From Acutalibacteraceae bacterium (GTDB taxonomy: Bacteria > Bacillota > Clostridia > Oscillospirales > Acutalibacteraceae): a DNA stretch of 64,000 bases. Below the pieces are notes generated by a model that ran no database searches, had not been told where the DNA came from, and worked only from the letters and a program-made list of their open reading frames with translations. The translations under genes and the position numbers were made by a program. Positions 1-64,000 of the stretch are shown here, one piece after another (position 1 is the stretch's first letter; every line of letters begins with the position of its first letter). The stretch spans positions 41,139-105,138 of the forward strand of contig JAZRTQ010000060.1 in NCBI GenBank assembly GCA_045652165.1. Reading direction: 5' to 3'.

Positions 1-29279: not shown

Positions 29280-30146
29280 ATGGCAGAAGTAATTGGTGTT
29301 CGTTTCAAAGAAGTGGGTAAGGTATACTACTTTGACCCCGACGGACAGACTCTCAAAAAAGGTGACAGAGTTATCGTTGAAACCGTTCGCGGAATTGAAT
29401 GCGGTGAGGTTGCAATGGATAACAGAGAAATAGATGACGAAGAAATTGTAAAACCTCTCAAGAAGCTCATCCGTACCGCAACAGACGAAGATATTGCAAG
29501 GGTTGCCGAAAACAAAGAAAAGGAAAAAGATGCTTTTGCAATTTGTCAGAAAAAAATAACAGCTCACGGACTTGATATGAAGCTTGTTGATGTTGAATAT
29601 ACATTTGACGGCTGTAAAGTTCTGTTCTATTTCACCGCAGACGGAAGAGTTGATTTCCGTGACCTTGTAAAAGACCTTGCTTCGGTTTTCAAAACCCGCA
29701 TTGAGCTTCGCCAGATAGGCGTAAGAGATGAGGCAAAGATGCTCGGCGGTCTCGGAATTTGCGGCAGACCCTTCTGTTGTAACGGCTTCCTCGGAGAATT
29801 CCAGCCCGTTTCAATTAAAATGGCAAAAGAGCAGGGACTTTCACTTAACCCCACCAAAATCAGCGGTGCTTGCGGCAGACTTATGTGTTGCCTTAAATAT
29901 GAACAGCCCGCATATGAGCATCTTCTCAAAATAACACCCAAGCCCGGTGCTATAATCGAAACAAACGAAGGTGCCGGTACGGTTGTTGACTTCAGTTTGC
30001 TTACAGGTATTCTCAAAGTTCAGCTTCATAACAACCCCGATGCTCCCCCGAAGTCATTCCACAGAAAAGATGTAAAAATTGTTAAAGATTCAAGAATCAA
30101 GGTGGATAGGGCTGAAATCGAAGCACTCAAAGATATTGAAGGATAA
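29280..30146 (+). CDS. ricT: PSP1-domain stage 0 sporulation protein (YaaT/RicT)
   Basis: RVDFRDLV, RIELRQIG.RDEA, CGRPFCC, SG.CGRLMCCLKYE. Confidence 0.92.
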   Translation: MAEVIGVRFKEVGKVYYFDPDGQTLKKGDRVIVETVRGIECGEVAMDNREIDDEEIVKPLKKLIRTATDEDIARVAENKEKEKDAFAICQKKITAHGLDMKLVDVEYTFDGCKVLFYFTADGRVDFRDLVKDLASVFKTRIELRQIGVRDEAKMLGGLGICGRPFCCNGFLGEFQPVSIKMAKEQGLSLNPTKISGACGRLMCCLKYEQPAYEHLLKITPKPGAIIETNEGAGTVVDFSLLTGILKVQLHNNPDAPPKSFHRKDVKIVKDSRIKVDRAEIEALKDIEG

Positions 30147-30221
30147 TTTTCTTTAAACCACTTGAAATTTTAAAATTATATGTTACAATGAGCATATATT
30201 CAAATAAGGGAGGAAAACATA

Positions 30222-30389
30222 ATGGCTTATACAATCAATGACGATTGCATCTCATGCGGCGCTTGTGCTGCAGATTGCCCCGTTGAGGCAATTTCAGAGG
30301 GCGACGGCAAGTATGTAATTGACGCAGACCTTTGCATCGATTGCGGTGCTTGTGCAGATTCATGCCCCGTTGATGCTCCCCAGGCATAA
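30222..30389 (+). CDS. 2[4Fe-4S] clostridial-type ferredoxin (55 aa, absent from the ORF track)
   Basis: Translates MAYTINDDCISCGACAADCPVEAISEGDGKYVIDADLCIDCGACADSCPVDAPQA; two CxxCxxCxxxCP motifs; RBS GGAGG. Confidence 0.95.
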   Translation: MAYTINDDCISCGACAADCPVEAISEGDGKYVIDADLCIDCGACADSCPVDAPQA

Positions 30390-30458
30390 TCAATCATAGG
30401 CGTTCAGCGGTCTTCTCTTCGGGGAAGACCGCTTTGTCTTTAAAAAGAGGAAACTTCG

Positions 30459-30962
30459 ATGAAAAATATAATTCTTATCGGTATGCCCGGTGCAGGTAAA
30501 AGCACAATCGGTGTTTTGCTTGCAAAAACAATGATAATGTCTTTTACCGACACAGACCTGCTCATTCAGAAAAAGTGTTCATCAGCCCTGTGCGAAACAA
30601 TTAAAAAACACGGTATTGATGAATTCCTTCGCATTGAAAACAATGTTATCTGCGAAGAGGATTTTTCAAACTGCATTGTTGCAACAGGCGGAAGTGCTGT
30701 TTACGGCAAAGAAGCTATGGCAAAGCTCAAAGAAAACGGCATCACGGTTTATCTTAAGCTTTCTCCCGATGAGCTGATAAAAAGAATCAATAATATTCAC
30801 ACCCGCGGAATAGCTATGAAAGAGGGCGCAACCCTTGCTGAACTTTATGAAGAAAGAGCTCCTCTTTATGAAAAATATGCTGATATAACCGTTAACTGCT
30901 CATCACTTTCTCCCGAGCAATGCGTTGATATTATAACTGAAAAAATTAAAGGGATACGGTAA
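30459..30962 (+). CDS. aroK: Shikimate kinase
   Basis: LIGMPGAGKSTIG, DTD, ATGG, ER.PLYEK.AD. Confidence 0.88.
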   Translation: MKNIILIGMPGAGKSTIGVLLAKTMIMSFTDTDLLIQKKCSSALCETIKKHGIDEFLRIENNVICEEDFSNCIVATGGSAVYGKEAMAKLKENGITVYLKLSPDELIKRINNIHTRGIAMKEGATLAELYEERAPLYEKYADITVNCSSLSPEQCVDIITEKIKGIR

Positions 30963-30978
30963 AACCGTATCCCTTTTC

Positions 30979-32244
30979 TTATTCAGCATCAATATCTATA
31001 ATTTCTTCTTTCAATTTTGAGAAAATCAGGTGCTGGCTGTGATATAAGCTTGTATAACCCGAAAGAACAAAGCTTATTGCCGCCGCCACCGCATAAAAAA
31101 TCATTCCCTCTGCGCCAAACAGCTCAATACAAATGAAAAATGTTGCTATCGGACAATTTGTTACACCGCAGAATAATGCCGCAATTCCCGTTGCCGCACC
31201 AAATGCGGGATTAAGCCCAACCAGATTTCCGACGGTGCCGCCAAGAGTTGCTCCGATGAATAATGTGGGAACTATCTCACCGCCCTTAAAGCCTGCACTT
31301 ATTGTTATAACAGTGAAGATAATCTTCAGCAAAAAGGCTTCGGGTCTTACCTCTCCATGCTCAAAAATCCTTTCAATAACGTCAACTCCGCCGCCGTTAT
31401 AATCCTTTGTGCCAACAAGAAGAGTGAGCAAAACAACAGCCACGCCGCCAACAAAAATTCTTGCAAACGGATTTTTTATATATTTTTTAAAAAGCTTTTC
31501 TCCCAGATGCATCAGCCTGCAAAAGATTATACTTACCATAGCCGCCGCAACAGCAACCACCACTGTTCTCCACAGTGAATCAACGCTTATTCCTGGGATA
31601 AGATCAATATGAAATCTTTCGGGTTTGGCTCCCAAACCTGTTGAAACAAGATAAGCAACTACGCTCGAAACAATTGACGGAAAAATTGCCGCAGAGCAAA
31701 TCTGGCCAACACTTATAACCTCAAGTGCAAACACGCAAGCACCAATCGGAGTGCCGAACAAAGCTGAAAAAACAGCTCCCATTCCGCATATCGTCAGTAT
31801 ATGTCTTGATTTATCATCAAGCTTGAATATTTTTGAAAACAAAGCTGAAACGCTTCCGCCAAGCTGAAGTGCCGCGCCCTCTCTGCCTGCCGAGCCGCCC
31901 AGAAGATGTGTTATTACCGAACCTGCAAAAACAGCAGGTGCAAGAAGAAAAGAAAGCGGTTTTTCGCTTCTGACACTTTCAAAAACCTGATTCGTTCCAA
32001 CATTCTCAACCTTAAAAAGCTTATATATTGCAACAAGCAGAAGTCCGCCAAGAGGCAAAAGATAAATAATCCAATCGTTTGCGGCACGGAAATCCGTTAC
32101 AAAATAAACTGATTTTGAAAATGCGAAACCGACTGCGCCGCACACCAGACCCATTGCAACACCCGAAACAAGCCAAAGCACAAATGCCTTGCCGAATGCT
32201 TTTGCATTGATTAAATTCTTTTTAAAATAAGATTTCATCTTCAT
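30979..32244 (-). CDS. ClC/EriC family anion channel or antiporter
   Basis: GSAGREGAALQ, GFKGGEIVP, NCPIA; many TM helices. Confidence 0.88.
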   Translation of the reverse strand: MKMKSYFKKNLINAKAFGKAFVLWLVSGVAMGLVCGAVGFAFSKSVYFVTDFRAANDWIIYLLPLGGLLLVAIYKLFKVENVGTNQVFESVRSEKPLSFLLAPAVFAGSVITHLLGGSAGREGAALQLGGSVSALFSKIFKLDDKSRHILTICGMGAVFSALFGTPIGACVFALEVISVGQICSAAIFPSIVSSVVAYLVSTGLGAKPERFHIDLIPGISVDSLWRTVVVAVAAAMVSIIFCRLMHLGEKLFKKYIKNPFARIFVGGVAVVLLTLLVGTKDYNGGGVDVIERIFEHGEVRPEAFLLKIIFTVITISAGFKGGEIVPTLFIGATLGGTVGNLVGLNPAFGAATGIAALFCGVTNCPIATFFICIELFGAEGMIFYAVAAAISFVLSGYTSLYHSQHLIFSKLKEEIIDIDAE

Positions 32245-32285
32245 TCTTCTCTCTTTTTAAAAATAGAGATTCTCTGTTATTATTG

Positions 32286-32316
32286 AAAAAAGCATCGACT
32301 CTGTCGATGCTTTTTT
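32286..32316. terminator. Terminator downstream of the tRNA-Thr/Tyr pair
   Basis: AAAAAAGCATCGAC-TCT-GTCGATGCTTTTTT. Confidence 0.8.
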
Positions 32317-32318
32317 AC

Positions 32319-32403
<85 letters not shown>

Positions 32404-32412
32404 ATATTAAAT

Positions 32413-32488
32413 TGGAGCTGGTGGACGGACTCGAACCCCCGACCTGCTGATTACAAATCAGCTGCTCTACCAACTGAGCTACACCAGC
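32413..32488 (-). tRNA. tRNA-Thr(TGT)
   Basis: Reverse complement GCTGGTGTAGCTCAGTTGGTAGAGCAGCTGATTTGTAATCAGC...TTCGAGTCC...CCA. Confidence 0.95.
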
Positions 32489-32684
32489 ATATGTTCCGTA
32501 GAACGCTCGATTAATATATCATATATTTTCAGGTTAGTCAAGTCCTTTTTGAAAAAATTTTTATATTTTTTTATTTTTCCTGTTTTACGCTTTAAAAAGC
32601 TTAATTCTCACCGTTTAAGGTTAGTGGAAAATCTTGACTAATTCTATATTAATATGGTATTATTAATTCATTATTGGTATAGGA

Positions 32685-33458
32685 GTGATATTCTTGGATT
32701 TCAAAGAAAACATCTTTATGTATGCAATAGCACTCGGCGTTGTTGCATTCGTAACTCTTCAGTCCGTTTTCTTTATCGTGAAGTCATGGAAACACGCTAA
32801 AGAGCTCGGAATTGAAAAAGAAACTCTTAAAAACACAGTTGTTTCAAGCATTCTTTTCACCGTTGCACCCGCGATCTCAATTCTTGCAACAGTTATCGTG
32901 CTTGCAAACGCACTCGGCATTGTTCTTCCCTGGATAAGACTTACCGTTATCGGTAACCTTGCTTACGAAACAACCGCAGCTCAGACCGCAGTCGAAGCAA
33001 TGGGCGGCACACTTGCAAACTCAATTGCAGATAAGCAGCAGTTTTCAACCGTTGCCTGGGCAATGACAATCGGCAGCATTGCTCCCCTTCTTATGCTTCC
33101 CTTTGTTTGCAAAAAGCTTCAGAAGAAAATCGGCAATGCTGTTAACAAGAACGAAAAATCAGCAAAGCTCGGCGATGCAATCTCGGCTGCAGCATTCATC
33201 GGCATTATCTCTGCTTTCATTGCAAGAGCAATCGCAGGCACAACATCAGACGGCACAGGCAACGCAGGCTTTATGAGCATCAGCGTTCTTGTTGTTTCAA
33301 TTATAGCTATGGTTATTCTTGAAACACTTTGCAAGAAATTCAAGCTTGAAAAGCTCAGCTCTTTCACAATGCCTATTGCAATGTTTATCGGTATGGGTGC
33401 TGCTATGCTGTTTGAAACCGTGCTTCCCGAAAGCATCACAAGCTTTATCTGGAGATAA
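32685..33458 (+). CDS. Membrane protein, DUF5058-like
   Basis: Hydrophobic; PWIRLTVIGNLAYE motif recognised from memory. Confidence 0.65.
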   Translation: MIFLDFKENIFMYAIALGVVAFVTLQSVFFIVKSWKHAKELGIEKETLKNTVVSSILFTVAPAISILATVIVLANALGIVLPWIRLTVIGNLAYETTAAQTAVEAMGGTLANSIADKQQFSTVAWAMTIGSIAPLLMLPFVCKKLQKKIGNAVNKNEKSAKLGDAISAAAFIGIISAFIARAIAGTTSDGTGNAGFMSISVLVVSIIAMVILETLCKKFKLEKLSSFTMPIAMFIGMGAAMLFETVLPESITSFIWR

Positions 33459-33478
33459 AAGAAAGGAGATAATGAATT

Positions 33479-34135
33479 ATGCAGAAGAATTATTTTGACA
33501 AAGTTCACAGATGGGGCATCATGTGGAACTTCGGCGCATTGCTCATGCTCCTTGCTATCCCCGTTGCAATTTCAACTTATTATGGTGCTTGGCCTGAAAT
33601 CAGCGTTCTCTGGTCTGTTCTCAGCAAGCTTATGCTTCTTTACTGGGTAACCGCAGTTATTGAAGTTATCACCTACGTTCCTATGCTCGGTGCAGGCGGA
33701 ACATACCTCAGCTTTGTTACCGGTAATATCACAAACCTCAAGCTTCCCGTTGGCCTTGCCGCTATGGAAAATGCAAAGGTTCGCGCAAACACAGAAGAGG
33801 GCGAGGTTGTTTCAACCATCGCTATCGGCGTTTCTTCAATCACAACAACTGTTATCATCGCAGTAGGCGTGCTTGCATTCTCACCCGTTCTTCCTCTTAT
33901 CACCGCAGAGGGCTCGGCATTCAAGCCCGCTTTTGACTGGGTTCTTCCCGCACTTTTCGGTGCTCTCGGCGCAAGCTACTTTGCAAAGCATTGGAAGCTT
34001 GTTCCCCTGCCCGTTATTGTTGGCGTTATCATTCTTATCTTCGCCCCCACTCTCGGTGTCGGAACACTTATGTTTGCAACAATCGTTGCCGCTGTTCTCG
34101 GTGCATTCGTATTGTATAAGAAAAACTGGTTATAA
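33479..34135 (+). CDS. Membrane protein of unknown function, co-transcribed partner of the DUF5058-like gene
   Basis: LGAGGTYLSFVTGNITNLKLP; multiple TM helices; 20-bp gap with AAGGAG RBS. Confidence 0.7.
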   Translation: MQKNYFDKVHRWGIMWNFGALLMLLAIPVAISTYYGAWPEISVLWSVLSKLMLLYWVTAVIEVITYVPMLGAGGTYLSFVTGNITNLKLPVGLAAMENAKVRANTEEGEVVSTIAIGVSSITTTVIIAVGVLAFSPVLPLITAEGSAFKPAFDWVLPALFGALGASYFAKHWKLVPLPVIVGVIILIFAPTLGVGTLMFATIVAAVLGAFVLYKKNWL

Positions 34136-34247
34136 TAAAAGCAGTATTTTGTAATTTGTTGTGCAAATTTACACTTGATATTAGCCATAATTTGGTTTAA
34201 TATATTACAGGTATCTATATCAACCTTTTTGAAAGGAGAAATACATT

Positions 34248-34943
34248 ATGATTAACTATTCCCGCGAAGTACAGGAAATGTGCTGCGTAGCTAAGGGACC
34301 CAACCACGGACCCGCACCCATCCCCGAAGAGGGCAAGTGGGTTAAGGCATACGAAATTAAGGATATTTCCGCTTTCACACACGGTGTTGGCTGGTGTGCT
34401 CCCCAGCAGGGCGCTTGCAAGCTTTCACTCAACGTTAAAGAAGGTATCATCGAAGAAGCTCTTGTTGAAACAATCGGTTGCTCCGGTATGACTCACTCAG
34501 CTGCTATGGCTGCTGAAATTCTTCCCGGCAAAACAATCCTCGAGGCTCTCAACACAGACCTTGTTTGCGATGCTATCAACACAGCAATGCGTGAACTCTT
34601 CCTTCAGATTGTTTACGGCCGTTCACAGTCTGCTTTCTCAGACGACGGTCTTTCAGTTGGTGCAGGCCTTGAAGACCTTGGTAAGGGTCTCCGTTCACAG
34701 GTTGGCACAATGTACGGCACAAAGGTTAAGGGCGTTCGTTACCTTGAAATGGCTGAGGGTTATGTTACAAGACTTGCTCTTGATGCAGACGATCAGGTTA
34801 TCGGCTACGAGTTCGTTTCACTCGGCAAGATGACTGACTTCATCAAGAAGGGCGACACACCCAACGATGCATACAACAAGGCAATGGGCACTTACGGCAG
34901 ATTTGCAGATGCTGTTAAGTACATCGACCCCAGAAAAGAATAA
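34248..34943 (+). CDS. NifU/IscU-like Fe-S scaffold domain protein
   Basis: GWCAPQQGACKL, ETIGCSGMTHSAAMA, LVCDAIN. Confidence 0.7.
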   Translation: MINYSREVQEMCCVAKGPNHGPAPIPEEGKWVKAYEIKDISAFTHGVGWCAPQQGACKLSLNVKEGIIEEALVETIGCSGMTHSAAMAAEILPGKTILEALNTDLVCDAINTAMRELFLQIVYGRSQSAFSDDGLSVGAGLEDLGKGLRSQVGTMYGTKVKGVRYLEMAEGYVTRLALDADDQVIGYEFVSLGKMTDFIKKGDTPNDAYNKAMGTYGRFADAVKYIDPRKE

Positions 34944-34966
34944 TAGGTAAGAGGAGGTAAATTACA

Positions 34967-35965
34967 ATGGCATTATTTGAAAGCTATGAGAGACGCGTTG
35001 ATAAAATCAATGCTGTTCTTGCAGAATATGGCATTTCTTCAATTGAAGAATGTAAGGAAATCACTCTTGCTAAGGGTGTTGACTGCGATAAAATCGTTAG
35101 AGAAACTCAGCCCATCTGCTTTGAAAACGCTGTTTGGGCTTACACAGTAGGTTGCGCTATCGCTATCAAGAAGGGCTGCGTTAAGGCTGCTGATGCTGCT
35201 GCCGCTATCGGTATCGGTCTTCAGGCATTCTGCATCCCCGGTTCAGTTGCTGATAACAGACAGGTTGGTCTTGGTCACGGTAACCTCGGCAAAATGCTTC
35301 TTTCAGACGAAACAGAGTGCTTCTGCTTTCTTGCAGGTCACGAATCATTTGCTGCTGCTGAAGGCGCAATCAAAATTGCTCTTAACGCAAACAAGGTTCG
35401 TTCAAAGCCTCTCCGCGTTATCCTTAACGGTCTCGGCAAAGATGCTGCTATGATTATTTCAAGAATCAACGGCTTCACATATTGCAAGACAGAGTTTGAC
35501 CCCTATTCAGAAACCGTTAAGGTTGTTGAAGAAAAGGCATACTCAAACGGCCCCAGAGCAGACGTTAAGTGCTACGGCGCAGATAATGTTCCCGAAGGCG
35601 TTGCTATCATGAAGCTTGAAAACGTTGGTGTTTCCATCACAGGTAACTCAACCAACCCCACAAGATTCCAGCATCCTGTTGCAGGCACATACAAGAAATG
35701 GTGTGTTGAAAACGGCGTTAACTACTTCTCAGTTGCATCAGGCGGCGGCACAGGCCGTACACTTCATCCCGACAACATGGCAGCAGGTCCTGCTTCCTAC
35801 GGTATGACTGATACAATGGGTCGTATGCATTCAGATGCACAGTTCGCAGGTTCATCATCAGTTCCCGCTCACGTTGAAATGATGGGACTTATCGGTATGG
35901 GCAACAACCCCATGGTTGGCGCTACCGTTGCTTGCGCTGTTGCAGTTGAAGAAGCAGCGAAGTAA
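34967..35965 (+). CDS. GGGtGRT family protein
   Basis: Contains the naming motif ASGGGTGRTLHPD; paired with the NifU-like gene. Confidence 0.88.
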   Translation: MALFESYERRVDKINAVLAEYGISSIEECKEITLAKGVDCDKIVRETQPICFENAVWAYTVGCAIAIKKGCVKAADAAAAIGIGLQAFCIPGSVADNRQVGLGHGNLGKMLLSDETECFCFLAGHESFAAAEGAIKIALNANKVRSKPLRVILNGLGKDAAMIISRINGFTYCKTEFDPYSETVKVVEEKAYSNGPRADVKCYGADNVPEGVAIMKLENVGVSITGNSTNPTRFQHPVAGTYKKWCVENGVNYFSVASGGGTGRTLHPDNMAAGPASYGMTDTMGRMHSDAQFAGSSSVPAHVEMMGLIGMGNNPMVGATVACAVAVEEAAK

Positions 35966-36040
35966 GAACCTTTGTTACTCGCCACGACTCGTAATAAAGG
36001 CTTCTCAGCATTCAGGCTGTGAATTACAAATTTAATCATT

Positions 36041-36100
36041 TATAAAAAGTTAGACACATCATTTTGGAGAAATCCTTTGTGATGTGTCTAACTTTTTATA
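36041..36100. repeat. 21-bp perfect inverted repeat with 18-nt spacer
   Basis: TATAAAAAGTTAGACACATCA (36041-36061) / TGATGTGTCTAACTTTTTATA (36080-36100). Confidence 0.9.
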
Positions 36101-36152
36101 AAAATATATACTAAAATAAAAAATGTGTTTAAGTAAGTTGCGTTAAAAAAGA

Positions 36153-36181
36153 TTGACAAAAAATCAGATAGAATATATATT
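36153..36181 (+). promoter_or_regulatory. Candidate sigma-A promoter of the DUF1919 gene
   Basis: TTGACA (36153-36158), 17 nt, TATATT. Confidence 0.5.
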
Positions 36182-36204
36182 AAATTTGTAAAGGAGTGAA
36201 GTTC

Positions 36205-36909
36205 GTGTTCTTTCCGTCGATATTTAAAAAAGTTGTTTCGGTATTGGTATATTGCCGAAGATATTTGTTTAATAAAAGGAAGCAAATTAGAAACAAAAAT
36301 GAGACACCTACTCTTATTACGAATAACTGTATTGGTGGAATAATTTATCATGATTTGGGGTTAGAGTTTAGGTCGCCAACAATAAATTTGTTTTTTGGCA
36401 ATAAAGATTTTTTCCCTTTTATAAATGATATTGAATACTATGCAAATCAAGAACCAATTGAAGTGTTTGAGGATGGGCAAAAATTTCCAATAGGAGAGCT
36501 TCGCAAAGGTACAGAATCAATACGACTGTATTTTATGCATTATAAAACATTTGACGAAGCAGTTGAAAAATGGAAAAAAAGAGCAAAAAAAATAGACTAT
36601 AACAACCTTTTTATTATTTTTGAATATCCGCAAAAGTTAAAAAAGACAGATGAAATATACAAAGAGTTTAAAAGCATAAAACACACAAATAAAAGGCTGA
36701 TAACCGATCCTGTCGATTTTGAGGATGAAGAGATTGTAAAAATCAATATATATGATAAAAATTATCATCCTGGTAAAATAATGAAATATAAAAGCAAATA
36801 CAGCCCGAAACGATACCTGGATGACTTTGATTATATTAAATTTTTGAACAAAGAGAAAACAAATAAATTTTTGATTCATAGAAATTATGATGATGTGAAA
36901 AATACATAA
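36205..36909 (+). CDS. DUF1919 family protein (exopolysaccharide-locus associated), AT-rich
   Basis: TLITNNCIGG.IYHDLGLEF.SPTINL, FMHY..F.EA..KW.KR; GTG 36205 is 8 nt after AAGGAG. Confidence 0.8.
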   Translation: MFFPSIFKKVVSVLVYCRRYLFNKRKQIRNKNETPTLITNNCIGGIIYHDLGLEFRSPTINLFFGNKDFFPFINDIEYYANQEPIEVFEDGQKFPIGELRKGTESIRLYFMHYKTFDEAVEKWKKRAKKIDYNNLFIIFEYPQKLKKTDEIYKEFKSIKHTNKRLITDPVDFEDEEIVKINIYDKNYHPGKIMKYKSKYSPKRYLDDFDYIKFLNKEKTNKFLIHRNYDDVKNT

Positions 36910-36912
36910 TGG

Positions 36913-36942
36913 GCACATCGATCTGAATTATGATGTGTCTAA
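36913..36942. repeat. Degenerate second copy of the GACACATC/GATGTGTC site
   Basis: GCACATC...TGATGTGTCTAA; last 12 bp identical to 36080-36091. Confidence 0.7.
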
Positions 36943-37028
36943 TTGGTTTTATCAAATTGATTGAAAGTAAGACAGTTCCCGCTTTTCGAACCTCTGCGGA
37001 GCAGAGGCGAGTCACAAGCGAAGCTTGT

Positions 37029-37123
37029 ACGTTGAAATGATGGGTCTTATCGGTATGGGTAACAACCCCATGGTTGGTGCTACCGTTGCTTGCGCTGTTG
37101 CAGTTGAAGAAGTAGCGAAGTAA
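37029..37123 (+). pseudogene. Duplicated 3' fragment of the GGGtGRT gene (about 30 codons plus stop)
   Basis: 4 differences from 35871-35965, three synonymous; no start codon context. Confidence 0.8.
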
Positions 37124-37142
37124 TTAAGCTTTTACAAAAATC

Positions 37143-37174
37143 AAAGCCTTGTTCTCGATTGAGAACAAGGCTTT
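37143..37174. terminator. Bidirectional terminator after the duplicated GGGtGRT end
   Basis: 14-bp stem AAAGCCTTGTTCTC-GATT-GAGAACAAGGCTTT. Confidence 0.8.
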
Positions 37175-37178
37175 TTCT

Positions 37179-57738: not shown

Positions 57739-59112
57739 GTGATAAAAATGGAAAAAAGATATTCTTTGAATATGACAAGCGGACCTTTTCTGAAGAAAAT
57801 TCTCATTTTCTCCGTTCCGCTTATGCTAACGGGTCTTTTGCAACTTGCATATAACACCGCCGATGTTATCGTTGTTGGCAGATTTGCGGGCAAAGAGGCT
57901 CTTGCCGCAGTCGGTTCAACCGGCTCGCTCATAAATCTTCTGCTGAATGTTTTTCTCGGTCTTTCAATGGGCGCAGGTGTAATGATTGCCCGCCATATCG
58001 GCGCAAAAGACGAAGAAAGAGTTCATAAAAGCACTCACACCGCAATGGCGATAAGCGTTTTATGCGGATTCTTTGTTGGTGTTCTCGGATTTTTTCTGTC
58101 ACGGCATCTGCTTGTTCTTATGAAAGTTCCCGCAGATGTGCTTGACCTTGCATCTCTTTATCTTAAAATTTATTTTGCGGGTTCCCCCGGTATGCTTGCA
58201 TATAATTTCGGTGCATCCATAGTCAGAGCAACGGGCGACACAAAAAGACCGCTTTATATTCTTTTCCTTTCAGGTCTAGTTAATGTTGCTCTTAATCTTA
58301 TTCTCGTTATATTTTTTCATATGGGTGTCAGCGGCGTTGCAATAGCAACCATTGCTTCGCAATATATTTCCGCCGTAATGATAATAAAATATCTTACGGT
58401 TATTCCGAATTCCTGCCGTCTTTCATTCAGAAAGCTTCATATTTATAAAGAAGAGCTTCTGCCGATAATAAAACTCGGTCTGCCCGCAGGTATTCAGAAT
58501 TCGCTCTTTTCAGTTTCAAATGTTATCATTCAGTCAACCGTTAACGAATTCGGCTCGGTTGCAATGGCGGGCATTGCCGCAGGCTCAAATTTTGACTCTT
58601 ATGTTTACACCTGCACAAACGCCGTTTCGCAGACCTCGATGACTTTCACCTCGCAGAATATGGGTGCCAAAAAATACGGCAATATACCCAGAGTATACTC
58701 ATACTGCCTGATTATCACCGTTATAATCGGCACCGCGGGAGGAATGCTCGGCACTTTGTGTGCCGATACAATCACAGGCTTTTTCTCAACCGACCCCGAG
58801 GTTATCAAAATCGGCGCGGCAAGACTTGCACAGGTTATGCCGTTTTATGTTTTCTGCTCGCTTATGGATGTTGCGGGCAATCAGCTCAGAGGTATGGGCA
58901 AATCATACGAACCGATGATAGTTTCTCTCGTAGGCGCTTGCGGAGTAAGACTTGCGTGGATATTCTTTGTTCTTCCGCTCAACCACACACTCACCACACT
59001 TTATTGGGCTTATCCCATTTCCTGGGCGGCAACATTCTTTGCACAGTTCACTTTCTATTTTATAGTCAGAAAACAGATGAAGAGCAAGGGAATTACATTT
59101 AAAGAAGTTTAA
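57739..59112 (+). CDS. MATE family efflux transporter
   Basis: LQLAYN.AD..VVG, ALAAVG, GDTKRPL, GVSGVAIAT repeated halves. Confidence 0.92.
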   Translation: MIKMEKRYSLNMTSGPFLKKILIFSVPLMLTGLLQLAYNTADVIVVGRFAGKEALAAVGSTGSLINLLLNVFLGLSMGAGVMIARHIGAKDEERVHKSTHTAMAISVLCGFFVGVLGFFLSRHLLVLMKVPADVLDLASLYLKIYFAGSPGMLAYNFGASIVRATGDTKRPLYILFLSGLVNVALNLILVIFFHMGVSGVAIATIASQYISAVMIIKYLTVIPNSCRLSFRKLHIYKEELLPIIKLGLPAGIQNSLFSVSNVIIQSTVNEFGSVAMAGIAAGSNFDSYVYTCTNAVSQTSMTFTSQNMGAKKYGNIPRVYSYCLIITVIIGTAGGMLGTLCADTITGFFSTDPEVIKIGAARLAQVMPFYVFCSLMDVAGNQLRGMGKSYEPMIVSLVGACGVRLAWIFFVLPLNHTLTTLYWAYPISWAATFFAQFTFYFIVRKQMKSKGITFKEV

Positions 59113-59113
59113 A

Positions 59114-59145
59114 AAACAGGCAGAGTCGGTTGACTCTGCCTGTTT
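59114..59145. terminator. Bidirectional terminator
   Basis: 14-bp stem AAACAGGCAGAGTC/GACTCTGCCTGTTT. Confidence 0.8.
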
Positions 59146-59146
59146 C

Positions 59147-60097
59147 TTATTTAATCAAATCATTCTTCTTAATGAAATCAATTGTTTCGTCAACTGTCGT
59201 GAATGCAAGAGCAACGGTGGTATCAGCCGCACCGTAGTAAATTGCAATTCTGCCTGTTTCAGCATCTGCAAGAGCCGCACAGGGGAACACAACATTGGGC
59301 ACATCGCCAACGCATTCATAAAGCTCGTGAGGTGCAAGCAGGAAGCAATCTGCTCTGTGGAGCACCTTCCAGGGCTCATCCTTATCAAGGATTGCGGCGC
59401 CCATTGCATAGGTAAAGCCGTTACAGCTTGTAAGAACGCCGTGATAGAACATAAGCCAGCCTTCGTCTGTTTCAATGGGAGTGGGGCCTGCACCAACCTT
59501 GGTTGACTCCCAGATTTTCTGCGGCTGCATAACAAATCTGTGCTTGCCCCAATAGGTTAAATCCTTGCTGTGGCAAAGGAAAATATCGCCGTAGGGGGTA
59601 TGTCCTCTGTCGCAGGGACGGATGAGAAGAACATATTCATCATTTATCTTGCGGGGGAAGAGCACGCCGTTTCTTGCAACGGGATAGCAAGCATCCTCCA
59701 TCTGAACCCAATCTTTGAAGTTTTCGGTATAAGCAATACCGATGGTTGTGCCGTGAGGTGTAAGATTAACCCAGGAAAGATAATATTTGCCGTCAATTTC
59801 GCAGAGTCTGGGGTCATAGCCTCTGAAAATAACCTTTTCTTCAAGCTCCCAGTTGATTGCATCCTTACTGTATCCAACAACCAGAGTATGATCTCTCGAC
59901 ATCATATCTGCTCTGAAAACACCAGCAAAACCGTCGCCGTAAGGCACAACTGCGGAATTGAAAATGCTGTTTGCCATAAAAAGATTATCTCTTGTAATGA
60001 TAGGGTTGTTTGTGTATCTCCAAACGGGATATTTCCAACCCTCAGGCTTTTCCTGCCAAGGGATATTGGGAATGTTTGCTCCTATAATCTTTGCCAT
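59147..60097 (-). CDS. GH130 beta-mannoside phosphorylase (beta-1,4-mannosyl-GlcNAc/manno-oligosaccharide phosphorylase type)
   Basis: IPWQEKP, NSIFNSAVVP, YDPR, RNGVLFPRKI, KVGAGP.P, GDVPNVVFP, YYGAAD; ATG 60097. Confidence 0.88.
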   Translation of the reverse strand: MAKIIGANIPNIPWQEKPEGWKYPVWRYTNNPIITRDNLFMANSIFNSAVVPYGDGFAGVFRADMMSRDHTLVVGYSKDAINWELEEKVIFRGYDPRLCEIDGKYYLSWVNLTPHGTTIGIAYTENFKDWVQMEDACYPVARNGVLFPRKINDEYVLLIRPCDRGHTPYGDIFLCHSKDLTYWGKHRFVMQPQKIWESTKVGAGPTPIETDEGWLMFYHGVLTSCNGFTYAMGAAILDKDEPWKVLHRADCFLLAPHELYECVGDVPNVVFPCAALADAETGRIAIYYGAADTTVALAFTTVDETIDFIKKNDLIK

Positions 60098-60125
60098 ATA
60101 TATTTCTCCTTTATTTAATTTCTGT

Positions 60126-60716
60126 TCAGAATTTTCTGCGAAGCTCAACAACCTTGCCGATAACCGTTACGGGCAATTCCGCAACTTCTTCTTTAGTGAA
60201 AACCATAGGCTCATACGACGAATTTTCAGACACGAGCAAAATGCTTGTGTCTTTTTTTATAAGTTTCTTAACAACAGCCTCTTCATTGTTAACGTGAACA
60301 ACCGCAATATCTCCGCTTTCTGCATCAGGCTGGCAACGAACTATAACCGTATCATCGGGATGAAACAGCGGAAACATACTGTCACCGTTAATTTTTAACC
60401 CGAAATACTTGCCTCTTCCTGCTAGTTCCGCGCCGATTTCTTCATATCCGATTACATCTTCAACAGCCTGCGCGGGAACACCCGCTTTAACATAGCCGAG
60501 AACAGGCACAAGAACCTTGTTTTCCTGCAAAGTGTTGCCGAGAATCGCATCAGCCGAGGCTTCAAGAACTCTTGACAAAACAAGAACGCTTTCTTTATCG
60601 GGTGCGGTGCGGTTGTTTTCCCATTGACTGACCGCCGTCTGATGAACATCGCAAAGCTCTGCAAGCTTCTTTTGCGAATAACCTTTTTTCAGCCTCAGCT
60701 CTTTTATTGCGTTCAC
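60126..60716 (-). CDS. CI/LexA-like repressor: XRE HTH plus S24 autopeptidase
   Basis: SQKKLAE..DV.Q.AVSQWENN; catalytic GDSM and VVKK; GTG 60716 after GAGGGG. Confidence 0.9.
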   Translation of the reverse strand: MNAIKELRLKKGYSQKKLAELCDVHQTAVSQWENNRTAPDKESVLVLSRVLEASADAILGNTLQENKVLVPVLGYVKAGVPAQAVEDVIGYEEIGAELAGRGKYFGLKINGDSMFPLFHPDDTVIVRCQPDAESGDIAVVHVNNEEAVVKKLIKKDTSILLVSENSSYEPMVFTKEEVAELPVTVIGKVVELRRKF

Positions 60717-60753
60717 GCTTCCGCCCCCTCTTGCAGTTTTTTCATACAAATAT

Positions 60754-60782
60754 ATTATGAGTGCCACTATTGAAAAAGTCAA
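60754..60782 (-). promoter_or_regulatory. Repressor promoter
   Basis: Minus strand TTGACT, 17 nt, CATAAT. Confidence 0.7.
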
Positions 60783-60812
60783 TAACAAATTAAAATTTTC
60801 TCAACTTTACAC

Positions 60813-60841
60813 TTGACAAACGAACATTTGTTCACTAGAAT
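60813..60841 (+). promoter_or_regulatory. Sigma-A promoter with Firmicutes SOS (LexA) box in the spacer
   Basis: TTGACA (60813-60818), 17 nt, TAGAAT (60836-60841); CGAACATTTGTTCA at 60821-60834 has the GAAC-N4-GTTC core. Confidence 0.8.
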
Positions 60842-60858
60842 TAATAGTACCGCTATTA
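60842..60858. promoter_or_regulatory. Candidate CI operator over the transcription start
   Basis: Palindrome TAATAG-TACCG-CTATTA; related site TATGAGTGCCACTATTG at 60756-60772 (12/17 identical). Confidence 0.5.
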
Positions 60859-60885
60859 CTTAAGCGGAATTTCAGGAGGTAAACC

Positions 60886-61533
60886 TTGGTTATGGATTTA
60901 AATGATACTTTTTTCAGCTTTCCGGATGAGCAGGAAATAAAAGCGGCTCAGGCAGCGTGCTGCGGCAGATACTGCACCGCCTGCGAAGCACCCGCAGAAT
61001 ATGCCTGGAGAAAAAGAAGCGTTGACCTTTCAATTCTTCTTGAAGCGGCAATTGAAGCGGAACTGACTGCACTTGAGCAGAAAATCATAAAAGATTTCTG
61101 GTTCAACTCAAAAACAATCACGGTTATTTCCAAAGAAAGAGGAGTTGCTCCCTCCAGCATAAGCTCAACGCTCGACAGAGCTCAGAGCAAACTGAAAAAA
61201 GCTCTCGGTTACATAATCAGATACCAGCACGATATTGATAACGAATCCATCATACCTCTTGCACTCGGCAAGGCAAGGGTTATTGCGGCGGCAAGAAACG
61301 CATCGGGCGGCACCTCCGCGCAAAGAATAATGCGTTTAAGGCAGAGTCAGAATCTTTCAAGAAAAATTCTGAGCAAAGCTTTGGGCATTTCCCAGACAAG
61401 GCTTGAAAACCTTGAACACGGCAAAGCCCCTTTAAATTTGCAGGAGCTTACGGCAATAAGCGAATTCTTTTCGGTATCAACCGATTTTATTTTGAAAGGA
61501 GTAGATTTCAACGGAAAAGAAAAGTCTTTATGA
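60886..61533 (+). CDS. Sigma-70 region 4-like HTH fused to an XRE HTH (putative phage-type activator)
   Basis: LT..EQKII..F...KT...IS.ERGV..SSIS..L.RA..KL; C-terminal LRQ..NLS...L...LGIS..RL..LE.G. Confidence 0.7.
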   Translation: MVMDLNDTFFSFPDEQEIKAAQAACCGRYCTACEAPAEYAWRKRSVDLSILLEAAIEAELTALEQKIIKDFWFNSKTITVISKERGVAPSSISSTLDRAQSKLKKALGYIIRYQHDIDNESIIPLALGKARVIAAARNASGGTSAQRIMRLRQSQNLSRKILSKALGISQTRLENLEHGKAPLNLQELTAISEFFSVSTDFILKGVDFNGKEKSL

Positions 61534-61534
61534 A

Positions 61535-61762
61535 TTGGGAACGGAATATGAAAAAGCTGCCGTAACCATTAAAACCCGTATTTCCGAAAGGAGAGCAAAG
61601 CTAAGGTCGCTAAAAAACGGAATCTGCTCCAAGGAAGCATTCATTCTTAAAAGCGAGCTTAATCAGCTCTACAGAGAATACAGGGATTGCAGAGAAACAG
61701 CAGAATATCTGAAACATTATTATGAAAAAGAAAGAAAAAAGAACGGAGCATTTGAAATATGA
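61535..61762 (+). CDS. Small basic coiled-coil protein of unknown function
   Basis: Coupled to neighbours; frame is open back to an ACG at 61511 behind AAGGAG. Confidence 0.65.
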   Translation: MGTEYEKAAVTIKTRISERRAKLRSLKNGICSKEAFILKSELNQLYREYRDCRETAEYLKHYYEKERKKNGAFEI

Positions 61763-62670
61763 ATACTATAGTTATATCAGAAGTTTCGGAAAACTTTGAG
61801 CTTTCAGCCGAATCCTCACAAGGATTCTCGGGCGAGCATAATGCCGAAACACTTGAAATAAACATCTCTCCGCTTATTCCCCAAGGATTTGATTACTATG
61901 TTCTGATTTTCGATGATTCATCGGTCAGCGGAGTTTTTAAATCGAATGAAATAAGAGGAGAAACCGACTACCCCGCATATATCAGCGGTGAAACAATAGT
62001 TTGTCCGCTTTCTTCACAGCTCACATCAACGGGCAGACTGAAATTTCAGCTTGAAGCACACAAAAACACCGAAAACGGTTCAATAATCAAAAAGACCTCG
62101 GTTGCTTCACTTGAATTCAAGCCTTCAATTATGGGCGGCAACGATATGCTTTTCAATCAGGACTATACTACAAAGCTTGATGAGCTTGACAAAAAAATTC
62201 TCGAATTATCGAAAGCTGTTGAATCTGTCCGTCAAATTCCTCTTGCTTCAACCTCAACCGTCGGCGGCATAAAACTTTCCTCTTCTTCGCCCATAACGCT
62301 CACCGAAAACGGAGCTGCAGATTTGGATATATCCAATATCAAAGAAATCAGTCTTGCGGCGAAGCTCATAATGTCACTTATGTATAACAGCACAAAAGCA
62401 AAATGCATTTATCAGAAAACCTGCGAAGAGGACACAAGAACCCTTTACTCATCAACTTCACAAGTAGTTGCCGGCAACTATGATTATGTGCTTTTCTATA
62501 CCGAAACAAACGGAACGATAAACTATCGAAATGCCGCAGGAGAAAAAGTTGACTTGAAAGCATCAAGCCAATATATTTACTGTTTCACCGGTTCAGGCAG
62601 CAATTTTACCGTTAAGGAATATAACAGAAATTCTTTCCGCGAGCTTCTTTTGGAAGGGGCGGTTAAATGA
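61759..62670 (+). CDS. BppU N-terminal-domain / tail-fibre-like protein
   Basis: GEHNA.TL.I and LT.TG.L.FQLEA resemble BppU_N; IPLAS.STVGGIKL resembles a tail-fibre repeat. Confidence 0.55.
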   Translation: MNTIVISEVSENFELSAESSQGFSGEHNAETLEINISPLIPQGFDYYVLIFDDSSVSGVFKSNEIRGETDYPAYISGETIVCPLSSQLTSTGRLKFQLEAHKNTENGSIIKKTSVASLEFKPSIMGGNDMLFNQDYTTKLDELDKKILELSKAVESVRQIPLASTSTVGGIKLSSSSPITLTENGAADLDISNIKEISLAAKLIMSLMYNSTKAKCIYQKTCEEDTRTLYSSTSQVVAGNYDYVLFYTETNGTINYRNAAGEKVDLKASSQYIYCFTGSGSNFTVKEYNRNSFRELLLEGAVK

Positions 62671-63215
62671 GCAAAAAAATCTGCATACTCGTTGGTCACG
62701 GAAAATCCGATAACGGCGGATACGACAGCGGAGCGGTCAGCATAGGCGGCAATTATCACGAATTTAAAATCGCAAAAGAAATCGCGAAACACGCCGCCGA
62801 ATATCTGAACTGTGACATTATGAACTATGAAGGCAACCTCAACCTTCGCCAGAGAATAAAAGCGGTAAATTCTGCAAATTACGATTTTATCGCAGAAGTT
62901 CATCTCAATGCGGGCGGCGGCACGGGGCCCGAGGTTTATTATTATCACGGCTCTCCGACGGGTCTTAAAACAGCAAAAGCAATATGCAAAGAAATTTCAT
63001 CGCAGTTTTCTGTGCGAAACAGAGGTCCCAAGGTTAAAATGGGCAAAAACGGCAAGGATTATTTCGGTATAATCAGAGATACCAAGCCTTGTGCAATTCT
63101 GATTGAAACCCTGTTTATTGACCGCGTTTCAGACCTCAGCAAACTTGCTTCTGCCGAAGGGCAGAAAAAATGCGGTCAGGCAATCGGAAAAGCATTAAAA
63201 AACACTTTGCTTTGA
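62667..63215 (+). CDS. N-acetylmuramoyl-L-alanine amidase (Amidase_3) endolysin, catalytic domain only
   Basis: VGHG, HE, EVHLNA, G.EVYY, ILIETLFID; no signal peptide or binding domain. Confidence 0.9.
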   Translation: MSKKICILVGHGKSDNGGYDSGAVSIGGNYHEFKIAKEIAKHAAEYLNCDIMNYEGNLNLRQRIKAVNSANYDFIAEVHLNAGGGTGPEVYYYHGSPTGLKTAKAICKEISSQFSVRNRGPKVKMGKNGKDYFGIIRDTKPCAILIETLFIDRVSDLSKLASAEGQKKCGQAIGKALKNTLL

Positions 63216-63228
63216 GCGGGGTGAGAAA

Positions 63229-63429
63229 ATGGACTGGGATATTTTATTTTCATTTCTCGGCTCTGCCGCAGGATGCATTGCAGGCATAGTCACCTCACAA
63301 AGACTTACGGGCTACCGTCTTCAACAGCTTGAAGCAAAGGTCAACAAGCATAATAATCTTGTTGAAAGAATGACGGCAAGCGAAATCAGAATTCAGAATA
63401 TTGAAGAAAGGATAAGAGAAAGCATATGA
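63229..63429 (+). CDS. Small phage lysis-cassette membrane/coiled-coil protein (XhlA-like)
   Basis: N-terminal TM then YRL.QLE.KV.KHNNLVER, common beside phage holins. Confidence 0.6.
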   Translation: MDWDILFSFLGSAAGCIAGIVTSQRLTGYRLQQLEAKVNKHNNLVERMTASEIRIQNIEERIRESI

Positions 63430-63704
63430 ATAAAATCAAGGATATTATTTTTGCGCTTCAGGGTGTCACCGCAGGTGCTTGGATTCGCCTCGGAATTCTT
63501 GTTGCGGCAATCATAAGCACCGCGCTCCGCCTTTTCGGCGTTGATACGGTTGATTTCGGCAATGAGAACTTTGAAAATGCCGCAAATATCGTTGTGCTCG
63601 TTACAAGTGCCGCGGCGGCATACTGGAAAAACAATTCTTTCACCGAAGCCGCGCAGGCAGCAGACGAAGTGCTTCAGATTATAAAAAACAGAGAAAACGT
63701 TTGA
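63426..63704 (+). CDS. SPP1-family phage holin
   Basis: Two TM segments and the WKNNSFT..A signature. Confidence 0.85.
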   Translation: MNKIKDIIFALQGVTAGAWIRLGILVAAIISTALRLFGVDTVDFGNENFENAANIVVLVTSAAAAYWKNNSFTEAAQAADEVLQIIKNRENV

Positions 63705-63711
63705 TTTTTTC

Positions 63712-63740
63712 TTGACAAATAACCGTTCCTTCATTATAAT
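63712..63740 (+). promoter_or_regulatory. Sigma-A promoter of tRNA-Val
   Basis: TTGACA, 17 nt, TATAAT. Confidence 0.8.
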
Positions 63741-63765
63741 AACATCTGCACTTATGTGCAGGTGA

Positions 63766-63841
63766 GGACGTTTAGCTCAGCTGGTAGAGCATTCGCTTGA
63801 CGTGCGAAGGGTCAGCGGTTCAAGTCCGTTAACGTCCACCA
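63766..63841 (+). tRNA. tRNA-Val(GAC)
   Basis: Acceptor GGACGTT/AACGTCC; anticodon arm TTCGC-TTGACGT-GCGAA; TTCAAGT; CCA. Confidence 0.95.
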
Positions 63842-63914
63842 AACGGGCATTGGATGAACACTTATTTTTTCAAAGGCGGTTTCGCCGTAAGGGTTCCGAT
63901 CTGATGCAAAACAG

Positions 63915-63951
63915 AAAAGAGAGTCAAGGTTTAAAGCCTTGGCTCTCTTTT
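63915..63951 (+). terminator. Intrinsic terminator downstream of tRNA-Val
   Basis: AAAAGAGAGTCAAGG / CCTTGGCTCTCTTTT stem followed by T-rich tail. Confidence 0.75.
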
Positions 63952-64000
63952 GTTTATGTGTTGCTATGTTGTCATAGACTTACTGTCTTACCCATTTTCT

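What the first reader, a model, noticed from the sequence alone, without database searches (positions are those of the whole stretch)
35871..37123. 1.16-kb integrase-less micro-island integrated in the 3' end of the GGGtGRT gene
Seen: the last 95 bp of the gene are repeated at 37029-37123 with 4 differences, three synonymous at third positions. The chromosomal terminator follows the second copy. Three hand-counted 60-nt lines inside are 20-25% GC against about 50% in one line of the flanking gene. The only cargo is DUF1919. Known: integrative elements carry a copy of the target gene end to restore it. Inference: the intact gene end came from a donor lineage under coding selection, and this is a minimal non-autonomous element using a protein-coding attB, mobilised in trans or stripped to one gene.
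Basis: partly seen in the sequence, partly recalled or inferred. Interest (0 to 1): 0.7.

Follow-up and report, generated by a model that had tools for sequence, protein, structure and literature searches.

The report
Integrase-less mini-island in GGGtGRT gene end
A 1.16-kb piece of foreign DNA carrying one gene of unknown function sits in the tail of a very conserved gut-bacterial gene, at a spot that many phages also use for integration; it brought a spare copy of the gene tail but has no recombination enzyme of its own.

Summary
The last 95 nt of the GGGtGRT gene (35871-35965) recur at 37029-37123 with 4 differences. It is the only direct repeat of 40 nt or more in the window. Between the copies lie 1063 nt at 24-32% GC, against 45-51% in the flanks, holding one promoter-equipped DUF1919 gene.

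- Ten relatives with an identical GGGtGRT protein lack the insert, and several have the gene end directly followed by the window-type terminator.
- The same island occurs in another host background.
- The island's last 57 nt are 56/57 identical in a different, larger element. They join at the same point (TTGT|ACGT) to host-specific gene ends in five backgrounds.
- Tyrosine integrase genes lie just after the GGGtGRT stop in 5 genomes and 10 viral contigs. One further viral contig, a prophage, is bracketed by a perfect 330-nt repeat of the gene end and has its own integrase 130 nt after the stop.
- Five other species have integrase-less islands of 2.4-6.7 kb, with unrelated cargo, flanked the same way.
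- Differences between paired copies fall mostly at third codon positions (35 of 46).

Best reading: a non-autonomous, att-flanked remnant or hitchhiker (CIME-like, e14/icd-like gene-end replacement). The cognate recombinase and actual mobility are not shown. It is a new member of a known kind, of moderate interest.

The parts
34967..35965 (+). GGGtGRT gene, intact at 332 aa. Its last 31 codons plus stop are the first repeat copy.
   Evidence: Pfam PF14057, E 4e-197, full-length match. The protein is identical to those on 24 other contigs read.
35871..35965 (+). c1: the functional gene end (attL-side copy), inferred to be the copy supplied by the element.
   Evidence: Repeat D1. It is followed by sequence foreign to the window's clade. 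It carries synonymous variants absent from 10 relatives at gene positions 921 and 954.
35871..35874 (+). ACGT at the left edge of the repeat (also at 37029-37032): the inferred crossover point.
   Evidence: In five host backgrounds the conserved arm ends at ...GCTTGT|ACGT. In L151 and L152 host-specific bases start at +5 and +8. Phage contig L136 joins its own DNA to the gene-end copy 2 nt further on.
35969..36000 (+). Post-stop hairpin A (CCTTTGTTAC...GTAATAAAGG).
   Evidence: Predicted fold. The motif TTGTTACTCGC-N-CTCGTAATAA is conserved after the gene end in L011 and in both copies in L044.
36039..36102 (+). Hairpin H with 23-nt perfect arms. It now serves as the terminator for GGGtGRT and is of a type native to other lineages.
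   Evidence: Inverted repeat I1. Fold z-score -10.5 for the 149-nt stretch 35962-36110 that contains it. Homologous hairpins lie directly after the gene in L026, L037 and L051, and after the second copy in L044 and L085. The 8-bp core is invariant and 5 pairs show compensatory change.
36153..36181 (+). Sigma-70-like promoter for the cargo gene (TTGACA-17-TATATT).
   Evidence: Best promoter-like site in the region, 11 of 12 matches. The region is conserved in L011.
36205..36909 (+). Cargo gene: DUF1919 protein, 234 aa from GTG 36205 (the mechanical ORF starts at 36196).
   Evidence: PF08942, E 1.3e-46. The database copy P0001 is 234 aa. dN/dS is 0.105/0.570 against the L011 copy. The model has pLDDT 93 and matches only the uncharacterised structure 2g6t.
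36885..37028 (+). Right-arm module shared with another element family. It includes the degenerate hairpin H' (36911-36942).
   Evidence: 81-90% identical to the ends of L142, L146, L148 and L151-L153, whose interiors differ from the window's.
36972..37028 (+). 57-nt conserved core of the right arm (attR-side arm). It contains the small hairpin 36991-37007 and a copy of the 11-mer CAGTTCCCGCT, which also precedes c1.
   Evidence: 56/57 identical to L146 and L151 and 52/57 to L148, while the adjoining gene-end copies are only 77-81/95 identical.
37029..37123 (+). c2: the displaced native gene end (attR-side copy), no longer translated as part of the gene.
   Evidence: It matches the relatives' consensus where c1 differs and has one private non-synonymous change. 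It is contiguous with the clade's native terminator.
37143..37174 (+). Native chromosomal terminator of the GGGtGRT operon in this clade. It is bidirectional and also faces the DUF4838 gene.
   Evidence: Terminator-like on both strands. It is homologous to hairpins directly after the gene in L006, L007, L009 and L036.

Best explanation
The segment from 35871 to 37028 is a non-autonomous integrated element. It sits at a site-specific attachment site in the 3' end of the GGGtGRT gene.

How elements of this kind work here: they recombine at or next to the ACGT in codons His301-Val302. They carry their own copy of the last 31 codons next to the crossover point. Integration fuses the gene body to the element's copy (c1). 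It pushes the native end (c2), with the native terminator, to the far side.

The window's element keeps only these parts:
- the replacement gene end;
- two hairpins, which now terminate GGGtGRT;
- a promoter and one DUF1919 gene under purifying selection;
- a right arm of about 145 nt.

It has no recombinase. It can therefore move only with a recombinase supplied by a related element, in trans or after tandem integration. Otherwise it no longer moves.

Shown: the anatomy, empty sites, use of the site by integrase-bearing phages and elements, the precise conserved junction in five hosts, and the coding-type divergence of the two copies.

Inferred: that c1 is the imported copy, that the crossover is at ACGT, that a tyrosine recombinase did it, and that the island is or was mobilised.
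For: Anatomy.

Empty sites in the closest relatives.

Same island in a second host. L011 and L012 carry it at 79-85% identity, followed by a different terminator and different genes. Its non-coding parts are 79-85% identical and DUF1919 dS is 0.57, while the host gene dS is 0.95. The island is therefore younger than the host split.

Conserved arm, variable host sequence. The right-arm core is 56/57 identical to L146 and L151, but the adjoining c2 is only 80/95 identical to L146's c2, and L151's partial c2 differs from the window's from 5 nt after the junction. The discontinuity is exactly at TTGT|ACGT, and host-specific bases start 5 nt after it.

Different cargo behind the same arm.

Integrases. 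Tyrosine integrases lie next to the gene end in 5 genome loci and 10 viral contigs. The prophage contig L104/L115 has a 330-nt perfect flanking repeat and an integrase 130 nt after the stop. About 20 viral contigs begin or end with only the last 30-70 codons. L136 has the same left boundary as the window's repeat to within 2 nt.

Other islands. Gene-end repeats also bracket integrase-less inserts in L041, L067, L073, L085 and L095. L073 and L085 have three copies, consistent with tandem accretion.

Coding-type divergence. 35 of 46 differences between paired copies are at codon position 3.

No recombinase. No integrase-like or resolvase-like sequence was found in the 64-kb window.
Against: No recombinase has been tied to this particular arm. 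The elements that share the arm were seen only as contigs of 1.6-4.4 kb (a related 6.5-kb contig stops short of the arm). Their only recombinase-like gene is a small serine recombinase of the invertase type, not an integrase.

The arms of the integrase-bearing phages show no sequence similarity to the island's arms.

The island's left part (hairpins A and H) looks like ordinary chromosomal sequence from other lineages rather than an element-specific arm.

Within each genome the two copies are more alike than orthologous copies are between genomes. In L011 the first 80 nt are identical. This needs either donors close to the host or gene conversion.

The left boundaries of the repeats differ among the other islands, so they are not all products of one recombinase.

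There is no read-level evidence of circles or of a polymorphic empty site.
Confidence: 0.68

Rival explanations
1. Homologous-recombination cassette. A circularised or linear fragment from another lineage, carrying 'gene end + downstream DUF1919', entered by RecA-dependent crossover in the very conserved gene end (Campbell-type). No site-specific recombinase was involved. The two gene-end copies then let the cassette spread into any genome with GGGtGRT.
For: GGGtGRT is extremely conserved at the DNA level (identical protein at dS 0.2-0.5). DUF1919 lies directly downstream of GGGtGRT without a second copy in L015. The island's left part resembles native chromosome of other lineages. Copies within a genome are nearly identical. 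The island has no recombinase. Repeat boundaries vary among islands.
Against: A random fragment end would not give the same junction, to within 4 nt, in five host backgrounds with a 98%-conserved arm abutting 84%-identical host sequence. Repeat lengths cluster in the last 54-122 nt of a 999-nt gene, the range also carried by integrase-bearing phages. RecA would favour longer tracts. Integrases are recurrent at this site.
Confidence: 0.14
2. Immobile fossil. A full prophage or integrative element integrated once in an ancestor and was then deleted down to one gene. The island has only been inherited vertically and lost repeatedly by recombination between the repeats.
For: The island has no recombinase. 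Loss by recombination between 95-nt direct repeats is easy. The second copy already carries a non-synonymous change. The e14/icd precedent shows such remnants persist (PMC13626634).
Against: The stripped form itself is present in two hosts whose GGGtGRT dS is 0.95, while the island's non-coding DNA is still 79-85% identical. The right-arm core is 98% identical in yet other hosts. More than 30 loci closer to the window than L011 lack the island. The origin by deletion remains compatible with the main explanation; only 'never moved since' is disfavoured.
Confidence: 0.12
3. In-situ tandem duplication of the gene end followed by decay of one copy, or an assembly artefact that joins two strains.
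For: The window is probably a metagenome assembly, and the reads could not be inspected.
Against: The differences between copies are of the coding type, not random decay (p = 2.7e-4 even against a 50% expectation). The architecture recurs in independent assemblies from other samples. The insert has foreign composition and a conserved arm.
Confidence: 0.04

Closest known systems
CIMEs (cis-mobilizable elements), as described for ICESt1/ICESt3-related islands of Streptococcus thermophilus
   Same: [quoted passage not shown] Both sit at the attachment site of autonomous elements. Tandem arrays at the same site occur (L073 and L085). From my own knowledge, the S. thermophilus site is also the 3' end of a protein-coding gene (fda).
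   Different: The window's island is far smaller (1.16 kb, one gene). The partner elements seen at this site are mostly phage-like rather than conjugative. No cognate integrase has been identified. Mobilisation has not been demonstrated. The flanking repeat is long (95 nt) and is a full replacement of 31 codons.
Cryptic prophage e14 (and phage 21) in the icd gene of Escherichia coli
   Same: e14 is flanked by icd, whose end extends into the prophage, and by a C-terminal pseudogene fragment (icdC) at the other end. Excision changes icd mainly by synonymous substitutions (PMC13626634). The logic is the same as here: c1 functional, c2 displaced, differences mostly synonymous.
   Different: e14 is 15 kb and, from my own knowledge, keeps its own integrase, and it excises on SOS induction (PMC13626634). 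The window's island has no recombinase. The target gene and host phylum differ.
Integron gene cassettes
   Same: Both are single-gene units of about 1 kb bounded by a structured recombination site. Different cargo is found behind the same conserved arm.
   Different: There is no IntI integrase and no attI/attC array. The cargo has its own promoter. The target is inside a coding gene and is repaired by a carried gene end. None of the family's defining features was met.
IMEX elements and pdif modules (integrase-less elements that use the host's XerCD at dif-like sites)
   Same: These are also small elements without their own recombinase, inserted site-specifically.
   Different: No dif-like 28-bp site is evident at either junction. 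The target lies within an ORF, and integrase-bearing phages use the same site.

Membership tests
CIME (cis-mobilizable element) | Flanked by attL and attR produced by site-specific integration at the attachment site of autonomous elements | tested here: met
   95-nt direct repeats. A conserved arm is joined at the same nucleotide to host-specific gene ends in five backgrounds. Integrase-bearing phages and elements use the same gene end.
CIME (cis-mobilizable element) | Lacks integration/excision and transfer genes | tested here: met
   The only family hit in the island is DUF1919. No integrase-like or resolvase-like sequence is present in the whole 64-kb window.
CIME (cis-mobilizable element) | att sites related to those of an identified autonomous element whose integrase can act on them | tested here: inconclusive
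   The right arm is shared with a larger element family (L146, L148, L151-L153). That family was seen only in part, and its integrase is unknown. The arms of the integrase-bearing phages are not similar.
CIME (cis-mobilizable element) | Excision and transfer after accretion with an ICE or prophage | not testable with these tools
   No run holds the island. Only indirect support exists: three-copy arrays in L073 and L085.
Integrated prophage or element with gene-end replacement (e14/icd type) | Integration inside the 3' end of an ORF, with the element supplying an alternative end that keeps the ORF intact | tested here: met
   The ORF is intact and its protein is identical to that of relatives. 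c1 is followed by foreign sequence and c2 by the native terminator.
Integrated prophage or element with gene-end replacement (e14/icd type) | A displaced C-terminal pseudogene fragment at the other junction, differing mainly by synonymous changes | tested here: met
   3 of 4 differences are synonymous in the window, and 35 of 46 are at codon position 3 over 8 pairs.
Integrated prophage or element with gene-end replacement (e14/icd type) | The element encodes its own integrase | tested here: not met
Integron cassette | attC site recombined by an IntI integrase at attI, with a promoterless ORF | tested here: not met
   No integrase is present in the window. The cargo has a strong promoter-like site. 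There is a single unit inside a gene end rather than an array.
Diversity-generating retroelement (template and variable repeat at a gene's 3' end) | A reverse transcriptase, with differences confined to adenines of the template repeat | tested here: not met
   The differences are A/T, C/T, C/T and C/T. No reverse transcriptase lies in or near the island.
MITE or IS-type transposon | Terminal inverted repeats with a short target-site duplication, and copies at many sites | tested here: not met
   An 11-nt inverted match with one mismatch exists (TTGTTACTCGC at 35974-35984 and GCGAGTCACAA at 37005-37015; read). There is no short target duplication. Every copy of the arm found is at the GGGtGRT end. 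No other copy is present in the window.

The most novel reading that the evidence does not exclude
The right arm of about 145 nt, together with a carried gene end, acts as a portable recombination module. Unrelated small cargos (a single DUF1919 gene here, other genes elsewhere) are swapped behind it. They are inserted into the GGGtGRT end by recombinases of co-resident phages or elements. This would be a cassette-like hitchhiking system at a protein-coding attachment site that is a major, so far undescribed integration hot spot in gut Clostridia. At 1,158 bp it would be among the smallest trans- or cis-mobilised integrative units.
Probability: 0.25. Interest if true: 0.6.

Novelty: new member of a known kind. 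Interest (0 to 1): 0.45.

Why it matters
GGGtGRT is a very conserved gene, and metaproteome papers on rumen and gut samples report its protein. In the searchable literature it is never mentioned as an attachment site (13 papers hold the term, none about integration).

The data here show that its last roughly 100 nt are a busy landing pad in Oscillospirales, Christensenellales and related gut Clostridia:
- prophages and small integrase elements;
- integrase-less islands carrying DNA-repair genes, glycyl-radical-enzyme genes, sugar-utilisation genes and genes of unknown function.

This is useful in two ways. It gives a practical marker for finding prophages and islands in fragmented gut and rumen metagenomes, since contigs break at this repeat. 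It also offers a natural system for studying how non-autonomous islands persist and spread.

The island itself follows known principles (CIME, e14/icd). The main gain is a well-documented new site and family rather than a new mechanism.

Tried and rejected
- Exact-protein look-ups of the DUF1919 and DUF4838 proteins found nothing.
- Rfam and tRNA/tmRNA scans of 34-38 kb found no known RNA gene that could be the real target.
- Read-level validation failed. No indexed run holds the island, and laying contigs of four runs showed only the ubiquitous gene plus two short contigs over 36896-37058.
- A mosaic test for an imported tract in the gene body was negative. Window-private substitutions are evenly spread, so the extent of imported DNA cannot be seen upstream of c1 (the last table was mis-indexed and is not used).
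- DUF1919 relatives at 51-55% identity (L097, L098) are not flanked by duplicated gene ends, so the cargo gene is not itself a mobile unit with that habit.
- The L044 integrase segment was first read as a clean DR-flanked element. Part of its 'left end' is homologous to host flank in L148, so its limits are uncertain. It is cited only as 'integrase between two gene-end/post-stop copies'.
- Searches for the right arm in IMG/VR found nothing meaningful. The arm-sharing element has no match in the phage collection or in IMG/VR.
- PHROGs and Pfam gave no function for most of its ORFs. One search failed on a wrong frame.
- Structure search gave no function for DUF1919.
- DGR, integron, IMEX and MITE readings were considered and rejected (see membership tests).
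Full report
OBSERVATION. The window holds a 95-nt direct repeat, 35871-35965 and 37029-37123, 91/95 identical, with a spacing of 1158 nt. It is the only direct repeat of 40 nt or more in the 64 kb. The first copy (c1) is the end of an intact 332-aa GGGtGRT gene at 34967-35965 (PF14057, E 4e-197). The second copy (c2) is followed by a terminator-like hairpin at 37143-37174. Three differences are synonymous GGN changes. One is Ala to Val in c2. The 1063 nt between the copies are 24-32% GC, against 45-51% in the gene.

ANATOMY. After the stop codon of c1 come the following parts:
- a small hairpin A at 35969-36000;
- a 64-nt hairpin H with 23-nt perfect arms at 36039-36102 (z-score -10.5 for the 149-nt stretch 35962-36110 that contains it);
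- the best sigma-70-like site of the region, TTGACA-17-TATATT, at 36153-36181;
- a DUF1919 gene at 36205-36909 (PF08942, E 1.3e-46; the database copy is 234 aa);
- a degenerate copy of hairpin H at 36911-36942;
- a 57-nt stretch at 36972-37028 that abuts c2.

No integrase-like or resolvase-like sequence is present in the island or anywhere else in the window. No Rfam family or tRNA/tmRNA gene lies in the area.

EMPTY SITES. The identical GGGtGRT protein is encoded on at least 24 other contigs. The ten shown (L001-L010; gene 91-95% identical in DNA) have a single gene end. In eight of the ten (all but L002 and L005) the stop is followed within about 20 nt by a terminator of the same type as the one after c2 in the window. 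L006, L007 and L009 align from the gene end straight into it. So c2 plus this terminator is the native arrangement of this clade. What follows c1 is foreign.

THE SAME ISLAND ELSEWHERE. L011 and L012 come from other samples. They carry c1, A, H, promoter, DUF1919, right arm and c2 at 79-85% identity, with the same boundaries. L013 is a 1.1-kb contig that covers the insert and reaches into both copies. A different terminator and different genes follow c2 in L011 and L012. Between the two hosts GGGtGRT has dS 0.95. DUF1919 has dS 0.57 (dN/dS 0.18), and the island's non-coding parts are still 79-85% identical. More than 30 loci whose gene is closer to the window's than L011's lack the island. The island is therefore younger than the split of its two hosts.

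THE RIGHT ARM IS A CONSERVED ELEMENT END. A metagenome scan for a 19-nt pattern of the arm returned L142 and L146. Contexts of an ORF in L146 gave L147-L154. In L142, L146, L148 and L151-L153 the window's segment 36885-37028 recurs. For the full length, or as much as each contig holds, it is 81-90% identical. The 57-nt core is 56/57 identical in L146 and L151 and 52/57 in L148.

In every case the arm is joined at ...GCTTGT|ACGT... to a gene-end copy of another host type. c2 is only 77-81/95 identical to the window's, and the terminators differ. In L151 and L152 the host-type bases already differ at +5 and +8 after the junction and match L018's gene exactly. So there is a sharp step from 98% to 84% identity at one nucleotide position, in five host backgrounds. 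This is what a site-specific attR junction looks like. It places the crossover within ACGT (codons His301-Val302).

Behind the arm these contigs do not have DUF1919. They have unknown small ORFs, a Cro/CI-type HTH gene, a small serine recombinase of the invertase type and a WYL protein. The same arm therefore serves at least two cargos.

THE SITE IS USED BY INTEGRASE-BEARING ELEMENTS. 80 GGGtGRT loci came from species-representative genomes. L018, L044, L054 and L072 among these 80 loci, and L014 from an earlier look-up, have a tyrosine integrase 0.2-2 kb after the stop. In L018 an HTH_17 excisionase-like gene accompanies it.

In IMG/VR, 35 viral contigs hold GGGtGRT sequence. About 20 of them begin or end with only the last 30-70 codons. 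Ten have a tyrosine integrase 150-400 nt after the gene end. One 46-kb contig (L104/L115) has the full gene, then a 314-aa integrase 130 nt downstream (PF00589, E 1e-33). About 39 kb further on it has a perfect 330-nt repeat of the gene end. In L136 phage DNA is joined to a gene-end copy that starts at GTTGAAATGATGGG, 2 nt from the window's repeat boundary.

OTHER INTEGRASE-LESS ISLANDS. Five further species have inserts bracketed by 53-96-nt gene-end repeats:
- L041, 4.1 kb: glycyl-radical enzyme, activase and an AraC regulator;
- L067, 6.7 kb: ligase, Ku, SRAP and a Y-family polymerase;
- L073, 3.9 kb plus 0.3 kb: an AAA/DUF4143 protein, GH32 and a URO-D-like protein;
- L085, 3.7 kb: HTH proteins;
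- L095, 2.4 kb: two unknown ORFs.

L073 and L085 have three copies. The left boundaries of these repeats differ, so several recombinases or events are involved. All boundaries nevertheless lie in the last 54-122 nt of the gene, the same range as the phage-borne copies.

HOW THE TWO COPIES DIVERGED. Over 8 repeat pairs, 35 of 46 differences are at codon position 3. The p-value is 3.6e-9 against random placement. It is 2.7e-4 against the 50% expected if one copy had simply decayed after an in-situ duplication. Both copies were therefore shaped as coding sequence in separate lineages. In the window, c2 matches the relatives' consensus where c1 has private synonymous variants, and c2 has one private non-synonymous change.

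MECHANISM, AS INFERRED. Elements of this kind recombine at ACGT in the gene. They carry a replacement for the last 31 codons next to the crossover. Integration yields gene body + c1 + element + arm + c2 + native terminator, and the protein stays intact.

The window's element has lost, or never had, a recombinase. It keeps the replacement end, hairpins that terminate GGGtGRT, one expressed-looking gene under purifying selection, and the arm. Hairpins A and H are found natively right after GGGtGRT in other lineages (L026, L037 and L051; after c2 in L044 and L085). This suggests that the carried gene end was captured together with its downstream flank from a former host. DUF1919 lies directly after GGGtGRT without a second copy in L015, so the cargo may have been captured the same way.

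Movement would need a recombinase in trans, or tandem integration of an autonomous element followed by excision of the composite. That is the CIME route (PMC6323972).

RIVALS.
- RecA-driven insertion of a foreign fragment explains the chromosomal look of the left part and the similarity of the copies within a genome. It does not explain the invariant junction, the conserved arm or the clustering of repeat lengths.
- A purely vertical fossil is disfavoured by the divergence figures and by the arm's 98% identity across hosts.
- In-situ duplication is rejected by the codon-position pattern.
- An assembly artefact is made unlikely by the independent assemblies.

WHAT IS KNOWN. The logic is that of e14 or phage 21 in icd of E. 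coli: the functional end is supplied by the element, an icdC pseudogene fragment lies at the far side, and the differences are synonymous (PMC13626634). The integrase-less state is that of CIMEs (PMC6323972). GGGtGRT appears in the searchable literature only in 13 papers, the top-ranked of which are gut or rumen metaproteome and microbiome studies. I found no description of it as an attachment site.

I file the island as a new member of a known kind. The new elements are the site, its heavy and varied use in gut Clostridia, and the very small size and modular arm of this island.

LIMITS.
- The cognate recombinase is unknown.
- The arm-sharing element was seen only in fragments.
- The arms of the integrase-bearing phages are unrelated in sequence to the island's arms.
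- Mobility is inferred from comparison, not observed.
- The DUF1919 function is unknown. The model has pLDDT 93 and matches only the uncharacterised structure 2g6t. Homologues at 52% identity lie in glycosyltransferase clusters.

Noticed in passing
window 36039-36102; also L026, L037, L044, L051, L073, L085 just downstream of GGGtGRT: The terminator hairpin after GGGtGRT has an invariant 8-bp stem core (ACACATCA/TGATGTGT) in nine sequences from different families. The outer and inner pairs co-vary, with 5 pairs showing compensatory change. That is unusual conservation for a plain terminator. It may be a protein-binding or regulatory site.
   Followed up: partly
window 35969-36000; L011 and L044 post-stop regions: A second conserved stem-loop lies right after the stop codon (TTGTTACTCGC-N4-6-CTCGTAATAA). 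In some loci a variable mini-hairpin sits between two GAACC words. An inverted copy of its first half (GCGAGTCACAA) lies in the right arm at 37005-37015. This is unexplained.
   Followed up: partly
window 36973-36983 and 35859-35869: The 11-mer CAGTTCCCGCT, which precedes c1 in the gene, recurs 45 nt upstream of c2 inside the conserved arm. The arm may contain an older, interrupted extension of the gene-end copy.
   Followed up: no
window 34967-35965 compared with L001-L010: The GGGtGRT protein is 100% identical across genomes whose genes differ at dS 0.22-0.31 (L005, L006 and L010; the fourth genome tested, L009, has dS 0.50 with dN 0.004). This indicates extreme purifying selection on a protein of unknown function. 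It is preceded by a NifU-like gene (34248-34943) and DUF5058 membrane proteins.
   Followed up: partly
window 36870-36909: The window's DUF1919 ORF is 14 codons longer than the L011 copy. Its tail reads into the right-arm module, so the cargo-arm joint lies inside the ORF's 3' end.
   Followed up: no
L067:11003-17676: An integrase-less island in the same site carries an ATP-dependent DNA ligase, Ku, an SRAP peptidase and a Y-family polymerase. This is a compact DNA-repair/NHEJ module at 36% GC in a 52% GC gene context.
   Followed up: partly
L041:11000-15124: An island in the same site carries a PFL-like glycyl-radical enzyme, its activase and an AraC regulator. Here the repeat includes the terminator, and the GC content equals that of the host.
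   Followed up: partly
L073:1871-6260 and L085:1200-6411: Three successive copies of the gene end or post-stop region separate two inserts, giving tandem arrays at the site.
   Followed up: partly
L014:1-5654 and L015:3860-8587: In L014 the NifU-like/GGGtGRT pair is inverted relative to DUF1919 and abuts an integrase plus an HTH_17 gene. In L015 a reverse-transcriptase gene (RVT_1) lies 1.6 kb after DUF1919.
   Followed up: no
L054, L072 post-stop regions: Repeated CTCGTCCACAT words, direct and inverted, lie between the gene's terminator and the integrase. They look like arm-type integrase binding sites. L067's island shares the preceding CAATGGTAACCAT palindrome with L054.
   Followed up: no
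L001, L003, L008, L010, L027 downstream of GGGtGRT: Short cassettes (a 51-aa ORF, or an HTH gene plus a 204-aa ORF) are bracketed by 24-50-nt perfect repeats of the post-stop/terminator region. The variable zone after this gene seems to be built from repeat-bounded units even where the gene end itself is not duplicated.
   Followed up: no

What the first reader, a model, noticed from the sequence alone, without database searches (positions are those of the whole stretch)
60126..63704. Minimal intact phage-derived lysis module with no virion or mobility genes
Seen: in 3.6 kb lie a CI-like repressor and, divergently, a sigma4-XRE protein, a small protein, one BppU/tail-fibre-like gene, an amidase, an XhlA-like protein and an SPP1 holin. 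All frames are open, several are ATGA-coupled, and composition is not visibly different from the host. There is no integrase, capsid, terminase, tail tube or att repeat, and the flanks are a host enzyme and a tRNA promoter. Known: holin/endolysin cassettes have been domesticated elsewhere (tailocin and PBSX release, explosive lysis). Inference: a domesticated DNA-damage-triggered suicide or release system (abortive defence, eDNA or vesicle release, or export of the fibre-like protein), or a controller for tail genes elsewhere. An eroded prophage remains possible.
Basis: partly seen in the sequence, partly recalled or inferred. Interest (0 to 1): 0.8.

Follow-up and report, generated by a model that had tools for sequence, protein, structure and literature searches.

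The report
SOS-gated orphan fibre-and-lysis cassette
A seven-gene leftover of a phage (a DNA-damage switch, one tail-fibre-like protein and a cell-bursting kit) has been kept intact next to the same tRNA gene across many species of a gut bacterial family, so the bacteria evidently use it, probably to burst some cells and release the fibre protein after DNA damage.

Summary
Window 60126-63704 carries seven intact genes: a CI-like HTH+S24 repressor and, divergently, a sigma-region-4+XRE regulator, a 75-aa protein, a 303-aa fibre-like protein, an Amidase_3, a 66-aa single-TM protein and an SPP1 holin. tRNA-Val follows directly.

It is not a decaying prophage. The same cassette, in the same order, occurs in 39 of 84 related loci from Acutalibacteraceae and other Clostridia genomes and gut metagenomes. 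It is always flanked by host genes and never by integrase, capsid, terminase or tail genes. All seven genes have dN/dS of 0.0-0.29.

The operon promoter carries a Gram-positive LexA box (CGAACATTTGTTC) between -35 and -10, plus a conserved AATAG-N5-CTATT operator.

One nested clade lost the fibre and lysis genes but kept the three regulators. There, and only there, the repressor's Ala-Gly self-cleavage site is mutated.

Lysin and holin types are swapped in distant variants while the architecture stays.

The fibre protein resembles BppU baseplate proteins by fold only. The "XhlA" call is not verified.

Best reading: a domesticated, SOS-triggered lysis and release cassette, a new variant of holin/endolysin cargo-release systems. 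Its biological role is untested.

The parts
60126..60716 (-). CI-like repressor of 196 aa: XRE-type HTH_3 followed by a Peptidase_S24 self-cleaving domain. The mechanical ORF runs to TTG 60788, but the likely start is GTG 60716.
   Evidence: Pfam HTH_3 E 1.8e-14 and Peptidase_S24 E 1.3e-25. Below the LexA equivalog cut-off (79.7 against 110.95 bits). Orthologues are 196-202 aa. VKAG cleavage site, GDSM serine and VKKL lysine are intact. dN/dS is 0.07-0.15.
60754..60782 (-). Promoter of the repressor gene (TTGACT-17-CATAAT). An operator-like site, AATAGTGGCACTCAT (60757-60771), lies between the hexamers.
   Evidence: Promoter scan 10/12. The ATTATGAG, CTATT and GTCAA columns are invariant in 13 species.
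60813..60841 (+). Operon promoter, TTGACA-17-TAGAAT.
   Evidence: Promoter scan 11/12. Both hexamers are invariant in 13 species.
60821..60833 (.). LexA (Cheo) box CGAACATTTGTTC, between the -35 and -10 of the operon promoter.
   Evidence: It is the only CGAACN4GTTC in the 64 kb window. GAACN4GTT[CT] sits at the same place in 36 of 57 distinct promoters, with near-variants in others and a perfect CGAACATTTGTTCG in L058/L061/L082. The consensus is cited from PMC4234289.
60843..60857 (.). Palindromic operator AATAG-TACCG-CTATT just after the -10. Probably the site of the cassette's own repressor.
   Evidence: Present with at most 2 mismatches in 55 of 57 distinct promoters. Invariant half-sites in alignment A2. 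Assignment to the repressor is inference.
60886..61533 (+). Two-HTH regulator of 215 aa. It has an N-terminal invariant Cys motif (CCGRxCxxCExPxxYAWRxR), a sigma-70 region-4-like HTH and a C-terminal XRE HTH. There is no sigma region 2.
   Evidence: Alignment A3 gives the invariant residues. At least 158 homologous clusters, all about 210 aa. dN/dS is 0.11-0.25.
61535..61762 (+). Small helical protein of 75 aa (83-87 aa in other species). In this clade the canonical ATG is lost, so the start may be TTG 61535 by re-initiation after the TGA at 61531-33, or ATT 61505.
   Evidence: Conserved in every locus, including the trio-only loci. dN/dS is 0.06-0.40. No family match even at E = 10. Start-codon problem seen.
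61759..62670 (+). Fibre-like cargo protein of 303 aa with no signal peptide. It has a conserved N-terminal beta-sandwich (residues 1-125), a coiled coil of variable length, and a fast-evolving C-terminal alpha/beta domain.
   Evidence: AF2 model pLDDT 77. Foldseek hits phage 80alpha and NF5 baseplate chains at E 1e-4. 83 BFVD hits include BppU-domain, baseplate and tail proteins. The C-terminal domain has no PDB neighbour. dN/dS is about 0.1 for the N domain and about 0.26 for the C domain. Homologous N domains are fused to collagen+Phage_tail_C or Big_2 in variants.
62667..63215 (+). [quoted passage not shown] Catalytic domain only, with no signal peptide and no wall-binding domain.
   Evidence: Amidase_3 1-174/174, E 4.7e-26. 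phrog_435 endolysin E 8e-43. Orthologues in L006-L011 and L017 carry an extra SH3_3 C-terminus. dN/dS is 0.04-0.16.
63229..63429 (+). 66-aa protein with an N-terminal transmembrane segment and a C-terminal coiled coil. Probably a holin accessory. Not a Pfam XhlA member.
   Evidence: phrog_1863 E 2e-9, function unknown. No XhlA hit at E up to 10. It is the most conserved cargo gene, 63-100% identical. dN/dS is 0.0-0.13.
63426..63704 (+). SPP1-family holin of 92 aa with two hydrophobic segments.
   Evidence: Holin_SPP1 E 8e-17, 61.6 bits. phrog_263 holin. dN/dS is 0.0-0.23.
63712..63951 (+). tRNA-Val(GAC) unit that marks the constant right-hand border. It comprises its own promoter (63712-63740), the tRNA (63766-63841) and the first terminator after the operon (63915-63951).
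   Evidence: tRNA-Val(GAC) follows the holin in L002-L011, and follows the small gene directly in trio-only loci. No terminator lies between the holin and the tRNA.

Best explanation
This is a vertically inherited, domesticated prophage remnant. It appears to be what is left when a temperate siphophage keeps only its immunity switch and the far end of its late operon.

**Proposed mechanism**
1. In unstressed cells one strong promoter (60813-60841) is shut by two RecA-sensitive repressors. Host LexA sits on the Cheo box between -35 and -10. The cassette's own CI-like HTH+S24 repressor sits on AATAG-N5-CTATT just after the -10, and on a related site in its own promoter.
2. DNA damage activates RecA, both repressors cleave themselves, and one translationally coupled mRNA is made.
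3. That mRNA encodes a two-HTH regulator, a small helical protein, a signal-less tail-fibre-like protein, a signal-less amidase, a small membrane protein and an SPP1 holin.
4. The holin, with the 66-aa helper, opens the membrane and the amidase cuts the wall.
5. The cell lyses, or becomes leaky, and the fibre-like protein is released along with cell contents.

**Shown**
- Gene content.
- Conservation and purifying selection.
- The promoter, the LexA box and the operators.
- Intact cleavage residues, and their loss together with the cargo.
- Absence of virion genes at the cassette in every locus with readable flanks.

**Inferred**
- Which protein binds which site.
- Induction by DNA damage.
- Lysis.
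- Release of the fibre-like protein, and what that protein does outside the cell. Candidates are binding to a strain-specific surface receptor for competition, kin recognition or masking of phage receptors.
For: **Architecture and context**
- The same seven genes in the same order occur in 12 of 12 species genomes found. Across 84 loci, 39 are complete, and 24 cannot be scored because the contig ends, 7 of those within or just after the fibre gene.
- Flanks are host metabolic genes in every locus checked. There is no integrase, capsid, terminase or tail gene.
- No relative of the fibre protein or of the regulator was found in IMG/VR. The fibre protein also has no match in GenBank phages.

**Selection**
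- All ORFs are intact.
- NG86 dN/dS is 0.0-0.29, against 0.01-0.12 for the flanking host genes.

**Regulatory DNA**
- Regulatory DNA is conserved while the neighbouring intergenic sequence drifts.
- A LexA box lies inside the promoter in 36 of 57 distinct promoters, plus near-variants.
- GAACN4GTTC is the LexA operator of Bacillus and clostridia (PMC4234289).

**Repressor cleavability tracks the cargo**
- The Ala-Gly site, the serine and the lysine are intact in all 28 distinct repressors that sit next to lysis genes.
- The glycine is replaced (A-E, A-A or A-D) in all 8 repressors of the trio-only clade and in 6 more contig-cut members of that clade.
- The serine is also lost in 3 of them.

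**Replacement of parts with the layout kept**
- L060 has Amidase_2.
- L058 has Phage_holin_5_2 and an added GDSL esterase.
- L085 has NLPC_P60.

**Coupling to the lysis genes**
- Neither the fibre protein nor the amidase has a signal peptide (read).
- Three ATGA overlaps link the genes.
Against: - No expression or induction data exist. Only DNA metagenome runs hold related sequence.
- The cargo is dispensable. One large clade and at least three other lineages lost it, while the three regulators stay under purifying selection. The regulators therefore do something besides controlling lysis.
- Three loci keep the lysis genes but lack the fibre gene (L040, L072, L080), so fibre release cannot be the only selected function.
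- The LexA box is absent from a basal clade that still has the cassette.
- A conserved BppU-like N-terminal domain normally docks onto a baseplate, and no such partner is seen here.
- Putting a holin directly under an early promoter gives no obvious delay mechanism.
- Host LexA was not identified in these genomes.
Confidence: 0.6

Rival explanations
1. Anti-phage suicide (abortive infection) or herd protection. The same machinery is used, but the selected trigger is phage infection or induction of a resident prophage. That trigger activates RecA or otherwise inactivates the repressor. Premature lysis then kills the infected cell before progeny mature. The fibre-like protein may act as a decoy that poisons phage baseplate assembly, or may mask receptors on sister cells.
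For: - The C-terminal half of the fibre protein evolves fastest.
- It is swapped between near-identical backgrounds: 73% identity between the window and L002, where the flanking proteins are 95-100% identical, with raised dS.
- Its N domain is shuffled onto many different C-termini. This pattern is typical of arms-race proteins.
- Lysins and holins are exchanged as in phages.
Against: - There is no match to any PADLOC defence model beyond generic HTH domains.
- The LexA box points to general DNA damage rather than a phage-specific cue.
- No phage-sensing component is recognisable.
- The cassette is not in a defence island. Its neighbours are metabolic genes.
Confidence: 0.15
2. A trans-acting part of a tail-like particle (tailocin) or of another prophage encoded elsewhere in the genome. 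The cassette would supply the regulator, an exchangeable receptor-binding fibre and the lysis function. The three regulators would also switch on the unlinked tail genes.
For: - The N-terminal domain is strongly conserved (dN/dS about 0.1, many invariant residues).
- It has the fold of BppU-type baseplate anchors, which implies a docking partner.
- The regulator pair stays under selection where the cargo is gone, so it probably has other targets.
- The layout recalls the PBSX Xre / sigma-like Xpf / late operon / lysis arrangement (own knowledge).
Against: - Tail genes are not adjacent in any locus with readable flanks, including contigs of 100-490 kb where 8-10 kb on each side were read.
- No phage family appears among the 25 listed of the 45 Pfam families matched by 44 ORFs of the other 56 kb of the window.
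- In the three informative look-ups, N-domain homologues lay in the same kind of cassette, not in phages.
- There are no hits in IMG/VR or GenBank phages.
- Whole genomes could not be searched.
Confidence: 0.15
3. A neutral, slowly eroding prophage remnant with no function, kept silent by its repressor.
For: - The gene content is what a deletion between the immunity region and the distal late genes would leave.
- The cargo has been lost several times.
Against: - All seven ORFs are intact across dozens of species at synonymous saturation (dS of 1 to more than 2), with dN/dS of 0.0-0.29.
- Promoter and operators are conserved.
- Lysin and holin have been replaced by non-orthologous types with the layout kept.
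- The repressor's cleavage site is kept exactly where the cargo is kept.
Confidence: 0.05

Closest known systems
Clostridial holin/endolysin-linked cargo loci: the Bcn5 bacteriocin locus (uviA sigma factor, uviB holin, amidase, bcn) and the C. difficile PaLoc (TcdR, TcdE holin, TcdL endolysin remnant)
   Same: - A sigma-type regulator, a holin, an amidase-type lysin and a signal-less cargo protein are encoded together on the chromosome or a plasmid without virion genes.
- The parts are phage-derived.
- Bcn5 is UV-inducible (PMC9527704; PMC6200909).
   Different: - The cargo here is a tail-fibre-like protein, not a toxin or bacteriocin with a recognisable killing domain.
- The regulator lacks sigma region 2 and carries an extra XRE domain.
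- A CI-like self-cleaving repressor is part of the locus.
- None of the proteins is homologous at family level to UviA/B, Bcn5 or TcdR/E.
PBSX-type defective prophage of Bacillus subtilis (Xre repressor, sigma-like Xpf, late operon ending in xepA-xhlA-xhlB-xlyA); recalled from own knowledge
   Same: - An XRE repressor lies divergent from a sigma-like positive regulator.
- It is SOS-inducible, non-mobile and fixed in the species.
- The lysis block consists of an amidase, a small membrane protein and an SPP1/XhlB-type holin, preceded by a non-enzymatic exported protein.
   Different: - PBSX keeps about 30 kb of head and tail genes and makes particles. Here a single fibre-like gene is left.
- The 66-aa protein is not a Pfam XhlA member.
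- The repressor has its own S24 domain.
Colicin and S-pyocin operons (LexA- or RecA-controlled toxin plus lysis gene); recalled from own knowledge
   Same: A LexA box lies in the promoter of an operon that couples a released protein to a lysis function, expressed in a fraction of cells after DNA damage.
   Different: - No immunity gene or toxin domain is recognisable.
- The lysis function is a full holin-endolysin pair.
- The host is Gram-positive.
Domesticated lysis cassette of the E. coli defective prophage DLP12, and the Listeria XRE-pair/metzincin remnant
   Same: Minimal phage-derived cassettes retained in the host and influencing the envelope, vesicles or lysis (PMC7918800, PMC8235301).
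   Different: - Those are species-level remnants.
- This one is conserved as a unit across many species of a family.
- It carries its own SOS switch and a fibre-like cargo.
BppU (upper baseplate protein) of lactococcal and staphylococcal siphophages
   Same: An N-terminal beta-sandwich followed by a coiled coil and an exchangeable C-terminal module. The best fold matches are 80alpha and NF5 baseplate chains and BppU-annotated viral proteins.
   Different: - There is no sequence-level match to PF10651.
- No Dit, Tal or other baseplate partner is encoded nearby.
- The C-terminal domain has no structural neighbour.

Membership tests
LexA/CI-type self-cleaving repressors (HTH + Peptidase_S24) | N-terminal DNA-binding HTH and C-terminal S24 domain | tested here: met
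   HTH_3 E 1.8e-14; Peptidase_S24 E 1.3e-25, profile positions 1-116 of 116.
LexA/CI-type self-cleaving repressors (HTH + Peptidase_S24) | Ala-Gly cleavage site and Ser/Lys catalytic dyad | tested here: met
   VKAG, GDSM and VKKL are present in the window and in all 28 distinct cargo-linked homologues.
LexA/CI-type self-cleaving repressors (HTH + Peptidase_S24) | RecA-stimulated self-cleavage | not testable with these tools
   Needs biochemistry.
LexA proper (TIGR00498) | LexA winged-helix DNA-binding domain and the equivalog score | tested here: not met
   79.7 bits against a cut-off of 110.95. Only residues 82-220 match, and the N-terminus is an XRE HTH.
Sigma-70 family factors (including the TcdR/UviA group and PBSX Xpf) | Region 2 (core binding and -10 recognition) together with region 4 | tested here: not met
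   Only region 4 is matched: Pfam 22.7 bits, below the 24.1 cut-off, and TIGR02937 positions 106-165 of 165 only. No region 2 hit.
BppU baseplate proteins (PF10651 BppU_N) | Sequence match to BppU_N | tested here: not met
   No Pfam, PHROG or NCBIfam hit. Only P0066, which shares the C-terminal domain, has a sub-threshold BppU_N hit at E 3e-3.
BppU baseplate proteins (PF10651 BppU_N) | BppU-like fold (N-terminal beta-sandwich plus coiled coil) | tested here: met
   Foldseek hits 6v8i_AJ/AK and 9m8o_P/Q at E 1e-4 to 1e-3 with probability 1.0. There are 83 BFVD hits, many annotated as BppU, baseplate or tail. TM-scores are low (0.26-0.47) because only part of the model aligns.
BppU baseplate proteins (PF10651 BppU_N) | Encoded with Dit, Tal and receptor-binding baseplate genes | tested here: not met
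   No such genes lie next to the cassette in any locus with readable flanks.
XhlA (PF10779) | Sequence match to the XhlA profile | tested here: not met
   No hit at E up to 10. Only phrog_1863, of unknown function.
SPP1 holin family (PF04688) | Profile match above the gathering score, in a small protein with two hydrophobic segments | tested here: met
   61.6 bits against a cut-off of 27. The hydrophobic segments are read from the sequence.
Phage endolysin, Amidase_3 type | Full catalytic domain with no signal peptide, encoded next to a holin | tested here: met
   Amidase_3 1-174 of 174; phrog_435 endolysin. The wall-binding SH3_3 domain present in L006-L011 and L017 is absent here.
Intact or defective prophage / tailocin (PBSX, diffocin, monocin type) | Integrase, terminase, capsid, or tail tube, sheath or baseplate genes | tested here: not met
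   None in the window cassette, in its 56 kb upstream as far as listed, in the 9 kb downstream of a near-identical relative, or in the other loci with readable flanks.
Holin/endolysin-dependent cargo release (Bcn5, PaLoc, type 10 secretion) | Signal-less cargo encoded in one unit with a holin and a peptidoglycan hydrolase | tested here: met
   Gene order and ATGA coupling. The layout is conserved with swapped lysin and holin types.
Holin/endolysin-dependent cargo release (Bcn5, PaLoc, type 10 secretion) | Holin-dependent appearance of the cargo outside the cell | not testable with these tools
   Needs genetics and supernatant proteomics.
Known anti-phage defence systems (PADLOC-DB 2.0) | Match of a core component to a defence model | tested here: not met
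   Only generic HTH models match (HTH_VI, RmrA N-terminus, capH). The five cargo proteins have no hit.

The most novel reading that the evidence does not exclude
The cassette may be a free-standing 'fibre release' system. A single phage-tail-fibre-derived protein, with a conserved N-terminal oligomerisation or anchor domain and a strain-specific C-terminal binding domain, would be the payload. Altruistic SOS-triggered lysis would release it, and it would act outside the cell on its own.

Possible roles are a soluble receptor-binding effector that masks phage receptors on kin, marks or agglutinates competitors, or targets lysis-derived vesicles.

The accompanying two-HTH regulator and small protein would form a separate SOS-controlled transcription module. 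The host kept this module even after discarding the lethal cargo, and at that point it disarmed the repressor's self-cleavage.
Probability: 0.25. Interest if true: 0.85.

Novelty: new variant of a known kind. Interest (0 to 1): 0.66.

Why it matters
- **Ecology.** Acutalibacteraceae are common, mostly uncultured gut anaerobes of humans and livestock. A conserved SOS-triggered lysis cassette would link DNA-damaging drugs and diet to cell lysis, DNA and vesicle release, and strain competition in the gut.
- **Domestication.** This is an unusually clean case: about 3.6 kb, seven genes, a fixed locus, and dozens of species.
- **A natural experiment.** Where the lethal cargo was lost, the repressor's cleavage site decayed. 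That is comparative evidence that the switch is used.
- **The fibre-like protein.** It has a conserved anchor domain, an uncharacterised and fast-evolving head, and no baseplate. This raises a concrete question about what a tail fibre does without a tail.
- **The regulator pair.** The pair with its invariant Cys motif is an undescribed SOS-controlled module.

Tried and rejected
**Look-ups and searches that found nothing**
- Exact-protein look-ups of the 303-aa protein and the amidase found nothing. The holin look-up gave the first relative.
- Sequence families for the 303-aa, 75-aa and 66-aa proteins: none in Pfam, PHROGs or NCBIfam, even at E = 10.
- A PDB sequence-profile search for the fibre family gave only coiled-coil noise.
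- A Foldseek search of the separately modelled C-terminal domain gave no significant neighbour.
- Searches for the fibre and regulator families in IMG/VR, and for the fibre protein in GenBank phages, gave no relative. A living phage ancestor was therefore not found.
- att-like flanking repeats: only chance matches.
- PADLOC defence models: generic HTH matches only.

**Data that were unavailable**
- Expression evidence: only DNA metagenome runs share sequence, with at most 14% of words. No read mapping was attempted.
- Context of further N-domain-only homologues: P0066, P0093 and P0104 sit on contigs too short to be informative.

**Ideas considered and dropped**
- tRNA-Val as an attachment site. 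The cassette lies on the 5' side of the tRNA, with the tRNA promoter in between and no integrase, so the adjacency is not the usual 3'-end integration scar.
- A Tn916-like orf9/orf7/orf8 regulatory region next to a tet gene. The GTPase found in L001-L003 is only a distant Tet/EF-G relative below the cut-off and is in the wrong orientation.
- The 303-aa protein as a separately encoded wall-binding subunit of the amidase. Orthologous cassettes whose amidase has its own SH3 domain still keep the fibre gene.

**Technical failures, re-run**
- One script timed out and one call was lost. Both were re-run.

Full report
**1. What is in the window**

The region 60126-63704 contains seven open reading frames, as described. 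On the minus strand is a protein with an XRE-type helix-turn-helix and a complete Peptidase_S24 domain. It scores below NCBI's LexA equivalog cut-off, and only its C-terminal half matches LexA, so it is CI-like rather than LexA.

On the plus strand follow six genes:
- a 215-aa protein with a C-terminal HTH_3 and a weak sigma-70 region-4 match, with no region 2;
- a 75-aa protein with no family;
- a 303-aa protein with no family;
- an Amidase_3 that covers the whole Pfam profile;
- a 66-aa protein that matches only an uncharacterised PHROG;
- an SPP1-family holin.

Three gene junctions are ATGA overlaps. GC content does not differ from the flanks. No att-like repeats bracket the region.

Upstream lie a GH130 phosphorylase and a MatE transporter. 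Downstream is a complete tRNA-Val(GAC) gene with its own consensus promoter, and the first terminator comes only after that tRNA. The other 56 kb of the window encode host functions: teichoic-acid and glycosyl transferases, glycoside hydrolases, citrate synthase and sporulation YqfD. No phage family appears among the 25 listed of the 45 Pfam families matched.

- The repressor most likely starts at GTG 60716 (196 aa). This fits its orthologues and places it downstream of its own promoter.
- The 66-aa protein is not a Pfam XhlA member.
- The 'BppU-like' call has no sequence support.

**2. The cassette is conserved as a unit and never sits in a prophage**

The holin look-up found a near-identical relative, an Acutalibacteraceae MAG whose flanking proteins are 92-99% identical. 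It has the same cassette at the same locus, and beyond the tRNA it has only host genes. This closes the gap left by the end of the window.

A scan of one genome per species returned 12 loci, and all 12 carry all seven genes in the same order. Identities to the window fall from about 90% to 30-45%. tRNA-Val(GAC) follows the holin in 10 of the 12.

The left flank changes with phylogenetic distance: GH130/MatE, pyruvate formate-lyase, ftsEX-M23-ctpA, or aldehyde dehydrogenase. It is always host metabolism.

A metagenome scan with the regulator added 62 loci. The 84 loci classify as follows:

| State | Loci |
|---|---|
| Complete cassette | 39 |
| Three regulatory genes followed directly by tRNA-Val | 15 |
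| Lysis genes without the fibre gene | 3 |
| Three regulators followed by host genes | 3 |
| Cut by a contig end within or just after the fibre gene | 7 |
| Cut earlier by a contig end | 17 |

The three 'regulators followed by host genes' loci were confirmed by Pfam. No locus with readable flanks has an integrase, terminase, capsid or tail gene next to the cassette.

Neither the fibre protein nor the regulator has a relative in 2.9 million IMG/VR contigs. The fibre protein also has none in 50,697 GenBank phages.

**3. Selection**

All seven ORFs are intact in the species loci. Pairwise NG86 dN/dS is 0.0-0.29 for every cassette gene, at dS values from 0.2 to above 2. The flanking host genes give 0.01-0.12.

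The fibre gene is the least constrained. Its N-terminal 125 codons give about 0.1 and the rest about 0.26. Between the window and its closest relative, the fibre protein is only 73% identical while the adjacent amidase, 66-aa protein and holin are 95-100% identical. The dS of the fibre gene (0.88) and of the repressor (0.70) exceeds that of their neighbours (0.16-0.44). This indicates exchange of alleles by recombination.

**4. The switch**

The 170-bp divergent region is far better conserved than ordinary intergenic DNA. It holds two promoters.
- The repressor promoter is TTGACT-17-CATAAT on the minus strand.
- The operon promoter is TTGACA-17-TAGAAT on the plus strand.

Between the -35 and -10 of the operon promoter lies CGAACATTTGTTC. 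This is the only CGAACN4GTTC in the 64 kb window. GAACN4GTTC is the LexA operator of Bacillus and clostridia (PMC4234289).

Among 57 distinct promoters, 36 have GAACN4GTT[CT] at this position. Several more have a one-base variant, and three have a perfect CGAACATTTGTTCG overlapping the -35. A basal clade lacks the box.

A second palindrome, AATAG-N5-CTATT, directly follows the -10 in 55 of the 57 promoters. A related site lies inside the repressor's own promoter. I assign the first motif to host LexA and the second to the cassette repressor. That assignment is inference.

**5. Cargo and repressor cleavability are lost together**

The repressor has the Ala-Gly site (VKAG), the serine (GDSM) and the lysine (VKKL) of self-cleaving repressors. 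All 28 distinct repressors encoded next to lysis genes keep all three features. One search flagged six of these as degenerate only because an inserted alignment column made 'AG' read as 'AGE'. One search shows that the Ala-Gly is present in them.

The regulator tree places the trio-only loci in a nested group. There the glycine is replaced (A-E, A-A or A-D) in all 8 scored members and in 6 more whose contigs end early. The serine is also replaced in three of them. From my own knowledge, Gly-to-Asp or Gly-to-Glu at this position is the classic non-inducible mutation of LexA and lambda CI.

The three regulatory genes of this clade still have dN/dS of 0.03-0.40, and most of these loci keep the LexA box. 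Because deeper branches carry the full cassette, the trio-only state is a loss.

I draw two conclusions.
- Where the lethal cargo exists, an inducible repressor is maintained by selection, so the switch is used.
- The regulator pair has a function of its own.

**6. The fibre-like protein**

The family is small. A word-indexed search found 34 proteins. An HMM search of 1.84 billion representatives found 162, of which about 15 are full length. Most hits share only the N-terminal 125-150 residues, fused to unrelated C-termini of 240-770 aa. A few share only the C-terminal domain.

The AlphaFold model (pLDDT 77) shows an N-terminal beta-sandwich, a long helix and a C-terminal alpha/beta domain.
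- Foldseek's best PDB matches are baseplate chains of phages 80alpha and NF5, at E 1e-4.
- In BFVD, 83 viral proteins match, many annotated as BppU-domain, baseplate or tail proteins.
- The C-terminal domain, modelled alone (pLDDT 84.5), has no significant PDB neighbour.

In distant cassettes the same N domain is fused to collagen repeats plus a phage tail-tip domain, or to an Ig-like Big_2 domain followed by a GDSL esterase gene. So the protein is of tail-fibre or upper-baseplate type by fold and modular behaviour.

In the three informative look-ups, its N-domain relatives sat in the same kind of cassette, not in phages. It has no signal peptide.

**7. Parts are replaceable but the architecture is not**

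| Locus | Regulators | Cargo and lysis genes |
|---|---|---|
| L017 | Same as the window | Seven-gene order, with a 458-aa fibre and an amidase carrying SH3_3 |
| L060 | Same trio | Amidase_2 with an SPP1 holin |
| L058 | Same trio | Amidase_3 with a Hol44-type holin |
| L085 | 61-aa XRE repressor, 126-aa region-4 protein, small protein | 733-aa fibre, an NLPC_P60 hydrolase and a 126-aa protein |

The L085 regulators are detectably homologous to those of the window cassette. Non-orthologous replacement with the layout preserved argues that selection acts on the function 'regulated fibre plus lysis', and that these loci still exchange modules with phages.

**8. Mechanism proposed**

In unstressed cells LexA and the CI-like repressor jointly close the operon promoter. 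RecA activation removes both. The coupled operon is then expressed, the holin and its 66-aa partner permeabilise the membrane, and the cytoplasmic amidase reaches the wall. The cell lyses or leaks, and the fibre-like protein is released.

The likely origin is a temperate siphophage that lost its integrase and everything between the immunity region and the distal late genes. That deletion would put the lysis genes under the early promoter.

What remains unknown:
- the role of the released fibre;
- the role of the regulator with its invariant CCGRxCxxCE...YAWRxR motif, and of the small protein;
- whether release is lytic or, as argued for clostridial toxins and Bcn5, partly non-lytic (PMC9527704).

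**9. Comparison with known systems**

In working principle the closest systems are:
- clostridial holin/endolysin-linked cargo loci, namely Bcn5 with UviA, UviB and an amidase, and the PaLoc with TcdR, TcdE and TcdL;
- SOS-controlled colicin-plus-lysis operons;
- the PBSX regulatory and lysis ends;
- domesticated lysis cassettes such as DLP12.

It is a member of none of them at family level. The regulator is not a sigma factor, because it lacks region 2. The 66-aa protein is not XhlA. The fibre protein is not a Pfam BppU. There are no tail genes, and no defence-system model matches. I found no paper describing this cassette.

I therefore rate it a new variant of a known kind. It is interesting mainly for three reasons: its breadth and cleanness, the co-loss of cargo and repressor cleavability, and the puzzle of a conserved tail fibre without a tail.

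**10. Limits**

- All relatives are MAGs or metagenome contigs.
- Whole genomes could not be searched for unlinked tail genes.
- The locus searches depended on short peptide patterns, so absences and frequencies are not unbiased.
- The tree is a midpoint-rooted NJ tree of one 210-aa protein.
- dN/dS at dS above 1.5 is only qualitative.
- No expression data exist.

Noticed in passing
L001 4764-6686 (-); the same gene in L002 and L003, between GH130 and the repressor; absent in the window, L004 and L005: A 640-aa translational GTPase related to tetracycline ribosomal-protection proteins and EF-G is inserted exactly between GH130 and the repressor in some close relatives. It scores 396 bits against a cut-off of 775 for NF012153. 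In the window, the GH130 coding start (MAKIIG) and the repressor stop are only about 28 bp apart.
   Followed up: partly
L003 3445-5428, with equivalents in L004 and L005: A 477-aa protein with an N-terminal XRE HTH lies between MatE and GH130 in these relatives but not in the window or L002; L003 and L004 also have a 185-aa ORF there.
   Followed up: partly
window 62667-63215, compared with L006 6524-7270 and L017 5910-6668: The amidase is catalytic-domain-only (182-188 aa) in the window's clade and in L012/L013. It carries a C-terminal extension of about 70 aa in L006-L011 and L017, identified as SH3_3 in L017 (not identified in L006-L011). The window lineage therefore lacks the wall-binding domain.
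   Followed up: partly
window 61505-61540; L002 9738-9790; L003 9747-9790: In this clade the small gene has lost the ATG used in other species. The only in-frame candidates are ATT right after a stop codon, or, in the window only, a TTG 2 nt after the regulator's stop codon. The frame is +1 relative to the regulator. Re-initiation, a non-canonical start or frameshifting are all possible.
   Followed up: partly
window 60940-61030 (residues 21-47 of the regulator): An invariant motif, A-x3-CCGR-x-C-x2-CE-x-P-x2-YAWR-x-R-x2-D, is present in all 24 aligned homologues. It may be a metal or Fe-S binding site. It has no Pfam match.
   Followed up: partly
L018 10593-15797, compared with L019 10592-11032: In one MAG the SpoVAC/SpoVAEB-family gene downstream of the trio is reduced to a 46-aa fragment next to three tandem large serine recombinase genes. 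It is intact (146 aa) in near-identical contigs. This looks like a recombinase-borne element inserted in a sporulation gene.
   Followed up: no
L047, L048, L055 (10977-13312); L044, L046: In a group of gut-metagenome loci (contig names mark L048 and L057 as human gut), 0.6-2.3 kb of extra sequence separates the holin from tRNA-Val. I did not examine its content.
   Followed up: no
window 278-5718 and neighbouring genes: The 5' part of the window encodes enzymes of the wall teichoic-acid or polysaccharide synthesis type: two Glyphos_transf, two Glycos_transf_2, an IspD-like cytidylyltransferase and FemAB. These are the kind of surface structures that tail fibres bind. No link to the cassette was tested.
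   Followed up: no
window 59110-59149: A near-perfect 18-bp inverted repeat lies between the convergent MatE and GH130 genes. It is probably a bidirectional terminator.
   Followed up: no

Follow-up and report, generated by a model that had tools for sequence, protein, structure and literature searches.

A LexA-type SOS box and palindromic candidate operators at the divergent promoters of a small, putatively phage-derived lysis cassette in an Acutalibacteraceae bacterium

Background

Direct control of phage promoters by LexA and self-cleaving repressors of the CI type are both known. PBSX of B. subtilis reportedly has an xre repressor, a LexA-boxed xkdA gene and the lysis genes xhlA-xhlB-xlyA. 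The locus described here is a 3.6 kb unit of seven genes located between a host GH130 gene and a tRNA-Val gene in 64,000 nucleotides of DNA from an Acutalibacteraceae bacterium (the whole stretch analyzed, termed the window). It resembles PBSX, a defective prophage, in that both are from Firmicutes, have an XRE repressor region with a Cheo box, and combine an amidase and an SPP1-family holin with a small membrane protein in a lysis module, which in PBSX is a late one. PBSX differs in that it keeps genes for the head, the tail and packaging as well as a sigma-like activator, and its Xre is not known to have an S24 domain. Its lysis genes are far from the switch, whereas here they are in the first operon.

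The CTXphi promoter PrstA is repressed by the phage protein RstR and by host LexA (Quinones, Kimsey and Waldor 2005, Mol Cell 17:291; PMC9502458). The likeness is that one promoter is under both an XRE-type repressor of the element and host LexA, and CTXphi induction needs LexA cleavage (PMC9502458). RstR is without an S24 domain or self-cleavage, which leaves LexA as the only RecA sensor, whereas both repressors of the present locus look RecA-sensitive. CTXphi is also a whole phage, filamentous and with a Gram-negative host, and has another type of LexA box.

The pyocin loci of P. aeruginosa (PrtR, PrtN; PMC8609362) are chromosomal and phage-derived, with a RecA-cleavable CI-like repressor acting on a regulator gene that leads to holin and endolysin expression and lysis of the producer; a similar arrangement is predicted here from sequence. 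They differ in having whole tail particles as cargo in place of a single baseplate-like protein, in having no LexA box on the prtN promoter in the known scheme, and in that the regulators are unrelated. In B. thuringiensis phage GIL01, host LexA acts with gp7 at promoter P1 (PMC4551915). This is also a Firmicute phage lytic promoter with SOS boxes where host LexA is the damage sensor, but GIL01 has no CI-type repressor and a small phage protein stabilizes LexA on the DNA. LexA-controlled antirepressors (coliphage 186 Tum and those of the Gifsy and Fels-2 type; PMC3121763) share LexA on an element promoter and a separate element repressor on the lytic genes. In these systems the two repressors act in series on different promoters, whereas here both sites are on one promoter. 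The present locus is unusual in three respects: both site types are on one promoter, the cassette it serves is chromosomal and minimal, and the first operon of this cassette already has the lysis genes.

Results and discussion

Features of the control region

The region between the two divergent genes is 169 bp and has the following elements.

60754–60782, minus strand: PL, leftward promoter, with -35 TTGACT (60782–60777), a 17 nt spacer and -10 CATAAT (60759–60754)
60756–60772: OL, TATGAGTGCCACTATTG, TATGAG-N5-CTATTG, overlapping the PL -10 and spacer; predicted weaker operator
60813–60841, plus strand: PR, rightward promoter, with -35 TTGACA (60813–60818), a 17-nt spacer and -10 TAGAAT (60836–60841)
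60821–60834: LexA (Cheo-type SOS) box cGAACATTTGTTCa (cGAAC-ATTT-GTTCa), inside the 17-nt PR spacer
60842–60858: OR, TAATAGTACCGCTATTA, perfect palindrome TAATAG-N5-CTATTA, abutting the PR -10

The sequence-only reading had described PR with GAAC-ATTT-GTTC in its spacer, a 17-bp palindrome over the PR start, and a 12/17 variant of the palindrome overlapping PL. All are present where it placed them. PR has a score of 11/12, which places it among the top two promoter-like sites of positions 59900–64000; the PL score is 10/12. Across the 64-kb window, GAAC-N4-GTTC occurs exactly just once, as the LexA box core GAACATTTGTTC (positions 60822–60833), compared to 0.75 expected per window, and simple arithmetic gives a chance of approximately 1e-4 that an exact core lands inside the 17-nt PR spacer. 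The full box cGAACATTTGTTCa matches the consensus CGAAC-N4-GTTCG at 13 of 14 positions. The window is without SOS genes, and its box sites with one mismatch are present only at chance level.

OR covers the predicted PR start site (position ~60848). It is the sole zero-mismatch match to TAATAG-N5-CTATTA in the 64-kb window and the sole match there to AATAG-N5-CTATT at one mismatch or fewer. OL is identical to OR at 12 of 17 positions; matches of this quality are common by chance (31 expected per window at three or fewer mismatches), and OL is significant only because it is conserved across loci, not from the quality of the match. The LexA box and OR do not overlap, and in the window their centers are ~22.5 bp apart. 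The lengths of the elements between them are fixed in every locus except L041, where the distance is 1 bp shorter. As judged from sequence, the 169 bp are best explained as the control region of two divergent promoters, with repressor sites of two kinds.

Two other features were considered and rejected. A second perfect palindrome, TATTGA-N5-TCAATA (positions 60768–60784), is not conserved (L001 has TCAACA, and L017 and L033 differ) and was rejected as an operator; it arises from an OL arm together with the PL -35. Some loci, but not all, have a 5' hairpin that overlaps OR, and this hairpin is not part of the core mechanism. An automated inverted-repeat search of the region reported none, since the arms are shorter than the search seed. 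The search for an RNA-seq run with the window sequence found none, and it also found no near-identical DNA run, the best DNA runs having at most 13% of the sampled words.

Conservation across loci

All 18 homologous loci, which are at several chromosomal sites and have repressors 49–92% identical, share the promoter hexamers and the arms GAAC/GTTC and AATAG/CTATT without variation, while the N4, N5 and flanking positions vary freely. The GAAC and GTTC arms are at the identical position of the PR spacer in each of the 18, yet N4 takes at least six forms. Similarly in OR, AATAG and CTATT(A) are invariant (18/18) but N5 has 11 forms and a pairwise identity of 41%. The OL motif TA..AG-N5-CTATT is also kept in the 18 loci, with only 36% pairwise identity in N5.

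Motif conservation across homologous loci had been proposed earlier as a check on these sites. When 16 distinct intergenic regions were aligned with MAFFT without constraints, 43 columns were invariant, and all are in OL arms, PL -35, PR -35, GAAC, GTTC, PR -10 or OR arms. Conservation of the sites is far above the intergenic background, where unconstrained parts have 36–60% pairwise identity. The PL -35 core GTCAA is invariant in the 16 aligned loci, and TTGAC and TA.AAT of PR are invariant across the aligned loci.

An inert prophage remnant, with sites kept by recent ancestry only and lysis genes in decay, might be suggested by the closest loci (L001, L002, L015–L017), which are ~90% identical overall. 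This reading has next to no probability and is already contradicted. The sites, unlike the bases beside them, are invariant even where repressor identity is 49–76% and synonymous divergence is saturated, and all seven open reading frames are intact and under purifying selection, with dN/dS of 0.00–0.27. The dS values for these comparisons are 0.16–2.6 (0.16–0.18 for the 66-aa and holin genes compared to L001). The earlier view that the signals are well kept is borne out by these same observations.

The S24 repressor and the SOS box of the clade

By domain searches, the leftward gene encodes an XRE-S24 protein.

60126–60716, minus strand: XRE-HTH and Peptidase_S24 repressor gene, 196 aa, GTG start, with the RBS GAGGGGG upstream

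Pfam matches are HTH_3 (1.4e-14, residues 4–56) and Peptidase_S24 (9.5e-26, residues 71–190). The cleavage motifs are intact, i.e., Ala-Gly (VKAG), Ser (GDSM) and Lys (VKKL), and are kept in all 196-aa homologs. The HTH sequence 'VHQTAVSQWE..RT.PD' is invariant in 13 homologs, the recognition helix is likewise invariant, and the repressor dN/dS is 0.07–0.14. The closest PHROG families are phage repressors. The protein was rejected as a canonical LexA, since TIGR00498 gives 80 bits compared to a cut-off of 111 and aligns only to residues 58–196, the S24 part.

The 196-aa cleavable type is found in nine of nine examined loci with lysis genes (the window, L001, L002, L017, L033, L040, L045–L048; L034 repeats L033 and was left out). 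L015, which was left out of the alignment, also has lysis genes and a repressor 91% identical. The five loci that lack lysis genes all encode a repressor of 182 aa without the A-G loop, and in four of these five Ser or Lys has been lost as well. OR and OL are unchanged in this uncleavable subfamily, which implies that relief at OR need not involve RecA in general.

The GAAC-N4-GTTC box had been taken as a Firmicutes LexA site, and evidence from a related genome and from other Clostridia supports this. The uvrB promoter of related genome L035 reads TATAAT-CACTAT-GAACATTTGTTC, with the box just downstream of the -10. The presence of the same box on this promoter indicates that GAAC-N4-GTTC is the SOS box of the clade. 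In other Clostridia, LexA of C. thermocellum has the B. subtilis-type motif (PMC8457756), and uvrB of C. difficile has GAAC....GTTC at -30 (PMC4234289).

It may be asked if the XRE-S24 protein is itself the SOS repressor, binding GAAC-N4-GTTC in place of LexA in the manner of HdiR or UmuDAb. No canonical lexA was seen in ~440 kb of related sequence, a small sample, and more distant S24-XRE homologs (L005, L025, L026) face away from a gene for a Y-family polymerase, an arrangement shared with HdiR-type cassettes. Against this, the module repressor of L035 is without the cleavage loop and catalytic Ser, and a separate cleavable LexA must therefore serve the L035 uvrB box. The repressor's own promoter bears an AATAG-type site and not a GAAC box, and a canonical LexA with the GAAC motif is reported for Clostridia in the two papers cited above. 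A LexA substitute is very improbable.

We infer that OR and OL, as predicted operators, belong to the S24 protein, although the protein that binds the AATAG palindromes could be the S24 repressor, the 215-aa regulator encoded by the first rightward gene, or both.

Genes of the rightward operon

Six genes are downstream of PR.

60886–61533, plus strand: 215-aa regulator, first gene of the PR operon, with RBS AGGAGG at 60874–60879
61535–61762, plus strand: 75-aa helical protein, always beside the regulator
61759–62670, plus strand: 303-aa protein whose N-terminal Ig domain is phage-baseplate-like, with a coiled coil and, at the C-terminus, an alpha/beta domain
62667–63215, plus strand: N-acetylmuramoyl-L-alanine amidase, endolysin type, catalytic domain only
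63229–63429, plus strand: 66-aa protein; hydrophobic segment at the N-terminus, coiled coil
63426–63704, plus strand: SPP1-type holin, 92 aa, last gene of the operon

Neighboring genes overlap or abut, with gaps of at most 13 bp, which leaves no space for an internal intergenic promoter.

The regulator has an invariant N-terminal CCGRxCxxCE..YAWRKR motif, a sigma-70 region-4-like HTH (Pfam) and a C-terminal HTH of the Cro/c2 type. In the AF2 model the C-terminal domain matches P22 c2, 434 Cro and SinR. The Cro/c2 fold is confined to the C-terminal 65 residues, the remainder being the conserved Cys motif and region-4-like HTH, and the full-length protein has no structural neighbor. Homologs form at least 158 clusters, all of ~210 aa. 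No full-length relative was found in 50,697 GenBank phages and no relative in three scans of IMG/VR. Exact-protein look-ups for the window regulator and amidase found no record. As a candidate Cro gene the first rightward gene fits poorly, given the product length of 215 aa, its two HTH domains and a family with no member found in GenBank phages or IMG/VR. The 75-aa protein has a counterpart in every module locus as a gene of 79–85 aa (dN/dS 0.13–0.21). It has no family match, with only chance-level Pfam matches, and could be an antirepressor.

The properties of the regulator bear on the question of what binds AATAG-N5-CTATT. It may be a Cro- or SinR-like autoregulator that is the main protein at these sites, with the S24 protein acting elsewhere or weakly and LexA as the sole SOS sensor of PR. 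Its C-terminal Cro/c2/SinR-type HTH and second, region-4-like HTH are in keeping with this, as are its presence with the switch in every locus and the unchanged sites in the 182-aa subfamily, where the S24 protein is uncleavable. However, the half-sites and the S24 recognition helix are both without variation; OL is on the promoter of the S24 gene itself, the usual place for autoregulation; and conservation of the HTH region is lower in the regulator than in the repressor. We consider this alternative unlikely, at perhaps one chance in several.

The 303-aa protein shows no Pfam, PHROG, NCBIfam, PDB-sequence or GenBank-phage match, and the lead to its nature comes only from fold comparison. Its AF2 model (pLDDT 78) gives Foldseek matches to baseplate chains of phages NF5 and 80alpha with E values of 2e-5 to 4e-4. 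Homologs are in 34 clusters, and all with readable context are in the same cassette (L001, L002, L015, L017, L033/L034, L040, L045–L048). The gene is the fastest-evolving of the cassette (dN/dS 0.17–0.27). Tail tube and sheath genes are absent, and this baseplate-like protein is the only candidate for a released cargo.

The amidase matches Pfam Amidase_3 (4.7e-26) and the PHROG endolysin family (7.9e-43) and has a dN/dS of 0.05–0.08. The 66-aa protein matches phrog_1863 (2.3e-9, function unknown), with only chance-level Pfam matches and a dN/dS of 0–0.07. Its gene is translationally coupled to that of the holin, and the protein is probably a holin accessory. It presumably resembles B. subtilis XhlA. 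The holin matches Pfam Holin_SPP1 (8e-17) and the PHROG holin family (dN/dS 0–0.14).

The locus might be read as the lysis-lysogeny switch of a prophage. In this view a functional temperate prophage would have a CI/Cro immunity switch here, and host LexA would be a further lock on its lytic development. The view finds agreement in an S24-XRE repressor divergent from an HTH gene, in nearest PHROG families that are phage repressors, and in the phage-type amidase, holin and baseplate-like protein. But in the 3.6 kb element, bounded by host GH130 and tRNA-Val, genes for integrase, replication, packaging, terminase, portal, capsid and tail tube are all absent. The seven-gene unit recurs in at least 10 loci, and a three-gene version of the switch, without lysis genes, is at conserved host loci beside ftsEX-M23-ctpA or uvrBA. 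The regulator and 303-aa protein have no GenBank phage relatives, and the regulator has none in IMG/VR. A prophage switch is highly improbable on these grounds. Gene content and order, fixation and selection agree with a predicted damage-responsive repressor upstream of holin and endolysin genes in a non-replicating chromosomal locus, as in SOS-induced producer-lysis cassettes of the pyocin, colicin or PBSX kind. The sequence-only reading as a whole is partly supported. The well-kept sites, the S24 repressor and the operon ending in amidase and holin genes stand; a prophage switch and a Cro are not supported.

Proposed mechanism

The explanation we favor, and hold to be rather likely from the sequence features, is a domesticated, chromosomally fixed, phage-derived and SOS-triggered lysis cassette with a double lock of LexA and a self-cleaving repressor. 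PL would transcribe the XRE-S24 repressor gene, and PR the six-gene operon that runs from the regulator gene to those of the 66-aa membrane protein and the holin. In the undamaged cell, host LexA would be bound to GAAC-N4-GTTC between the PR -35 and -10, and an S24 repressor dimer on OR, over the start site, would provide a second block of PR. The S24 repressor on the weaker OL, over the PL -10, would limit its own synthesis. Upon DNA damage, activated RecA would promote self-cleavage of both LexA and the S24 repressor. PR would fire only after both are cleaved, and the amidase and holin would then lyse the cell.

We infer the pairing of sites with proteins, the self-cleavage of the repressor, the AND logic and the lysis output from these features. 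That lysis may require loss of both repressors, as had been proposed earlier, is a reasonable reading because the PR operon ends in amidase and holin genes. A lethal operon under direct SOS control would be costly, and the output might be weaker, heterogeneous or in need of the regulator as a further step.

Significance

With 169 bp and two proteins, the locus is a small natural system for how two RecA-sensitive repressors may set an induction threshold. The regulator and its 80-aa partner represent an undescribed, widely conserved and probably SOS-controlled pair that adjoins cell-division genes. The cleavable repressor accompanies the lethal payload in every locus examined for both, which provides a natural experiment on why double locks evolve.

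A broader and more tentative proposal, which we think possible but somewhat less than evenly likely, is that gut Oscillospirales (Acutalibacteraceae and relatives) have long passed on this cassette by vertical descent as an autolysis device with two keys. It would place a phage-derived amidase-holin pair and a fast-evolving baseplate-like possible cargo in the first SOS operon, and would fire only once LexA and the cassette repressor are both destroyed. Loss of the payload would be followed by decay of the repressor protease, with LexA left as the sole damage input to the conserved regulator pair. The findings point to programmed, damage-induced lysis in abundant, poorly studied gut anaerobes. 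Such lysis could affect the release of DNA and enzymes, community turnover and responses to DNA-damaging drugs.

Elements of the control region

The intergenic region at 60717–60885 separates two divergent genes and has a rightward (PR) and a leftward (PL) promoter, with a palindromic candidate operator at each (OR and OL).

Features of the control region and of the two divergent genes
60126–60716, minus strand: XRE-S24 repressor gene, 196 aa; GTG start, GAGGGGG before the start
60756–60772: OL, TATGAGTGCCACTATTG, matching the OR palindrome at 12/17 positions and overlapping the -10 and spacer of PL
60782–60777 (TTGACT), 17 nt, 60759–60754 (CATAAT), minus strand: PL, from sequence
60813–60818 (TTGACA), 17 nt, 60836–60841 (TAGAAT), plus strand: PR, from sequence
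60821–60834: LexA-type box, cGAACATTTGTTCa, within the PR spacer
60842–60858: OR palindrome, TAATAGTACCGCTATTA, directly 3' of the PR -10
60886–61533, plus strand: gene of the 215-aa regulator; TTG start six bases past AGGAGG

The sequence-only reading proposed a LexA box and candidate CI operators on back-to-back promoters, and every element it listed is present. OR abuts the PR -10 and thus covers the expected start site near 60848. An exact GAAC-N4-GTTC occurs once in the 64 kb (0.75 expected). The perfect palindrome is unique in the window, even with one mismatch permitted in AATAG-N5-CTATT; OL by itself is a match of unremarkable quality. The LexA box and OR are non-overlapping sites with centres about 22.5 bp apart, i.e., roughly two helical turns, so that LexA and an OR-bound protein could occupy the DNA together.

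An inverted repeat, CCGCT-N8-AGCGG (60851–60868), overlaps the right arm of OR; in RNA made from PR it would fold into a hairpin close to the 5' end. Different yet complementary bases are found at the same spot in three homologous loci (CGGCT/AGCCG in L017, GTCG/CGAC in L045 and TCAC/GTGA in L046), and the hairpin is absent from several others.

Conservation of the switch

Homologous loci (L numbers) were obtained from repressor scans and from look-ups of homologs of the 215-aa regulator and of a 303-aa protein of the PR operon. They are mostly from metagenome assemblies, with taxonomy given at the 'Acutalibacteraceae / Clostridia' level, and distant relatives can escape the pattern-based collection scans. 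The repressor-regulator pair is present in 18 loci. Their repressors share between 49% and 92% identity with that of the window, and synonymous divergence is saturated in the more distant loci (dS 1–2.6). One template fits all 18: TA..AG-N5-CTATT. / 3–5 nt /.GTCAA / 27–31 nt / TTGAC. / N3 / GAAC-N4-GTTC / N2 / TA..AT / 0–1 nt / AATAG-N5-CTATT. A template-free alignment agrees: it has 43 invariant columns, which correspond exactly to the OL arms, both -35 cores, GAAC, GTTC, the PR -10 and the OR arms.

Pairwise identity is 41% in the OR N5 (11 forms), 36% in the OL N5 (15 forms), 60% in the LexA box N4 (6 forms), 51% in the 28–30 bp between the promoters and 39% in the 5' leader; the unconstrained stretches are near random for such A+T-rich DNA. 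With invariant columns beside variable N4, N5 and flanks, the sites are clearly kept above intergenic background, contrary to what the sequence-only reading named as grounds for its refutation. Invariant arms with free centres are a pattern characteristic of dimeric protein binding sites, here predicted ones.

Candidate binding proteins

The 196-aa protein has an XRE-type helix-turn-helix (HTH_3, 1.4e-14) and a Peptidase_S24 domain (9.5e-26). It is the best candidate for binding the AATAG-N5-CTATT palindromes because its HTH, 'VHQTAVSQWE..RT.PD', is strictly invariant in 13 of 13 aligned homologs, as are the half-sites, and because the weaker palindrome, OL, is on its own promoter, the usual layout of negative autoregulation. 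The 215-aa regulator, whose C-terminus also models as a Cro/c2/SinR-like HTH (AF2 model, Foldseek RMSD about 1 Å), is another possible binder of the palindromes, alongside the repressor or in competition with it.

Several repressor homologs have other surroundings. The repressor leader in L045–L048 has about 50 extra bases and a GC-rich hairpin (e.g., GCCGGAAGA-ATCTTCGGGC) that is absent in the window clade. L014 (2660–2930), on a mouflon co-assembly contig, encodes a 90% identical homolog; upstream there is no switch, regulator or lysis gene, and in their place are many repeats of GTGAAGT-type hairpins followed up by a co-oriented 456-aa gene, an arrangement that rearrangement or chimeric assembly may explain. 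In L005, L025 and L026 the genes of more remote S24-XRE homologs (35% identity) are transcribed away from a Y-family DNA polymerase gene (MERTIFHCDLNSFYASVE...). The intergenic region there has a long palindrome, TTGAAAATAATTCAAGTTG...CAACTTGAATTATTTTCAAG, and no GAAC box, and the arrangement looks like an HdiR/UmuC-type mutagenesis cassette.

LexA of the B. subtilis type has GAAC-N4-GTTC as its operator. Support for this operator type in Clostridia comes from DAP-seq of the C. thermocellum protein (PMC8457756) and from the GAAC....GTTC at -30 of uvrB in the C. difficile regulon (PMC4234289). In L035 the module adjoins uvrB-uvrA and the uvrB promoter is TATAAT-CACTAT-GAACATTTGTTC-ATAG; a canonical SOS gene of this clade thus uses the box. 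The L035 module repressor is without the cleavage loop and the catalytic serine and therefore cannot be the damage-sensitive protein serving the uvrB box. These sequences imply a separate LexA in the L035 genome; the lexA gene itself was not found in the homologous loci examined. The module repressor was rejected as the canonical LexA, as it scores 80 bits against TIGR00498 (cut-off 111), in the S24 part only.

The PR operon

PR precedes six overlapping or abutting genes, which encode the regulator, a 75-aa helical protein, the 303-aa protein, an Amidase_3 endolysin, a 66-aa membrane/coiled-coil protein and an SPP1-type holin. With the repressor gene they form a seven-gene cassette. Purifying selection acts on each of the seven (dN/dS 0.00–0.27), most strongly on the amidase, 66-aa protein and holin, and the 303-aa protein has the highest rate of evolution.

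In the regulator a C-terminal HTH_3 is accompanied by a weak match to sigma-70 region 4. Its family comprises at least 158 clusters at 90% identity, with about 60 representatives at E<1e-30. Residues 13–47 (window 60886–61030) include a strictly invariant pattern with four cysteines, P...E...AQ..CCGR.C..CE.P..YAWRKR.VD, which suggests a metal-binding or redox-sensing N-terminus in a part where AF2 confidence is low (pLDDT 54–61). Searches of phage collections did not recover the family: matches in GenBank phages were generic HTH ones only, and scans of IMG/VR yielded none.

No sequence family matches the 303-aa protein. In an AF2 model (pLDDT 78) its N-terminus forms an Ig-like domain resembling siphophage NF5 and 80alpha baseplate proteins (E 2e-5 to 4e-4). 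Because this fold is followed by lysis genes, the right half of the cassette looks like the distal part of a phage late operon, i.e., the last tail gene and the lysis genes.

The window-clade amidase (182 aa) is a catalytic domain only. In more distant cassettes it is 248–250 aa (L046 3754–4500, L047 8039–8791 and L048 7791–8543), with a weak SH3_3 wall-binding match in L047 and L048 and Amidase_3 alone in the L046 record.

Boundaries and distribution

The repressor gene is flanked on the left by host genes (GH130, MATE transporter, DUF5685). On the right the cassette ends 8 bp before a tRNA-Val promoter, with tRNA-Val 61 bp downstream of the holin gene. With these flanks, and without integrase, replication, terminase, portal, capsid and tail-tube genes, the element is not a prophage.

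The tRNA-Val (GAC) gene (63766–63841) has its own perfect promoter, TTGACA-17-TATAAT (63712–63740). No terminator-like site is present between the holin gene and tRNA-Val, the first being at 63915–63951, and transcription from PR may therefore continue into tRNA-Val. In the two closest genomes (L001 and L002, 6566–8527) a gene for a 653-aa EF-G-family GTPase, absent from the window, lies between the repressor gene and GH130 and overlaps the repressor 3' end. Its GTP_EFTU, EFG_IV and EFG_C domains are an architecture typical of ribosomal-protection proteins of the Tet(M)/Tet(W) type.

The seven-gene cassette is found in at least 10 loci: the window, L001, L002, L015, L017, L033/L034, L040, L045, L046, L047 and L048. 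These occupy several chromosomal sites, and their 303-aa proteins can be as little as about 32% identical. As judged from sequence comparison, the cassette is a conserved unit and not the product of a recent deletion. Many genomes have only the first three genes (repressor, regulator and a protein of roughly 80 aa), with an identical switch layout. This core adjoins ftsE-ftsX-M23 peptidase-S41 CtpA in L018, L037–39 and L041–44, and uvrB-uvrA in L035/36. The full lysis cassette is at the ftsEX-ctpA locus in L047 and L048; thus both forms are versions of one inherited locus.

In L037 (9593–14633) there are three tandem large serine recombinase genes where spoVAC is shortened to 46 aa; at the equivalent place in L038 (9592–10032) spoVAC is intact. 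The recombinase stretch is a separate mobile element inserted near, and outside, the module.

Related systems

PBSX of B. subtilis is a near system. The closest in logic is CTXphi PrstA, on which LexA and RstR act as joint repressors (Quinones et al. 2005; PMC9502458), although RstR does not cleave itself. Biologically, the P. aeruginosa pyocin locus comes nearest, with the S24 repressor PrtR, the activator PrtN, a holin and a lysin (PMC8609362). LexA also acts directly on phage promoters in GIL01 (PMC4551915) and in LexA-controlled antirepressors (PMC3121763). By comparison with these systems the control is a variation on a known type, and the cassette beneath it is undescribed, widely conserved and chromosomal.

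Two repressor subfamilies and a proposed mechanism

In loci with lysis genes the repressor is 196 aa with VxAG, GDSM and VKKL intact (nine of nine with repressor sequence examined; L015, which has lysis genes and a 91% identical repressor, was left out of the alignment). In loci without lysis genes (L018, L035, L037, L041 and L044) it is 182 aa, and a 13-residue deletion removes the Ala-Gly loop. The serine is Gly, Lys or Ala in three of these five and the lysine is lost in two; one or the other is replaced in four, L037 alone having both. The HTH and both operators are unchanged. Across loci a repressor of cleavable type, as classed by motifs, correlates with the lethal payload, and the two may be causally connected.

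A double-lock mechanism of SOS lysis is, as a whole, a reasonably likely account of the cassette. In the undamaged cell PR would be held shut by LexA bound within its spacer as well as by the repressor at OR, and repressor on OL would curb its own synthesis. Activated RecA would induce self-cleavage of both proteins, and PR, firing only once both are lost, would then transcribe the regulator, small protein, baseplate-like protein, amidase and holin; expression of the last two would lyse the cell. The need to lose both repressors would guard against chance expression of an operon that kills the cell, and in loci that no longer have the payload, damage would be sensed through LexA alone.
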